DNA from: an uncultured Chloroflexia bacterium | GTDB lineage: Bacteria > Chloroflexota > Limnocylindria > Limnocylindrales > CSP1-4 | DNA length: 64,000 nt | Reading direction: 5' to 3' | Assembly: GCA_963766675.1 (NCBI GenBank) | Contig: CAVYBA010000003.1 | Location: 3,567 to 67,566 of the forward strand | Shown: piece after piece, positions 1 through 64,000 of the stretch | How the letters are laid out: every line of letters begins with the position of its first letter | How positions within the stretch are numbered: the stretch's first letter is position 1 | Notes under the pieces: generated by a model | Told to the model about the DNA's origin: nothing | What the model saw: the letters and a program-made list of their open reading frames with translations, nothing else | The model's database searches: none | Position numbers and translations under genes: made by a program

Positions 1-2011
1 CCGCACCGACCTCGGCCTCGAACGACTGGTCGCGCATGTGGAGGTCTATCGCGTCGGCCGGGCAGGCCGCGACGCATTCGCCGCACTCCGCGCACACCGC
101 GCAGTCGAGGCAGCGGCTGGTCGCCGTCCGGGCCTCGGCTTCGGTCATCGGCGCCTCGACCTCGACGAAGTCGAGCGGTGCAGGGCTCAGGGTCGTGCCG
201 CTCGCCTGCGGGGCCCGCAGCGTGTATGCCTTCTGGCGCGCCAGGACCTGCTCCTTGTCGACGACCGGGAGCCGATCGTCGAAGCCGTCAAGCGTCCCGC
301 CGGTCAGCCAGCGGTCGATCATGTGCGCCGCGCGCCGGCCTTCGCCGACCGCGCGGGTGATGTCCGTGGCGCCGTTGACGGCGTCGCCGGCCGCGAAGAC
401 GAACGGGAGGTCGGTCTGGCAGGTCGCGACGTCCGAGCGCAACGCGCCCCGGTCCGTGGTCGGCAGCTGGCCGGTGAACGCGCTCGTATCGGGCGTCATG
501 CCGATCGCGCTGATGACGAGCTCGCACGGCAGGACCGTCTCGCTGTCGGGGATCGGTTCCGGACGACGGCGCCCGGAGGCATCGGGCGCGCCTAGCGCCA
601 TTCGCGCACAGCGTAGCCCGCTGACTGCGCCCGACTGGTCGCCGACGACCTCCGCCGGGGCGACCAGGAAGCTGAAGGCCACGCCTTCCCGCTCCGCGTC
701 ATCGGCCTCCACGTGGTGGGCCGGCATCTCGTCGCGCCCGCGCCGGTAGGCAACGGTCACGGACGCCGCGCCAAGCCGGCGCGCAGTGCGGGCGGCGTCC
801 ATCGCGACGTTGCCGCCGCCGACGATCACGACCCGCTTGCCGCCCAGGTCCGGCGGTTGACCGAGCTTCACCCGGCGCAGGAAGTCGATGCCGCCGACGA
901 CGCCCAGGCGGTCCTCCCCGGGAACGCCGAGGTTGGTCGAGCGGTGCGTCCCGGTCGCGACGAGGACCGCGTCGAAGCCGTCGGAATGGAGCGCAGCGAG
1001 GTCGCGGACGGGGCTGCTCGTCGCGATCTCGACACCGATCGCGCGAACGTTGTCGATGTCGCGCTCGACCACGTCGATCGGGAGCCGGTAGGACGGAATG
1101 GCGAGCCGCAGGAACCCGCCTGGTTCGCGTGCCGCCTCGAAGATCTTGACCGCGTACCCCTTGCGAGCGAGCTGCCATGCCGCGGTCAGGCCGGTCGGTC
1201 CGGAGCCGACGATCGCCACTCGGCGCCCGTTCGGCTGGGCAACGGCAATCCCAAGTTCGTCGGCGGCCGGACCGTCCTGCCCGTCGCTGCGGCCGTGGCG
1301 TTCGTCATGCGCGTCGGCGATGAACCGCTTCAGCCGCCGGATCGGGAGCGTGCCCTCGAGCGAGCCACGGGTGCACTCGACCTCGCACGGCGCGTAGCAA
1401 GCGCGCCCGAGGGTGCCGACGAGCGGTGTCGCCTCGAGGACCAATCGGTAGGCCTTCTCGTATTCGCCGCTTCGGATGAGGGAGATGTACCCGTGCGCCT
1501 GGATCCCGGCCGGACAGGCATACGAGCATGGCGAACTGCCGGCCCGGTCGATGACCGCCTTCTTCGGCACGGCCTGGGGAAAGGCGATGTAGGCGGCGCG
1601 GCGGCCGACGAGGTCGGCGTTGAACTGGTCGGGCACGGCTACCGTGCAGGCCGTCTCGCACAGCGAGCAACCGGTGCAGGCGGCCTCGTCGACGAACCGC
1701 GCCTTGCGTGTCACCGAGGCGTGGAACCGGCCGTCGGCGGTTCGTCGGATCCCGTCGACCCGGCTGTAGGTCAAGGCGGTGATGTTCGGGTGGTGGATCG
1801 TCGCCGCCATCTTGGGCGTCGAGATGCAGCTGGCACAGTCGAGGGTCGGGAAGACCTTGCTCAGCAGGATCATCTTCCCGCCGACGCTTGCCTCCTTCTC
1901 GATCAGCAGGACCTTGTAGCCCATGTCGCCGAGCTTGAGGGCCGACTCCATGCCGCCGATGCCGCTGCCGACGACGAGGACGTCGTAGCGGTCGGCGCCC
2001 ACCGGGTTCAT
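1..2011 (-). CDS. hdrA: HdrA-like flavoprotein with inserted GltD/NfnB-type NAD(P)H module (HdrL type), copy 1; 3' part runs off the window
   Basis: Not in the ORF track; translated by hand from ATG 2011 (ATGA overlap with mvhD stop): MNPVGADRYDVLVVGSGIGGM, SKVFPTLDCASCISTPKM, CTGCSLCETAC, SPCSYACPAG, GRACYAPCEVEC, VAIVGSGPTG, VVIVGGGNVAMD, VAYRRG, RCLDCAVCAECGECVAACP. Colinear paralog of 26791-29538. Confidence 0.9.
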   Translation of the reverse strand, partial: MNPVGADRYDVLVVGSGIGGMESALKLGDMGYKVLLIEKEASVGGKMILLSKVFPTLDCASCISTPKMAATIHHPNITALTYSRVDGIRRTADGRFHASVTRKARFVDEAACTGCSLCETACTVAVPDQFNADLVGRRAAYIAFPQAVPKKAVIDRAGSSPCSYACPAGIQAHGYISLIRSGEYEKAYRLVLEATPLVGTLGRACYAPCEVECTRGSLEGTLPIRRLKRFIADAHDERHGRSDGQDGPAADELGIAVAQPNGRRVAIVGSGPTGLTAAWQLARKGYAVKIFEAAREPGGFLRLAIPSYRLPIDVVERDIDNVRAIGVEIATSSPVRDLAALHSDGFDAVLVATGTHRSTNLGVPGEDRLGVVGGIDFLRRVKLGQPPDLGGKRVVIVGGGNVAMDAARTARRLGAASVTVAYRRGRDEMPAHHVEADDAEREGVAFSFLVAPAEVVGDQSGAVSGLRCARMALGAPDASGRRRPEPIPDSETVLPCELVISAIGMTPDTSAFTGQLPTTDRGALRSDVATCQTDLPFVFAAGDAVNGATDITRAVGEGRRAAHMIDRWLTGGTLDGFDDRLPVVDKEQVLARQKAYTLRAPQASGTTLSPAPLDFVEVEAPMTEAEARTATSRCLDCAVCAECGECVAACPADAIDLHMRDQSFEAEVGA

Positions 2012-2448
2012 CGACGGACCGCCGGGCCGAGCGCCTCGAGCGCCGCCGAGAACTGCTGCATGTGCCGCGTGAACGGCTCGGCGCAGACCGAGCAGATGGC
2101 CGCCATCCGCATCCGCCCCGGATCGACACCTCGCTCGCGGAGTTGTGCCTGGGCGACGCTGCTGATCTTCGACGACCGCTCCGCGCAATCGGACAGGTAG
2201 GCGCACTCGTCGCCATCCGACGCGATGAACACGCCGTCGAACCCGCCCTCGAGCGCGCGCACCACCCAGGACGGTCGAATGCCGCTGGTGCACGGCAGGC
2301 CGATGACGCGGACGCCCGGCGAGTAGTGCAGGTGCGAGCTGCCCGCGAGGTCGATCCCCGGATCGGAGATGTTGTGCGTCGAGAAGACCAGGATCCGGGG
2401 GACGAACCCGGATCCGGCCTCATGCGGCACGGCGGTGGCGGCGGTCAT
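2008..2448 (-). CDS. mvhD: MvhD/FlpD-like hydrogenase iron-sulfur (delta) subunit, variant Cys pattern
   Basis: RILVFS..., LPCTSGIRP.WV..AL..GFDGVF, ECAY, RMAAICSVCAE; coupled to hdrA. Confidence 0.8.
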   Translation of the reverse strand: MTAATAVPHEAGSGFVPRILVFSTHNISDPGIDLAGSSHLHYSPGVRVIGLPCTSGIRPSWVVRALEGGFDGVFIASDGDECAYLSDCAERSSKISSVAQAQLRERGVDPGRMRMAAICSVCAEPFTRHMQQFSAALEALGPAVRR

Positions 2449-2483
2449 CGCGTGGTGCTCCTGTGCCTGTCGGCGGGTTGGGC

Positions 2484-2744
2484 CTACTTGCCGCGTCGGA
2501 TGAGGACGCGGTCGTAGCCGTCGGCGCCGATTGCCCCGAGGAACTCGTGCCCGACCTTGCCGGACCAGGCGCTGATGTCGGTCTTGGTCACCGGGTCGGT
2601 CGACCAGACCTCGATGACGGACCCAACCGGGACGGTGCCCATCCCCTTCTTCGCTTCGAGCAGTGGTCCCGGGCAGGCCGCGCCGCGGGCGTCGACGATC
2701 TTGGCGGCAACGATGGTCTCGAGGTCGGTGAGCGTGGCGGTCAT
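2484..2744 (-). CDS. tusA: TusA/SirA family sulfurtransferase
   Basis: VDARGAACPGP (CPxP) motif, WSTDP, 86 aa. Confidence 0.92.
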   Translation of the reverse strand: MTATLTDLETIVAAKIVDARGAACPGPLLEAKKGMGTVPVGSVIEVWSTDPVTKTDISAWSGKVGHEFLGAIGADGYDRVLIRRGK

Positions 2745-2760
2745 GACGGATTCCTCCTGT

Positions 2761-3126
2761 TCAGTAGACGAGGCTGTTGGTCGCCGAGGTGATCTCGGCG
2801 ATGAACCGACCGGCGGCCACGACTTCCGCGCCGCCGATGAGCTGGTCGGGCGTGATCGCCCGCGGCTTCAGGCAGGGGCCACACACGAGCAGCCGGCCGC
2901 CGAGCGTCCCGAAGTCGTCGACGAGCTTCTGCAGCGGCGGAAAGCCCAATGCCTCGATGCCGTCGACGCCGCCGACCCGGCCGAGCTCGACGCCGTCGCC
3001 CTGGAGGCCGATCACGACCTCGACGTCCGATGCGAGCGCCGCGCAGGCCATGACGAACGGGATCGTGGCGTGTTCCGGCTCGTTGGGACCGTGCAGCACC
3101 ATGAACACGAGCTTCTCGCTGGCCAT
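2761..3126 (-). CDS. DsrE family sulfur relay protein
   Basis: Start reassigned to MASEKLV (ATG 3126); HGPNEPE.ATIPF, QGDGV, LLVCGPC. Confidence 0.85.
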   Translation of the reverse strand: MASEKLVFMVLHGPNEPEHATIPFVMACAALASDVEVVIGLQGDGVELGRVGGVDGIEALGFPPLQKLVDDFGTLGGRLLVCGPCLKPRAITPDQLIGGAEVVAAGRFIAEITSATNSLVY

Positions 3127-3145
3127 CGGACAGGTTCCTCTGCGG

Positions 3146-3553
3146 CTAGATGAAGAGGATCTGGCCGCCTTCGGCGGCCAGCAGGAAGGCGGCGATCCCG
3201 CTCGGACCGTCGACCAGCGGGTCGAGCCCGTCGACATCGAGCCCCAGCGTCTCGAGCGAACCGGAACAGGCCTGGATGCTGACCTCGCCGAGCTCCTTGG
3301 CCATCCGGAAGGTCTCGAGCCAGGGGATGGCGGCGGCGCCGTTGACCGGCTGGCTCGATCCCGCCGCTCTGGCGTCGCAGGCCAGGCCGTGGTCGGCGTC
3401 GATCCGGTCCGCCCGGAACGCGTCGAGTGCCCAGTACTGGAGCAGGACGTTGACCGGGCGGCCCATGGCCGCCGCCCCCGCGGCGACCGTCGCCGCCGAG
3501 TGGAGCTTGTCGGCGGTGCCGGAGAACAGGACGAGGGACAGGCTGTCGTTCAT
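3146..3553 (-). CDS. DsrE/DsrF/DrsH-like (DsrE2/E3-type) protein
   Basis: Start MNDSLSLVLFSGTADKL; AAAMG..V..L..YWAL, IQACSGSL, GIAAFL..A. Confidence 0.8.
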   Translation of the reverse strand: MNDSLSLVLFSGTADKLHSAATVAAGAAAMGRPVNVLLQYWALDAFRADRIDADHGLACDARAAGSSQPVNGAAAIPWLETFRMAKELGEVSIQACSGSLETLGLDVDGLDPLVDGPSGIAAFLLAAEGGQILFI

Positions 3554-3560
3554 TGGAGGG

Positions 3561-3950
3561 TCACCTGGGTTGCTGGCTGCGAGGGATGGCCGCTTCCAGC
3601 TGGCGCTGCCGGTCGTCGTCATGCGCAGCCGCCGCCAGGCTCCCGAGGGCCGACAGGCGACGAACGAGGACGCTCCGCATCAGGTCGCAGGCGGCCAGGA
3701 TCTGGGGATCGGTCAGCTCGTAGCGCACCATCCGCCCGTCCCGGGTCGCGGTGACAAGGCCGACGGCGCGCATGGCCGACAGATGCTGGGACACGGTTGC
3801 CTGTGGAACACCAAGCTCCGCCTCGAGATCGCGAACCTCGAGCGGACCACGGCCGAGCAGGTGGATGATCCGGAGACGGTGCACGCTGGCGAGGGTGCGC
3901 AGCAGCGTCGCCTGGATCACCTCGATCTCGTTCGTCGCGTTGAGCACCAC
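3561..3950 (-). CDS. ArsR/SmtB family transcriptional regulator
   Basis: LASVHRLRIIHLL, VSQHLSAMRAVGLV, RDGRMVRYEL; first gene of the cluster. Confidence 0.9.
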   Translation of the reverse strand: MVLNATNEIEVIQATLLRTLASVHRLRIIHLLGRGPLEVRDLEAELGVPQATVSQHLSAMRAVGLVTATRDGRMVRYELTDPQILAACDLMRSVLVRRLSALGSLAAAAHDDDRQRQLEAAIPRSQQPR

Positions 3951-4000
3951 TCACTCCGTGCGATCTGGGCCTGGTTGAACCCTGTAACAGCTTTGTCATC

Positions 4001-4021
4001 ATATATGTCCGTAGCATGTAT
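4001..4021. promoter_or_regulatory. Imperfect inverted repeat overlapping a TATGAT -10 element upstream of arsR; candidate ArsR operator
   Basis: Minus strand ATAcATG-N7-CATaTAT, AT-rich in a 70% GC background. Confidence 0.35.
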
Positions 4022-4183
4022 GAGTCATGGGCCATATGTCACGAATCACGATGACGCGGACGTGACCGAGATCGGCACGTGGACGCGGGCAGCGGCGGTG
4101 ACGAACCCGGGCTGCAGCTGCTGTCGGCGCCACCGCGAATGAGCCCACGCCTCCGCGCCGACAACGCGATAGGCCCGATCAGC

Positions 4184-4717
4184 TCAGAGAAATGCTCGGC
4201 GTCGAGCCTGCGGCTGGGTGGCCTGCCGTGCCGCTGAATCGTTCGACCGCCGGGCGAAGGCGGCGTCGATCTCACCGACGAGGTGTCGACCGATCGTGGT
4301 CCTGGCGAGCCATTCGAGATAGTCGGGATCGTGATCGACGAGGGCGCCGATCGTCCAACCCGCATAGCGACCGAAGTCGAGGACCGTCCCCTCAGCACTC
4401 GAGGCGGGGCGACGGCCGGCAAGACCCTGGCGTGGCTGCGGGATCGGCTGGCCGTGGGTCGGCGGCTCCGGCGCGGCGGTCGGTGCGGGCATCGGCGCGA
4501 CGGGCGGCCGGTCGTCGAGGGCTCGCGGCTCCGCATCGTAGGCGGCGCGTCGCGCCGGATCGCCCAGCACGGCCCACGCCGCGTTGATCGTGGCCATGAC
4601 TCGGGCGCTGCCGCCGAAGTCGGGATGGTACAGGCGAGCGAGCGCGCGATACGCCCCCCGGATGACCTCGGGCTCGGCCCTGCGATCGACCTGGAGGACC
4701 TCGTAAAGGTCGATCAC
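4184..4717 (-). CDS. J-domain (DnaJ-like) protein with C-terminal FGRYxG...YLxW module
   Basis: DLYEVLQV...IRGAYRALARLYHPD...INAAWAVLGDP.RRAAYD; C-terminal LDFGRYAGWTIGALVDHDPDYLEWL. Start (GTG 4717) uncertain. Confidence 0.8.
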   Translation of the reverse strand: MIDLYEVLQVDRRAEPEVIRGAYRALARLYHPDFGGSARVMATINAAWAVLGDPARRAAYDAEPRALDDRPPVAPMPAPTAAPEPPTHGQPIPQPRQGLAGRRPASSAEGTVLDFGRYAGWTIGALVDHDPDYLEWLARTTIGRHLVGEIDAAFARRSNDSAARQATQPQARRRAFL

Positions 4718-5064
4718 ATCGCGTACCGCATCCTGGGCGCGGCCTTCCGATGGCGGCGCTGCTCCTGGAGGAAACGTCTGGGGAGTCGCTGAATTGGTGA
4801 CATCTGGCAACCGTTTCGTTCGCTCCCCCGTGCTCACACGTTCGCCTGCGCGAGGCTCGCGTTCGAGCACCCGATGGTCCCGCCGGCGATCGCCGAACGT
4901 CATCGCGGGCAACGCGTCGTCCCGGAATCGGCGCGTCAGGGCCCCGGCCGGCGGCCGCGAACCCGCCACCCACCGCGCTTGCGGTCTCTTGACGCTCGCG
5001 GTATACCCAGACCTGCGCCGCTAGGCGCCCTGCGCGGTCGGGGAGCGCGCGGGTCCACGCGTCA

Positions 5065-6906
5065 ATGCCGGGGGTACCGCCCGTGTCGCTGAGCCAACGG
5101 GTCGAGAAGGCGCAACAGCAGGCCGAGCTTGCCCAGACCGACACGCCGACCCGCAGGGTCGACCGCGGCCGGGCATTGGTTCCGGCACGTCCTGAAACGC
5201 CACGGAATCCCGCGCGCGAGGAGATGCTCCGCGACATCCGGCTGCGCCTGGTGGCCGAGACGATCGGCGCATTCGACCCGAAGCTCGATCCCAAGAATGC
5301 CGTCGGTGTACGTGCCAAGATCGAGGGCATCGTCGACCGGGTCATCGGGGTCGAGTTCGCCGTCACCCGGGACGAACGGCTCCGACTGGTCGACGAGATG
5401 ATCGACGAGGTGACCGGTCTGGGCCCGCTCGAGCCGCTGCTCGCGGACGACTCGATCACCGAGGTCATGGTCAACGGGCCGAACCACATCTACATCGAAC
5501 GATCCGGCAAGATCCTGCGGGTCGACACCGCGTTCCAGAGCAACGAGCACGTCCGGCGGATCATCGACCGGATCATCACGCCCATCGGCCGGCGGATCGA
5601 TGAGTCGAGCCCGCGCGTCGACGCTCGCCTGCCCGATGGCTCGCGCGTGAACTGCGTCATCGCGCCGCTGTCGCTGGTCGGCCCGGTGATCACCATCCGC
5701 AAGTTCTCGGCGAAGCCCTACACGGTCGATGACCTGATCCGGTTCGGGACGTCGACGGCCGAGATGTTCGAGTTCATCCGGGTGTGCGTGGAGGCGAGGC
5801 TCAACATCTTCGTCTCGGGCGGCACCGGCTCGGGCAAGACGACGACGCTCAACGTGCTCTCGTCGTTCATCCCCAACGACGACCGGATCGTGACGATCGA
5901 GGACGCGGCCGAACTGCAGCTCCGCCAGGAGCACGTCGTCACCCTCGAATCGCGCCCGCCCAACATCGAGGGCGAGGGCGAGATCACGATGCGCCACCTG
6001 CTGCGCAACGCGCTCCATATGCGGCCCGACCGGATCATCGTCGGCGAGTGCCGGTCGGGCGAGGCGCTCGACATGATCCAGGCCATGACCACCGGCCAGG
6101 CGGGCTCCCTGTCGACCGGCCACGCCAACAGCCCGCGGGACATGCTCCGCCGGCTCGAGACGATGGTCCTGATGACCGGCTACGAGCTCCCGCTCCGGGC
6201 AATCCGCGAGCAGATCGCCTCGGCCGTCGACCTCATCGTCCATACGGCGCGGCTCAAGGACGGCACCCGCAAGATCACCGCGATCACCGAAGTCTACGGG
6301 ATGGAGGACGACGAGATCCTCACCCAGGACATCTTCACCTTCGAACAGACCGCCTTCCGGGACGGCAAGATCGAGGGCGAGCTCAGGCCGACCGGGATCC
6401 GGCCGACGTTCATGCGCCGTTTCAAGGTGAGCGGCATCCAGCTGCCGCCCGACGAGTTCGGGATCCCGCCCGAGGATCCGAACAAGCCCGGCCCGCTCGG
6501 CAAGGACAAGGGCGGTCTGATCTCGGGCGAGGGCATCTCGTCGGTCGATACGCCGACGAGCCCGGTCGGTCTCGGCCGGGCGGTCACCGCCGGCGGAATG
6601 GTCTACGTCTCGTCCATCGGCCCGATCGACCCGGAGACCGGGCGGGTCGTCAGCCCGTCGATCAAGGACCAGACCCGCCAGTGCATGAACAACCTCAAGA
6701 CGCGGCTCGAAGCGGCCGGCAGCTCGCTGGACAAGGTCGTCTGGGCCAACTGGTCGCTGCGCGATCCGGCCGAATTCGACACGTTCAACGAGGAATGGGT
6801 GCGCTGGTTCCCGGGTGAGGCGCCGGTCGGCCAGGGCACGCTCATGCCGCCGCTCCAGCGACGCGCCGGGTTCCGGATCTCCGTCGGAGTGATCGCCGAG
6901 GCATAG
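5065..6906 (+). CDS. cpaF: CpaF/TadA family secretion ATPase fused to a C-terminal Rid (YjgF/UK114)-like domain
   Basis: Walker [10 protein letters not shown], Asp box [19 protein letters not shown], His box STGHANS; C-terminal GGMVYVS...[22 protein letters not shown]. Confidence 0.88.
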
Positions 6907-6964
6907 CGACCGGGCGGTCGCGATCGGCTCGCCTGCGGCTCGCCGCCTGGATGGATCCGCCTCT

Positions 6965-9331
6965 TCAGCCTTCAGCGGGTGCGGCCCAGGTCTCCGCGGG
7001 TGCCGGCATCGCGAGCAGGTAGCCCTGCGCGAACGGAACCCCGAGCTCTCGCAGCGTGGCCAGCTCCTCCTCCGTCTCGACGCCCTCGGCGATCGTCTGG
7101 CTCATCGACTCGCTCGCGAACTGGAGCAGCCCGAGGATGAGCGCCTGTCGAGTCCGATCCGCCTCGATACCCCGGACCAGCCGCATGTCGAGCTTTACGA
7201 AGGCGGGCCGGAGCTCGACGATGTGCGCGAAGTTGGCGACACCGGCGCCGGCGTCGTCAACGGCTACGCGGACGCTTTCGCCCAGCCGGCCAATCGCGGC
7301 GCGCAGCGCGCCGTAGTCCCCGACGGGGACGTGCTCGGTGACCTCGAGGACGATCGGCCGGTCGGTTGTTCGCAGCAATGGGGCAAGCTGCCGGTTCGTC
7401 GTCAGCAGATCCGGCGAAACGTTGAGGCTCAGCCAGGCCTCGGCAGGCAGGATCACCGCCGATGTGATCGCCCGCTCGAGCGTTGCCAGCTCGAGCTCGG
7501 GTTCGATTCCGACGGCCCTGGCATCCGCGAAGACCAGGTCGGGAGCGGTGCCACTCGAGAAGCGCGTCAGTGCCTCGTAGCCCGCCAAGGTGCCCGTTCC
7601 AAGGTCGACCACAGGCTGGAAGACCGACGAGAAGGCACCGCTTCTGATCACCTCCGCGATCCGCTCCCGGCCTCGGCCGACTTCGGTCAGATCCGCGATG
7701 GCGGGGCCGACGAGGGCACCCGCGAATCCTGCGAATTCGAGCAGGGCCGGCAGGGACTCGGTGAGCCGTGCGACCGCGTCGTCCTCGGCCGAGGTCACGG
7801 TGATGATCCCGATCAGCCGGCCTCCCTGGCGGACCGGCGCGTAGGCCAGGGCCTTGGTGGCCAGCTCCTGGTGCAGCTTGTCGTAGGGATGCCACGGCCG
7901 GCGGACCCAGGCCTCGACCCATGGCCCTTCCTCGGCACGCTCCTTGAGGGTCCGGCTGCGCTGGAACGGGAGACGGCGCAGGCGGACCGGGACGCCGTCC
8001 GCCCGCAGGAAGGCAAGGGCCAGCGCCGGGCCTTCGAGGGTGAAGTAGGCAAGCGATGCCGTGGCCACCCCCGACAGGCCGATGATCTGGCGGCAGATCG
8101 CCTCGGCGGTCGCGGGGGCCGTGGGCAGGACCGGCAGGTCGGCCAGGGTCCCGGCGATCATCGCCCGCTCGCGGGTCATCCGTTCATGGGCAGCCTCTAG
8201 CGCTCGCTCATGAGTCACGTCGCGCTGGGCCGCGACGTAGCTGGTGATGACGCCCGCTTCGTCGCGGATCGGGGAGATGACCGCCTCCTCGTGATACAGG
8301 CTCCCATCCTTGCGCCGGTTGACCAGGTTCCCCACGAAGGTGTTGCCGCCGGACAGGACCGCCCACATCGACGCGTAGAACCCCGGCGATTGCTGGCCGC
8401 TCTGGAGGATGCGCGGGTTCAGACCGATCACCTCGTCGCGCGAGTAGCCGCTGGCCCGCTCGAAGGCCGAATTGACGTACTCGATCCGGGCCTCGGTATC
8501 GGTGATCACGACGGCCTCGGCCGACTGCTCGACGGCGACCGCCAGGCGGCGCCGTTCGGCCTCCAGCTGTGATGCCGCCACGCGCGCCCGGAGCGTCCGC
8601 ACGCCGAAGGCGAGATCCGATGCCAATTCCTCGAGCAGGGCCAGCTCGTCGGGCGCGAAGGACCGAGCATCGCCGGCATAGATGACCAGCGTGCCAAACG
8701 CCAGCCCGTCGATCGTCAGCGGCAGGGCCGCCAAGGCCCGGAACCCTTGGGCCAGCATCTCGCTCCGCCAGGCCAGCGTCGCATCGGCCGCCACGTCCTT
8801 GCCGACGACGGTACGTCCCTCCCGGATCGACGTTCCGCCGGGGCCGGCGCTCCCGCGTGCAGGGTCCAGCCAGCTCAGGCTGATCTCCTTGAGGTACTGC
8901 TCGACCGGCCCGGCCCAGGCGATCGGGCGAATCGTGCCGGGCGGATCGTCGTCGCGGTAGCCGACCCAGGCACCGAGGAAGGCGCCCTGTTCGACGACGA
9001 TCGAACAGAACGACTGGAGCAACGCGGTTTCATTGTCCGCGCGAATCAGCTCCTGGCTGGCCAGGCCCAGCGTCCTGAGCACGCGGTTGAGTCGCTCGAG
9101 CTCCTCGGTCCGGCGGACACGTTCGGCGCTGAAGCCGACCAGCAGCAGGCCCAGGAGCGCACTCGTAACGAGGACGAACCCCCACCCCTTGACGGTCGAG
9201 ATCGTCGTGAGCGCCTCCTGGCTCGGCGCCAGTGCGCTCGCGACACGGTCGCTGAAGGCGATCCACAGGCCGGCGACGATCGCGTACGCCGTGACGATCG
9301 CGGGTGCGGATAGGCGGGGATGCCGAGACAT
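6965..9331 (-). CDS. Membrane-anchored GAF-PAS-EAL cyclic-di-GMP phosphodiesterase
   Basis: Start MSRHPRL (9331), two TM helices, GAF, PAS (ITD..ARIEYVN..FE..SGY, NRRKDG), EAL motifs YEALTRF, LNVSP, LEVTE, DDAGAG, VKLD, AEGVE, QGY; no GGDEF. Confidence 0.9.
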   Translation of the reverse strand: MSRHPRLSAPAIVTAYAIVAGLWIAFSDRVASALAPSQEALTTISTVKGWGFVLVTSALLGLLLVGFSAERVRRTEELERLNRVLRTLGLASQELIRADNETALLQSFCSIVVEQGAFLGAWVGYRDDDPPGTIRPIAWAGPVEQYLKEISLSWLDPARGSAGPGGTSIREGRTVVGKDVAADATLAWRSEMLAQGFRALAALPLTIDGLAFGTLVIYAGDARSFAPDELALLEELASDLAFGVRTLRARVAASQLEAERRRLAVAVEQSAEAVVITDTEARIEYVNSAFERASGYSRDEVIGLNPRILQSGQQSPGFYASMWAVLSGGNTFVGNLVNRRKDGSLYHEEAVISPIRDEAGVITSYVAAQRDVTHERALEAAHERMTRERAMIAGTLADLPVLPTAPATAEAICRQIIGLSGVATASLAYFTLEGPALALAFLRADGVPVRLRRLPFQRSRTLKERAEEGPWVEAWVRRPWHPYDKLHQELATKALAYAPVRQGGRLIGIITVTSAEDDAVARLTESLPALLEFAGFAGALVGPAIADLTEVGRGRERIAEVIRSGAFSSVFQPVVDLGTGTLAGYEALTRFSSGTAPDLVFADARAVGIEPELELATLERAITSAVILPAEAWLSLNVSPDLLTTNRQLAPLLRTTDRPIVLEVTEHVPVGDYGALRAAIGRLGESVRVAVDDAGAGVANFAHIVELRPAFVKLDMRLVRGIEADRTRQALILGLLQFASESMSQTIAEGVETEEELATLRELGVPFAQGYLLAMPAPAETWAAPAEG

Positions 9332-9606
9332 GCCGACGCGCCCTCTTACGGGCCCCCGACCTTCCAGATCTTGCCCACGGGCGATTCTCCCCAACGCCGA
9401 GATCGGCGAGGATCCGTCGGTATGGCACCCCGGAGACGTCATCGTACAGGCCGCCGTCCCGCCGGCAAGAGCGCACCGAGACGGCGGCGGTGCGAATCGG
9501 CACAACCCGGGTGAACCCTCGCACCCGGCGCTCGAGACGGTAGACTCGGCGCCTTGCGACATCTGCTTGGCCCGTGGATTCGAGTAGGCCGGTCTCGGGA
9601 GCCGCT

Positions 9607-11187
9607 GTGACCAGCCGCACGCTCACCGTTGGCGGCAGCACCTACCCGCTGATCCTGCCGAAGTTGCGCGATCCGCGCCTCCATGTCGCTGGAGTGATCA
9701 TCACGATCCACGTCCTGGGCCAGGTCGGGCTCCACTTCCGGGTCAGCGTGCCCCAGATCCTGGCGGCGATCCTGACGACCGCGCTGATCGAGGTCGTCCT
9801 GACCTTCCGACAGAGTCGCTCGTTGGTGTGGCCGGCGAGCGCGATGCTGACCGGCAGCGGCGTCGCGCTGATCCTGCGGGTCGTCGGCACCAGCCCCGAC
9901 GATCCGTGGAACACCTCGTCCTGGTACGTCTTCGCGGGCATCGCCGGGCTGTCGCTGCTGACGAAGTACGTCATCCAGTATCGCGGCTCGCACGTGTTCA
10001 ACCCGTCGAACATCGGGCTGGTGCTGGCGTTCGTCGTGCTCGGCAGCTCGCGCATCGAGCCGCTCGACTTCTGGTGGGCGCCGCTGAACGGCTGGATGCT
10101 GCTGGCCTACGGGGTGATCCTGGGCGGCGGCCTGCTGATCACCCGGCGCCTGCACCTCCTGGCGCTGGCCGGGACGTTCTGGCTCGCGCTGTCGGCCGGG
10201 ACGGGTCTGCTGGCGGCTTCGGGCCACTGCATGACTGCGAACTGGGCGTTCGCACCGGTCTGCGGAGTCGATTTCTGGCGGGTCATCGTGACCTCGCCGG
10301 AGGTCATGATCTTCCTCTTCTTCATGATCACGGATCCCAAGACCGTCCCGGAGGGACGGGTCGGGCGGATCGTGTTCGGCCTCCTCGTGGCCGCCACCAG
10401 CACGCTACTCATGGCGCCACAGACCAACGAGTTCGGGGCAAAGGTCGGGCTCATCAGCGGCCTCGTCGTCATCGGCGCCGCCCGGCCGCTGCTCGACCGG
10501 CTCCTGCCCGAACCGCGGTCGACGGCGGACGACGTTCGGCGGTTCGCCTCGACCGTGGCGATCGGCGGCGCCGGGGCCGCGCGGGCCGCCCTTCGTCTCG
10601 GCCTGGCTGCCGTCGCGCTGCTCGTCCTGGGCGTCGCGGTCGTCGCCGCCGGGACGCCGGCGCGCGGTGTCGCCGTCGCGGACACGATGGAGGCGCTCGA
10701 TGCCGCTCCACGCGTCCTCGATCCGGGCACGCTGCCACCCATCTCCGTCTCGCAGAACGTCACGGACTTCGACCACACGATCGCCGCCGACGCCCCGGGT
10801 ATCCTGGTCACCCTGGCCCAGAACCTCGAGATCGAGAACCAGGCCCTACTGCGAACCGACCCGAGCCTGCTGACGGCCGTGGACCACGGCGATCGCCTCA
10901 AGGAGATGGAGGCCCGGCTCGCCGAGGCAGCCTCGTCTGGCCGGACCGTCGTCACGCACTACCGCTTCGAGACGGTGCACGTCGTGCTGATCGTGCCATT
11001 CGGCGTCCAGACCGGCGCCAGTCTCGGCTACCAGTCCCAAGGCACCCTCACCGAGGAGACCTATGACGCTGCGGGCGCGCTTCAGGCGAGCCGCACGTCG
11101 CCGTTCTCGGTGACGTTCGCCGTCCGCCGCGCGACCGGCGGGCGCTGGCTGAACGTCGCGGTGCTGCCACCCGGGACCGGCAGCTGA
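9607..11187 (+). CDS. RnfD/NqrB/UnbU-like polytopic membrane protein with soluble C-terminal domain
   Basis: HVFNPSNIG and FLFFMITDPKT motifs, multiple TM segments; start GTG 9607 inferred. Confidence 0.7.
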   Translation: MTSRTLTVGGSTYPLILPKLRDPRLHVAGVIITIHVLGQVGLHFRVSVPQILAAILTTALIEVVLTFRQSRSLVWPASAMLTGSGVALILRVVGTSPDDPWNTSSWYVFAGIAGLSLLTKYVIQYRGSHVFNPSNIGLVLAFVVLGSSRIEPLDFWWAPLNGWMLLAYGVILGGGLLITRRLHLLALAGTFWLALSAGTGLLAASGHCMTANWAFAPVCGVDFWRVIVTSPEVMIFLFFMITDPKTVPEGRVGRIVFGLLVAATSTLLMAPQTNEFGAKVGLISGLVVIGAARPLLDRLLPEPRSTADDVRRFASTVAIGGAGAARAALRLGLAAVALLVLGVAVVAAGTPARGVAVADTMEALDAAPRVLDPGTLPPISVSQNVTDFDHTIAADAPGILVTLAQNLEIENQALLRTDPSLLTAVDHGDRLKEMEARLAEAASSGRTVVTHYRFETVHVVLIVPFGVQTGASLGYQSQGTLTEETYDAAGALQASRTSPFSVTFAVRRATGGRWLNVAVLPPGTGS

Positions 11188-11264
11188 CGCGTGGACGGCG
11201 GCCTTCGGCGGAACCTGCGGCATACTCTCTGGGACCGTCCATCCAACGACAGGAGATCCGGGAC

Positions 11265-11882
11265 ATGGCACGAGACGAGGAGCGCCTCGCGCGCTCGAAG
11301 CAGGCACCAATCGTCGGCGGACTACCGGATGCCCCGGGCATCCTCGCGGCCATTCGCCTGACCCCGGGTCTCGGCGTCCACCTGCGTGGCCTCGCCGACG
11401 AGCTCCTCGTGAACGACTTCCCGGGGGCCACCCTGAAGCGACCGGAGCGGGAGATGCTGGCGACCGCGGTGTCGGCGGCGAACGACTGCTTCTATTGCAT
11501 GGACTCGCACGGGGCATTCGCCAGCGCGCTCATCGAGCGGTCCGGCCAAGCGGAGCTCCTGCCCCTGGTCGACACCATCAAGCTGGGATCCTCCGCCGGG
11601 CTGGACGACAAGATGTGCGCGCTGCTCCACATCTCGCGAACGGTGCGCCGCCAGCCGCTCGACCTGACCTCGGCCGATGTCGCCGCGGCGCACGCCGCAG
11701 GCGCCTCGGACGCCGACGTCCAGCTGGCGGTCCTGATCGCCGCCGCGTTCTCGATGTACAACCGGATGGTCGACGGGTTCCGGGCCCCGACCCCGCCGAG
11801 CGCCGAGGCATACCGGCCGCGCGCGGCCGAGATCGCGGAACATGGCTACAGCAGCCAACGGGTCAGGTCCGTGCCGGCGTAG
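11265..11882 (+). CDS. AhpD/carboxymuconolactone decarboxylase family peroxidase-related protein
   Basis: REMLATAVSAANDCFYCMDSHG (CxxC-H), FSMYNR.VDG. Confidence 0.85.
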   Translation: MARDEERLARSKQAPIVGGLPDAPGILAAIRLTPGLGVHLRGLADELLVNDFPGATLKRPEREMLATAVSAANDCFYCMDSHGAFASALIERSGQAELLPLVDTIKLGSSAGLDDKMCALLHISRTVRRQPLDLTSADVAAAHAAGASDADVQLAVLIAAAFSMYNRMVDGFRAPTPPSAEAYRPRAAEIAEHGYSSQRVRSVPA

Positions 11883-11993
11883 CCACTCTTCGCCCGCCAG
11901 AACCGCTCCGGCAACGGCTCGAATCCAGCCGAGACGCCGCAGGCGTAGGCTTGTCCCCCGCGGGCCGACACCGGCCTCGCTAACGAGAGGCAA

Positions 11994-12239
11994 GTGATGG
12001 CGGAACGACCAGCCGGTCCCACCGAGGTCCGCCCGAACACCCTCCAGGGCCAATCGATTCCGAACACGTTTCGCAGCGACATGGCAGGGCCCGCGTCTCG
12101 GCAGTACCTGAACAGCGGTGGCGGGAACAGCGCGCCGCCGACGCGGCTGTCGATCCCGGCCCTCCCGATTCGGACGTTCGTCATCCTGGTCGTCGTCCTG
12201 GTCGCCGTCGCCCTGTATCTCCTCAACGGCCAGCCATAG
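11994..12239 (+). CDS. Hypothetical small protein with C-terminal TM helix
   Basis: 81 aa ORF filling an intergenic gap, GAG-rich upstream, hydrophobic tail FVILVVVLVAVALYLL. Confidence 0.55.
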   Translation: MMAERPAGPTEVRPNTLQGQSIPNTFRSDMAGPASRQYLNSGGGNSAPPTRLSIPALPIRTFVILVVVLVAVALYLLNGQP

Positions 12240-12303
12240 GGCGTCGCGCCGTGGATGACGGAGACGCGTCCGCGGCGCATCGTTTGACGGTAGGATCGCC
12301 ACC

Positions 12304-15207
12304 ATGTCGTTCGTCCCGACGCCCGGGTCCGTGTCCGCGATAGACGTGGGTGCCGTACGGGGCGGCGCGCCGTTCTCGAATCGCGCGCGTGTCGAGTCCC
12401 CGCTGTCGACGTTTCTGCTGACGGACATCGAAGGCAGCACCCGCCTCTGGGAAGAACATGCCGCCTCGATGGGGGCGGCGCTCGGCCAGCACGACACGCT
12501 CCTGCGCCAGGCCATCGAGGACAACGGCGGCACCGTGATCAAGACGACCGGCGACGGCATGCTGGCCGTCTTCGCCGATCCCGTACCGGCCGTGGACGCC
12601 GCCGTTGCGGGGCAGCGAGCGCTGCGAGACGCCACCTGGGGCGAGACCGGCCAGCTGCGGGTCCGGATGGCGCTCCATGCCGGTTCGGCCGAGACCCGCG
12701 ACGGGGACTATTTCGGTCCCGCGCTCAATCGGGTCGCCAGGATCCTCGCGATCGGCCATGGTGGCCAGGTCATCTGTTCCGCAGTCGCAGCCGTCCTCGC
12801 CCGCGACGGGCTGCCCGCATCCGTCGACCTGCTCGACCTGGGATCGCATCGGCTCCGGGACATGGACCGGCCCGAGCAGGTGTACCAGGTGGTCGTGGAC
12901 GACCTTCCGCGGACCTTCCCGCCACTCCGGTCCCTGAGCACCCGCCGCTCCAACCTGCCGATCCAGTTGACCAGCTTCGTCGGACGGGAGCGACAGCTCC
13001 GCGAGGTCCTGGACCTGATCGGTCGTCATCGATTGGTGACGCTCATCGGAACCGGCGGGACGGGCAAGACTCGGCTGATGCTCGAAGCTGCCAGTCACCT
13101 GCTCGAGCGCTACCCGGACGGGGTCTGGCTCGCGGAGCTGGCGGCACTCGGGGAGCCGTCGCAGGTCCCCTCCGAGGTCGCGCGCGCGCTCGGGGCGCCC
13201 GAAACCCCCGGCGTCCCGGCGCTCACGACGGTGACCGCCTTCCTCGCCGAGAAGGAGCTGCTGCTCCTGCTCGACAACGCCGAGCACCTCGTCGACGGAG
13301 TCGCCCGCTTCGCCGAGCGGTTGCTCGGGAACGCCCCCGGGCTCCGGATCCTGACCACCAGCCGCGAGGCGCTCGCCGTTTCCGGCGAGGCCGTGCTCCA
13401 GCTCCAGTCGTTGTCCTGCCCGGTGGGTGGCGTCGCTCGCGCCGGGGTCCCGGAGGATCCGATCGACGTGGCGGAGGTTGCCTCGACGGAGGCCGTCCAG
13501 CTGTTCACCGACCGGGCCTCCGCGGTGGATCCCGACTTCCGGCTCGGCGCCGCCAACGTCGCGTCGGTCGCGGAGATCTGCCGGCGCCTCGACGGCATTC
13601 CGCTGGCCATCGAGCTCGCCGCCGCGCGCGTGTCGGCGATGTCGCCGGACGACATCGCTCGCCGGCTTGGGGATCGGTTCCGGCTGCTGGCGGGTGGGCG
13701 CCGCACCGCGGTTCCCCGGCAGCAGACGCTCCATGCGCTCATCGATTGGAGCTGGGATCTGCTGACCGACGAGGATCGCCGCCTGCTGCGGCGGCTGTCC
13801 GTGTTCACCGGCGGCTGGGCGGTCCCCATCGCCGCACGGATCGTCGGTGACGACCCGGACGGCATGGACCCGGTGGACCTGGTCGACGGCCTGACGCGCC
13901 TCGTCGACCGCTCGCTCGTGATCCTCGACCGGGGCGCCACGACGCGGTATCGGATGCTCGAGACGATCCGGCAATACGCCCGCGAGAAGCTCGTCGACGC
14001 CGGCGAGGCAGCCCGGCTGGCCGACCGGCACCTGGAGGTCTACGCGGCGCTCACTGCCTCGGCCGAGGAGCCGCTGCGCGGGCCCGCGATGGTGGACTGG
14101 CTCGATCGACTCGACGCGGAGCTCGACAACCTGGGTGCCGCGCTCGAGTGGGGCGTCGAGGCCGCTCCCTGGACGGCGGCTCGAATGGCCGCCGCGCTGA
14201 TGGGCTACTGGGCGGTACGGGTGATGTCACAGGACAACGATGCGCGGATCGTCGGCGTGATCGAGACCGTCAGGCGGCGCCTGGCCGATGGCCCCTCGCC
14301 CGACCCCGCCGACGAGGTGCTCGCGGCCCGGCTCCTCGGCGAGACCGCCCGCCTGTGGGCGATGACCGGGCGAGCCGTCACGGCCCTGCCGTGGGCCGAG
14401 GAAGCAGTTGCCCTGGCAGAAGCGACCGGCGATCCGACCGCACGGCTGTACGCCGTCGCCGGTCTCGGGATCGCCTCGGTGTTCGCAGGCCGGGCGGGCC
14501 CCGGAGGCACCGAGGCTCGGCGCCGTTTCGAGGAGGCGATCAACCTGGCCGAACGGCAGCAGACGTGGTGGATGCTTGCCCTTGCCGCGGGCTTCTCCGG
14601 TGCCGGCCTCGTTGCCTTCGACGAGGACGCCAGTCGCGACCTCCTGCGACGAGGTGTCGAGGCGGCGGCTCGATCCGGGAGCCCATACGCCATCGGCGCG
14701 GTCTCCATGGCGCAGGGCAGGGTGCTCGGGCGGCAGGGCGAGACCGACGCCGCGGTCGCGGCGTTCACGACAGGGATCCAGCGGTTCATGGAGCTCGGCG
14801 ACGAACGGTTCGTGCTCGCCGCGAGGAGCGACATGGCGCACGCGTTGCGACGCGGTGGCCGGCTCGATGAGGCGCTCGCCGTCTACCGCGAGACCATCGG
14901 CGGTTGGATCCACCTTGGGCACAAGGGCGCCGTCGCGAACCAGCTCGAGAACATCGCGTATCTCGAGGTCGATCGCGGTGGTCTGGATCGCGCTGTGCGT
15001 CTGCTCGGGGCCGCACACGCCATCCGGGAGATGGGCCGATCCGACATGGCGTTCGACGAGGTGCCCGAGCACGCGGCCTTCCTGGAGCGAGCCCGGCAGG
15101 CGCTGGACCCCACCGGGTTCGACCGGGCGTGGACCGCGGGGGTGGCGCTCTCCCAGGCCGACGCCGTCGCGCTTGCCATGACGGACGCGTCGGCCGAGCG
15201 AGTCTAG
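12304..15207 (+). CDS. Class III adenylate/guanylate cyclase - STAND NTPase - TPR regulator
   Basis: FLLTDIEGST, KTTGDG, YFGPALNRVAR; GTGGTGKT, LLLDNAEH, DGIPLAIELAAAR; helical repeats; TAGGAT 7 nt before ATG. Confidence 0.92.
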   Translation: MSFVPTPGSVSAIDVGAVRGGAPFSNRARVESPLSTFLLTDIEGSTRLWEEHAASMGAALGQHDTLLRQAIEDNGGTVIKTTGDGMLAVFADPVPAVDAAVAGQRALRDATWGETGQLRVRMALHAGSAETRDGDYFGPALNRVARILAIGHGGQVICSAVAAVLARDGLPASVDLLDLGSHRLRDMDRPEQVYQVVVDDLPRTFPPLRSLSTRRSNLPIQLTSFVGRERQLREVLDLIGRHRLVTLIGTGGTGKTRLMLEAASHLLERYPDGVWLAELAALGEPSQVPSEVARALGAPETPGVPALTTVTAFLAEKELLLLLDNAEHLVDGVARFAERLLGNAPGLRILTTSREALAVSGEAVLQLQSLSCPVGGVARAGVPEDPIDVAEVASTEAVQLFTDRASAVDPDFRLGAANVASVAEICRRLDGIPLAIELAAARVSAMSPDDIARRLGDRFRLLAGGRRTAVPRQQTLHALIDWSWDLLTDEDRRLLRRLSVFTGGWAVPIAARIVGDDPDGMDPVDLVDGLTRLVDRSLVILDRGATTRYRMLETIRQYAREKLVDAGEAARLADRHLEVYAALTASAEEPLRGPAMVDWLDRLDAELDNLGAALEWGVEAAPWTAARMAAALMGYWAVRVMSQDNDARIVGVIETVRRRLADGPSPDPADEVLAARLLGETARLWAMTGRAVTALPWAEEAVALAEATGDPTARLYAVAGLGIASVFAGRAGPGGTEARRRFEEAINLAERQQTWWMLALAAGFSGAGLVAFDEDASRDLLRRGVEAAARSGSPYAIGAVSMAQGRVLGRQGETDAAVAAFTTGIQRFMELGDERFVLAARSDMAHALRRGGRLDEALAVYRETIGGWIHLGHKGAVANQLENIAYLEVDRGGLDRAVRLLGAAHAIREMGRSDMAFDEVPEHAAFLERARQALDPTGFDRAWTAGVALSQADAVALAMTDASAERV

Positions 15208-15410
15208 CGAGACCCGGGGGGTCGAACCCGCGCATCGGACGTCGACGACGCGCGAGCCACCGCTCAACCGGGCGGACCCTGCCGAGCGAACGCGGCGGCA
15301 GTGTCCTGGCGCGGGGAGGTGGCTGGCCGACCGCATCCCGGGCGCGACATTCCGCCTCGCAACGGGCCAGGGCCACTTCTCGCTCGGCGAGGCGAACCGG
15401 GCCGGTTGCC

Positions 15411-17993
15411 TCAGGACGCGCGCCCCCGGTAGAAGAACCGCTTGGCGACCTCCGTCGCGACCACGTAGGCGACGGTGATGGTCGCCAGCGCGCCGAGGAC
15501 CCCGGCCGGCAACGGCTCGAGGCTGAGGATCGCACCCAGGGGGCTGTAGAGCACCAGGAGCGTGGCCACCAGGAGGCCGATGCTGGCCCAGGCGAGGAGG
15601 CGGCTGGGCCGGGAACGCAGGAAGGGGCGCCTCGTGCGCAGCACGAACAGCACCGCCAGCTCGGTCGCCACCGATTCCAGGAACCAGCCGCTCCGGAAGA
15701 GCGTGGCATCGGCTCCGAACCCGAGCCGGAGCACGCCAAAGGTCAGGAAGTCGAAGGCCGAGCTGACCAGCCCGAACACGATCATGAACGACCGTACGAA
15801 GCCGAGATCCCAGCTGTGCGGCCGATCGAGCTGCTCCGGGTCGACCAGGTCGGTGGCGATCGTGGTCGAGGGGAAGTCGGTCAGGAAGTTGATCAGCAGG
15901 ATCTGCCCGGCGAGCAACGGCAGGAACGGGAGGAGGACCGCCGCGCCGGCCATGCTCAACATGTTCCCGACGTTGGCACTCGTGGTGGTGAACACGTACT
16001 TCATGGTGTTCGCGAAGGTCCGACGGCCCTGCCGGACGCCATCGAGCAGGACGCGCAGGTCCTTGTCCAGCAGGACGATGGCCGCCGATTCCTTGGCCAC
16101 GTCGACCGCCGTGTCGACCGAGATGCCGACGTCCGCGGCGTGGAGCGCCGGCGCGTCGTTGATGCCGTCTCCGAGGTAGCCCACGGTCGACCCTGCGGTC
16201 CGCAGCGCCCGGATGACTCGTTCCTTCTGGGTCGGTTCGACCTCGGCGAAGATGGCCGTCCCTGCGGCTCGAGCGGCAAGCTCCGCGTCCGACAGCGAAT
16301 CGATCGCGTCGCCCGCCAGGACGCCGCTCGCATCGAGCCCCACGAGGCTGCCGATGTGCGCGGCCACGAGACGGTTGTCACCGGTGATCATGCGGACCGA
16401 GATGCCGCTGGCGGCCAGTTCCGCGATCGTCGCCGCGGCGTCGTCCTTGGGCGGGTCGACGAACGCGATGAACCCTTCGAATGTCATCGCGGTCTCGTCG
16501 GCCGGCGTCAGGCCGTCCCGTCCGGCGAGCTCACGTGTCGCCACGCCGAGCACCCGGTACCCGTGGTCGCTGAGGTCTCGGTAGCGGGCCCGGATGGCGG
16601 CCAGCCTCGGTGCGATCTCGACCGCGTCACCTGCCGCATCCCGGATGGTCGCCGAGACCCCGAGGACGCCCTCGAGCGCGCCCTTGGTGATCAACCTGGC
16701 GGGCTGTATCGCTCCGCCGACGTCGGTGACCTCGACCAGCACGCTGAGCCGCCGGCGCCGGAAGTCGTAGGGCAGCTCGGCGACCCGTCGACCGGCAGGT
16801 CCGTGTGCCGCGTCGATGATGGCCTGGTCGATCGGGTTCGTGAAGCCCGTCTGGAGCGTGGCGTTCAGCCAGGCGAGCTGCTTGACGCGATCGCTCTCGC
16901 CACCGTCGGCATCCAGCGCGCCCTGCAGCGTGACCACGCCGGACGTCATCGTGCCGGTCTTGTCGGTGCACAGGACGGTCATCGCGCCGAAGTCCTCGAT
17001 CGCGTCGAGCCGCTTGACGATCACCCGCTCACGGGCCATCAGGCGCGCACCCTGGGCGAGGCTGATCGTGACGATGGCCGGGAGGAGCTGTGGTGTGAGG
17101 CCCACGGCGAGCGCCAGCGAGAACAGGGCCGAGTCGATGAGCGGTCTGGCGAGGACGACGTTGACGGCGAAGATCGTCGCGACGAGGACGAGCATCACGC
17201 GCACGAGCAGGAAGCCGAACTCGGTCATGCCGCGTTCGAAACTGGTCGCCGGAGGCCGAGTCCGGAGCCGCGCCGAGACCCGGCCGAACTCCGTGCGGGC
17301 TCCGGTTCGCACGATCAGCAGCGTCCCGCTGCCGCTGGTCACGTGGGTGCCCATGAAGGCGCTGTTGGTCCGCCGCGCGATGGGAGCATCGGCCGATACG
17401 GGTTCCGTCGACTTCTCGACCGGGAATGTTTCGCCCGTCAGGGCGGCCTCGTCCACGGCGAGCTGGTTGGCGTCGACGATCAGGCCGTCCCCCGGGATCA
17501 CGTCGCCGGCGTTGAGCAGGACGACGTCGCCCGGCACGATCTCCGTCGACGGCACCTCGGCCACGCCCCCGTCCCGGCGGACCTCGACCCTGACCTGGAC
17601 CACGGCGAGCAAGGCCGCGACCGCCCGGGTCGCGCCACGCTCCTGCCAGAATCCGAGCAGGCCGCTCAGGATGATGATCGAGAGGATGATGACCGCGTCC
17701 GTCGCATCGCCGAGGACGCCCGAGATCGCCGTCGCAAATACCAGGATCCAGACGATCGGGCTCTCGAACTGGCGCAGGAGCAGCCGGAGGTCGTCAGTCC
17801 GGGCGCCCGCTCCGATCTGGTTTGGGCCGATGCGCGCGAGCCGGGCCGCGGCCTCCGTGCCGCTCAGGCCATCCGGCCCACTGCCGATGCGCTTGGACAC
17901 CTCGGCGACGTCCAGCGCCCAGAATCGAGCCACGCCGTCATCGTCGGCGCCTGGTGCTGGTACGGCGACCCTCGGAAGGGACGACGTTGGCAT
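15411..17993 (-). CDS. mgtA: Magnesium-translocating P-type ATPase
   Basis: DKTGT, LTGET, PQLLP, MITGD, GDGIND, P3B-like membrane segments. Confidence 0.9.
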   Translation of the reverse strand: MPTSSLPRVAVPAPGADDDGVARFWALDVAEVSKRIGSGPDGLSGTEAAARLARIGPNQIGAGARTDDLRLLLRQFESPIVWILVFATAISGVLGDATDAVIILSIIILSGLLGFWQERGATRAVAALLAVVQVRVEVRRDGGVAEVPSTEIVPGDVVLLNAGDVIPGDGLIVDANQLAVDEAALTGETFPVEKSTEPVSADAPIARRTNSAFMGTHVTSGSGTLLIVRTGARTEFGRVSARLRTRPPATSFERGMTEFGFLLVRVMLVLVATIFAVNVVLARPLIDSALFSLALAVGLTPQLLPAIVTISLAQGARLMARERVIVKRLDAIEDFGAMTVLCTDKTGTMTSGVVTLQGALDADGGESDRVKQLAWLNATLQTGFTNPIDQAIIDAAHGPAGRRVAELPYDFRRRRLSVLVEVTDVGGAIQPARLITKGALEGVLGVSATIRDAAGDAVEIAPRLAAIRARYRDLSDHGYRVLGVATRELAGRDGLTPADETAMTFEGFIAFVDPPKDDAAATIAELAASGISVRMITGDNRLVAAHIGSLVGLDASGVLAGDAIDSLSDAELAARAAGTAIFAEVEPTQKERVIRALRTAGSTVGYLGDGINDAPALHAADVGISVDTAVDVAKESAAIVLLDKDLRVLLDGVRQGRRTFANTMKYVFTTTSANVGNMLSMAGAAVLLPFLPLLAGQILLINFLTDFPSTTIATDLVDPEQLDRPHSWDLGFVRSFMIVFGLVSSAFDFLTFGVLRLGFGADATLFRSGWFLESVATELAVLFVLRTRRPFLRSRPSRLLAWASIGLLVATLLVLYSPLGAILSLEPLPAGVLGALATITVAYVVATEVAKRFFYRGRAS

Positions 17994-18068
17994 GGCTCAG
18001 CAAGCGTAGCGACCATGGCCGTCAACGGAGCCTCGGGATCGCTCCTTCACGGGCCGGTGCGGCCTCGA

Positions 18069-19844
18069 TCACGACTCCTTTCGGCTCTCGGCAAGCTCGC
18101 GCCCGAGTTGGATGTGCGTGGACGCGGGAACCTCGGCATGCACGTACTTCGCGCCGCGGAGCCACGAAGCGGCGGCGGCGACCAGGCTCATCGCGGCGGC
18201 CGCCAGAAAGACGATCGTCAGGCCTTGCTGGAATGGGCCGGTGAGCAGCTGTGGAAAGAAGGCGTGTCCGGTCAGGACGGCGGTCTGGGCCGACGGCAGG
18301 GCCTGGAGGACGCTCGCGGGCAGGAGCGACGCCACCGGGTTGTAGCCGAGGAGCGCGCCGAACAGGCTCGCGACGGGCGGCAGTGAGGCAACTGCGTGCG
18401 CGGGCGCGGCTGGCACGCCGTGCGTCGTCAGCCCGGCGTACAACGCCCCGGGCAGGGAGCCCGCCAGACCGACGATCATCAGCGAGAAGAAGATCCCGAT
18501 CGACACCACGAACCCGGTGTTCTGGAACGTCGCCGCCATTCCGGCGGCGGACCCACGCTGGCCGGCCGGCACGCTGTTCATGATCCCGGCCGTGTTCGGG
18601 GAGTTGAACAGTCCCGAGCCCAGGCCGTTGAGCAGCAGCAGCGCGGCGAAGACCGGGTAGGCGAAGTCGATCGGCAGCAACGTCAGGCCGAGGAACGACG
18701 CGGCGACGAGCAGCATGCCGCCGGTCGCAAACGGTCGCGCCCCGTGATGGTCCGAGAGGTAGCCAGACACCGGGCCGGCGATCAGGAAGCCCACGGTCAG
18801 CGGCAAAAGGTAGATGCCTGCCCAGAGCGGCGTGTCGACGAAGTCGTAGCCATGCAGTGGCAGCCAGATGCCCTGCAGCCAGATCACGAGCATGAACTGG
18901 AGTCCGCCGCGCCCGACCGAGCTGAGCAGGGCCGCGAAGTTGCCGGCGGCAAAGGCCCGGATGCGGAACAGGTCCAGGTGGAACAGCGGGTCGGCCACGC
19001 GTCCCTCCACCCAGAGGAACACCGCCAGGAGGCTCAGCCCGAGCACGATCAATACGACCACGAGCGGGTTCGTCCAGCCCATCGCCCCTCCACCATAGGG
19101 CTGGATGCCGTACGTGATCCCGATGAGCACGGCGGTCAGTCCGACGCCGAAGGTGAGATTGCCCCACCAATCGACATCGGCGTGGTGCCGCTCGCCAACG
19201 TCGCGCAACCGGAGGTAGGCCCAGATCGTGCCGATCACCCCGATCGGGACACTGACGAAGAACACGGAACGCCACCAGATCCCGGCGAGGAAGCCACCGG
19301 CGATCAGGCCGACGAATTGGCCGGCAATCGCCGCCACGCTGTTGATACCGAGCGCCAGGCCCCGCTGGTGAACGGGAAACGCGTCGGTCAGGATCGCCGC
19401 CGAATTGGCCATCAGCATCGCCCCGCCGACGGCCTGGAGGATGCGCATCGCGATCAACCAGAGCGCGCCATCGCCGCCCGTGAACGGCGTGGCAGCAAGG
19501 AGGAGGGAGCCCATCGTGAAGATCGCGAAGCCGGCGTTGTACATCCGGACTCGACCGTACATGTCGCCCAGGCGCCCGAACGACACGACCAGGACGGCCA
19601 CGGCCAGCAGATACCCCATGAAGATCCAGAGCAGGTAGCTCGTGCTCGCCGGCTCGAGCGGGTTGAGCCCGATCCCGTTGAAGATCGCCGGCAGCGAGAT
19701 GATGACGATCGAGCTGTTGAGCGCGGCCATCAGGACGCCCAGGGTCGTGTTCGACAGCGCGATCCACTTGTAGTGGGGACCCACCTGCGTGCGGGGCGAG
19801 TCCGGCCGGGGCGGCGCGGCCCCAGCCGGCCTCGAGCCCGTCAT
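18069..19844 (-). CDS. MFS transporter, DHA2 (14-TMS) family
   Basis: [35 protein letters not shown]. Confidence 0.92.
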
Positions 19845-20308
19845 TCGCCGACCTCGACGGTCTCGCGGGCGCCGGCGGCCATTGCTCCGACTAGCTGCTC
19901 CAGGAGCGCCGCGAGACGGTCCTGGTCGGCTCGCGAGAGCTGCTCGATGGCGTGCATCACCGAGCTCTCGCGGAAGATGGCCGTGTCGCTCAGCGCGGCC
20001 GTTCCGGCGGGCGAGAGCGACACCAGCGTGATCCGTCGATCCGTGGGATGTGCGGTGCGCTCGAGCAGTCCGGCCCCTTCAAGACGGTCGGCGAGGTCGG
20101 TCGTCGCGGACGCGCTCAACCCGACCGCGAGGGCGAATCGGCTGATCGGTGCCTCGCCCAGATCCTGAAGACGGCGCAGCGCGATGAGGTCGGCCACCGA
20201 GACGCCATGGCGGGCGGCGAGCTCCCGTTGCAGCGGCTCGGCCAGGGCCACGGCGCGCACGTAGGCGCGCAAGGCCCGTAGCGCCGTCTCGACATCGTTC
20301 GACACCAC
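19841..20308 (-). CDS. MarR family transcriptional regulator
   Basis: [18 protein letters not shown]; overlaps MFS start. Confidence 0.9.
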
Positions 20309-20484
20309 GACGGAGATCCTTTCGATCGGTCACATAGTCCGGAGTGTCGAAGTATATGGTCCAGGAGGCCCGCGGCGAAGTCCCCGGCTGTGCGTGGCGC
20401 GGGATCGTCGCCCGAGACCGGCACCGTGCCATCCGCCCCCGACGCCGCCGTTCCGGCAGTCGATCGGCTAGCGTTCCTGCCGTG

Positions 20485-21903
20485 ATGGAACGCAGGTGGC
20501 TGATCCTCACGAGCGTCTCGCTGGGTTCGCTGATGGCGACACTCGACGGCAGCATCGTCAACATCGCCCTGCCGGCGATCGAGGACGACTTCCGGGTGGA
20601 CCTGACCTCGATCGAGTGGGTCGTCGTGGCGTACCTGCTCGTGATCGGGGCGCTGCTACTGCCCTTCGGACGGCTCGGCGAGGTCCTGACCTTCAAGCGG
20701 GTCTACCTGGCCGGCTTCACGATCTTCGCGCTGGCGAGCGTGTGCTGCGGGGCCGCGCCGAACGTCGTGATCCTGGTCGCGTGCCGCGTCGTCCAGGCCA
20801 CGGGTGCGGCGATGATCATGGCCATGGGCCCGGCGATCGTGGCCCGGACCTTCCCGGCAACGGAGCGCGGCCGGGCGCTCGGCCTGAACGCGATCAGCGT
20901 CTCGATCGGGCTCAGCCTAGGACCCGCGCTGGGCGGGATCCTGACCGAGGCGGGGACCTGGCGGGCGATCTTCCTGATCAATGCGCCGATCGGGCTGATC
21001 GCCATCGCCTGGGCGGCCCGCGTGCTGCCGGCCGAGGGGTCGGGCAGGGACCAGTCGTTCGACGTGCGTGGTGCTGTCCTCTCGGCCGGCTGCGTCCTGG
21101 CCCTCCTGCTGGCGCTCAGCGAAGGCCAGCGCTGGGGCTGGACAAGCCTCGCCATCGTGGGTCTGCTGGCCGCGTCCGCGGCCCTTGGCTCGGCGTTCGT
21201 GGCGGTGGAGGGGCGATCCGGACAGCCGATGATCGACCTGGCCATGTTCCGGATCCGTCCGTTCTCCGCGGGTCTGGTGAGCGTCGTCGTGGCCTTCTGC
21301 GGCCTCTTCACGGCCACGTTCCTCCTGCCGTTCCTGCTGCAGCAGGGATCCGACTACTCGCCGGTCGAGGCCGGCCTGTTGTTGACGCCATTGCCCCTGG
21401 CGATGGCGCTCGCGGCACCGCTGAGCGGAGCCGCCTCGGACCGGTTCGGGCCGCGCGTCCTGTCGAGCGTCGGGCTGGCGGTCACCACGGTGGGCCTGCT
21501 CAGCCTGACCGAGCTGCAGCCCGACTTCACCCTGCCGGACCTCGTCTGGCGGCTGGTCCTGCTGGGGATCGGACAGGGCATGTTCATGAGCCCGAACAGC
21601 AGCGCCGTGCTGGGTGCCGTGCCCCGGCCGCGGATCGGTACGGCGTCGGGGGTCCTCGCCCAGATGCGGGTCAACGGCCAGGCACTTGGGATCGCACTCG
21701 GCGGGGCGGTCGTCGCGACGCGGCTGCCAGCCCACCTCGCCGGGGCAGGCAGCGACCCGAGCGCAAGCGTTCGGGGCATGGCGCTGGCAGGCGCCATCCA
21801 CGATGCGTTCGTCGTCGCGGCCGTGGTGACCGCCGCGGGGATCGTCAGCAGCCTGGTTCGCGGCCCGCGCAGATCGACAGTACCGGACGATACCCTGCGC
21901 TGA
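20485..21903 (+). CDS. MFS transporter, DHA2/EmrB-QacA family
   Basis: Start MERRWL (GTG 20482 also possible); LDGSIVNIALP, GRLGE, SPNSSAVLGAVP. Confidence 0.92.
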   Translation: MERRWLILTSVSLGSLMATLDGSIVNIALPAIEDDFRVDLTSIEWVVVAYLLVIGALLLPFGRLGEVLTFKRVYLAGFTIFALASVCCGAAPNVVILVACRVVQATGAAMIMAMGPAIVARTFPATERGRALGLNAISVSIGLSLGPALGGILTEAGTWRAIFLINAPIGLIAIAWAARVLPAEGSGRDQSFDVRGAVLSAGCVLALLLALSEGQRWGWTSLAIVGLLAASAALGSAFVAVEGRSGQPMIDLAMFRIRPFSAGLVSVVVAFCGLFTATFLLPFLLQQGSDYSPVEAGLLLTPLPLAMALAAPLSGAASDRFGPRVLSSVGLAVTTVGLLSLTELQPDFTLPDLVWRLVLLGIGQGMFMSPNSSAVLGAVPRPRIGTASGVLAQMRVNGQALGIALGGAVVATRLPAHLAGAGSDPSASVRGMALAGAIHDAFVVAAVVTAAGIVSSLVRGPRRSTVPDDTLR

Positions 21904-21921
21904 TCTGTCACGGCCCTCGCG

Positions 21922-22839
21922 TCAGACCGTGAATGCCGCCGCCAGGTAACCGACCGTCCGCTTGTCCGGCCCGCCGGCATCGGCCGACGTGGCGGCCACC
22001 ATCGCGCTGCCGCGGGTCGCCCCCATCGCCCGAAGCGCAGCCAGACCGAGGACGGCCGGCTGGATCCCGCACATGCCGCACAGCAGCCCACGCGTCCCGC
22101 CCTCCGTCAAGGCGCGCTCCCTGATCGCGAGTTCGAGCGGATCCACGCGCTCGATCGCCGGCGACAGCTCAGCCGTCGCACGCGCGCATTCGAGACTCGG
22201 CGGGTAGTGGGCCATATCGGAACTGATGGCGAGGACGATCGGCGCATTGGCCAGCCGCCGGGCCAGCAACTCGCCGAGACGCGTACCCGCCGCGATGGCT
22301 GGTTCTCCGGTCCCGGCGGCCACCGACAGGGGAACGATCGTCGGGCTCGACCGGCCCACCTGGAGGAATGGCAGCTGGACCTCGATCGAGTGCTCCCCGA
22401 CGTGCGCGGCACGGTCCACCTCGAACGGCGACCCGAGATCCACGATCGCGGCCGCGAGCTCGGCGTCGACCTCGAGGTCGCCGAGTGGCGTTCGCCACGC
22501 CCCGCTCTCCCATACCGCGACGTCATCCAGCCAGTCCGCGCGGTGGTTCGTGCCGAGGATGACGATGACCGGCGCTCGCGTGCCTGGCGCGGAGCAAGCG
22601 ACCAGGCGCCAGCCGGCGGCGGCCACGACCCCGGAATACATGAGCCCGGCGTGCGGGACCAGCAGCCCCACGACGGTTCCTTCGATCGGGGCCGCGGCCG
22701 GGGTCGTCCGATCGGCCTCGGCCACGAGTGTCTGGACCAACTCGGTAAGGATGCCCGGCTCGGCAGGGTAGAACGAGCCCGCGACGGACGGCCGACGAAT
22801 ACCGTCGCCAACTCGCCTGGACGCCAGCCAGCTCACCAT
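21922..22839 (-). CDS. amrB: AmmeMemoRadiSam system protein B (MEMO1 family)
   Basis: RRPSVAGSFYP, VPHAGLMYSG, GTNH, WRTPLG, EHSIEVQLPFLQ, SSDMAHY, MCG. Confidence 0.92.
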   Translation of the reverse strand: MVSWLASRRVGDGIRRPSVAGSFYPAEPGILTELVQTLVAEADRTTPAAAPIEGTVVGLLVPHAGLMYSGVVAAAGWRLVACSAPGTRAPVIVILGTNHRADWLDDVAVWESGAWRTPLGDLEVDAELAAAIVDLGSPFEVDRAAHVGEHSIEVQLPFLQVGRSSPTIVPLSVAAGTGEPAIAAGTRLGELLARRLANAPIVLAISSDMAHYPPSLECARATAELSPAIERVDPLELAIRERALTEGGTRGLLCGMCGIQPAVLGLAALRAMGATRGSAMVAATSADAGGPDKRTVGYLAAAFTV

Positions 22840-22849
22840 CAGCCCGGCC

Positions 22850-23935
22850 TCAGCCGCATGGCGTCGGGCGCCGCACCGAGCCCGACCCACGCCCGAGGGC
22901 GAGCCCGGCCAGGGCCCTGCCGCAGTCGGGGCAGGATCCCGCGGGTGTGAGGTGCGTCCGCACGCGGTACCCGTGGCGCTCGATGAGGAGCCGTCCGCAC
23001 CCCGCGCAAGCCGTGTCCTCCAGGCCGAGCTCCGGTGCGTTTCCGACGTAGACGTGGACCAGGCCGGCCTCACGGCCCAGGTCGGCGGCCCGGCGCAGCG
23101 TCGCCCGTGGCGTGGGCGGCACGTCGAGCATCCGGTGCATCGGGAAGAAGCGGCTGACGTGCCACGGCGTCTCCGGCCCGAGTGCCTCCACGATCCATCC
23201 GGTGAGCGCCCGGAGCTGCCCGTCATCGTCGTTCTGCCCGGGGATCACCAGCGTCGTCAGCTCGACCCAGATCCCGGCGCGGCGCATCCCGACGATCGTC
23301 TCCAGCACGGGCGCGAGGCGCGCGCCGCAGACCGTACGGTAGAACCTGTCGTCGAAGGCTTTCAGGTCGACGTTTGCGGCGTCGAGGACGGGCGCCAGCA
23401 GGCCCACGGCCTCGGGCGTCGCGTAGCCGTCGGTGATGAACAGGTTGCGCAGCCCTGCCTGGCGAGCGAGCCGGGCGGCGTCCAGCGCGTATTCGAGGAA
23501 AACCGTGGGCTCGACATAGGTGTACGCGATCGATTCGGCGCCGAGCATGGTCGCCTCGGCGACCACTCGCTCGGGCGGTAGCGGCCGCGCGGTGAGCTGG
23601 AGCCCGAGGCGCGGGCCCATCGCGATCTCCCAGTTCTGGCAGAACCGGCAATGGAACGGGCAACCGGCGGTCGCGATCGAGTACGCAGTCGAGCCCGGCG
23701 CGACATGGAAGAGCGGCTTCTTCTCGATCGGGTCGAAACAGCTGGCGACGACGGCGCCGTAGGCGAAGCTGACGAGCTGCCCGTCGCGGTTCTCGCGGAC
23801 GCCGCAGATCCCGACCCGACCCGGGCGGACCAGGCAGCGGTGGGCGCACACGCCGCACCGGACGCTCCCGTCGGCTTCCGGCGTGGCGAGAACGGTCGGC
23901 ACGGTCGTGGGTCCGTCGGGGATTCCAGTAGGCAT
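22850..23935 (-). CDS. amrS: AmmeMemoRadiSam system radical SAM enzyme
   Basis: CGVCAHRC, DPIEKKPLFH, CxxxCxxC (GCPFHCRFCQN), YTYVEP, SRFFP, HVYVGN. Confidence 0.93.
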   Translation of the reverse strand: MPTGIPDGPTTVPTVLATPEADGSVRCGVCAHRCLVRPGRVGICGVRENRDGQLVSFAYGAVVASCFDPIEKKPLFHVAPGSTAYSIATAGCPFHCRFCQNWEIAMGPRLGLQLTARPLPPERVVAEATMLGAESIAYTYVEPTVFLEYALDAARLARQAGLRNLFITDGYATPEAVGLLAPVLDAANVDLKAFDDRFYRTVCGARLAPVLETIVGMRRAGIWVELTTLVIPGQNDDDGQLRALTGWIVEALGPETPWHVSRFFPMHRMLDVPPTPRATLRRAADLGREAGLVHVYVGNAPELGLEDTACAGCGRLLIERHGYRVRTHLTPAGSCPDCGRALAGLALGRGSGSVRRPTPCG

Positions 23936-23980
23936 CGGTCGCTCGAGGCAGAGTCTCGTCCGGGGTCGCAAGGCCGGACA

Positions 23981-23994
23981 GTGCCGGGCGGCCC
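23981..23994. promoter_or_regulatory. Candidate operator GTGCCG-NN-CGGCCC between amrS and amrA
   Basis: One mismatch to GTGCCG-NN-CGGCAC, which recurs in other intergenic regions of this block. Confidence 0.3.
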
Positions 23995-24090
23995 CTCAAT
24001 TCAGGTGATCTCGCCCTGTTCGACTCGGATCCGGACTTCCAGCATTTCGATGGGTCGGTGTGACGTCACGCCCCAAGGGAGACGGATCCC

Positions 24091-24717
24091 ATGCGACACC
24101 TCCCAACGATCGCCGGCGAGCGCGCGCTCTCAGGTGCGGCGTCGGCGCCCACCGTCGATTCGGAGGCCCGTGGAGCCCTGCTCGACCTCGCGCGGATCGC
24201 GCTCGTGGTCGCGACCGGCGGCGCCGAGCCGGCGGACCTTCAGCCGGCGCTGGACCTGATCCCCGGTGAGCTCGAGCCTGCCGTGGTGTTCGTCACCCTG
24301 ACCGAGGACGGCGCGCTGCGCGGCTGCATGGGCACGTTCGAGCCGGTGCGCAAGCTCGGCGAGGCCGTCGTGACCTCGACGATCACGGCCGCACTCGACG
24401 ATCCGCGCTTCCTGCCGGTCGCGGCCAGCGAGCTGCCCGCGATCCATGTCGAGATCTCGATCCTCGGCTCACGGGTCCCAGTCGCCGACCCCCAAGCGTT
24501 CCGGCCGGGTCTCGATGGCGTGCTCGTCGAACGTAATGGGCGACGGGGCCTGCTGCTGCCCGAAGTCGCGCTGACGTTCGCCTGGGGAGGGCCGCAGATG
24601 TTCGACGCCGTCTGCGAGAAGGCCGGCCTGCGTCGAGACGCCTGGCGCCACCCGGACTCGCAGCTGTGGACCTTCAGGACGGTGCGATTCGGCGGGTCGG
24701 CCGTCGGCCCAGGCTAG
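24091..24717 (+). CDS. amrA: AmmeMemoRadiSam system protein A (AMMECR1 family)
   Basis: VFVTL...LRGCMG, AALDDPRF, EISIL, DGV, LLLPEVA, VCEKAG. Confidence 0.92.
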   Translation: MRHLPTIAGERALSGAASAPTVDSEARGALLDLARIALVVATGGAEPADLQPALDLIPGELEPAVVFVTLTEDGALRGCMGTFEPVRKLGEAVVTSTITAALDDPRFLPVAASELPAIHVEISILGSRVPVADPQAFRPGLDGVLVERNGRRGLLLPEVALTFAWGGPQMFDAVCEKAGLRRDAWRHPDSQLWTFRTVRFGGSAVGPG

Positions 24718-24847
24718 GCATCGAGGCTCCAGCCCTCGCCGGGGCCTACTGGCCGAGGGTTCCCCTGGCAATACCGCTGCCCGCTCCACCTGTCTTGAGC
24801 CGTTCGCGCGTCTGAGCCCAACGCGTGAACCCGTCCGTCCACGCCGA

Positions 24848-25609
24848 TCAGAACGGCGGTTGCTCGGTCGCCAGGAATGCGTTCCGGATGGTCGTGTAGC
24901 AGCCGCAGGTCATCGCCTCGAGGGCCGCGGGGTTGATGATGTGAAGGCTGCCGCGGCGGTGGACCAGGAACCCGGCCTGCTCCATTGCCTGGAGCGCGAG
25001 CGACACCTTTGGCCGGGTTCCGCCGAGCAGGCCGGCCAGCTGCTCGTGGGTGCACGGGAACTCGTCGCGCTCGATCCGGTCGCGACTCGTCAGGAGGCAC
25101 CTCGCCATCCGGGCCTCGAGCGGGTGCAGGCGATGGCAGGCGGACGTGGTCACGCAGTCCACGAAGCGGGCGCCCATGTACCGGAAGATCGCCGACCGGA
25201 ACGGCGGGCTGCTGTCGAGCAGTCCACGAAGGTCGTCCGTGGCCACCTGCGCGACGGCGCCGTCGATCAGGCAGGTGATCTCGGTTGGCGCCGGCACGGA
25301 GCCCAGCGCCGGCGCCAGCTCGATCGCGCCCTCCCGGCCTACCGTCGCGATCGACGTAAAGCTGCCCATCGGATCCGTGACCACCAGCGAGAACAGTCCC
25401 CCGAGCGGGAAGGTGACGCTGTCCATCGGCTCGCCCGGCAGGTACACGATCTGCCCACGGGTCGCGGCGTGCGTCGGGACCCGCGGGGCGACCTCGTCAA
25501 GGATCCCGCGCGGCAGGGCGGCGAGCAGCTTGTTCGCCCGGAGCGCCCCGGACTCCACGATCGTCGTCTCACGCCCTCCGCTGGTCCTGCCCGGCCGGCA
25601 GCTTGGCAT
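24848..25609 (-). CDS. Crp/Fnr family transcriptional regulator
   Basis: N.LLAALP, VGREG, H.LEARMARCLL, THEQLA.LLG.TRPKVS HTH. Confidence 0.9.
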   Translation of the reverse strand: MPSCRPGRTSGGRETTIVESGALRANKLLAALPRGILDEVAPRVPTHAATRGQIVYLPGEPMDSVTFPLGGLFSLVVTDPMGSFTSIATVGREGAIELAPALGSVPAPTEITCLIDGAVAQVATDDLRGLLDSSPPFRSAIFRYMGARFVDCVTTSACHRLHPLEARMARCLLTSRDRIERDEFPCTHEQLAGLLGGTRPKVSLALQAMEQAGFLVHRRGSLHIINPAALEAMTCGCYTTIRNAFLATEQPPF

Positions 25610-25620
25610 CGTCGGCGTTT

Positions 25621-25634
25621 GTTCCGCCCGGCAC
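25621..25634. promoter_or_regulatory. Candidate operator GTTCCG-CC-CGGCAC between crp and the dsrE-hdr operon
   Basis: One mismatch to GTGCCG-NN-CGGCAC; in the divergent promoter region. Confidence 0.4.
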
Positions 25635-25722
25635 GGACGGCCGTACCTACGGTGAGAGTAGGAGCTGATGGCCCGACCCGCACGGTGGATCGGGCACGGT
25701 TGCGCACACAGGAGGCCCGTTG

Positions 25723-26091
25723 ATGGCCGAGAGCAAGAAGTTCGTGATCATGGCGACGCACGGGCCCGACGACCCGGAGATGGCGACGCTGCCGTTCGTG
25801 ATGGCTGGTGCGGCCGCTGCCGCCGACGTGCAGGTGGTCATGGGGTTCCAGGGCGAAGGCGTGCGGCTGATGCAGTGCGGCGTCGCGGAAACCGTCACGT
25901 CGCCGGGGTTCAAGCCGATGGTCGAGCTCATCGCGACCATCCGCGAATTCGGCGGCACGTTCCTGGTCGGTGCCCCGTGCATCAAGAGCCGGGACATCAG
26001 CGAGGTCGACCTCGTCGAGGGCGCGCACGTCGTGACCGCCGGACGGTTCGTTGCCGAGATCGCGTCGGCGACGAACACCCTGTTCTACTAG
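25723..26091 (+). CDS. DsrE family sulfur relay protein, copy 2
   Basis: HGPDDPE.ATLPF, FQGEGV, LVGAPC; AGGAGG RBS; paralog of 2761-3126. Confidence 0.85.
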   Translation: MAESKKFVIMATHGPDDPEMATLPFVMAGAAAAADVQVVMGFQGEGVRLMQCGVAETVTSPGFKPMVELIATIREFGGTFLVGAPCIKSRDISEVDLVEGAHVVTAGRFVAEIASATNTLFY

Positions 26092-26102
26092 GAGATGCGG
26101 CA

Positions 26103-26369
26103 GTGACAACGGCGATGACCGAAACGGAGCTCGCGGCGATCGGCAAGACGACCGTCGTGGACGCTCGCGGGGTGGCCTGCCCGGGGCCGATGATCGAGGC
26201 CAAGAAGGCCATGGGCGGCATCCCGGTGGGCGAGGTCATGGAGCTCTGGTCCGGTGACTCCCAGACCAAGGAGGACATGGGCTACTGGACCGAGATGGCC
26301 GGCCACACGTTCGTGGGCGTCATCCCCGCCCGTGGCTACGAGCGGCTGTTCATCCGGCGCGGCAAGTAG
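26103..26369 (+). CDS. tusA: TusA/SirA family sulfurtransferase, copy 2
   Basis: VDARGVACPGP; GGAG RBS before GTG 26103 (ATG 26115 also possible). Confidence 0.9.
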   Translation: MTTAMTETELAAIGKTTVVDARGVACPGPMIEAKKAMGGIPVGEVMELWSGDSQTKEDMGYWTEMAGHTFVGVIPARGYERLFIRRGK

Positions 26370-26389
26370 CGGATCGGGCGAGGACCTCG

Positions 26390-26794
26390 ATGCCGACGGC
26401 ATCCGAGCCAAGGGTGCTGGTGTTCTCGACGAATTCGATCTCCGATCCCGGGATCGACCTCGCGGGCAGCCTGCACATGCACTACTCGCCCGAGGTCCTC
26501 GTGACCAGCCTTCCCTGCACGAGCGCGATCAGGCCGGACTGGATCCTGTTCGCGCTCCAGCAGGGGTTCGACGGCGTCTTCATCGCCTCCGACGGGGACG
26601 AGTGCGCCTACCTTCCGGACTGCTCGCGACGATCGGCCCAGCTGATGCTGCACGCGCAGGATTTGCTCGCGGAACACGGGATCGACGATCGCCGACTGAA
26701 GATGGCGGCCATCTGCTCGGTCTGCGCGGAGTCGTTCACGAGGCAGATCCGGGAATTCACGGAGACCCTCGTGTCCCTGCGGGCGGCCGCGTGA
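26390..26794 (+). CDS. mvhD: MvhD/FlpD-like iron-sulfur subunit, copy 2
   Basis: LPCTSAIRP, GFDGVFIASDGDECAYLPDC, MAAICSVCAE. Confidence 0.8.
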   Translation: MPTASEPRVLVFSTNSISDPGIDLAGSLHMHYSPEVLVTSLPCTSAIRPDWILFALQQGFDGVFIASDGDECAYLPDCSRRSAQLMLHAQDLLAEHGIDDRRLKMAAICSVCAESFTRQIREFTETLVSLRAAA

Positions 26795-29538
26795 AGGACT
26801 ACGACGCCCTCGTGATCGGCAGCGGCATCGGCGGCATGGAATTGGCGATCAAGCTCGGCGACATGGGCTATCGGGTCCTCGTCGTGGAGAAGGAGCCGAG
26901 CATCGGCGGGCGAATGGTCCTGCTGAGCAAGGTCTTCCCGACGCTCGACTGCGCAAGCTGCATCGCCACGCCCAAGATGGCGGCCACGGCCCACCACCCG
27001 AACGTGACCGTCATGACCGACTCGGAGGTGACCGGCATCACGCGCGACGGCGGTGGCGGCTTCCACCTTCACGTCCATCGCCGGCCGCGCTTCGTCGACC
27101 TCGCCGCCTGCACCGGCTGCCGGAAATGCGAGCAGGCGTGCACGGTCGCCGTCCCCGATGAGTGGAACGGCGGAATGGTGTCCCGGCGCGCGGCCTACAT
27201 CGCCTATCCGCAGGCGATCCCCCAGAAAGCCCTGATCGAGCACCCGGGCGCGTCTCCGTGCACCGACGCCTGCCCGGCCGGGATCAAGGCCCACGGCTAC
27301 GTCTCGCTCGTCCGGAGCGGTCGCTACGAGGAGGCGTTTCGGCTCGTGCTCGACGCAACGCCGCTGGTCGAGACCCTCGGCCGCGCGTGCTACGCGCCGT
27401 GCGAGACCGCCTGCACCCGGGGCGAGCTCGAGGAGCCTGTCGCGATCCGCCGCCTCAAGCGCTTCGTCGCCGAGCGCCACGTCGCCGACGGCGACGGGAT
27501 GCAGATCGAATGTGCGTCCCCGAACGGCAGGCGGGTCGCGATCGTGGGCTCCGGCCCGGCAGGATTGACCGCCGCCTGGCATCTCCAGCGCGCCGGCTAT
27601 GCCGTTCGAATCCACGAGGCGGCCGACCAGCCCGGCGGCTTCCTCCGCCAGGCGATCCCGGGCTACCGACTGCCTGCCGAAGTGGTCGAACGGGATGTCG
27701 CGCGGGTCCGCGCGATCGGCGTCGAGATCATGACCGGTGCCTCTGTGACTGATCTGGAAACCCTCCGGGCCGATGGATTCGACGCCGTCCTGGTGGCGAG
27801 CGGCACACCCGAATCGCGGCCACTTGGCGTCCCAGGCGAGACGCTCCGGGGCGTCCGCTCCGGGGTGGATCTCCTGCGCGAGGTTCGGACGGGAACGTCA
27901 CCGGATCTGACCGGGCGGCGGGTCGTGGTGGTCGGCGCCGGGAACGTGGCCATGGACGCCGCACGCACGGCCCTGCGGCTGGGCGCGCTCGAGGTGACGG
28001 TCGCCTACCGACGTGGCCGGGACGAGATGCCGGCGCATCGCGCGGAGGTGGAGGACGCGCTCGCCGAGGGCGTCCGGTTCGAGTTCCACGTCGCGCCGCT
28101 CGAGGTCGTCGGGGACGGGCAGGGATGGGTGACGGGCCTGCTCTGCGAACGGACGGTGCCGGGTGCGCCCGACGCGTCGGGACGCCGCCGGCCCGAACCG
28201 GTGCCGGACAGCGGGTTCGATCTGGGTTGCGACGTCGTCGTCGTCGCGGTCGGCCTGGCGCCGGCGCTCGGCGCGCTTGCCGGTCCGCTTGGCGCGGCAC
28301 CCGACGGGCGCGCGGTGGTCGCCTCGCAGACCCTCCAGAGCCCCGTTCCGTGGCTGTTCGCCGCAGGCGACGTCGTCACCGGCCCGAGCGACATCGCGCA
28401 CGCGGTCGGTAACGGACGGCGCGCGGCGTCCGCCATTGATCACTGGCTACGCGGCGAGGAGCTAGACCCAACGGCCCGCCGTGACGACAGCGCCCGCGTG
28501 GTGGACCGGACCGACGTCATCGCCCGGCAGCGCTCATACGCCAACCGTCCGTCACGCCTCGCCCCGCCGGTGCTTTCCCCTGCCCCACGCGCGTTCTCGG
28601 AGGTCGAGCCGCCGATCACCGAGGCGCAGGCACGAGAGGCTGCGGGACGCTGCCTCGACTGCGGCGTGTGCTCCGAGTGCGGCGAGTGCGTCGCGGTCTG
28701 CCCCGCCGACGCGATCGATCTCGACCAGCGCGGCGAGGACCTGTCGCTCCACGTCGGCGGTGTCGTTGTCGCGACCGGTTACCGGCTGTTCGCGGCGGAC
28801 CTCAAGCCGCAGTACGGCTATGGCCGCTACCCGAACGTCATCACCGGCATGCAGATGGAGCGCCTCCTGTCGCCGACACGTCCGTACACCAGCCTGCTGC
28901 GCCCGAGCGACGGCACCATGCCGAAGCGGATCGCCTATGTCATGTGCACCGGCTCCCGCGACGAGAGCGTCGGCAACCCGCTGTGCTCGAAGTTCTGTTG
29001 CATGTACTCGCTCAAGCAGAACCAGCTGATCATGGGCGTGCTCCGGTTCGCCGAGGTGACCGTCCACTACATCGACATCCGGGCCGTCGGCAAGGGCTAC
29101 GACGAGTTCTACGAGCAGGCCAAGGTCATGGGCGCCCGCTTCGTGAAGGGCCGGGTGGCGAGCGTCCGCGAGACCTCGGGCGGCGGTCTCGTCCTGCGCT
29201 ACGAGGACATCGACAACGGCGGCCACGTCGCGGAGGCCGAGTACGACCTCGTCGTGCTCGCGGTCGGCGTGCAGCCGAACCCCGACGTGACGCGCCTGTT
29301 CGAGGGCGGTGCGATCGCGCTCGACGACTGGGCCTACGTCGACGAGGTCGACGAGGACTTCAGCCCGGCCGCGACCAGCATCCCGGGCGTCTTCGTCGCC
29401 GGCGCCGTCTCGGGACCCCGTGACATCCCGGAGTCGATCCTCCATGCCGGGGCGGCCGCGGTCCAGGTCGCGGCCCATCTCGAGTCGTCGGCTCGTGAGC
29501 ATCGCGAGGCCGCAGCAGAGGCCGAGGTGCCCGCATGA
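26791..29538 (+). CDS. hdrA: HdrA-like flavoprotein with inserted GltD/NfnB-type NAD(P)H module (HdrL type), copy 2
   Basis: GTG 26791 overlaps the mvhD stop; VIGSGIGG, FPTLDCASC, ferredoxin, Fer4_20-like CPAG..GRAC..PCE.AC, two further Rossmann motifs, YRRG, then HdrA C-half (YGRYPNVITGMQMER, CTGSRD, CSKFCC, IDIRA.GKGYDEFY). Confidence 0.93.
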   Translation: MKDYDALVIGSGIGGMELAIKLGDMGYRVLVVEKEPSIGGRMVLLSKVFPTLDCASCIATPKMAATAHHPNVTVMTDSEVTGITRDGGGGFHLHVHRRPRFVDLAACTGCRKCEQACTVAVPDEWNGGMVSRRAAYIAYPQAIPQKALIEHPGASPCTDACPAGIKAHGYVSLVRSGRYEEAFRLVLDATPLVETLGRACYAPCETACTRGELEEPVAIRRLKRFVAERHVADGDGMQIECASPNGRRVAIVGSGPAGLTAAWHLQRAGYAVRIHEAADQPGGFLRQAIPGYRLPAEVVERDVARVRAIGVEIMTGASVTDLETLRADGFDAVLVASGTPESRPLGVPGETLRGVRSGVDLLREVRTGTSPDLTGRRVVVVGAGNVAMDAARTALRLGALEVTVAYRRGRDEMPAHRAEVEDALAEGVRFEFHVAPLEVVGDGQGWVTGLLCERTVPGAPDASGRRRPEPVPDSGFDLGCDVVVVAVGLAPALGALAGPLGAAPDGRAVVASQTLQSPVPWLFAAGDVVTGPSDIAHAVGNGRRAASAIDHWLRGEELDPTARRDDSARVVDRTDVIARQRSYANRPSRLAPPVLSPAPRAFSEVEPPITEAQAREAAGRCLDCGVCSECGECVAVCPADAIDLDQRGEDLSLHVGGVVVATGYRLFAADLKPQYGYGRYPNVITGMQMERLLSPTRPYTSLLRPSDGTMPKRIAYVMCTGSRDESVGNPLCSKFCCMYSLKQNQLIMGVLRFAEVTVHYIDIRAVGKGYDEFYEQAKVMGARFVKGRVASVRETSGGGLVLRYEDIDNGGHVAEAEYDLVVLAVGVQPNPDVTRLFEGGAIALDDWAYVDEVDEDFSPAATSIPGVFVAGAVSGPRDIPESILHAGAAAVQVAAHLESSAREHREAAAEAEVPA

Positions 29539-31322
29539 CCGCCGCCGCAGGCCAGCAGCCGAACGGGGCCGCGGACCGCGTCGCCGGCGACTCCGCCCGC
29601 GACCCGGGACCGCTCGGCGGTGGACGCCTCGCCGTCTACGTTTGCCAGTGCGGCGGGAATATCGGCGACTACGTCGACACCGACCGGGTCATCGACGCCG
29701 TCAAGGATCTGCCCGGGGTGTGCGTCGCGCGGCATGCCATGTTCAGCTGCTCGGATACCAACCAGCAGGAGATCATCGACGACGTCGCGCGCGAACGGCT
29801 CGACGGCTTCGTCATGGCCTGCTGCTCGCCCAAGCTGCACCAGTTCACCTTCCGCGGAGTCGCCGGACGTGCCGGCGTGAACCCCTATCGGGTCACCCAG
29901 GTCAACATCCGCGAGCAGTGCTCGTGGACGCACACCAACGAGCCCGGCGCGGCAACGAGGAAGGCGGTCAAGCTCGTGAGCGCGGGCGTCGCGCGAGCGC
30001 GCCTGGCACAGCCGCTGGAACCGGTCGAGGTGCCGACCACCCCGCGCGTCGCCGTGATCGGCGGCGGGGTGGCGGGCATGCGCGCCGCGATCGGGCTCGC
30101 GGACGTCGGTTTCGAGGTCTGCCTGGTCGAACGCGAGGCCGAGCTGGGTGGTCAGGTCGGCCGGCTGGGCGAGCTGTTCCCGCGGCGAGTCAGCGGCCGG
30201 GCCCTCGTGGAGCGGATGCGTGCCGAGATCGCCCGCCGGCCCGGCATCTCGGTGCTGACGGGCGCGCGAGTCGTCGAGAAGGCCGGCACGTACGGCAACT
30301 ACACGATCACGATCCGCCGTGGCGACGAGACGAGCCAGGTGGACGTGGGCCAGATCGTGGTCTCGACCGGGTTCGAACCGTACGAGCCGGGGGCAGGCGA
30401 GCTCGGCTACGGCAGCCCGCGCGTGATCACCCTGCCCCAGTTCCGGCGGCTGCTGGACGAAGGCGAAGGTCCGCTCGTCCACGACGGGAAGCCCGTTCGG
30501 ACGATCGCGTACATCTACTGCGTCGGCAGCCGGGGCGCCGATCGCGCCTACTGTTCGCGCTACTGCTGCAGCGCCGCAGTCCACGCCTCGCTGCTCATCG
30601 TCGCCCGGGACCCGGAGGTTCGCCAGTACCACCTCTACCGCGACCTGCGGACCTACGGTCGCAATGAGGCGATGTTCAGCGAGTCCCGCAAGCACGGTTC
30701 GGCCTACCTGCGCTTCGCCGACGACGACCCGCCGGAGGTGACGATCGACGGGGACGCGGTTCACGTGACCGTGCGCGACCTGCTGACGGCGGGCGAGGAG
30801 ATGACGGTCACGGCCGACCTGCTCGTGCTGGTGACCGGGATGGTTCCCCGCGAGAACGTTGAGCTGGTGGGCGTGCTCAAGCTCCCGGTCGGTCGCGACG
30901 GCTTCTTCAACGAGATCCACACCAAGCTGCGGCCGGTCGAGACCGTGGTCGATGGCGTCCTGATCGCCGGGGCCTGCCAGTCGCCCAAGACGTCCGCCGA
31001 GAGCGTCGGCTCAGGGCTGGCCGCGGCGGCCCAGGCGGCCGCCGTGCTCAAGCGGGGCGTGGCCTCGCTGCACCCCCAGGTGGCGATCGTCGACCCCGCG
31101 CGCTGCGACGGCTGCGGCGAGTGCGTGACGGCCTGCCCGTTCAACGCGATCGAGATCCGCGGCAACAACGGTTCCAGCGTGGCCAATGTCGTGGCGGCGG
31201 GCTGCAAGGGCTGCGGCGCGTGTGCACCCGTCTGTCCGACCGGCGCGATCGATCTCCAGGGCTACAGCGATGCCGAGATGCGCGCGACGATCGTCGGCCT
31301 CCTCACGGAGGTGGCCTCATGA
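29535..31322 (+). CDS. hdrA: Second HdrA-family subunit (N-terminal Fe-S domain, FAD domain, C-terminal 2x[4Fe-4S]; QmoB-like arrangement)
   Basis: VYVCQCGGNI, ACCSPKLH, NIREQCSW, VIGGGVAG, YCVGSR..YCSRYCC, CDGCGECV..CP, CKGCGACA..CP. Confidence 0.92.
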   Translation: MTAAAGQQPNGAADRVAGDSARDPGPLGGGRLAVYVCQCGGNIGDYVDTDRVIDAVKDLPGVCVARHAMFSCSDTNQQEIIDDVARERLDGFVMACCSPKLHQFTFRGVAGRAGVNPYRVTQVNIREQCSWTHTNEPGAATRKAVKLVSAGVARARLAQPLEPVEVPTTPRVAVIGGGVAGMRAAIGLADVGFEVCLVEREAELGGQVGRLGELFPRRVSGRALVERMRAEIARRPGISVLTGARVVEKAGTYGNYTITIRRGDETSQVDVGQIVVSTGFEPYEPGAGELGYGSPRVITLPQFRRLLDEGEGPLVHDGKPVRTIAYIYCVGSRGADRAYCSRYCCSAAVHASLLIVARDPEVRQYHLYRDLRTYGRNEAMFSESRKHGSAYLRFADDDPPEVTIDGDAVHVTVRDLLTAGEEMTVTADLLVLVTGMVPRENVELVGVLKLPVGRDGFFNEIHTKLRPVETVVDGVLIAGACQSPKTSAESVGSGLAAAAQAAAVLKRGVASLHPQVAIVDPARCDGCGECVTACPFNAIEIRGNNGSSVANVVAAGCKGCGACAPVCPTGAIDLQGYSDAEMRATIVGLLTEVAS

Positions 31323-31552
31323 GTCGTGAGATCCGCGAAGTGATCCGGGATGAGCCCTTGATGCGCGATCGCCTCCTCGCGCTGCTGGCCGGCGGTCCGC
31401 TGACGGTGTCCGAGCTGGCGACGGCCGCGGACCTGCCGGCGGAGGAGGTCATGGTCTGGATGATGGGTCTCCGCCGGTTCGGTCTTGTCGCCGAGGAGAA
31501 GGCGACCGCGCGTGCCACCGAGTACCGCTACGCCGCGGTGAGGCAGCCGTGA
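31319..31552 (+). CDS. Small winged-helix protein inside the hdr operon
   Basis: 77 aa, ATGA/GTGA overlaps on both sides; GPLTVSELA.AADL...EV..W.MGLRRFGLV. Confidence 0.7.
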   Translation: MSREIREVIRDEPLMRDRLLALLAGGPLTVSELATAADLPAEEVMVWMMGLRRFGLVAEEKATARATEYRYAAVRQP

Positions 31553-31848
31553 GCATCGCGATCAGCGACCGCCTGGAGCGAGAGCTGCGCGCGCTCGGGC
31601 CATTCGACGCGGCGGCGTGCATGAACTGCGGCTTCTGCAGCGCGGCCTGCCCGATGGACATCGACGTGCTGCCGCGGCGCGTGTTCCGCCACGTGCTGTT
31701 CGGCATGGACGGCGCGATCCGGGCCGAGAGCGAGGCCGTGTTCATGTGCCTCCTCTGCCGGGTCTGCGAGCAGAGCTGCCCGGCAGGAGTGCACATCACC
31801 GACAACATGCGCCTGCTGCGCGGCTGGCTGCTCCGGGAGGGATCGTGA
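31549..31848 (+). CDS. HdrC-like 2x[4Fe-4S] dicluster protein
   Basis: CMNCGFCSAACP and CLLCRVCEQSCP. Confidence 0.88.
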   Translation: MSIAISDRLERELRALGPFDAAACMNCGFCSAACPMDIDVLPRRVFRHVLFGMDGAIRAESEAVFMCLLCRVCEQSCPAGVHITDNMRLLRGWLLREGS

Positions 31849-32864
31849 TGGCGCTGCCGACGCGTGAGGTCGTGGGCATTCTCGTCGACAACCTGCGGAT
31901 CCGGGGATCGGTGCTGCCGATCCCGGTCCGACAGGCAACGCGCTGGGCCCGGGAGCTCGACCTGCCGCGCGGTGGCGAGACGGTCCTGTACACGGGACTC
32001 ATGTATCAGCTCATCCCGTACATCGAACGCCTCGTCGCCCTCGAGCAGCGTCTGGGCAACACCCCCCTCGCCCGCCTGGCCGGCATCGGCCGGCGGGTGA
32101 ACCGGCTGGTCAACGGCGTCGCGTTCGTTGCCCGGCCATCGGCCCGGGAGCGAGCCGAGTACGACCGCATCCCGGCCAACGTCGCGCGCCTCCTCCAGCG
32201 AGCGGGGGTCGAGTTCGGCTACCTGTACGAGGACGACCTGTACGCAGGCGCGCTGGCCTACGACCTTGGCGCGATCGAGGCGGTGACTGCCCACGCTCGG
32301 CGGGTGGCGGCGCGGCTTCGTGCGCGCGGCGTGCGCGAGGTCATCACGATCGATCCCCACACGACCAACATGCTGCGCAGCGTGTACCCGACCCTCCTCG
32401 AGGGCTACGACATCCGGGTGCGCAGCTACCTCGAGGTGCTCGCCGAGCGCGACCTGCCGTCCCTCGCCCCGAACGCCGGACGGGTCGTCGTCCACGACCC
32501 GTGCGTGTACGCACGCTACGAGCACGTGATCGAACCACCCCGCAAGCTGCTCGCCGCGGCCGGAATCCAGACCGTCGAGCCCGAGGACGGGCGCGAGCAG
32601 ACATGGTGCTGCGGCGGCCCGGCCGAGGCGCTGTTCCCGGACAAGGCCGCTGCAGTGGCAGCCTCGCGGGTCGCCCAGCTCCGTGGTGTCGCCGCCGAGT
32701 GCGTGACCATGTGTCCGATCTGCCTGGTCAACCTGCGCAAGTCGGCCGATGGCATGCGCTTCCGCGACATCTCGGACTACCTGGTCGAAGCGAGCGCGCG
32801 ACCTGTGGCCGCGAGCCCGACCATCACCACGCCGGAGCCCTCGCCGGCGCTCATCGGGAGGTGA
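31848..32864 (+). CDS. HdrD/HdrB-like CCG-domain (Fe-S)-binding protein
   Basis: ATG 31848 overlaps hdrC stop; HDPC, WCCGG, TMCPIC in the C-terminal CCG domain. Confidence 0.88.
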   Translation: MALPTREVVGILVDNLRIRGSVLPIPVRQATRWARELDLPRGGETVLYTGLMYQLIPYIERLVALEQRLGNTPLARLAGIGRRVNRLVNGVAFVARPSARERAEYDRIPANVARLLQRAGVEFGYLYEDDLYAGALAYDLGAIEAVTAHARRVAARLRARGVREVITIDPHTTNMLRSVYPTLLEGYDIRVRSYLEVLAERDLPSLAPNAGRVVVHDPCVYARYEHVIEPPRKLLAAAGIQTVEPEDGREQTWCCGGPAEALFPDKAAAVAASRVAQLRGVAAECVTMCPICLVNLRKSADGMRFRDISDYLVEASARPVAASPTITTPEPSPALIGR

Positions 32865-32867
32865 GCG

Positions 32868-33371
32868 ATGCATGCCCTGTCCGCCGTCTCGCATGAGCAC
32901 CACGTGCTCCTGCGCGACTACGTCAACCGGCTGTACGCCCTCGCCGACTGCCTGTGCTCGGACTGCCTCGATACCGTTGGGGCGCTGGCCGGCCTGGCCG
33001 CGCTGCGCGATCTCGAGGACGGCCTCCGGGAGATGTTGATCCCGCACATGGACGCGGTCGAGGCGGCCGTCTACCCGACCCTTGAACGGATCATGGACGA
33101 TCGCCAAACGAGCGTCCCGATGCGCGATGAGCACGAGGAGATTCGCAGGCTCGTCGCCAAGCTGGGTGAGATCGTCGATGCCGCCGACGGTCACCTCGAC
33201 CGGGGCAGCGTGCTGGCGCTGCGGCGGGTGATGCTCCGCCTGCACGTCCTTCTCCGGACGCACCTCGACGAAGAGGAGCTGTACCTGCCGATCCTCGAGG
33301 ACCGAATGTCCCCCGAGGGCGAGTCGGCCCTGGCCCGGGCCCTCGACCACGTGGCCACCGCTCGCCTATAG
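32868..33371 (+). CDS. Hemerythrin (HHE cation-binding) domain protein
   Basis: HEH..L, HMDAVE..VYP, EHEEI, HLDEEEELYLP. Confidence 0.82.
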   Translation: MHALSAVSHEHHVLLRDYVNRLYALADCLCSDCLDTVGALAGLAALRDLEDGLREMLIPHMDAVEAAVYPTLERIMDDRQTSVPMRDEHEEIRRLVAKLGEIVDAADGHLDRGSVLALRRVMLRLHVLLRTHLDEEELYLPILEDRMSPEGESALARALDHVATARL

Positions 33372-33557
33372 GAGGTCCCGGGTCCGGACCGTCGTCACGA
33401 ACAGCGGGCCGTTCGGCACCTGCGGAACGCCGTCGCCGCGAGGCAGTCTCTTGGCGTGGCCCGGCCGTCCGGCGCCGCACGCAGTCAAGAGGAGAGGTTC
33501 CGTGGTCGTACCTGGAGCGGCTGTGGCAGCCGTCGTGGTGAAGAAGTTGGTCGTGCG

Positions 33558-34379
33558 ATGACCGTCGTCGCCACGGTGTTCGAGGCCTCGTTCGACGGCT
33601 CAGAGGGCCGGGTCTTCTACCGGCGCTGGGATCCAGAAGGCCCTCCGACTCGGATCGTGCTGTTCGTCCATGGCTATGCGGAGCATGGGGGCAGGTACGG
33701 CCACGTCGCGATGGCGTTGACCCGGCGCGGGGCCGTCGTGTACGCCGACGATCATCTGGGTCATGGTCGTTCCGACGGCGAGCGGGCGCTGATCAGCGAC
33801 TTCGAGCACGTCGACGACGACCTGCATACGCTCGCCGGCATCGCCCGCGGCGAGCATCCGGGCCTGCCACTGGTCCTGGTCGGACACTCGATGGGAGGTC
33901 TGCTCGCGGCACGCTATGCCCAGCGCTGGCCTGACGAGGTGGCAGGTGTCGCGTTCTGTGGGGCGGTCATCGGCGACTGGCAATGGGCCCGCGAGGTGCT
34001 GCGACGGCCCGATCTCCCGTACGTTCCCTTCGACCCGGAGGCGATCTCCCGGGATCCGCGGGTGGGCGCGTCCTATGCCGCAGACCCACTCGTCTACCAC
34101 GGCCAGTACAGGCGCAGGCTGCTCGAAGCCGAGGTGGCAGCCCTCGACCGCTTCCATCAGGACAACGGTCGTCTGACCATGCCCGTGCTGTTCCTCCACG
34201 GAACCGCTGACCCGTGCGTGCCGTACGAGCGGTCCCTCCAGGCGGTCCGTGACATGCCGACCGACGACCTGACCGTCCACGTGTACCCGGGCGCTCGACA
34301 CGAGGTCCTGAACGAGACCAACCGCGACGAGGTGATCGGGCACCTCTCCGCGTGGATCGACCGAATCTCGTCAACCTGA
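33558..34379 (+). CDS. Alpha/beta hydrolase, lysophospholipase (S33) family
   Basis: VHGYAEHGGRY, DHLGHGRS.G, GHSMGG, HGTAD, YPGARHE. Confidence 0.92.
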   Translation: MTVVATVFEASFDGSEGRVFYRRWDPEGPPTRIVLFVHGYAEHGGRYGHVAMALTRRGAVVYADDHLGHGRSDGERALISDFEHVDDDLHTLAGIARGEHPGLPLVLVGHSMGGLLAARYAQRWPDEVAGVAFCGAVIGDWQWAREVLRRPDLPYVPFDPEAISRDPRVGASYAADPLVYHGQYRRRLLEAEVAALDRFHQDNGRLTMPVLFLHGTADPCVPYERSLQAVRDMPTDDLTVHVYPGARHEVLNETNRDEVIGHLSAWIDRISST

Positions 34380-34389
34380 CCGTTCCCGG

Positions 34390-34421
34390 GGCTGCCGTCG
34401 CTGTCAGACGCGACGGCAGCC
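34390..34421. terminator. 12-bp stem hairpin between convergent genes
   Basis: GGCTGCCGTCGC-N8-GCGACGGCAGCC; no U-tract. Confidence 0.55.
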
Positions 34422-34489
34422 GCGAGCGGTCGAGGGCGATGAGCCGCCTGGCAACGGACTCGTCCCGGTCGAAATCTGGGTGGTGACGG

Positions 34490-34984
34490 TCACCCGCCGG
34501 CCACCGTCGCGCGGAGCATCCAGAGTGCCTTCTCGTGGATGGCGATCCGACGGGTTGCCAGGTCCAACGATGCCGCGTCTTGCGCGTTCTCGGCCAGACC
34601 GACGACCGCGCGGGCCGTTCGAACGACGACCTCGTTCGCGTCGATGAGGCGCCGGATCGTCTCCATGGCGTCCGGTGCGCCCTCCCCGTCGCTGACGGAG
34701 GCGAGGATCGCCATCTCACGGAACGAACCGGGCGCGAGGGGGCCCAGAGCGCGGATCCGCTCGGCGATCTCGTCGACGGCCGTGGCCAGTTCGAGATACT
34801 GCTCCTCGAACATCAGGTGGAGCGAGCGGAATTGCGGTCCGGTGACGTTCCAGTGGTAGCCGTGTGTCTTGAGGTAGAGGGTGTAGCTGTCGGCCAGGAG
34901 CCGCGCGAGCCCGTCGGCCACGGGGCTCGAGGCCCGGTCGGTCGCCGCCGCCTGGGTCGCCGATGTCATCGTCATCTCCTTCAC
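34490..34984 (-). CDS. dps: Dps family ferritin-like DNA protection protein
   Basis: KTHGYHWNVTGPQF.SLH..FEEQY.EL..AVDEIAERIRALG, HEK..WML. Confidence 0.95.
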   Translation of the reverse strand: MKEMTMTSATQAAATDRASSPVADGLARLLADSYTLYLKTHGYHWNVTGPQFRSLHLMFEEQYLELATAVDEIAERIRALGPLAPGSFREMAILASVSDGEGAPDAMETIRRLIDANEVVVRTARAVVGLAENAQDAASLDLATRRIAIHEKALWMLRATVAGG

Positions 34985-35040
34985 GTCTCCTGTTCTGCCG
35001 CGGTCATCTCGCGGCGGTCACCTCGCCGCGGCCCGGGGGT

Positions 35041-35292
35041 CTACGGGTGCTCGGTACCGCGCAGTTCGGCGAGCTCGGTCTCGGCCCGGCGGATCTCCTC
35101 GCGCAGCGCCGAGAGCCTCGCCTCGAGGTCATCGGCGACACCTTCCGCATCGGACCGCGCCGACCGTCGATAGCGGCGCCGGACCGGGCGATCGAATTCG
35201 TCGTACCAATCATCGGGGGCGTACCAACCCTCGCCACGCGGTGGGCCGTACCACGGTCCGCAGCCGTGCCAGCCACCATGTCCGCAACTCAT
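35041..35292 (-). CDS. Hypothetical small Gly/Trp/Tyr-rich protein with C-terminal coiled coil
   Basis: MSCGHGGWHGCGPWYG...DLEARLSALREEIRRAETELAEL; coupled to padR; GGAGG RBS. Confidence 0.6.
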   Translation of the reverse strand: MSCGHGGWHGCGPWYGPPRGEGWYAPDDWYDEFDRPVRRRYRRSARSDAEGVADDLEARLSALREEIRRAETELAELRGTEHP

Positions 35293-35702
35293 CAGTTGCC
35301 TCCTCTGCCTTGGGTGAGGCCCTCGGCCTCACCGAGAAATGCCTCGACCAGCCGTCCGCGCTCGCGCATGACGGCGATCCATTCGTTGATGGCCTGACGA
35401 CCCACCGGGGTCAGCTTGTAGGCACGCCTGGGCGCCCCGTTGTCGGCTTCCCACCGGGAGACAACCAGGCCCTCGGCTTCGAACTCCCGCAACGTGCGGT
35501 AGGCCATCCCGACGTCGACCCCGTTGGGAGCGAGACACAGGGCATTCAACTGGGCGATGAGGGCGCCGCCGTACGCCTCGCCATCGCCGACGAGGACGAG
35601 CAGGAAGGGCTCGAGCCAGCGACCGCGCCGGCCACCGGGGCGGACCCAGCCACGGTGATCGTCGTGATGATGATGAGGGTGTGGGAGAGTTTCGGCATTC
35701 AT
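35292..35702 (-). CDS. PadR family regulator with His-rich N-terminus
   Basis: HPHHHHDDH; LEPFLL.L...AYG..L, YRTLR..E.EGLV.S.W, RR.YKLT..G. Confidence 0.85.
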   Translation of the reverse strand: MNAETLPHPHHHHDDHRGWVRPGGRRGRWLEPFLLVLVGDGEAYGGALIAQLNALCLAPNGVDVGMAYRTLREFEAEGLVVSRWEADNGAPRRAYKLTPVGRQAINEWIAVMRERGRLVEAFLGEAEGLTQGRGGN

Positions 35703-35739
35703 ATGTCAACAGCATGTCAATGCCGAACGATGGTGCCCA

Positions 35740-35753
35740 GTGCCGAACGGCAC
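35740..35753. promoter_or_regulatory. Perfect 6-2-6 inverted repeat GTGCCG-AA-CGGCAC; weaker copy at 35819-35832
   Basis: In the padR/nifX-like divergent region. Confidence 0.45.
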
Positions 35754-35913
35754 GTTTCAAGCGCGCCAGCCTGCGATCGGATGGCCGAGGCAGGAACGTG
35801 CCATTGGGATGGCGCCAGAGGCCGAACGGCACCTGCGCGATGACCGCGGCGAGAGGCAGGCTCTGGTGGGTGCCCGTTGCCGGCGCCTCTTGGGCCTGGA
35901 AAGGGACATCGGT

Positions 35914-36303
35914 GTGAAGATCGCAATCGTCACGGAGGATGGGCGGACGATCAGTCGGCATTTCGGACGTGCAGCGCTGTATGCCGTCATCACCGTCGAG
36001 GACGGCACCGTGGTGGCACGGGAGATCCGTCCAAAGATCGCCCCCCACTCGGGAACCGACGACCACGCAGGACGCACCGCCGAGGGCCACACAGGGGTCG
36101 CCGCCCTTGCCAAGCACACCCAGATGATCGGCCCGATCGGAGACTGCGCCTGCGTCATTGCCGGCGGGATGGGCCAGGGCGCGTACACGCACATCACGGC
36201 CGCCGGCCTTCGACCGATCGTCACCGCCCTCAGCGACATCGATGAGGCGGCGCTCGCGTGTGCGTTCGGCGGGATCGTCGACCACGTGGAACTGCTGCAC
36301 TGA
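35914..36303 (+). CDS. NifB/NifX family Fe-Mo cofactor-binding-like protein
   Basis: KIA..TEDG..IS.HFGRA..Y, DCACVIAGGMG.GA, GLRPI. Confidence 0.85.
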   Translation: MKIAIVTEDGRTISRHFGRAALYAVITVEDGTVVAREIRPKIAPHSGTDDHAGRTAEGHTGVAALAKHTQMIGPIGDCACVIAGGMGQGAYTHITAAGLRPIVTALSDIDEAALACAFGGIVDHVELLH

Positions 36304-36370
36304 GGCGGTCTGGCACGAGCCCCGAGCTCGCCGCCCTCACCCGGCGCTCGACCCACGAGACGCACCTCCG

Positions 36371-36988
36371 ATGACCCACGACGAGCGGCGCAGCCGATGG
36401 GACGAGCGTCACCGGGGCGGCACCATCGAATCACGGGAACCCAACGCGGTCCTGGTGGGCGTCGTCGCCGGATGGGCGGCGGGGTCGGCCCTGGACGTCG
36501 CCTGCGGCGATGGCGCAAACGCGGTGTGGCTGGCGTCGCACGGCTGGCGCGTCACCGCGGTCGACTGGTCGAAGGCTGCGCTCGCCAAGGCGCGAGCGAG
36601 AGCGGAGGACGCTAAGGTAGCCGTCCACTGGGTTGACGCGAACCTGCTCGACTGGTCGCCGCGGGACACGTTCGACCTCGTCACGATCCTGTACCTGCAC
36701 CTGCCCCCCGCCGAGCGAGGCGGCGTCTACCTGGCGGCTGCCGGTGCCGTCGCGCAGGGTGGCCGGCTACTCGTCGTCGGCCACGATCGAACGAACTTGA
36801 CCGACGGCGCCGGCGGACCACAGGATGCCAACCTCCTGTTCACCGCCGGCGAGCTGGCGACAAGCCTCACGGCCGTCCACCCGGAATTCACCATCGAACG
36901 CGCGAATGCCGTCCGACGGGCGGTGTCGGCCGTGCGGGCGCCGATCGACGCGGTGCTCCTGGCACACCGCGGCAGCCGCGCCCCGTAA
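36371..36988 (+). CDS. Class I SAM-dependent methyltransferase
   Basis: RWDERH, ALDVACGDGANA.WLA..GW.VTAVDWS, FDLV..LYLH. Confidence 0.88.
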   Translation: MTHDERRSRWDERHRGGTIESREPNAVLVGVVAGWAAGSALDVACGDGANAVWLASHGWRVTAVDWSKAALAKARARAEDAKVAVHWVDANLLDWSPRDTFDLVTILYLHLPPAERGGVYLAAAGAVAQGGRLLVVGHDRTNLTDGAGGPQDANLLFTAGELATSLTAVHPEFTIERANAVRRAVSAVRAPIDAVLLAHRGSRAP

Positions 36989-36994
36989 CCCGTG

Positions 36995-37393
36995 TCAGCC
37001 GGCGAGGAGGCTGTTCACGCGGATGACCGGCGGGTGCTCGAAATGCTTCTTCACCGCGCACTGCTCGGCGGCGCGGACGGTCGCATCCGCATACTTCGCG
37101 GGGAACCCCTCCGGCAGCTCGATCGTGACCTGCACGTCGCTCACGAGGTGAGTCGCGGGGTCGACCTGCATTCGCTGCACGAGGCGAATCCCGTCCGTCG
37201 GGATCCCTCGCTGCCGGCAGAAGCCGAGCACATAGATGCCCGCACACGTGCCGATGGTCGAGAGGAACGTGGCAAAGGGAGTCGGCGCCGAACTCTCGCC
37301 GCCACCCGATGCCGGTTGATCGGTGGGAATGACGAAGCCTCCGAAATGCGCGTCGACGCGCGCCCCTCCCGGGAAGTCGATAGTCATCTCCAT
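36995..37393 (-). CDS. OsmC family protein
   Basis: IPTDQP...GG..SAPTPF..FL..IGTCAG, AEQCAVK (two Cys). Confidence 0.88.
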   Translation of the reverse strand: MEMTIDFPGGARVDAHFGGFVIPTDQPASGGGESSAPTPFATFLSTIGTCAGIYVLGFCRQRGIPTDGIRLVQRMQVDPATHLVSDVQVTIELPEGFPAKYADATVRAAEQCAVKKHFEHPPVIRVNSLLAG

Positions 37394-37501
37394 GGCACGA
37401 AACCTCTTCCTGCGTGGCAAGTCCTGCCACCTTCGCGATTGCTTGTCCGTTAGCCGGCCCCAGGGTCGGTCCTTCGTCTCGATGACGGGCACGGCCGCTC
37501 G

Positions 37502-37529
37502 ATGGATACATGCGACCGGATGTATCCAT
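37502..37529. promoter_or_regulatory. Perfect 10-8-10 inverted repeat, candidate operator between divergent osmC and DUF2892/ECF genes
   Basis: ATGGATACAT-GCGACCGG-ATGTATCCAT. Confidence 0.7.
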
Positions 37530-37596
37530 TCGGGCCGCCGCCTCGTCAGCGGGATAGGAACGGGCAGTTCGCCCGTGACATCGCGAGGACATCGTC

Positions 37597-37809
37597 ATGA
37601 AGCTCCCGACCAACGAGTCAGCCATCGATCGGATCGTCAGGATCGCGCTGGGGATGGGCCTGACCGGCGTCGCAATCGCCGGGGGCGTCGTCGCTCCCCT
37701 CCTCTACGTCGTCTGGCTCGCCGCGGCCATCCTGCTCGTCACGGGTATCGTTGGGTTCTGCCCGCTGTACGCGGTGCTTCGCATCAGCACCAGGCGGGCC
37801 ATTCGCTGA
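37597..37809 (+). CDS. DUF2892 (YgaP-like) small membrane protein
   Basis: NE..IDR.VRI..G...LLVTGIVGFCPLY. Confidence 0.88.
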   Translation: MKLPTNESAIDRIVRIALGMGLTGVAIAGGVVAPLLYVVWLAAAILLVTGIVGFCPLYAVLRISTRRAIR

Positions 37810-37826
37810 ACCAGGAACCAGACGGT

Positions 37827-38648
37827 ATGACCGAGGGCAACCGGCAGGCCGAATCGCGGATCGATGAGGGTCGCGGCGCCGATGGGTTCGCCCAGGCGCT
37901 GGTCGACGAGCTGCCGCGACTCGTTCGCCTGGCGACGCGGCTCGTGCGCGACGCGGACCAGGCGGAGGACTGCGCGCAGGAGACGATCGTCGGGGCATGG
38001 CGCCGGCGCGACCAGCTTCGTGATCGGGCGGCGCTCTCGGCGTGGCTCCGGCGCAGCCTCGTCAACCGTGTCATCGATCGGTCCCGGGTCCACCGGGACG
38101 AGCTCGACATCGATGCCGTCGAGGCCGACTGGCGTGACGATCGCTACTCGGTCGCACCCGACCGCGTCGTGGAGCGTGCCGAGCTCAACGACGAGCTCGA
38201 GGACGCACTCGCCCGCCTGCCGGTCATCTACCGGTTGCCGGTCGTCCTCCACGACGTGGTCGGCTGGACGGCCGCGGAGATCGGACGGGCCATGGATTCG
38301 CGGTTGCCGGCCACGAAGCAGCGTCTGCGAAGGGGCCGGATGATGCTGGTCAGTGCCCTCGCCGAGGGTGACGAACGCCGGCTGGCGAGCCTGGCGCAGC
38401 CGCTGCGGTGCTGGCGAGCGCGACGCCACGTCTCGGCGTACCTCGACGGCGAGCTCAGTGCGAGCACGCGCCTGGCGGTCGAGACGCACCTGGAGACCTG
38501 TCCGACGTGCCCGCCTTTGTATGCCGGCCTCGTCGGCGTGAAGGCCAGCCTCGGGGGCCTGCGCGATCCCGACTCGGTCGTCGAGGACGAGATCGCCGCG
38601 CGCATCCGGGAGCATCTCGACAAGCACGCGGGAGGGCCCGGTCCCTGA
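37827..38648 (+). CDS. ECF sigma-70 factor fused to a C-terminal zinc-binding anti-sigma (ZAS, zf-HC2) domain
   Basis: AEDCAQET..AWRR, WLRR..VN, LARLP..YR..VVLHD..G, KQRLRRGR; CWRARRHVSAYLDGEL...VETHLETCPTC. Confidence 0.88.
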   Translation: MTEGNRQAESRIDEGRGADGFAQALVDELPRLVRLATRLVRDADQAEDCAQETIVGAWRRRDQLRDRAALSAWLRRSLVNRVIDRSRVHRDELDIDAVEADWRDDRYSVAPDRVVERAELNDELEDALARLPVIYRLPVVLHDVVGWTAAEIGRAMDSRLPATKQRLRRGRMMLVSALAEGDERRLASLAQPLRCWRARRHVSAYLDGELSASTRLAVETHLETCPTCPPLYAGLVGVKASLGGLRDPDSVVEDEIAARIREHLDKHAGGPGP

Positions 38649-38749
38649 CCGACACCCGCGTCCCGCGTCCCGCGTCCCTCCTCCCTCCGACACCCGGCCA
38701 GCCGAGCGCCAATTCGTCCGCGTGGCCGGTGATCTCGCGCGATCGGGCG

Positions 38750-39349
38750 TCAGCGGTTGGGCGGTGCGGGATGATCGTGGAACTCGGGGAAGGAGACGCC
38801 CTCGAGGTCGCTGACGCCGGTGAGGAACTTGAGCAGGCCGTCCTTGCCCTTCACCGCGGTGGCCACCCGATAGCCGGCCGAGGCCAACGCTCCGAGCAGC
38901 TCGCGGTAGACGGCGCTCAGGTACACCTGCTCCCAGGTGTGCACCGCAACGGCACTGTCACCCTCAACGTCCACGACGACCACCCATTGGAGGACGCCCT
39001 TGCGGTTCTCGTAACTGTCGACCATGGCCTTCAGGTCGTCCGGGGTCCAGGAGGTCGACGCCATCCGCGCCACGACGCCGTACGCCAGCCCGCGCCACCA
39101 CGAGCGGTGGAAGTCACGCGAGATCGCGCTCCGGATCTCGGTCTCGAGGCCAGGGACGTCTGGGGCGGCTGTTGTGTCGCTCAGCAGACCGACCACCCGG
39201 TGCATGTTGAGGTTGCGCAGCTCCCAGAAGGTCCAGCCCTCGTCGTGGAGATCGCCGCGAAGGCGCAGCCCCTTCCGTGAGGCCGCCGCCCCGACGACGG
39301 CCGAGAGATCCGGTCCGGTCAAGGTCCCCCTCTGCGAGCTCGATTCCAT
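38750..39349 (-). CDS. Hypothetical protein
   Basis: 199 aa ORF with protein-like composition, GGAGG RBS; no recognisable motif. Confidence 0.6.
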   Translation of the reverse strand: MESSSQRGTLTGPDLSAVVGAAASRKGLRLRGDLHDEGWTFWELRNLNMHRVVGLLSDTTAAPDVPGLETEIRSAISRDFHRSWWRGLAYGVVARMASTSWTPDDLKAMVDSYENRKGVLQWVVVVDVEGDSAVAVHTWEQVYLSAVYRELLGALASAGYRVATAVKGKDGLLKFLTGVSDLEGVSFPEFHDHPAPPNR

Positions 39350-39521
39350 CCGGCTGATGCCTCCACGTCAAACGCACGGTCGCTGGCAGTCACCGCCCAC
39401 GATGTCATAGGTCCGCCACGGTCTGCAAAGCCGGCGGGTGGGCCGATTTGGCGGAGGGACCGCGGAGAGGCGCGCTGGCGCCGGTCGCGGCGGAAGTGAG
39501 TGTCAAGGGTATGCTCCGTCA

Positions 39522-40730
39522 ATGTTCCGGATGGCCGTCGGCCATAGCGACGACGTGGACCTCGAGACCGCGCTGCAGGAGGTCTTCGCGCAGTGCGACC
39601 TCGGTCTCGCCGGAGCAGTCCCGAAAGCCGGCCTCCTGATGAGCACCTGGGGGGTCGACCATCGCTTCACGATCGACCACGTGCGAGCCCGATATCCGGG
39701 AATCGAGCTCGCCGGCTCGAGCAGCGCCGGCGAGATGTCCTCGGCGCTGGGCTTCCGCGAGGACTCTGTCGCGCTTGCCCTGTTCGCGTCGGATTCGATC
39801 GACCTCGTGGCCGGGCTGGGGCACGACATCGCCGCGGATTGCATCGCCGCCGCCCACGAGGCGGTCGCCGAAGCCACAGCCAAGACGAGCCTCCCTCCGC
39901 GGCTGTGCATCGTCATGTCGACGATCGGCGGGGTGGAGGCGGGTGCCATCCTGAGCGCCCTCCGGACCGCGCTCGGCCCCGGAGTTCCAATCATCGGCGG
40001 CGGCGCGGCTCCGCGCGACCCCGGCGCCGAACCCGACGGAACGACGAGCGTGGAGTTCGCAGGCAACCTCCTCGCCCGCGACGCGCTGGCCATCCTGCTG
40101 TTCGCAGGCCCGGTCGCGTTCTCGTACGGCGTCGACACCGGCTGGCGCGGCGTAGGTCCGCGGGCGACGATCACGCGAACCTCGGCCGCAGAGGTGCTGG
40201 AGATCGATGGCCGGCCGGCGCTCGAGTTCTACGAGCGGTTCGTCGGTTCGAGCCAGCCGGCGATCGCCAACCCGCTCGCGGTCTTCGACGCGCCGGATTC
40301 GGACGCCTTCTACCTCCGAACACCGACCGCATATGACCGCGAACAAGGCTCGATCGCCTTCTTCGGCGCCATTCCACAGGGCGCGACCGTGCAGCTGACG
40401 ATGGCCGGAACCGACCAGATCTTCGAGGGGGCGCAGGCTTCGTTTGCCCACGCGCTGGCCGGCTTCCCGAGCGGCGCGCGACCGACCGGTGCCCTCCTGT
40501 TCTCGTGCGCCACCCGCAAGTTCCTGCTCGGAACCCGCGCCGGGCGCGAGATCGAGCTGGCACGGGAGTTCCTGGGCGATACCGTCCCCATCGCCGGCTT
40601 CTACTGCATGGGCGAGATCGCGCCGATGGCACTGGCCGGGGAGACACGATTCCACAACGCGACGATGGTCTCGGTCCTGCTCGGGTCCGCGGACGCGGAC
40701 GCGGACGGGAGAGAATCGCTTGACCACTGA
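39522..40730 (+). CDS. FIST N/C domain signal transduction protein
   Basis: GSSSAGE, GGGAA, GWR.VG, EIDGRPA, FSCATR, GFYCMGEIAP...FHNAT; TATGCT 6 nt before ATG. Confidence 0.88.
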   Translation: MFRMAVGHSDDVDLETALQEVFAQCDLGLAGAVPKAGLLMSTWGVDHRFTIDHVRARYPGIELAGSSSAGEMSSALGFREDSVALALFASDSIDLVAGLGHDIAADCIAAAHEAVAEATAKTSLPPRLCIVMSTIGGVEAGAILSALRTALGPGVPIIGGGAAPRDPGAEPDGTTSVEFAGNLLARDALAILLFAGPVAFSYGVDTGWRGVGPRATITRTSAAEVLEIDGRPALEFYERFVGSSQPAIANPLAVFDAPDSDAFYLRTPTAYDREQGSIAFFGAIPQGATVQLTMAGTDQIFEGAQASFAHALAGFPSGARPTGALLFSCATRKFLLGTRAGREIELAREFLGDTVPIAGFYCMGEIAPMALAGETRFHNATMVSVLLGSADADADGRESLDH

Positions 40731-41523
40731 GCCCGTAGGCCCAGCGTCCCCCGAGGAGCTGGAGAAGGAGAACCGCAGGCTCACGCGCCGCCTCCAGCGG
40801 CTCGAGGACAACGTCCGGCGCCTCGAGCAGTTCCAGGACGCCAACTCGACACTGCAGTCGCGATTGCTGTCGGAGCTCGAGGAGGAACGCGCGAAATCCC
40901 AGCGGCTGCTGCGCAACGTCCTCCCGCAGCGGATCATCGACCGGCTGGCCGCCGGGGAGACGCTCATCGCGGATCGCCACGAGGCCGTGAGCGTCCTGTT
41001 CTGCGACATCGTCGGCTTCACCGAGATCTCCGCCCGCCTCGCGCCGGCGGTGCTGATCGATGAGCTGAACCAGCTCTACAGCGGCTTCGACGCAATCTGC
41101 GAGCGAACGGGGGTCGAGAAGATCAAGACGGTCGGCGACGCCTATCTCGTGATCGGCGGCCTCGGCGGAAGTGCCGACCACGCCGTGGCCGTCGCGGAGA
41201 CGGCGCTGCGGATGGTCGAGCAGGTCGAGGCCGGCGCCGGGGCCGGCGCCGGGGCCGACTGGCGGATCCGGATCGGCCTCCACGGCGGGCCGGCCGTGGC
41301 CGGGGTGATCGGGACCACGAAATTCGCCTACGACGTCTGGGGCGACACGGTGAACGTGGCCGCCCGACTCGAGGCCGCCTCGGAGCCGAACCGGATCCAC
41401 GTCTCCGGGACGCTGGCCGCGCACCTGGAGGAGGGCTTCCGGCTGGAGCCGCGCGGCGCCATCGATCTCAAGGGCAAGGGACGAGTCGAGACGTGCTTCC
41501 TGCTGGGTCGGCGCGAGCCGTGA
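40720..41523 (+). CDS. Class III adenylate cyclase with N-terminal coiled coil
   Basis: TTG start overlapping the FIST gene; VLFCDIVGFT, EKIKTVGDAY, YDVWGDTVNVAARLE. Confidence 0.9.
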   Translation: MTTEPVGPASPEELEKENRRLTRRLQRLEDNVRRLEQFQDANSTLQSRLLSELEEERAKSQRLLRNVLPQRIIDRLAAGETLIADRHEAVSVLFCDIVGFTEISARLAPAVLIDELNQLYSGFDAICERTGVEKIKTVGDAYLVIGGLGGSADHAVAVAETALRMVEQVEAGAGAGAGADWRIRIGLHGGPAVAGVIGTTKFAYDVWGDTVNVAARLEAASEPNRIHVSGTLAAHLEEGFRLEPRGAIDLKGKGRVETCFLLGRREP

Positions 41524-41681
41524 GTCGACATGGATCCTCGTCCACAGCTCGCCAGGATCGGACCGTCTCCGCCGGTGTCGGCACCGGGACCCGGTTCGCG
41601 AGCGACGTGAGATGCACGTCTCCCGCGGTTACGTGCCACCGGCGTCCGGGAGACCGAGGGCGGCTCAGAAGGGCCGGACCG

Positions 41682-43052
41682 CTACGGCTGGATGTTCTGG
41701 TTCACCCGGAAGAGGTTGGTCGGGTCGTGACGACGCTTGACCTCCTGTAGCCGGGCGAGGTTCCGGCCGTAGCTCGCGGGGACGCGGCTGCCATCATCGC
41801 CTGACATGAAGTTCACGTACCCGCCCGCCTCCGAGTACGGCGCGATGGCCGAGTAGTAGTCCCGGACCCAGGCGATGGTTGCGTCGTTGTCGGCGGGATC
41901 CGGCCACATCCCGGCGATGACCGTCGCGAAGTTGGCCGAGCGATTGGCAAATGCCGTCGCCTCCGGCGCGACGCGGTGGCAGGCGCCGTTGATCGGGTAG
42001 ATGTGCATCGTCGAGCTCACCACCGGGACCCTCGAACCGAAGTCGAGGTGTGCCTCGATCGCGTCGTCGGTGAGCTCGGAGGCGAAGGCAGTCTTCCAAT
42101 AGTGCTGCAGCCCGGCCGGGTACAGCGCGTCGAACGCGCTGTTGAGCGCGAAGTAGGGTGCCGGTCCGACGTGCTCAGCGACGACCTCGGCGACCTCGTG
42201 GAAGGGGCGCAGGGCGGCCTCACCTTGGGCGACCGGCCCGGCCCAGCAGGCCACGACGAGGAACATCGTCTCGCCGTGGCGCTCAGCCGGAATGAAGGGC
42301 AGCGGTGGCGCGATCTGGAACCCGGGGAAGGCGCCGAGCTTCTCCGACGCGGTGACGATGTGGTCCCGATAGAAGCGGAGGACGGTGGCAGCGTCCTTGA
42401 GGTCATAGAACATCGGCCCGCCGTAGATCTCGGGCACGGGGTGGAGCCGGAACCGGAACGACGTGACCACGCCGAAGTTGCCGCCGCCGCCGCGGATCGC
42501 CCAGAAGAGATCCTCGTTCTCACGCTCACTGGCGGTCCGGAGCTGGCCGTCGGCGGTGACGATCTCGACCGAGTCGAGGTTGTCGCACGAGAGGCCGTGA
42601 CCCCGCGCCAGGTAGCCGATCCCGCCGCCGAGGGTCAGCCCACCGACGCCGGTCGTCGAGACGATCCCGCCGGTGGTGGCGAGCCCATGAGCCGCGGTCG
42701 CCGCGTTGACATCGTTCCAGGTCGCGCCACCATCGGCGATCGCCAGCCGCCTGCCGGGATCGACCGTGACCTCGCGCATGCCGCCGAGATCGGCCACGAC
42801 CCCGCCATCGACCGTCCCAAATCCTGGGACGCTGTGACCGCCACCTCGGACCGCGAGCGGCACCCCAGCCGCCGCGGCATACCGTACCGCGGCACCGACG
42901 TCGGCAGCGCCGACGCATCGAACGACCGCCAGGGGCCGGCGATCGATCATCGCGTTGTAGACGCGGCGAGCCCGGTCGTAGTCGGCGTCGTCGGGCGTGA
43001 CCACCTGACCCTCCACCTGAGCCCGCAATTGCTGGACGTCGTGGCCTGCCAT
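41682..43052 (-). CDS. FAD-binding oxidoreductase, berberine bridge enzyme/6-HDNO-like
   Basis: RGGGHSV, TGVGGLTLGGGIG, LFWAIRGGGGNFGVVT, YVNF, DPTNLFR.NQNI. Confidence 0.93.
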   Translation of the reverse strand: MAGHDVQQLRAQVEGQVVTPDDADYDRARRVYNAMIDRRPLAVVRCVGAADVGAAVRYAAAAGVPLAVRGGGHSVPGFGTVDGGVVADLGGMREVTVDPGRRLAIADGGATWNDVNAATAAHGLATTGGIVSTTGVGGLTLGGGIGYLARGHGLSCDNLDSVEIVTADGQLRTASERENEDLFWAIRGGGGNFGVVTSFRFRLHPVPEIYGGPMFYDLKDAATVLRFYRDHIVTASEKLGAFPGFQIAPPLPFIPAERHGETMFLVVACWAGPVAQGEAALRPFHEVAEVVAEHVGPAPYFALNSAFDALYPAGLQHYWKTAFASELTDDAIEAHLDFGSRVPVVSSTMHIYPINGACHRVAPEATAFANRSANFATVIAGMWPDPADNDATIAWVRDYYSAIAPYSEAGGYVNFMSGDDGSRVPASYGRNLARLQEVKRRHDPTNLFRVNQNIQP

Positions 43053-43266
43053 CAATTCGCTCCCTTCGCCGCCTTCGGTCTTGCGGCGGCCCACGTGGCC
43101 GCCGGATGCCGACCGGCACCCGGCTTGCCACGCCGACCCAACCTAGGGCAGGTGGACCGCGCTGCGCATCGGGGGAATCACCCAATTCGGTTCGCCGTCG
43201 CTAGGCTCCCAATGGCGGCTACCACGCAGACCGAAGCGGTCCTCCGGCATGCGGCGTCCGCGCCGC

Positions 43267-44376
43267 TCAGACCCGTGGGGCGGGAGTCAACCTGGGCAGG
43301 CGCGTGTCCCGCGCGAGGCGAGCGGCGGCCGCCGCGCGGGCGGCCTTGCCGCCGAGCCCGAACTTGACGTAGATGTTCGACAGGTGGCGCTCGATCGTTC
43401 GAACGCTAAGCGCGAGCTCCGCCGCGATCTCGGCATTGCTCCAGCCCTCGGCCACCAGTCGCAGGACGTCGAGCTCGCGGGCGCTCAGGTCCGCGTTCGC
43501 CGTGGACAGGCTGGCTCGCGTCTCGACGACCGGCGAGTCGGTCCGCACGAAGTCGTCCACCAGGTCCAGGAATCGGAGCCATGCCGGCTCGTCGGGCCGA
43601 ATGATGTGGTTGTTCCCAGGGAACTGGACGAAGCGAGCTCCGGGAATGGCGGCCGCGATCCTCGGACCCCAGCGCGGACCGACCACGTGATCGTCGTCCA
43701 CGTGGATGATGAGGGTCGGTGCCCGGACCAGTGGTGCGATTTCGGCCACATCGGCATGGCCGAAGGCTCGCTCGAAGCGCACGGCATTCTCGGAGGAAGT
43801 CGTGCGGCGCATGAGCTCGTCATAGGAGCGCATCAGCAGCTCGTCACCGTCCGGCACGAAGCTGGACGTCCAGACGCGCCGGAAGCTGGGATCCTCGCGA
43901 CCCCAGCCGAGGCCCATCAGCGTGATGAGCGCCTCCATCTCAGCGCGGTCCTCAGGGTTCAGGTCCGGGCGATCCCAGCCGGTCAGGTAGCCGCCCAGAG
44001 TAACGAGGTGGCTCACCCGCTCCGGGTGGCTGGCCGCGTAGGCGATCGCCACCTGGGCGCCCTGGGACATCCCGAACAGGGCGAAGCGCCCGAAGCCTGT
44101 CGCGTCGACGACGGTCTCGAGATCCTCGACCCAGGCCTCCAGCGAGAAATCTTGCGTGTCCCAGTCCGACAGGCCGCAGCCGCGTTCGTCATAGCGGAGG
44201 GTGGTCCATCGGCGGCCGAATGCCTCCAGCCACGGTTGCCAGATCGGGCTTTCCCAGTCGTACTCGAGGTGGGTCAACCACGTCGGCGCCCGGACGAGGA
44301 GGGGCCCGCTGCCATGGATGGCGTACGCGAGCCTTGTCCCGTCTCGTGCGCTGGCGAAGCGAATCTGCTGTTCCAT
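43267..44376 (-). CDS. Alpha/beta hydrolase fused to LuxR HTH regulator
   Basis: RYDERGCGLS, GMSQG; LSARELDVLRLVAEG.SN.EIA..L..S.RTIERHLSNIY.K. Confidence 0.9.
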   Translation of the reverse strand: MEQQIRFASARDGTRLAYAIHGSGPLLVRAPTWLTHLEYDWESPIWQPWLEAFGRRWTTLRYDERGCGLSDWDTQDFSLEAWVEDLETVVDATGFGRFALFGMSQGAQVAIAYAASHPERVSHLVTLGGYLTGWDRPDLNPEDRAEMEALITLMGLGWGREDPSFRRVWTSSFVPDGDELLMRSYDELMRRTTSSENAVRFERAFGHADVAEIAPLVRAPTLIIHVDDDHVVGPRWGPRIAAAIPGARFVQFPGNNHIIRPDEPAWLRFLDLVDDFVRTDSPVVETRASLSTANADLSARELDVLRLVAEGWSNAEIAAELALSVRTIERHLSNIYVKFGLGGKAARAAAAARLARDTRLPRLTPAPRV

Positions 44377-44464
44377 GGCAGGTCGCCTCCGGACGGGCCC
44401 GGTCGTTTCGAGGCCATGAGGATCGCCGATATCCTACCGCCGCCGGGGTGCGTGACGCCTCCGA

Positions 44465-45073
44465 TCAGCGCCCGGTGGCTGTCAGCCCGCGAAGCACGAG
44501 GTCAATGACCAGCGCCCGCGCCTGCTGGCTTGGCACCTCGTGCGCGCTGCGGAGGTGAAGGTAGGTCCAGCAGACCATGTTGAAGACCACCTCTGCGCTT
44601 TCGAGCAGGTCGCCCTCGACGGGCCGGAGGCTGCCGTCGGCCGAGCCCTCCGACAGGAATCTCGCAAACGGGTCCACGAAGTTCATGCCGACTGCGCCGT
44701 GCTGCTCGCGGAATCCGCGGTGGAAGGCGCGATCCGATGCGACCAGCAGGGGGATGTGACGGTCCACGACGTCGCACAGCCGCTCGAGGCCCAGTCGGAG
44801 TCGCTCGGCTCCGCTGCCCTCGGTCGTCAGCACCGGCCACAGCGTCTCTCGGAAGTCGACGCCCAGGCGGTCGAGGAGCCCACCGGCGAGCCGCTCGCGC
44901 GTGGCGCCTTGCCGCCAGGTGGTGACGCGTGACATGCCCGCGCGTTCGGCGACCCGCTCCTGGGTGAGTCCCTCCCAACCCGACTCGGCCAGAACGGCCG
45001 CGGCGGCATCGAGCAGACGTGCGTCGAGCGCACGCGTCTGGACCTGGCGGGTTCGTTGCTGCGGACTGGACAT
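44465..45073 (-). CDS. TetR/AcrR family regulator
   Basis: LLDAAA.VLAESG.EGLT.ERVAERAGMSRVT.WR; start ATG 45073. Confidence 0.88.
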   Translation of the reverse strand: MSSPQQRTRQVQTRALDARLLDAAAAVLAESGWEGLTQERVAERAGMSRVTTWRQGATRERLAGGLLDRLGVDFRETLWPVLTTEGSGAERLRLGLERLCDVVDRHIPLLVASDRAFHRGFREQHGAVGMNFVDPFARFLSEGSADGSLRPVEGDLLESAEVVFNMVCWTYLHLRSAHEVPSQQARALVIDLVLRGLTATGR

Positions 45074-45112
45074 GGTCGCCAGCATAGCACACGGGGTAGC
45101 ATGACTCCATCC

Positions 45113-45142
45113 TTGACGCAACTATTATGCTACATGTAGGAT
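45113..45142 (+). promoter_or_regulatory. Sigma70-type promoter TTGACG-N18-TAGGAT for the HIT-like/chrA genes
   Basis: Near-consensus -35/-10; GTAGCAT...ATGCTAC inverted repeat overlaps it. Confidence 0.55.
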
Positions 45143-45173
45143 GTACCGACGATGCACGCTGAAGGAGCCAGCC

Positions 45174-45674
45174 ATGCAACTTCCGTATGAGCAGCCACTC
45201 GTGGCACGGAAACCCGGGCCGCGCGTCATCCCCGAGCCGCCGCGTCGCGGCGAACCGGGCGGGAAGCCGTGCGGGATCTGTTCCGGCGCGATGACCACTG
45301 CGGTCTGGTCGGACGAGCACTGGACACTCCATCCCCCGGTCAGCGGCAGCCTGCCCGGGACGGTATGGCTCGCGAGCCGCGTCCACGTCGACTCGTTCGG
45401 CGACCTGCCGCCGGCGGAAGCCTCGACCTTCGGCCCGGTCGTGGCCCGAGCGGAGCGTGCGATTCTCGGCCTGGGCGGCATCGGCCGTGTCCACCTCTAC
45501 CGGTGGGGCGACGGCGGTGCACACTTCCACGTCTGGCTGATCCCACGTCCGCACGGCATGCTGGAGGCGTCGGGCATGATGCTTCCGCTCTGGGAAGACG
45601 TGCTGCCCAAGGTGACCGACGAGGAGCTCGCGGATGCGGCGCGCCGTGTTGCCGCAAACATGGATGCCGGCTGA
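45174..45674 (+). CDS. HIT-like family protein
   Basis: CGIC, RVHVDSF.DLP, GAHFHVWLIPR; AAGGAG RBS. Confidence 0.6.
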   Translation: MQLPYEQPLVARKPGPRVIPEPPRRGEPGGKPCGICSGAMTTAVWSDEHWTLHPPVSGSLPGTVWLASRVHVDSFGDLPPAEASTFGPVVARAERAILGLGGIGRVHLYRWGDGGAHFHVWLIPRPHGMLEASGMMLPLWEDVLPKVTDEELADAARRVAANMDAG

Positions 45675-46870
45675 CGACACGTCGGGGAAACCGGCGTCCG
45701 GGTCCGCCCTCGAGGTGCTGGGCGCCGCGACGCGGCTCGGGCTGACCTCATTCGGTGGACCGATCGCCCACCTGGGCTACTTCCGCCGCGAGTATGTCGA
45801 GCGGCGGCGCTGGCTCGACGACACGAGCTACGGCGAGCTCGTCGCACTCTGCCAGGTCCTGCCGGGCCCGGCCAGCAGCCAGCTTGGGATCGCCATCGGG
45901 ACTCGGCGCGCCGGGCTGCTCGGCGGCCTGGCCGCCTGGGTCGGCTTTACCCTCCCGTCGGCTTGCGCGCTCGTCACGTTCGGGCTGTTGACGGCATCAA
46001 CCGACCTGGCGAGTGCGGGATGGGTGCACGGGCTGAAGCTGGCGGCCGTCGCGGTGGTGGCCCAGGCGGTCTACCTCATGGCGCGCCGCCTGACGCCCGA
46101 CTGGCGCCGGCGTGCCCTGGCGGCGCTCGCGGCGGCTGTGTCGCTGGCCTGGGCAAGTCCGTTGTTGCAGGTCGCGGTCATCGGAGTCGGCGGCCTCGCG
46201 GGCTGGATGCTCGTACCCTGTGCCGGCCGAGACCTCCGACTCGGCCGACACGAGCCCGGTGTCGGCTCGACTCGGCTTTGTTTTCCTCGCGCTCTTCTTC
46301 GCCCTCCTGGCATTGCTACCCGGACTGCGTGCGCTCGACGGACAGCTTGCCGCGCTCGTGGATACGTTCTACCGCGTGGGTGCGCTCGTCTTCGGCGGCG
46401 GGCACGTGGTCCTCCCCCTCCTGCATAGCAGCGTGGTCGATCCCGGCTGGGTCAGCAACGACCGATTCCTCGCCGGGTACGGGGCCGCCCAGGCCATCCC
46501 CGGGCCGCTCTTCAGCTTCTCGGCCTACCTCGGTGGCGTCTCGTCCCTGGCGCCGTCGGGCATCGTCGGGGCCGCGCTCGCGTTGTGCGCGATCTACCTC
46601 CCGTCCTTCCTGCTCATCTGGGGCGTACTGCCCTTCTGGCACCGGCTTCGGACGTCGGTCCCGTTCCGGCGAGCGGTCGCCGGAACGAATGCCGTGGTGG
46701 TCGGCATCCTGCTATCCGCGCTCTACACGCCGATCTGGACCAGTGCCATTCGGGATCCGATCGACGTGGCCGTCGCCGGCGCCGGGCTCGGCGCGCTGAT
46801 GACCGGCCGGGTGCCGCCCATCCTGGTGGTGGTTGCCAGCGCGCTGGTCGGCCAATTCATCGGTCCCTGA
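45664..46870 (+). pseudogene. chrA: Chromate efflux transporter, frameshifted near 46215
   Basis: First half SFGGPIAH, CQVLPGPASSQ; second half in another frame FGGGHVVLP, AQAIPGP, IYLPSF. Confidence 0.85.
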
Positions 46871-47000
46871 GGCGGAGAGGGCTCGCTCCGACACACCCGG
46901 GATGAGCTTCGCCGTGCGCGACAGCTACGGCAACCCGCCGGGAACCGGCACCGGCCGGACTGCGAAACCTCGATCCCCGAGAAGTCAGCCGGGGCAGGGA

Positions 47001-47912
47001 TCAGTCGGTCTCAAGGAGCTCGAGCGCGGGCGCCATCGCCTCGACTGCCGCGAGCGTGCGCGGCCACAGAAGGACCTCGACCTGCGTGAAGCCGCCCCTC
47101 TGGAAGCTCCGCAAACCATCGGCGATCTCCTCGGCGGAGCCGCGCAACGGCACTGCGAGCGCCTCGGCCGCACCCGTCATCGCCGTGGGCTCGACCACGA
47201 TGCCGGCCGACCTGCCAATCGTCGCGGGATCGCGGCCGACCTCGAGGCAGGCCGCCTCCAGGCCCGCGAGCCGTGGGCCGAACTCGCCGAGATCGCTCCT
47301 CTCCTCGACGTACCAGCTCCAGATGTCGGCGTGCCTGGCTGCCAGGCGGAGCATCTTCGGACCCTTGGCGCCGATCATCATCGGGATCCGGCCTGGTCTC
47401 GGTCCGATCGGACGTTGCTCCAGCTCCCGGGCGGCATGGAACGTCCCCTCGAAGTTGGCGCGACCCTGGCGGAGGAGCGGAACGATGATCTCGATGGCTT
47501 CCTCGAAACGACCGTAGACATGGTCCTCGGGGAGCCCGAAGGCATGCGCCTGGCGACCGGCGTGCCCGGACCCGAGCCCGAAGACGAAGCGTCCTCCGCT
47601 GATCTCGTCGAGCGTCTCGACGGCCTTTGCGGTGAGACCGGGATTGCGGTGGAGCGCCGACATGATCCAGGTGCCGACCTTCACGCGCGACGTCGCGGCC
47701 GCCACGGCGCCGGTCATCGCGATGCACTCCCACCAGCCTCGCACCGGCCCGTCCACCGGCCGCCACAACAGCTCATCGGGTACCCAGACCGTGTCGAACC
47801 CGATCTCCTCGGCCCGGACCGCGAGCTCGCGGATCTCGGGCCAGCGGGCCGTCGAGCCGTCGGTCCAGGATTCTTCCATCGGAAGCACGAGACCGATCTC
47901 GAGTCTTCGCAT
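47001..47912 (-). CDS. LLM class flavin/F420-dependent oxidoreductase
   Basis: AEEIGFDTVWVPDE, HRNPGLTAKAVETLDEISGGRF.FGLGSG, GAKGPKML.LAA..AD.W. Confidence 0.9.
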   Translation of the reverse strand: MRRLEIGLVLPMEESWTDGSTARWPEIRELAVRAEEIGFDTVWVPDELLWRPVDGPVRGWWECIAMTGAVAAATSRVKVGTWIMSALHRNPGLTAKAVETLDEISGGRFVFGLGSGHAGRQAHAFGLPEDHVYGRFEEAIEIIVPLLRQGRANFEGTFHAARELEQRPIGPRPGRIPMMIGAKGPKMLRLAARHADIWSWYVEERSDLGEFGPRLAGLEAACLEVGRDPATIGRSAGIVVEPTAMTGAAEALAVPLRGSAEEIADGLRSFQRGGFTQVEVLLWPRTLAAVEAMAPALELLETD

Positions 47913-47953
47913 TGCGCCTCCGCGGTGGGACCCGGTAGCCGGGCCTGATGGGT

Positions 47954-48937
47954 TTATGCGCCTGCGGCGTGATCGAGGATCCCCGCCATCCATTCGAGCG
48001 CGACCTGGTAGCGCTCATTGGCTCGGCCCCCGTGATTGCCCGCGTTCTCCGTGAAGGTGTGGACGATCCCGGCCTCGGTGAGGCGGTGGCTCAGGACCCG
48101 ATGTCCCCAGTGGAGGTTGTAGTCGTCATGCGATCCGGCGTCGAGCAGGATGCCGCGCAGCCGGCGCAGGTTGTCGAACCGCTCGAGCACATTCACGACC
48201 GGGTCGAAGCTCAACCAGCGGTCCCAGACGTCCTGGCGCAGCTCGCCGCTGGGCCAGGCCACCGGCAGGTCGACGAAGAACGGCGGGTTCTCCGGATTGG
48301 GCGAGTAGGTCGCCGAGTAGTCGTACACGAGCTGCGACCAGATGCTGCTCTCGACCGGGCCGTTCGGCGCCTCGGGCCAGATGTCGTCGAGGAACTTGTA
48401 GAGCATGAACTTGTGGGTCATGTCGAGGAACGAATTGCCCGACAGCATCGCCAGGGCGCCGAACACCTCCGGGTTTCGAGACCCGAGGTTCCAGGCTCCG
48501 AACCCGCCCGACGAGAATCCGAACAAGCCGCGAGAACCGGCGGCCGGAATGGTCCGGTAGGCGGCGTCGACAGCGGGGACGACGTCGTGCAGTACGTACT
48601 GCTCGAAGTTGCCGGTGACGGGTGAATCGACCCACTGGCCGCAGCCCCACTTCGACCAGCCGTCCGGGATGGCGACGATCATCGGCGGTACGCCCATTCG
48701 GCGGAAGACCGGCTCGAGGACGTCTTCGATCGGCGGCCTCCAGCGCAGTCCGTCCGTCGGCGGGTCGACCATCTCGGCGACGGTCTCGCCGTACGCCTGC
48801 AGCAGGTAGGCCGTTGGATAGTGGCGGTCCGAATCCTCGTAGCCTGGCGGCAGATACACGAACAGATCCCGTTCGCTTGGATCGCCCAGCAGGTTGCCGG
48901 CAAGGTGGGCGCTTTCGAGCCGGGTGTGAACGATCAC
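47954..48937 (-). CDS. Putative esterase (Fes/alpha-beta hydrolase family)
   Basis: VYLPPGY....R.YP..YLL, GFSSGGFGA, DAG.HD. Confidence 0.88.
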   Translation of the reverse strand: MIVHTRLESAHLAGNLLGDPSERDLFVYLPPGYEDSDRHYPTAYLLQAYGETVAEMVDPPTDGLRWRPPIEDVLEPVFRRMGVPPMIVAIPDGWSKWGCGQWVDSPVTGNFEQYVLHDVVPAVDAAYRTIPAAGSRGLFGFSSGGFGAWNLGSRNPEVFGALAMLSGNSFLDMTHKFMLYKFLDDIWPEAPNGPVESSIWSQLVYDYSATYSPNPENPPFFVDLPVAWPSGELRQDVWDRWLSFDPVVNVLERFDNLRRLRGILLDAGSHDDYNLHWGHRVLSHRLTEAGIVHTFTENAGNHGGRANERYQVALEWMAGILDHAAGA

Positions 48938-49043
48938 GACGGACCATCCTGAACTTGACGCGCGACCATCGCCCGGCGGGCGACGAAAGCCGACACGCAG
49001 ACGATACAGTGGCTCGCGCCCCCGGGACCCGGGATCCCGCTGA

Positions 49044-49274
49044 TCAGGCGGCGGCGAGTTCCTCAGCGTCGAGCAGCAGGATGCGATCGTGCGGCTTCAC
49101 CCAGTCGAACGAGGTCAGCCTCCCCTTCAGGCTTCGTGGCGCCGGGCGATTGGCGCAGAGGAGCCACAGCGCGCCCGCTTCATCAACCGGGACCATGGGG
49201 GCACCACAGGAGCACAGGCGGTGGGCGTTCTCGGCGGTCTCAACGAGCTCGACAAGTGCATTTCGGTCAGACAT
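49044..49274 (-). CDS. Hypothetical small Cys/His protein
   Basis: LCSCGAPM..V...G.LWLLC...H; GGAG upstream; divergent from TetR. Confidence 0.55.
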   Translation of the reverse strand: MSDRNALVELVETAENAHRLCSCGAPMVPVDEAGALWLLCANRPAPRSLKGRLTSFDWVKPHDRILLLDAEELAAA

Positions 49275-49326
49275 GAGGCGCAAGCTCCCTTGCTATAGAT
49301 ACGTTCCGGCTCGTATCATAACAGCA

Positions 49327-50007
49327 ATGACTGGCGAGAATCAAGACGTTCCGTATCGAAACGTCACCGACACCGAATCGAAACCAGCACACTCGGCCGT
49401 CGCACCGGCTGCCGCAGCCGCCGCTGCGCGCCGGCCCGGCGGTCGTCCGCGCAGCGAGAAGGCGCACCGGGCGATCCTGGACGCGGCGCGTGCCGAGCTC
49501 ATCGAGGAGGGCTTCACGCGTTTCCGTCTCGAGCACGTCGCGGCACGGGCGGGGGTCGGAAAGGCCACGATCTACCGGCGCTGGCGGTCCAAGGAGGCCC
49601 TGGCAGGAGAGCTGCTCGCCGAACTCGCGGCGCCCCACATCGCCGTCGTCGACTCGGGTGACACGCGGGCGGAGCTGGCGAGCTGCACGGACAACGCGCT
49701 TCGCGCGATCCGCGACACGACGTTCGGGCCGGTGGTGCGGGCTCTCCTCTCCCAGATCGCGGCCAATCCTCGTCTCGGCGACCGGTTCCGGGCGACGGTC
49801 GTGCAGGCCAGCCGCGCCGAGATCACGCGCGTGGTGCAGCGGGGGATCGCCCGCGGCGACCTGCGCCCGGATGCCGACCTCGAGATCGCCACGGAGCTCC
49901 TCGTCGGACCCGTCTACTTCCGCCTGGTCTTTGGTGGCGCGCTCGACGACGCCCTGGTGGTCCAGGTCGCCGACGCCGTCATGGAAGCATTCGCCGTCCG
50001 TCGCTGA
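49327..50007 (+). CDS. TetR/AcrR family regulator (TetR_C_11-like)
   Basis: GRPRSE.AH.AILDAA, VAARAGVGKATIYRRW.SK; TATCAT 7 nt before ATG. Confidence 0.9.
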   Translation: MTGENQDVPYRNVTDTESKPAHSAVAPAAAAAAARRPGGRPRSEKAHRAILDAARAELIEEGFTRFRLEHVAARAGVGKATIYRRWRSKEALAGELLAELAAPHIAVVDSGDTRAELASCTDNALRAIRDTTFGPVVRALLSQIAANPRLGDRFRATVVQASRAEITRVVQRGIARGDLRPDADLEIATELLVGPVYFRLVFGGALDDALVVQVADAVMEAFAVRR

Positions 50008-50017
50008 GGGCCCCGAC

Positions 50018-50057
50018 ATCACGTCGACGACGATTCCAAGCGCAGGCCCCCGGCGTC
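50018..50057 (-). pseudogene. Relic of the 3' end of a PIN toxin gene paralogous to 53315-53737
   Basis: 36 of 41 aligned nt identical to 53340-53380; encodes PALGIVVDV. Confidence 0.6.
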
Positions 50058-50278
50058 CGTGCTTGGGGAGCTCGTCGATTCGTTGGGCTTCGAGTATTCG
50101 TCACAGGTCGGTGGTATTCCGAGCGAACGCGACCCCTAGCGGCGTGACGCGCGAGCAAGACCTGCCCGTGGAAATAGAAGGCGACCTGGGCTGCGGCGTA
50201 GGCGGTCAGGGCGGCGTGGCCCGCGCGGCTGCCGCCGGCGAGCGCGGTGAGCCCGACGAGGATCCACAGCTGGGTTGA

Positions 50279-50698
50279 CTACCGTCGCGCGCCGGGAACC
50301 GGCACCTGCCGGACCACGAGGTCGTCGATCCCTGCGAAGTCAGCGGGATTGCACGTGTAGAGCGGCAAACCGTTGGCCAAGGCGATAGCCGCGATCAATG
50401 CATCGAGCGCCCGGGCCGCCGGCTTACGCCCGGATCGGCGGAGCGACGACGCGACATGCCCGAACGTCCGAGCGGCAGCGGCGTCGAACGGGAGGGGGTC
50501 GAAGTCGGCTTCGGCTTGCTGAACGTGCGCGAGGCGGCGGGCGCGCTCGGCCGCGTCGTCCGTCACCAGCGGGCCGACAGAGAGCTCGGCGAGGGTGATG
50601 GCAGAGATCAGCGGGACATCGGGCAGCGCCGACGGATCTCCGATCCGCGGCAACAGGAGCAGCGTGCTCGTGTCAAGCAGGCCCTCGGGATCGCTCAC
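50279..50698 (-). CDS. vapC: VapC-like PIN domain toxin
   Basis: LLDTS, ISAITLAEL..G, DALIAA.A....L.LYT.NP.DF; GTGA overlap with antitoxin. Confidence 0.92.
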   Translation of the reverse strand: MSDPEGLLDTSTLLLLPRIGDPSALPDVPLISAITLAELSVGPLVTDDAAERARRLAHVQQAEADFDPLPFDAAAARTFGHVASSLRRSGRKPAARALDALIAAIALANGLPLYTCNPADFAGIDDLVVRQVPVPGARR

Positions 50699-50931
50699 AG
50701 ATCGGGTTCGATCACCGAGTCGAGGTCGCGCCGCAGCCTCGTCGGTTCGACTGCCGGTAGTCGCCGCCACCGCTCGAGAAGGGCTGCTGCGGACAGGCCT
50801 CGCGGCCGCAGGGGTCGCAACTCGGCGACCGCGCGACCGTCGCGGGTGACCGTCACGTGTCCGCCGGCCTCGACTCGGTCGACGACCTCGCCCCCGCGGT
50901 TGCGCAGCTCACGGATCGTCACGGTGTCCAC
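50695..50931 (-). CDS. Phd/YefM family antitoxin
   Basis: VTIRELRN.GGEV.DRVEAG..V.VTRDGR.VAEL.P. Confidence 0.92.
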   Translation of the reverse strand: MDTVTIRELRNRGGEVVDRVEAGGHVTVTRDGRAVAELRPLRPRGLSAAALLERWRRLPAVEPTRLRRDLDSVIEPDL

Positions 50932-50940
50932 AGTCCGAGT

Positions 50941-50956
50941 GTATCACCGGTGATAC
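50941..50956. promoter_or_regulatory. Perfect 16-bp palindrome, likely TA autorepression operator
   Basis: GTATCACCGGTGATAC overlapping the TACACT -10 element. Confidence 0.75.
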
Positions 50957-51015
50957 GATCGTCAAGTCGTCACCACGCCGGAAACGAGGATCAGTCCGGT
51001 GCGGTTAGGTCGGTT

Positions 51016-51037
51016 TGGTCGGGGCGAGAGGATTTGA
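51016..51037 (-). repeat. att-like site 1: 22-nt 3' end of tRNA-Pro
   Basis: Reverse complement TCAAATCCTCTCGCCCCGACCA = T-loop, T-stem, acceptor strand, ACCA. Confidence 0.8.
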
Positions 51038-51125
51038 CCCCGCGGAACGTAGCTCCTCGCGTCGCCCGAGGCGCTCCAAGAACGCAGGGAGACTCTCACC
51101 CAGCCAAAGTGGCCGGCCGGCCGAC

Positions 51126-52691
51126 CTACGGACCAAATACCTCGACCTCGCGCCAGGCCACCCACGACGGGCTGGCCACGGTTTCCACCCGGATCGCCTT
51201 CACACCCCGCATGGGTGTCGGCAGCACGTACCTCAGCACCTGCTCGTCCTCGGTCATCCCGTGAAACCGATGGAGCAGCACGAGCGAGCCGTTGCCGAGG
51301 CGTGCGTACAGCCGGTGGTCGGTGGGACCCGCCGGATACTGAGAAACGATCAGTCGGACGTCAGCGATTGTGTGGACACCGCCGAGGTCGACCTCGATCC
51401 AGCCGGGCGGCCCGGTGCCGCTGCTCCACAGCGTGTCGGGGTCGCCGTCCAGCGCGCCCTTGGCGGGCGACCCGGCAATCGATCGAGACCCCGTAGCCTT
51501 GTGGCCCAAGGCGAGATTCGCGGCGGCGCCCGGCACCGACCCGAGCGCCGCGTGATTTCGGAAGTAGGTGACGACGAGCCCGCTGAAGGTGGCGGGGTCG
51601 GTGTCTGGCAGCACCCGGTCGGGCTGGAGCATCCACGACTGGAATAGCACGTGGTCAGGGGCTGATCCGGCGGCCTCGAAGGCCTTGACGCGCGCGCCGG
51701 CAAGGGCGATCCAGGCCGCCCGATCAGTCTCGCTGCCACCGTTGTAGATCATGCCGATCGGAACGCCGCGTGACCTGGCAGACGAAGCCGCTTCCTGGGC
51801 GAGCGCGGGCCAGCCGCTACGCGACCAGTCGGCGTCAAGGTGGAGGAACGCGAACGGCTCGCCGCCCGCCGCACGATACGCGTCCAGCCACTCCCCCAAC
51901 CCGGCGGCTGACACAGGCGCCGGGAGCGGCTCGGTGTCACCGATGACGACAGCCGGGAAGACCGCACGCATCTGGTCGCGATAGGCCACCACGCCGGCGG
52001 CGATCCGATCCAGCGGCCAATGACAGGCATTCGGCCCGTCGTAAACGTGGGCGAAGAAGTAGGGCTCATCGAAGGCGATGATGTCGATGCGCCCGCCCGC
52101 GGCCAGGATCCTGGCCGCGATGAGCCGGCCCTCGTCCAGGCCGGCAAAGCTCTCCACGCCGGTCCCGCACCCCGAAGTGGCGTCCAGTGGCCCCGCCTCC
52201 ACGGCCAGGGCCATGCCTCGGCTGGCGATGCCCGCGACGGCCTCGCGCAGTTGATTGGGCGTGGCGTGGTAGGCCACCCACTCCCCGTAGAGCTTGTATA
52301 CGCCGATATACCGGGCGGCGGTGGACCAGGGCGCTCCAGCTTGGAACTGGGCCATGAAGTCGGTCGATCCCGTCCGGCCGGGCATCGGCGGCAGGGGCGC
52401 GAACCAGGCGAGCGGCCGCGCCGATAGGTCGACGGGCGTCGCGCCGGGCGTCGGGGCGGTTGACGGCGCAGATATCGCGGGCGTCGCCGCCACCACCGAC
52501 GGAACGATTGAAGCCGGCCTGCCCGACCCCAATGTGGTGACCGGAGGCTCAGCCGAACCTGCAGGAGCGCCGGTGGCCCGCGAGCGTGCCGGGGTGGACG
52601 TAGGCCCTGGGGCTGCGCAACCGGTTGCAAGTGCCACCATGACCGCGACGACCGCCAAGCTGCTTATGCCAACTCGCTTCGGCCTCGCCAT
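51126..52691 (-). CDS. Secreted/lipoprotein with putative glycoside-hydrolase-like domain and C-terminal discoidin (F5/8 type C) domain
   Basis: Start MARPKR, hydrophobic stretch ending LATGC, P/T/A linker, FDEPYF, ALDGDPDTLWSSG...WIEVDLG...EVEVFG. Confidence 0.75.
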   Translation of the reverse strand: MARPKRVGISSLAVVAVMVALATGCAAPGPTSTPARSRATGAPAGSAEPPVTTLGSGRPASIVPSVVAATPAISAPSTAPTPGATPVDLSARPLAWFAPLPPMPGRTGSTDFMAQFQAGAPWSTAARYIGVYKLYGEWVAYHATPNQLREAVAGIASRGMALAVEAGPLDATSGCGTGVESFAGLDEGRLIAARILAAGGRIDIIAFDEPYFFAHVYDGPNACHWPLDRIAAGVVAYRDQMRAVFPAVVIGDTEPLPAPVSAAGLGEWLDAYRAAGGEPFAFLHLDADWSRSGWPALAQEAASSARSRGVPIGMIYNGGSETDRAAWIALAGARVKAFEAAGSAPDHVLFQSWMLQPDRVLPDTDPATFSGLVVTYFRNHAALGSVPGAAANLALGHKATGSRSIAGSPAKGALDGDPDTLWSSGTGPPGWIEVDLGGVHTIADVRLIVSQYPAGPTDHRLYARLGNGSLVLLHRFHGMTEDEQVLRYVLPTPMRGVKAIRVETVASPSWVAWREVEVFGP

Positions 52692-53269
52692 CGCACCCTC
52701 CTTCTCGACGCGCGTCGATGATGCGCCAGGATGGCGTCGCCCTGATGCGACGGGCTCGAGTGCTCGGCTCGGCGGCGTCGTGAGATAGCCCATCTCGCGC
52801 CCCACCGCCACCGCTCACGCAGGCCGCACGTCAGCGGGCGCCTTCGGCCGCCTCGCGCTCATGTCTCCGGAGAATCCGACGATCGTCTTCCTGATCGCGA
52901 TGGTCGGATATCTGGCCCGGGTGATGGAGAGGGAGCGCGCGTCGCGGGTCGAGCCGCGGCTCGCAAGACACCGAGGAGGTGCGGCATTGAGCGTGACCAT
53001 CTGAGCGATAAGCGCGCCGATTGGCATCAAGGTCAGCCGGAGTGGCCAGTCCAACTTTGGATGGCGTCGAACGCCGTGCTGGTTCTGTTTCGCCGTCGGC
53101 GCAAAGGGTACTGGCCCACCGAGTGGTCCTGCGAATGTCCCGAGCCCCCCGGCCGGCTTTCCAGGGGTACATCTGGGTTGGACTGCCAAGAGGGCGAGCT
53201 GATAGTGAATTGGGTGACGGACGAGCGATGGAGTGCTGGCGCTCCAAGCCGACCGCCGAAGAGGTCGTT

Positions 53270-53285
53270 TGGTCGGGGCGAGAGG
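53270..53285 (-). repeat. att-like site 2
   Basis: TGGTCGGGGCGAGAGG; inside a 37-bp perfect repeat shared with site 6. Confidence 0.8.
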
Positions 53286-53314
53286 CTTAGCCCCCAGACG
53301 AACCGGGGCGTCGC

Positions 53315-53737
53315 TTATCCCGGGTCTTGCCCAGGCGAGATCACGTCGACGACGATCCCGAGCGCTGGCCACCTGGCGTCTGTCGTGACGATCCTGTCGG
53401 CTCCCAGCACCTGCGCGGTGGCGACGACGAGGGCGTCGGGAAGGCGCAACGCCCGCCCGTGCATGGCTCGCAAGGCGGCGGCAGCGGCAGCGATCGCCCG
53501 CGAGGCTGGTTCGACCCGAGCCGGCAGTGCATCGACGAACCGGTCGGTCGTCGCGACCGCCTCCGCACCCCGCCGGGATGGGGAGACGAGGCATTCGGCG
53601 TATGTCGAGGCTGGAAGCACGAGCTCGTCGCCGCGCCGCCGGGCCGCCGTCAGGGCCTCCCGTGCCTGGGCATGGTGCGGGTCGCCGGAGTCGAGGATGG
53701 CGATCACGAGCCCGGCGTCGAGGACAGTCAGTCCCAT
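53315..53737 (-). CDS. PIN domain toxin (VapC-like)
   Basis: VLDAG.VIA.LD..D.HH, YAECLV, LRLPDALVVATA, IVTTD. Confidence 0.9.
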   Translation of the reverse strand: MGLTVLDAGLVIAILDSGDPHHAQAREALTAARRRGDELVLPASTYAECLVSPSRRGAEAVATTDRFVDALPARVEPASRAIAAAAAALRAMHGRALRLPDALVVATAQVLGADRIVTTDARWPALGIVVDVISPGQDPG

Positions 53738-53976
53738 TCGTCGCGCAGGGCGTCAAGGTCGCCCGGCTCGAAGACCCCGGTGAGCGCGCCGGCGAATTGG
53801 GTCACCGGGTCGGCGTCGAGAATCAGGAGGACCTCGCCCGGACCACGTACCTCCGCGCGAAGGGCATCACCCGTCCGCAGTCCCGCGCCGCGAAGGGTCT
53901 CGACGGGCAGCGTCACCTGGTGCTTCGCACTGACACGCGTATACCCGCGTCGGCGTTGCTTGACTCGTTCCTTCAT
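53728..53976 (-). CDS. AbrB/MazE/SpoVT-type antitoxin
   Basis: TRVSAKHQVTLP...LR.AGLR.GD.L; overlaps the PIN gene. Confidence 0.88.
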   Translation of the reverse strand: MKERVKQRRRGYTRVSAKHQVTLPVETLRGAGLRTGDALRAEVRGPGEVLLILDADPVTQFAGALTGVFEPGDLDALRDEWD

Positions 53977-53986
53977 GAGTCAAGCA
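53957..53986. promoter_or_regulatory. 10-10-10 inverted repeat straddling the antitoxin start codon, likely operator
   Basis: TGCTTGACTC-N10-GAGTCAAGCA. Confidence 0.7.
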
Positions 53987-54073
53987 TAGTGCCATGGACG
54001 CGTCCCGGCAATGCCAGTCAATCCGAGGCACGTGCGGGGACCGAGGTGCGGCCCGGTGGCGTTGGGTCGAGTC

Positions 54074-54092
54074 TGGTCGGGGCGAGAGGATT
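54074..54092 (-). repeat. att-like site 3
   Basis: TGGTCGGGGCGAGAGGATT. Confidence 0.8.
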
Positions 54093-54232
54093 AGAGCCGA
54101 CACGGCGTCGCCAGTTCGGATCATCCCGGTGACGAACGTTCCGAGCTACGTCGACCGAGCCTCGGAGATCGCCTAGGTCTGCGACGATAAGCGGGTACCG
54201 GCAAGGGGCGCGCGCCTGCAGGCTCGGCTGGG

Positions 54233-54610
54233 TCAGGTTGCCTCGGGACCGTCCAGGTTGACCGTCACCGGGCCCTGGCCGACGCGGACGACGACGCCGT
54301 CGTTAGGGTCGGCACCGGCGTTGCCCTCGCGGTGCACGACGCCCTTCGGGATCAGCACGAAGTCCCCGGGCGCGACTTCGATCCGCTCGGACCCGCCGGG
54401 GCCAAACTCCACGAAGAACCGGCCGCGGGTGACGTGCCCGTACGTGTCGTGGCCGGGGTGGACGTGCCAGTCCAATTCCTGGTGCGGGGTGTTCTCGATA
54501 CGACCGACCCAGACGTGCCCATCAGCGAACGCCTCGAAGCGCGTGACGCCCGGCGTAGCGGTCTCGACGCCCAGGAGCTGGTCCTTCGTGACCAGGGTCG
54601 GCCGGTCCAT
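54233..54610 (-). CDS. Cupin domain protein
   Basis: WHVHP.HDTY, PGDFV.IPKG.VHRE; GGAGG RBS. Confidence 0.88.
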   Translation of the reverse strand: MDRPTLVTKDQLLGVETATPGVTRFEAFADGHVWVGRIENTPHQELDWHVHPGHDTYGHVTRGRFFVEFGPGGSERIEVAPGDFVLIPKGVVHREGNAGADPNDGVVVRVGQGPVTVNLDGPEAT

Positions 54611-54693
54611 GTTCCACCCTCCCTGAGCGAGCCGCGGCGAGGCCGAAGCAGATCCCGGAGTGTACTAAACGCGGGTAGATCGTTTGGTACTTC

Positions 54694-54708
54694 TGGTCGG
54701 GGCGAGAG
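54694..54708 (-). repeat. att-like site 4
   Basis: TGGTCGGGGCGAGAG. Confidence 0.78.
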
Positions 54709-54921
54709 ATAGCGCCAACACGTTCCAACTGTCCATCAGGATCGATGGCGGACGCGTCCCGAACCGTGCGTCGGACATCGCGTAGGCAGCATCCGCAGAG
54801 ATAGGGACTGGCGTTAGCGGCGTGCCCCCGACGGACTCGAACCCCCCAATGGCAAGGCATTGTGCTGGACTCCACCTCGAACTCGGATGAGTGGCGGCCA
54901 TCCGGGCGAGGGCTGAGTCCT

Positions 54922-55593
54922 TCAGGGTGATTGCAGGAGAAGATGCCAGTACGCCCAGTCCTCGTGCGCCTCCGTGTCCTGCTCGACAACGGCGAGACGT
55001 TCGGCCTCGACCCAGCGCATGACCTGGTCACGGCCGGGGTAGTAGTGGTAGCCCGCAACATCGCCTTCGATGACCTCGCCCCTGACAACCGGCAAGCCCT
55101 GCCCGACGAGGTCACTGAACGCCTCGTCGACCACGGCTTCAGCGACCTCCTCGACGGTCAGATACAGATGGCCGCCCGGGCGTACGGCACGATGGAGATT
55201 TGCGATGACAAGCGGCCAGTCCTCAGGGAAGACGTTCTCCATCGCGTCGATGGTCATGACGGCGTCGAATTCGGCCTCGAAGCGCAGCTCCTGGAGACCG
55301 ACCTGGTGGAGGGCGTCGGCGATCCCTCTCGCCCGGGCCTGTTCGAGCATCCCCACCGACTGGTCGATGCCGACGACACGGCGACCGGCAGCCGCGACCT
55401 GCGGGAAGTACTGACCCGTCCCGCACGGGGCGTCGAGCACAAGCCCGTCAGGCGGGCACGTCGCCACGAGCCGCTCGACGAACCGGTGCTGCGTGTCGAC
55501 CCGGTATGGGTGCTCGTCGTACGTTCGAGCCTCTGCGTTGTACGCAGCCTCGACCGCCGCCCGTCGTTCAAGGAGCCACGCCCGGCGGTCCAT
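54922..55593 (-). CDS. Class I SAM-dependent methyltransferase
   Basis: VLDAPCGTG, GIDQS.GML, FDAV..IDAME, PGG.LYL. Confidence 0.9.
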   Translation of the reverse strand: MDRRAWLLERRAAVEAAYNAEARTYDEHPYRVDTQHRFVERLVATCPPDGLVLDAPCGTGQYFPQVAAAGRRVVGIDQSVGMLEQARARGIADALHQVGLQELRFEAEFDAVMTIDAMENVFPEDWPLVIANLHRAVRPGGHLYLTVEEVAEAVVDEAFSDLVGQGLPVVRGEVIEGDVAGYHYYPGRDQVMRWVEAERLAVVEQDTEAHEDWAYWHLLLQSP

Positions 55594-55739
55594 GTCGCAC
55601 ATCTCCCATGCAATGGCGGATCCAACTTGTCGAGCCACCATCCTCCCACGTCCGGATCAGACGTCTGGGCACCTTGTGGGCAGCGGCGGGCAGGCTCTGG
55701 GCACATACACGCGTCACTTGGGCAGCGTCTGGGCACCTC

Positions 55740-56314
55740 GACGCTCTGCCCTGGGCACTCCCGTCCGCGACCCCGACCAGACCAAAGGGATGGCGCGGTC
55801 GCCGCGACGGGTAAGGGGTGCGGCCGGAAGGTCTACGAGGACGCCATTGGCAAGGTCCTGGATCGAGTTGCGCTCGGAGCCGGCTCGCTCACCCAGGTCG
55901 TCGGAATGGTCGCCGTTTCTGCGTCATCGCCTGATGAGCAGGCGCTCGTCCGCACCGAGCGGGAGCGTGACGCTGCCGTGGCGCGATACCGGCGGGACCG
56001 TGACAGCGCGTCGCTCGATCAGGCGATGGCCCGGCTGGACGCCGAAGAGCGGGAGGCTCGTCGCCCTCGCGACATCGATGGGGTCCCCGCCGATGTGGCG
56101 GTCCGCTACCTCCGGGAGCTGACGACGACCTAGAAGAAGGCAGACGGCGGCTCGGGTCGGCGGATGCTGGCGGAGGGCCCTGTGCAGCCGGATCGAGGTG
56201 TTGGGCGCAAGGCAGGCCACGATCCACCTCAGCGACGCAGCGGTGGCGTACGGGTTCGCGGCGGCGATCCCTGACCGGCTCGATGTGACAGTTGGGAATG
56301 GTCGGGCGAGAGGA
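55740..56314 (+). pseudogene. Decayed C-terminal part of a probable large serine recombinase, running into att site 5
   Basis: YEDAIGKVL..., coiled coil RTERERDAAVARYRRDRD, in-frame TAG at 56131-56133, +1 frameshift, then LCSRIEVLGARQATIHLSDAAVAYGFAAAIPDRLDVTVGNGR(GER). Family call from recalled resemblance; catalytic domain absent. Confidence 0.55.
56299..56314 (-). repeat. att-like site 5 (one G deleted)
   Basis: TGGTCGGGCGAGAGGA followed by cttGCCCCGACA. Confidence 0.75.
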
Positions 56315-56336
56315 CTTGCCCCGACAAACCGGGGCG

Positions 56337-56604
56337 GCCGAGGGCAACCCGCTCTTCGTCGAGCAGTTCGTTGCGTACATCTCCGGACCAGGCCGTCCCT
56401 GACGGAAGCCGTCTTGGCGACCGGACACCGCCCGATCTCGTCATCCCGCCGACGATCGGCGCACTCCTCGCGGCGCGTCTCGATCGCCTGCCGGATGTCG
56501 AGCGCCGTCTCCTCGAGCGGGCTGCCGTCGTTGGGCGAACGTTCTGGCATGTGCTGCTGCTTGGGCGGATACGTCCCGAAACGTGCGATCGCGCTGACGG
56601 ATGA
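56337..56604 (+). pseudogene. Internal fragment of a STAND ATPase/adenylate cyclase gene
   Basis: AEGNPLFVEQ..., IPPTIGALLAARLDRLP..ERRLLERAAVVGRTFW; no start or cyclase domain. Confidence 0.75.
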
Positions 56605-56660
56605 TCCGCCAGCGCGATCCGGGCCCGGCTGGAGGCCGTCCTCGGCCCCTGCTGGCATGT

Positions 56661-57014
56661 CTAGCCGTAGACGAGGACCTTGTAACCCGCCTTCGTGACC
56701 AGCTTGAGGCTCATCCACTGGCCCGACACGGTTGTCACGTTGACTCGTGGCGTGACCAGCTGGGCGCTGCCCCTATCGTCCCGGTTCAGCTGATACGCCG
56801 CGACGTTGCCGGTGACGAGAACCGCCAACACCAGGGTGCCGACGGGTCCACTGAGCCGGCGAGCGAGTCGCGCCGGGGTTCCACGCCGCTGCGTTGTTGC
56901 GATCCCTGCTGACATCATCAGCCTCCTGCCCTTTGTTGCGATAGCCGCGAGGAACCGACCTCGGCGGCGGATGGGACGGTGGACGGCGGGGTTCGAGTTG
57001 ATCTGCGTGTCCAT
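56661..57014 (-). CDS. Hypothetical protein with single TM/signal segment
   Basis: AAGGAGG before ATG 57014, second GGAGG before an internal ATG; GTLVLAVLVTGNVAA. Confidence 0.5.
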   Translation of the reverse strand: MDTQINSNPAVHRPIRRRGRFLAAIATKGRRLMMSAGIATTQRRGTPARLARRLSGPVGTLVLAVLVTGNVAAYQLNRDDRGSAQLVTPRVNVTTVSGQWMSLKLVTKAGYKVLVYG

Positions 57015-57097
57015 GGTTTGCCTCCTTGAGGGCGTCGTCGGCCAATGCCGGGTCGCCTGGATGGAATTGCTGTTGGTGGGATTCGGCTGGGCTGGGT

Positions 57098-58384
57098 TCA
57101 GGGCGCGCGTCGTTGCCAGGTCGGGTCGCTGATCGCATTCCAGGGCGCCGTGCGGACCGGCCCGCCGGCCGCGTCCAGGATCAACATTGGCGTGCCAAGC
57201 GTGGCTGCCGCGGGCCGGCCGAGGAGTTCGGAATCGTCAGGTGACCAGAGCCAGGCCGCGCAGCAAGCCGTCTCGACCGATCCGGCCGGGGCGATCTGCA
57301 TGCCGACACCGCTGCCGTCCGCCGGGACCACCCAACCCCGGACGTCGTCCTCGCCGCGCGTGAAGCCTTGGGCGAGGAACAGCCGCGTGCCGTCGTTCGA
57401 CCAGGTCGCATGGGCATTCCAGACGGCGCCGACCGGTGACGGAATCTCGCGGTCGCCGGTCCCGTCGGCGTTGACGACGTGCGTCTTCGCCGACAGTCCG
57501 TCCGTCGTGTTGCCCCACGTCCAGTAGGCGACCTTCGATCCGTCGGGCGACCAGCTCGGCCCCGCGAGGTCGAAGCCGGGCTCCATGTTGACGATCTGGC
57601 GTGTCTGGTTGGTCGATCGATCGAGGACGAACAGGCCAGTCCTGGCGCCTCGGCCGATGAACAGGATTTCGTTGCTGTCGGGCGGCCGGTAGGTTGGTTC
57701 CTCGGCCAGCATCCCGACGTCGAGCTGGCTGGCGCCACTGCCATCGGTCCGGGCGATCGTCATGCCCGAGGTGGTGGCGATCAGGAGCTCTCGTCCGTCG
57801 GGCGAGAACTTGTAGCGTTCCCAAGCTCGGCCGCCGGTAGCGGTCGCGAGACTCACCGGGGTTGGAGTGACCAGGGTGAGCCCGGTCCCATCGGAGCGGG
57901 CCACGTAGATTTGGCTGGTGCCGTCAGCCGCGAGCCGCGCGAACGCGATGTGCGTCCCGTCGAGCGAGAAGCGCGGGCCGCGGTCCGTCTCCGGGCCGGT
58001 GATGATCGCCGTCGCCGTGCCCGTCACGGGATCGGCGGTGTAGATGTCGTCGCCGGCGTCGTAGGCAATCACGCCATTCCGTGCCAGGCCGAACGGGGCC
58101 GGAACGCGCTGCTGGCTGCCGACGTAGACGATGGCGGCTGCGAGGAGGGCGAGAAGAACCACGATCGCCAGGACGAAGGACCGCAATGGCAGGCGTGGCA
58201 CGAAGACGGGCTGACGAACGGCGTCAACCATCGGGAGCCACCTTTCCAGGAACGTCCAGGCCGGTCGTTGCCGGATCGTGGCGGTGGTGGCCAGGACGTC
58301 GTCGATGTAGGCGGGATACGGCCCCATCGCGAGATCGCCGAGGATTTCGGGCAGGTCGCGGGTGAGCCGACGTTCGGTCGTCAT
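57098..58384 (-). CDS. Single-pass membrane protein with extracellular TolB/PD40 beta-propeller, probable anti-sigma
   Basis: One TM, repeats PRFSLDG..IAF, FSPDG, PSWSPDGSKVAY, WSNDG, WSPD; coupled to ECF sigma. Confidence 0.85.
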   Translation of the reverse strand: MTTERRLTRDLPEILGDLAMGPYPAYIDDVLATTATIRQRPAWTFLERWLPMVDAVRQPVFVPRLPLRSFVLAIVVLLALLAAAIVYVGSQQRVPAPFGLARNGVIAYDAGDDIYTADPVTGTATAIITGPETDRGPRFSLDGTHIAFARLAADGTSQIYVARSDGTGLTLVTPTPVSLATATGGRAWERYKFSPDGRELLIATTSGMTIARTDGSGASQLDVGMLAEEPTYRPPDSNEILFIGRGARTGLFVLDRSTNQTRQIVNMEPGFDLAGPSWSPDGSKVAYWTWGNTTDGLSAKTHVVNADGTGDREIPSPVGAVWNAHATWSNDGTRLFLAQGFTRGEDDVRGWVVPADGSGVGMQIAPAGSVETACCAAWLWSPDDSELLGRPAAATLGTPMLILDAAGGPVRTAPWNAISDPTWQRRAP

Positions 58385-58941
58385 GCGATCTGCCCTCCCG
58401 CGATTGACGGGGTCGACGTCGGTTCGGTCTCGATCGCGACTCGCATCGCGACCAACGCGCGATGCAGCCGGGACTTGACCGTTCCGAGCGGGATCGAGAG
58501 GGTCGCCGCGACGTCGGTCAACGGCAGCCCCATGTAGTAGTGCAGGACGACGATCGCCCGGCCTTGCGCGTCGAGCCCGCGGAGGACTTCGTCCACGAGC
58601 TGCCGATCGGCGTGAGCGATCGAGCTGTCCGGCAGAGCCGGCTGGTGAAGCGGCGTGAGCTCGACCTCGATGACCCGGCGGCGCCTGTGGCGGACCAGGT
58701 CGAGGCAGGCATTGACGGTGAGGCGATAGAGCCAGGCATCGAACCGGTCGGGATCTCGAAGCTTCCGGAGATCCCGCCAGGCGCGGATCAGCCCCTCCTG
58801 GACGGCGTCGCGTGCGAGCTCCGGATCCCGGAGGATGAGGCGAGCCGCCTGGTCCAGCCGCACGACGGCGGCGCGAGCGAGGTCGGCGAAGGCGTCATGA
58901 TCGCCTCCCCTTGCTCGCTCCACGAGCCATCGCTGGTCCAC
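58381..58941 (-). CDS. ECF sigma-70 factor
   Basis: GDHDAF, DAVQE..IRAWR.L..LRDPDRFDAWLYR..VN, GTVKSRLHRA. Confidence 0.93.
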   Translation of the reverse strand: MDQRWLVERARGGDHDAFADLARAAVVRLDQAARLILRDPELARDAVQEGLIRAWRDLRKLRDPDRFDAWLYRLTVNACLDLVRHRRRRVIEVELTPLHQPALPDSSIAHADRQLVDEVLRGLDAQGRAIVVLHYYMGLPLTDVAATLSIPLGTVKSRLHRALVAMRVAIETEPTSTPSIAGGQIA

Positions 58942-59173
58942 GGTCGCCTCGCATGTCGGACACGGCCACAGCGGTCGTGCCTCATAGCCTATGGCGACGA
59001 GATTCGGTTTTCGGTTCTTCGCGCAATCGGCCCTTACGGCTCAAGGCGCCCGGAGATCGGGATGGCGGCGGGTTCGACGCTGTGACAGGTCAGAGTCAGC
59101 ACCGTTTTCGCTCGCCGAGTGTCCCATCGACGGGCCAGAATCGAGGTGCGGTGCGGTATGGTCCGAGGGAGTT

Positions 59174-59189
59174 TGGTCGGGGCGAGAGG
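59174..59189 (-). repeat. att-like site 6
   Basis: TGGTCGGGGCGAGAGG; 59171-59207 identical to 53267-53303. Confidence 0.8.
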
Positions 59190-59575
59190 CTTAGCCCCCA
59201 GACGAACGACATAGTTGGCACGGTCCGAGTTGCGCCGCGACCTGCCGCCGAGCTACCTGCCTACGTGGCTTAACCGGGGTGCGGCCGCAGCAGTTGGTGT
59301 GACCCGCAACACTGCTTGGTTCCTCTCCCAGGGGCCGCACCGCGGGCATCGAATGAACGAATCGAGCCATGCCGCACGACGAGCCCGGCAGCCGCGCGGA
59401 CTCGGGTGCTGGCACTCAGTCCGGTCCCCGGCCGACCTGCTGACCGGCGCGCCCTAACACCGTGCATCACGATAATCTCCACTGTCGTTGCAGCCGATTC
59501 GGCCGGTTCCATTCCGTTCGCTGGCGGACGCGGGTTCCCGTCGATTGGAACGTGGATCCTCCGATTCGGGCGACC

Positions 59576-59745
59576 TCACGGGAGCCGAAAGGTCGGACTC
59601 GGGGCGGCACCCTGCGACACGCAGGACGTATCGAGACCCGTCGTCGTTCCGGCGTCGACGAAGCTCGCGATCACTGCCGGACCGCACCCGAGGTGCCCGA
59701 CCACGTGCTCCTGGGCGGGCATGACCACGATCAGGCTGTTCGGGT
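59576..59745 (-). pseudogene. C-terminal fragment of a TAP-like alpha/beta peptidase
   Basis: PNSLIVVMPAQEHVVGHLGCGPAVIASFVDAG...LDTSCV; no N-terminal part. Confidence 0.55.
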
Positions 59746-59892
59746 TCTGCGATGGCACCGCGGTGAGGTTGGCGGGCGGATCCTGCGGGTTCCTGCGCGC
59801 CCGCGCGCTCCAGGCACTCGCGGGTGCTCGCCAGGCGGTCATGGAGGCCGAAGTCAGCGAGCTCACCGGCGTACCCAAGGGCGAGCGGCCGG

Positions 59893-60315
59893 ATGGGCGG
59901 TCTTCGACTGGCTGGAACGCTCTGGGCCATGGCCGGCGTGGTGTGTGCCGGCCTTCTGTCGTTCGTCCTCATCGGCGAACACATCAACGATCTCGGAGCC
60001 TTGTTGGCGAATCTCGCGTTGCCCGCGCGAGTGCTCGGTGGCGCGCTGGTGGCCTTCCTCATCGGCGGCCTGCTGCTGTCCCGCCCGGGCCCTAGCGTGG
60101 TCCGCTGGTCCAGCCTCGCGGGCATCGCGTGGCTCATCGCATTCGGGCCGCTCGTCGTGACGACCGTCGCGGCGGCGCTGGGCGGCAATGAGTTCGGCCC
60201 CGTCGTGTCGAGCAGCCTGATCACCGGACTCGGCACCGCCGGCGCGGTCGTCGGCCGGCTGTCCCGCACGGCGAGGTACGACGACCGACTACCCGCCGAG
60301 GCCGAACCGGACTGA
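59893..60315 (+). CDS. Hypothetical 4-TM membrane protein
   Basis: Four hydrophobic segments; start uncertain. Confidence 0.5.
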   Translation: MGGLRLAGTLWAMAGVVCAGLLSFVLIGEHINDLGALLANLALPARVLGGALVAFLIGGLLLSRPGPSVVRWSSLAGIAWLIAFGPLVVTTVAAALGGNEFGPVVSSSLITGLGTAGAVVGRLSRTARYDDRLPAEAEPD

Positions 60316-61179
60316 CAGCATGAGCCCGGCGACTAGCGAGTAGGCCGCGAACGGCAGCAGGGTGTTCGTCCGGAAGTATCGCTCCAGGAAGCGCACCGAC
60401 AGGTAGGCGGCGACGGCCGCCGCCATGCTGCCGGCGAGGACCTGGAGCTGGACGCCGTCGCCGTTCGGCCCGAGCAGGTCGGGGATCTTGTAGAGCCCGG
60501 CGGCCAGGATGATCGGCGTCGCGAGCAGGAACGAGAAGCGCGCGGCGTCCTCGTGGTCGAGGCCGCGCACGAGCCCCGCGACCATCGTGACCCCCGAGCG
60601 GCTGATGCCTGGCAGGAGCGCGAGCGCCTGGGCAGCCCCGATTCCGAGCGCCTCGCGGGCCTCCAGCGTGTCGAGCCGACGGTCGCCGGCGGCGGTGCGC
60701 GCGTGGCTCGCGATCGCCCGCCGGGCGACGCCGCGACGCCGGACCAATTCGCCCACCAGGAGCAGCACGCCGTTGGCGACGAGGAACAACGAGGCGGCGA
60801 GGGGCCGGGCGAAGAGGACCCGCAGGGCGTGCTCCGCGAGAAGGCCCACGAGGCCGGCTGGCACTGTCGCGATCGCGAGCAGCCAGATCAGTCGCTCGTC
60901 GGGGGTCTCGATGCGACGCGTGCGCAGCGTGCGGACGCCGGCGGCCAGCAGCCGCGCCCAGGTGGTGCGGTAGTAGAAGAGCAGGGCGAGCGCTGTGGCG
61001 ACGTGCAGGCCGACGAGGAACGCCAGCCAGTACGACTCGGCGGCCGATTGCGCCGCGACCACGTCGTTCCAGCCGAGCAGCGCCGGCAGGAGCACCGAGT
61101 GCCCGAGACTGGAAACCGGGAACAGCTCGGTGACGCCCTGGAGGAGGCCGAGCAGTATCGCCTGGGCGTAGGTCAGCAC
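60289..61179 (-). CDS. uppP: Undecaprenyl-diphosphate phosphatase
   Basis: LGLLQGVTELFPVSSLGH, AQALAL.PGISRSG.T, RFSFLLATP. Confidence 0.95.
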   Translation of the reverse strand: MLTYAQAILLGLLQGVTELFPVSSLGHSVLLPALLGWNDVVAAQSAAESYWLAFLVGLHVATALALLFYYRTTWARLLAAGVRTLRTRRIETPDERLIWLLAIATVPAGLVGLLAEHALRVLFARPLAASLFLVANGVLLLVGELVRRRGVARRAIASHARTAAGDRRLDTLEAREALGIGAAQALALLPGISRSGVTMVAGLVRGLDHEDAARFSFLLATPIILAAGLYKIPDLLGPNGDGVQLQVLAGSMAAAVAAYLSVRFLERYFRTNTLLPFAAYSLVAGLMLSVRFGLGG

Positions 61180-61396
61180 GGGCGGAGCCTACCCGGTGTC
61201 GATCCTGGCCTCGCGTATCCGAACCCGACGGCGGCCCGCGTCCAGGGCGTGATCTCGTCCCGCAGGCGTAGCACTGGGGCGAATAGGAATCGCCGCCTAC
61301 CGGCCCGACGCTACGGGCCATGACGGCGCGCTGGTCCGATCCACACCGGCTCCCGGGCTCCCCTGCCTGCTGCGACTCCGCGTTCGCGCCGCCGCA

Positions 61397-62110
61397 TCAG
61401 ACGAAGAACGCGAGCTCGTCCCGGAATGACATGTCGGCAACATCTGCCGAGCCGCGCCCCAGCGCATCCTCCGCGATCGCCGCGGGAAGCATCTGACGCG
61501 CGAGCGTCGCGAACTGCCACGCCTTGTACCGTTCCATCGTCCAGCCGCACTCAACCGTGAACGCGAGATAGGTCTCGGCGCGGTTGATCCCGAACAGCAG
61601 GTCGAGCGCCAGCGATGGGTCGAGGCCGTCGCGCAGCTCGCCCCGGGCCGCGAACACCCCGATGATCTGGCTCATCCCCGCCCGCCGCCGCGCCACCACG
61701 CCGCGCCACGCCTGGTCGACCTCGGGGTCCACGGACGCCGCTGCGTTCACCGCCCCCAGCAGCGGGCCGACGCGCGCGTAGATTTCGTTGCTGTGCTCGA
61801 CGATGAGCGCGAGGCGCCGCGACCCCGTCGGGGCCTCGATGACCCGGCCGATCCAGGCCCGCTCCATGACGACCTCGGGGGAGCCGGGCTCGCCACCGGC
61901 GATCTCGAGTGAGGCGATCAGCAGCTCCGCCTTTGTGTGAAAGGTGAAGTAGACGGTCTGCACCGCCACGCCGGCGTCGCGGGCGACGGCCTCCATGGTG
62001 GTCGCCGCGTAGCCCTGCCCGGAGAAGCGTCGCAGTGCCGCCTCGGCGATGCGCCTGCGGGTTGCCCTGGCGCGATCTCGTCGCGATCGGGGCTTGACAT
62101 CGTCGGTCAC
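61397..62110 (-). CDS. TetR/AcrR family regulator
   Basis: Start GTG 62110; TRRRIAEAA...F...GYAATT...VA.DAGVAVQTVY..F.TKA.L. Confidence 0.9.
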   Translation of the reverse strand: MTDDVKPRSRRDRARATRRRIAEAALRRFSGQGYAATTMEAVARDAGVAVQTVYFTFHTKAELLIASLEIAGGEPGSPEVVMERAWIGRVIEAPTGSRRLALIVEHSNEIYARVGPLLGAVNAAASVDPEVDQAWRGVVARRRAGMSQIIGVFAARGELRDGLDPSLALDLLFGINRAETYLAFTVECGWTMERYKAWQFATLARQMLPAAIAEDALGRGSADVADMSFRDELAFFV

Positions 62111-62130
62111 GTGGCCATCATACTGCACTA

Positions 62131-62144
62131 CGTCACTAGTGACG
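62131..62144. promoter_or_regulatory. Perfect 14-bp palindrome, likely TetR operator
   Basis: CGTCACTAGTGACG between divergent tetR and SRPBCC genes. Confidence 0.75.
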
Positions 62145-62200
62145 CACTCTAGACAAATGATCAGCGCGGACCCGCAGCCCGGGGATGGAGTGAGAGCTAC

Positions 62201-62650
62201 ATGACGGCGGTCATCGAGAACACCGTGGACATCGCGCGCTCGCCGGAGGACGTGTTCGACTACCTGTCTGACCAGGGCCACGAGGTCGACTGGAACCCCG
62301 ACTGCCTGCGGATGGACAAGCTGACGGACGGCCCGGTGGGCGTGGGCACCAGGTTCCGGGCGAAGTGGAAGCAGGGTCCGGAGGTGATCACCGAGTGCAT
62401 CCGGTACGAACGGCCGCGGACGTGGGCCTACGAGAACGGCGGGCCGATCAGCGTCGTCCTGACGGTGAGTCTGGAGCCCACGGCGGCGGGCGGGACGCGG
62501 CTGACGTCGCGCGGCGAGTGGACCCCGCACGGCTGGATGCGGCTCGGCTTCCCGGTCTTCGCCCGGATCATGCGCCGCGCCGAGAAGGGTGTCATGGCGA
62601 ACTCCCGGCGCGCCCTCGAGGAGCACCGGGACCAGAAGCCGGTGGCCTGA
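62201..62650 (+). CDS. SRPBCC (polyketide cyclase/dehydrase-like) family protein
   Basis: IARSPEDVFDYLSD...W, GPVGVGTRF. Confidence 0.85.
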   Translation: MTAVIENTVDIARSPEDVFDYLSDQGHEVDWNPDCLRMDKLTDGPVGVGTRFRAKWKQGPEVITECIRYERPRTWAYENGGPISVVLTVSLEPTAAGGTRLTSRGEWTPHGWMRLGFPVFARIMRRAEKGVMANSRRALEEHRDQKPVA

Positions 62651-62652
62651 GG

Positions 62653-63015
62653 GTGGTGACGGCCGCAGCGCTCTGCTCGATCTTCCTCGGGCTGGCCTTC
62701 GGGCTGCCGGCCGTCTTCGGCACGCTGCACTTCGCGCGGACCGGCGAGGTCTGGACGTTCATGGGCTTCCCGACCTACGGCGGGGGCCCGTTCGAGCAGA
62801 TCGGCCTCCCGACCTCGGTCCCGCTGCTGCTCGGGTTCGTCTGCGTCTGCCTGGCTGAGGGGGCCGTCGGGGTGGCGCTGCTGCTGGGCATCCCGCGCGT
62901 CGCGACCGTCAGCTACCTGCTCCTGCCCTTCGAGTTCGCGTACTGGATCGGATTCGCCCTCCCGTTCGGCCCGCCGTTTGGCATCGCCCGAACGGTCCTG
63001 CTGTTGCTCGCGTGA
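62653..63015 (+). CDS. Hypothetical membrane protein
   Basis: 3-4 TM segments, directly follows SRPBCC gene. Confidence 0.65.
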   Translation: MVTAAALCSIFLGLAFGLPAVFGTLHFARTGEVWTFMGFPTYGGGPFEQIGLPTSVPLLLGFVCVCLAEGAVGVALLLGIPRVATVSYLLLPFEFAYWIGFALPFGPPFGIARTVLLLLA

Positions 63016-63044
63016 CTCTCGGCTGCCCCGTTGGTTGACGTAGG

Positions 63045-63170
63045 CATCCGGCCGAGCACCGTGAAGCGCCACCTCGCCGACCTGCGTGCCCGATCGGGGC
63101 CTCACCAGCGAGCAGCTGATCTACCGGGGACGGGCTGAGGGCTGGCTTGCGGTGGCGGGCCTTGAACCCG
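63045..63170 (+). pseudogene. Frameshifted fragment of a LuxR-type HTH gene
   Basis: GIRPSTVKRHLADLRARSG...EQLIY. Confidence 0.5.
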
Positions 63171-63203
63171 ACCAAGGCGACGACAAAGGAACGAGATGGT
63201 GAC

Positions 63204-63557
63204 TCAGCTTGCCTTCAGTAGTCGGTCGCCCGTCGCGTAGACGAAAAGGTGATAGAAGATCGAGAGCAGGCCCAGGAGGAACCCCGGCGCCGGCTGCCCG
63301 ACGCTCCACAGCGCGACGGCGGCAAGACCAGAGACCAAGAGCTCCTGAACGAGGCGCAGCGCCTCCGCGGCCCGGCCCGCGGAGTGGAAGTCGACAAGAC
63401 CCCAGAATCCGAACCCGACGAGCGGTGCTCCGAGGGCAAGCCCGATCTTGGTGAGGGCCCCGGAACCTGTCTGCCACCCCCAGTACGCAAGACCGACGAC
63501 GATCCCGGTCTCCATCACCGCTCGCATCGCGAGGATGAGCAGCTGAGTTCGCGACAT
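63204..63557 (-). CDS. YrdB/DUF2568-like membrane protein
   Basis: R...E.G....LAYWG, GAPL....WG, LRL..ELL. Confidence 0.7.
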   Translation of the reverse strand: MSRTQLLILAMRAVMETGIVVGLAYWGWQTGSGALTKIGLALGAPLVGFGFWGLVDFHSAGRAAEALRLVQELLVSGLAAVALWSVGQPAPGFLLGLLSIFYHLFVYATGDRLLKAS

Positions 63558-63633
63558 CGATCCAGCTCGCGGTCGCTCGTCGGCGGATTGGTGGAGGTTC
63601 CGGTCAGGACCGCGGCTCTCCACCTCCGTGCGC

Positions 63634-64000
63634 TCAGCCATGGCTCGGCGCCCGATCGCCCGTCGGGTGGAGGCGGCTCCACCAACCGCCTGCGAGGAGC
63701 ACCGTGCCGGGCACGATGCCGGCGACGACCGCGATCACGGCTGCCGAGCGATCGAGCCCCGCTGCGACCAGACCGATCGCACCGCACACGCTGATCGCCG
63801 CCCCGATCCAAACCATGACCGACAGCCGCCAGATCACGTAGAAGCCGAAGAAGTGGACGCCGACCACAAGCGAGATCCACGCAATCGAGGCGTCGTGGAT
63901 GCCGAGCAGATCATTGAGGACGACGAGCCCACCGACCGCGGCGGCAACTTCGGCCGCGACGATGAGCCAGTACGACCGGCTGAATCCGACACTTGGCGGA
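63634..64000 (-). CDS. Hypothetical membrane protein, 5' end outside the window
   Basis: Open frame with several TM segments (WISLVVGVHFFGFY). Confidence 0.6.
   Translation of the reverse strand, partial: PPSVGFSRSYWLIVAAEVAAAVGGLVVLNDLLGIHDASIAWISLVVGVHFFGFYVIWRLSVMVWIGAAISVCGAIGLVAAGLDRSAAVIAVVAGIVPGTVLLAGGWWSRLHPTGDRAPSHG

Follow-up and report, generated by a model that had tools for sequence, protein, structure and literature searches.

Repeats, relic and cargo in the window

The window, which is the whole stretch of 64,000 nucleotides analyzed from an uncultured Chloroflexia bacterium, holds six copies of a short att core, TGGTCGGGGCGAGAGG, which is the antisense of the 3' end of tRNA-Pro(CGG), and all six stand without a tRNA. 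Exact copies of GGTCGGGGCGAGAGG are found on the forward strand at 51017, 53271, 54075 and 59175, while the forward-strand core at 54695 has one mismatch and the copy at 56301 is short of one G. Within this genome (G000) the exact core is restricted to sites on contig C3 and to the true tRNA-Pro(CGG) gene (G000:C4:8459-8535). A tRNA gene inside the window was ruled out, as none was found there by ARAGORN or Rfam and the true gene sits on a different contig. A join of contigs C3 and C4 was also considered and set aside, synteny with genome G001 backing only the 5' side of the tRNA.

Site 1 (51016..51037, forward strand, as are all sites) consists of the core and six more tRNA-like bases (TGGTCGGGGCGAGAGGATTTGA), reads GRGERI stop in frame 0, and resembles the tRNA over only 22 nt of its 3' end; its right arm is of the type '..CCCCGCGGAAC..'. 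Site 2 (53270..53303) joins the core to the initial six codons (LSPQTN) of a site-6-type tail, followed by the antisense of vapC. At site 3 (54074..54176) the core is followed by a fossil tail of 28 residues past GRGER that ends EIA-TAG (reading GRGERIRADTASPVRIIPVTNVPSYVDRASEIA, TAG at 54174-54176). Site 4 (54694..54785) has both the core mismatch and a frame break, with frame 0 giving GRGER stop and the tail running in the +1 frame as ..SANTFQLSIRIDGGRVPNRASDIA to a TAG at 54783-54785. Site 5 (56301..56314) is the core lacking one G (GGTCGGGCGAGAGG), with part of a STAND/AAA ATPase gene behind it. Site 6 (59174..59273) carries a fossil tail of 27 residues past GRGER ending YVA-TAA (reading GRGERLSPQTNDIVGTVRVAPRPAAELPAYVA, TAA at 59271-59273). 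The GRGER frame of the core, the tails at sites 3, 4 and 6 and the GRGERI stop of site 1, all noted in the preliminary description, were reproduced.

The window tails are not a product of chance, each having a homologue of equal length in other genomes. G001 has one for the site 3 tail, which reads IRADTTSPVLLIPVTNVPSHMGRATEIA, and one for the site 6 tail, with further tail homologues in protein P0182 and locus L082. The site 3 family is also present on the intact recombinases P0029, P0182 and P0190, the site 4 family is common to L082 (TRAATFQLIVRIGRG..AIA) and P0106, and the NDV/I-V/I-GTV motif of site 6 recurs in the tails of recombinases P0010, P0027 and P0042.

The cargo between the sites lies entirely on one strand (reverse), in cassettes of 620-2,870 bp. 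It comprises a VapC (PIN domain) protein with a VapB-like antitoxin between sites 2 and 3 (53315..53976), a cupin protein between sites 3 and 4 (54233..54610), a SAM-dependent methyltransferase between sites 4 and 5 (54922..55641), and a small protein, a PD40 beta-propeller protein and an ECF sigma factor between sites 5 and 6 (56661..58941). The N-terminus of the PD40 protein is similar to a 512-aa cargo protein of L063, an intact CSP1-4 element, the two having RQRPAWTFLERWL in common.

A large serine recombinase (LSR) relic occupies 55819..56314 on the forward strand and ends in the site 5 core. It retains the C-terminal ~170 residues, interrupted by a TAG (56131-56133) and one frameshift, and its N-terminal two thirds, including the resolvase catalytic domain, are gone. 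Because a Pfam search of the relic gave no match, its identity as an LSR rests on homologues, with 74% identity to a relic in G001 and matches in 13 other genomes of 61; a further comparison of the relic gave E 6e-10. The order of relic followed by STAND gene is repeated in G005.

At every junction in the window the recombinase-side half-site survives with no recombinase gene beside it. In the left arm of site 3 (54030..54073, forward strand) the half-site consensus GGT(C/G)(A/G)GTNT adjoins the core, as it does in that of site 6 (59130..59173, forward strand), which is 72% identical to the site 3 arm. Native tRNA flanks were considered as the source of the sequence to the left of sites 1, 3 and 6. 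This was dropped in favor of half-site relics because the flanks match the consensus of 45 LSR 3' ends; the recombinase-less tRNA flanks at L115, L118 and L119 do not match it. No window tail is joined to a live recombinase, and since all recombinases bar one broken relic have been lost, the window tails are regarded as fossils.

The recombinase family and its two C-terminal forms

Of 78 related recombinase loci within Candidatus Limnocylindrales, about 70 have the core at the 3' end of the LSR gene, with tRNA-Pro(CGG) directly alongside in about 37 of these. The proposal that the att core lies within the recombinase frame is confirmed and reaches far past the window: wherever a long open frame leads into the core it passes through as ...GRGER, and these long-frame recombinases do not stop short of the core. 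Among the 120 top-ranking LSR homologues almost every protein has ..GRGER near its end, and after it comes an I and the stop (497-499 aa), a T, A or S and the stop, or a tail. Where the gene adjoins the tRNA, Ile-TGA comes from the antisense T-loop and the product is the GRGERI short form of 497-499 aa, and where it adjoins the other arm of an island the open frame extends by a median of 27 codons into a class of 524-528 aa, in line with the short and extended forms anticipated in the preliminary description. Short and long forms occur together inside single protein clusters at 90% identity, and one recombinase (bodies 91-99% identical) is seen with at least five unrelated tails. The long forms are often located in chromosomal tandem arrays, not in free circles alone, and none of 25 complete contigs was a circular contig with an intact attP. 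In the simple integrated elements L063 and L066 the near junction is LSR plus tRNA and the far junction is tail plus HTH gene, an arrangement in which excision would join precisely such a tail to the recombinase, as had been supposed.

Two apparent exceptions were rejected. The first was a supposed second recombinase lineage (L015/L027) whose frame, +1 in the core, would continue across the entire antisense tRNA; the copy contains frameshifts, and in its near relative L117 frame 0 gives ..AFGPDVEN-GRGERI stop. The second was a stop that recurs in some LSR copies 121 codons before the core; it lies in frames that have shifted, probably through assembly indels or because the copies are pseudogenes.

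The enzyme resembles SPbeta SprA, Bxb1, phiC31 and A118/LI in having the LSR fold with a catalytic serine resolvase domain, a Cys-rich zinc ribbon and a coiled coil. The resolvase domain of P0020 matches Pfam PF00239 (E 1e-12), and the match to PF07508 is weak. Across 75 aligned sequences the serine motif R22-E23-S24 is invariant, as are Cys282, Cys285 and Cys303 of the Cys-rich zinc-ribbon region, and the predicted model has long helices at residues 370-450, taken as the coiled coil. Foldseek aligned the model over ~540 columns with the complete integrases of SPbeta, Bxb1 and phiC31 (E 1e-12 to 1e-14).

Like that of phage large serine integrases, attP is ~50 bp with dyad symmetry, here an imperfect palindrome. 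Its left half is formed by the final recombinase codons (..GGTCRGTNT GGT CGG GGC GAG AGG = ..GRGER). In the attP reconstructed for L066, 18 of 29 positions match about the core-terminal GG, with the outer block GAAGGTCGTT on either side; the L063 reconstruction is weaker and has an identical centre. The last GG of the 15-bp core, a dinucleotide that attP and attB have in common, is the predicted centre, where crossover would take place. The initial 8-9 codons of the tail mirror the recombinase-side half-site and are therefore constrained by DNA binding.

In several families the first gene of the island, which codes for a small HTH protein of the LuxR/GerE type (GerE Pfam matches in three families), has a start codon that overlaps the tail stop as ATGA, GTGA or TGATG. 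This overlap suggests coupled expression. The tail families of the window (sites 3, 4 and 6) are missing the HTH coupling. A separate leader peptide made from an internal start codon was rejected, such a start being inconsistent across families.

We consider it likely that the six repeats are scars of island junctions, and that the LSR gene spans its own attP and yields a short or long enzyme according to its right-hand neighbour. The islands would be small integrative elements of ~4-6 kb when intact, inserted at the 3' end of tRNA-Pro(CGG) by a Limnocylindrales LSR clade. At the level of sequence, the right-hand neighbour of the core sets the encoded form of the enzyme, the tRNA body giving the short product of ~498 aa and the far end of an island, whether in a free circle or in a neighbour in a tandem array, extending the frame by ~27 codons. 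The codons past the half-site are under frame-specific purifying selection, the tail is predicted to be disordered and has Ala-TGA as its usual end, and only when attP is intact would the recombinase and HTH genes be fused as one translational unit. The window's own result is modest, its tails being fossils of this LSR island system.

Constraint on the tails and rival readings

Constraint on the tails at the protein level, as the preliminary description required, is evident from the frame specificity of pN/pS: frame 0 gave 0.53, the two remaining frames gave 1.04 and 1.26, and the frame 0 value stayed below 0.7 in each of seven families. With the half-site excluded it was 0.50 in the recombinase frame against 0.97 and 1.14, a value of 0.5 being moderate and pairs inside a family being non-independent; for reference, the LSR's own last 40 codons gave 0.40. 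The median distance from core to stop is 32 codons (interquartile range 30-38); 70% of stops in the recombinase frame fall within 26-40 codons, whereas the two remaining frames reach 15% and 2%. The C-terminal Ala noted earlier is a real enrichment: 56 of 76 tails (74%) have it as their last residue, and among 1,850 long open frames of the same genome the share is 16.4%. Between families the tails are much less conserved than the enzyme body. From these patterns we infer that the tail is made as protein, extending the C-terminus in a way that depends on the state of the element. As one recombinase occurs with so many unrelated tails, any function must be generic and not sequence-specific, and the tail probably tunes enzyme level or activity in that manner. 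The same tolerance means that the tail could be a short, harmless read-through instead of a functional module.

Carried further, this last thought gives a reading that we hold to be unlikely, in which the tails have no function as protein, are read-through of the right arm of attP, and owe their constraint to half-site DNA and to the expression signals of the HTH gene (promoter, ribosome-binding site and start). The mirrored half-site codons, the overlapping stop and start codons, the many tails that work with one enzyme and the predicted disorder of the tail (AlphaFold, residues 487-524, pLDDT ~30) would all fit, as would the family C block GACCTTCCGATCACGATGCG, which is kept at all three codon positions. 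However, beyond the half-site the low pN/pS appears in the recombinase frame alone, the stop position and terminal Ala persist in families without an HTH gene behind the tail, and the third base of the Ala codon varies (GCA, GCC, GCG, GCT), which fits selection on the residue. That variation, pointing away from selection on DNA, together with the Ala enrichment and a disorder like that of degrons, could instead favor a recombination-controlled, ssrA-like degron, by which the long form made from the circle would be degraded by ClpXP or a similar protease while the tRNA-adjoining short form is stable. Integration-dependent immunity in phages BPs and Brujita offers a precedent, attP lying in an element gene whose C-terminus, with an ssrA-like tag, is altered by integration (PMC4557955). 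In those phages the split gene is the repressor, whereas here it is the recombinase itself, and the Limnocylindrales tails are unlike the host ssrA tag: the latter ends NRQSTLALAA, while the tails end SA (29), IA (8), AG (8), TA (6) or VA (5), with AA in 3 of 76, and are without the conserved hydrophobic-Ala-Ala motif. Part of the SA-stop pattern is moreover accounted for by the overlapping HTH start (AGCGCATGA), and a degron seems to us quite doubtful.

An integron-like cassette array, or REP/MITE-type repeats unrelated to the recombinase C-terminus, might be suspected from the short single-strand cassettes and from junctions that keep a half-site and no recombinase gene. Yet the array proteins and repeats examined included no IntI-type tyrosine integrase and no attC-like repeat, the core is the 3' end of tRNA-Pro, an LSR gene ends in the identical core in dozens of genomes, and an LSR relic is still present at site 5, all of which make this origin highly improbable.

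Returning to islands inserted by an LSR that spans its own attP, a bolder version, also unlikely in our estimation, is that the recombinase gene tells the island whether it is integrated. The long enzyme would then be made only where attP is intact; its disordered, Ala-ended tail would alter its stability or auto-inhibition, and its stop would hand ribosomes to the LuxR-type gene. If so, the direction or timing of recombination would be set in part without a conventional directionality factor, and LSR-less cassettes with both half-sites, as in the window, could move in trans.

Relation to known integration systems

For inserting DNA in one direction, large serine integrases are the principal tools, and the control of their direction and dose is an active structural question. 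To our knowledge, those that have been studied have attP outside the integrase frame and target mostly protein-coding genes, and a literature search found no LSR with attP inside its own reading frame. Unlike them, the Limnocylindrales enzymes insert at the 3' end of a tRNA gene, and the identity block is 16 bp long.

The closest known analogue is IntP/IntX of phage Mx8, which integrates at the 3' end of a tRNA gene and swaps a large C-terminal segment of its integrase. PMC6070905, citing Tojo 1996 and Magrini 1999, places attP within the integrase coding sequence and describes integration as producing a hybrid gene whose 3' end is new, the altered integrase being still active with changed properties. 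The LSR is similar in that attP lies inside its own frame, so that integration gives a new C-terminus. However, the Mx8 enzyme is a tyrosine recombinase and that of Limnocylindrales a serine recombinase, which swaps ~27 residues, predicted to be disordered, for a single Ile instead of a large segment, and which differs further in having many unrelated tails per enzyme and a tail adjoining an HTH gene.

Integration of elements with SSV-type archaeal integrases cuts int into two inactive parts. There too attP lies inside the int gene (PMC8371274). Unlike in the SSV type, the folded domains of the Limnocylindrales LSR all stay intact.

A natural family in which recombination rewrites the C-terminus of the enzyme and fuses or separates a regulator gene would be the serine-recombinase counterpart of Mx8 IntP/IntX. 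LSR islands of this kind would explain the tRNA-Pro-end arrays common in Limnocylindrales genomes, and the family supplies many natural pairs of short and long enzymes with defined att sites.

Core copies and recombinase-frame tails in the window

The 15-mer core of the attachment site, GGTCGGGGCGAGAGG, occurs exactly at 51017, 53271, 54075 and 59175 and with one mismatch at 54695, all on the + strand, and a copy of the core minus one G is found at 56301 (site 5). The core corresponds in antisense to the 3' end of tRNA-Pro(CGG); the real gene for this tRNA is located on another contig of the source genome (C4, 8459-8535). Neither ARAGORN nor Rfam found a tRNA gene in the window or its contig. 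On re-reading, the frames and tails given in the preliminary description for sites 1, 3, 4 and 6 were reproduced. Read in the recombinase frame the core gives GRGER, which is followed at site 1 by Ile-stop (GRGERI-stop), at site 3 by 28 residues ending in EIA and at site 6 by 27 residues ending in YVA. Site 4 reads GRGER-stop, and its homologous tail, which ends in DIA, is in the +1 frame. This frame break and the absent G of site 5 could reflect either real decay or homopolymer assembly errors. The tails in the window are relics.

A large serine recombinase that ends in its own attachment site

A search of 60 other genomes identified homologues of the window's recombinase relic in 13, and the exact core is located at the end of the match in 8 of 15 such loci. 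A C-terminal recombinase fragment from genome G002 matched 301 proteins, most of them in metagenome bins of Candidatus Limnocylindrales and other Chloroflexota. Because the relic-related recombinases contain a resolvase domain and the AlphaFold model matches full-length SPbeta, Bxb1 and phiC31 integrases (E 1e-12 to 1e-14), the family is one of large serine recombinases (LSRs). In L053, L088, L093, L098 and other loci from the 'uncultured Chloroflexia MFD' assemblies the recombinase is frameshifted about 100-120 codons upstream of the core, and these frameshifts are probably homopolymer assembly indels or pseudogenes.

Almost all of the best 120 of the 301 proteins carry the terminus ..(E/G)(F/Y/S)GRGER before a class-specific ending, which within this set is Ile-stop (about sixty proteins, the 497-499 aa class), Thr-, Ala- or Ser-stop, or a tail (typically the 524-528 aa class). 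Across genome loci the core is found at the LSR 3' end in about 70 of 78, and where a copy has a long open frame before the core, that frame continues through it as GRGER. About 37 of the core-ending LSR loci adjoin tRNA-Pro(CGG), and in tRNA-abutting copies the TGA stop is supplied by the antisense T-loop (TTCAA). Locus L015 was considered as a second lineage using frame +1 and was rejected, being a decayed, frameshifted copy whose relative L117 is in frame 0.

The C-terminal tail swap is real and widespread. Two simple integrated elements, L063 (5.5 kb, in a CSP1-4 genome) and L066 (3.8 kb), share the order flank, core, tail, helix-turn-helix (HTH) gene, cargo, LSR, core and tRNA, so that excision would fuse the LSR frame to the tail at the far junction. 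The reconstructed attP of L066 is an imperfect palindrome, matching at 18 of 29 positions with an outer GAAGGTCGTT block on both sides, and has the same design as LSR attP sites in general. As it is centred on the core's last GG, crossover is predicted within the Arg codon of GRGER. The palindrome also causes the first 8-9 tail codons (e.g. PATNDLP) to mirror the enzyme's own last codons, that is, the recombinase-side half-site, and DNA binding therefore limits their sequence. Many long forms sit in chromosomal tandem arrays, with the LSR facing the arm of the next island.

Several tail families are followed by a small LuxR/GerE HTH gene whose start adjoins or overlaps the tail stop, with the junction reading GCATGA, GCGTGA or TGATG. 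These families are DSPATNDLPITMRLAEPP..RSA, ..SLTQ..INRTP..RSA, ..SLTHLRFRPRFVLEN..KAG and the tail of L064; GerE was confirmed by Pfam in three of them, and the 4-nt overlap is visible in called genes. From the sequences, it is only where attP is intact or islands join in tandem that the LSR and HTH gene would form one translational unit. The overlap with the HTH start also accounts in part for the SA-stop pattern among tails (AGCGCATGA). The tail families present in the window, those of sites 3, 4 and 6, have no HTH gene of this kind behind them.

Placement of attP within a gene has precedents. In phage Mx8 attP is reported to lie within the tyrosine integrase gene, where integration creates a new 3' end and alters enzyme properties (PMC6070905), and SSV-type archaeal integrases have attP inside int (PMC8371274). 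In BPs-type phages attP lies in the repressor gene and an ssrA-like tag is used (PMC4557955). In the literature searched we found no case of attP within the reading frame of an LSR itself.

Coding constraint on the tails and the degron reading

Fifty distinct tail DNAs were collected and sorted into families. Within families pN/pS was 0.53 in the recombinase frame versus 1.04 and 1.26 in the two alternative frames, a moderate constraint drawn from non-independent pairs, and each of seven families gave a value from 0.30 to 0.67 in the recombinase frame. Outside the half-site (tail codons 14 to n-4) the values were 0.50 versus 0.97 and 1.14, and the last 40 codons of the LSR itself gave 0.40. 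Measured from the start of the core, the frame 0 stop has a median distance of 32 codons (interquartile range 30-38), and a stop within 26-40 codons occurs in 70% of cases in frame 0 versus 15% and 2% in the other frames. C-terminal Ala is present in 56 of 76 unique tails versus 16.4% of 1,850 long coding-like open frames in this genome, and the third base of the terminal Ala codon varies among tails. Coding constraint, on which the preliminary description had made its proposal depend, is thus seen in frame-specific pN/pS, stop position and terminal Ala. These patterns make it probable that the tails are translated and under mild selection. A short-tail class, ..(Q/H)(N/D)(I/D)DF(V/D).., with 8-16 residues and mostly without final Ala, is carried by the same recombinases (P0008, P0014, P0034, P0075, P0115, P0149, P0164) and may represent a different kind of right arm.

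It had been proposed that the swappable, Ala-ended tails act as a degron controlled by recombination, a minority hypothesis that we consider unlikely. The predicted disorder of the tail (AlphaFold pLDDT about 30 over residues 487-524) is compatible with a degron, but equally so with a short linear motif of any kind or an extension that is simply tolerated. In the host, the tmRNA tag has the C-terminus NRQSTLALAA, whereas the tails end in SA (29), IA (8), AG (8), TA (6) and VA (5), with AA in only three. The short end and several unrelated tail families occur together within single 90%-identity clusters, on bodies most of which are 91-99% identical; cluster 5, for instance, has five distinct tails as well as the short end on bodies that share 94-99% identity with its representative. 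The tail therefore follows the neighbouring arm rather than the enzyme, and any role it has must be generic. The location of many long forms in chromosomal tandem arrays is a further limit on the degron reading. The tmRNA gene (contig C2 of the source genome, 230326-230701) is detected by Rfam and missed by ARAGORN.

Structure and cargo of the array

The intervals between sites contain one to three cargo genes, all on the minus strand: VapBC, a cupin, a methyltransferase, and a small protein with a PD40 protein and an ECF sigma factor. The sole element-type gene in the array is the recombinase relic at 55819-56314, which comprises the last ~170 residues, is interrupted by one TAG and one frameshift, and continues into site 5. 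Directly after this site, at 56320-56700, is a frameshifted fragment of a STAND/AAA ATPase-LuxR type gene (GNPLFVEQFVAY.., PPTIGALLAARLDRLPDVERRLLERAAVVGRTF); in genome G005 (L003) a homologous recombinase relic is followed by an intact gene of this type.

The half-site consensus GGT(C/G)(A/G)GTNT, roughly 10 nt, is kept immediately left of the core at every site of the array (51016-59207), making the junctions of the type recombinase arm-core-far arm. Such junctions are expected of tandem islands stripped of recombinase and HTH genes, or of recombinase-less cassettes. Since the half-site is kept without a recombinase gene, a recombinase acting in trans might still be able to use the cassettes as substrates. 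The consensus is also present at the real tRNA-Pro flank (C4, 8415-8459) and absent from the recombinase-free tRNA flanks at L115, L118 and L119; the C4 tRNA locus looks to have been previously occupied. As to how the window's contig (C3) relates to C4, synteny with genome G001 spans the 5' side of the tRNA only.

A second right-arm family, ..GG(A/T)(G/T)TTG(G/A)CCCCGCGGAACCTACCTCATCG.., is found at 51032-51060 and at L019, L024, L026 and L028, with its inverted complement CGATGAGGTAGGT to its left, so that the core is enclosed in a long palindrome; in genome G011 the flank of the real tRNA has this feature too. The PD40 protein of the ECF sigma and PD40 pair (57098-58941) has an N-terminal motif, RQRPAWTFLERWL, in common with one of the cargo proteins of L063, the intact CSP1-4 element of 5.5 kb (L063:7627-9962), and this module may therefore travel with these islands.
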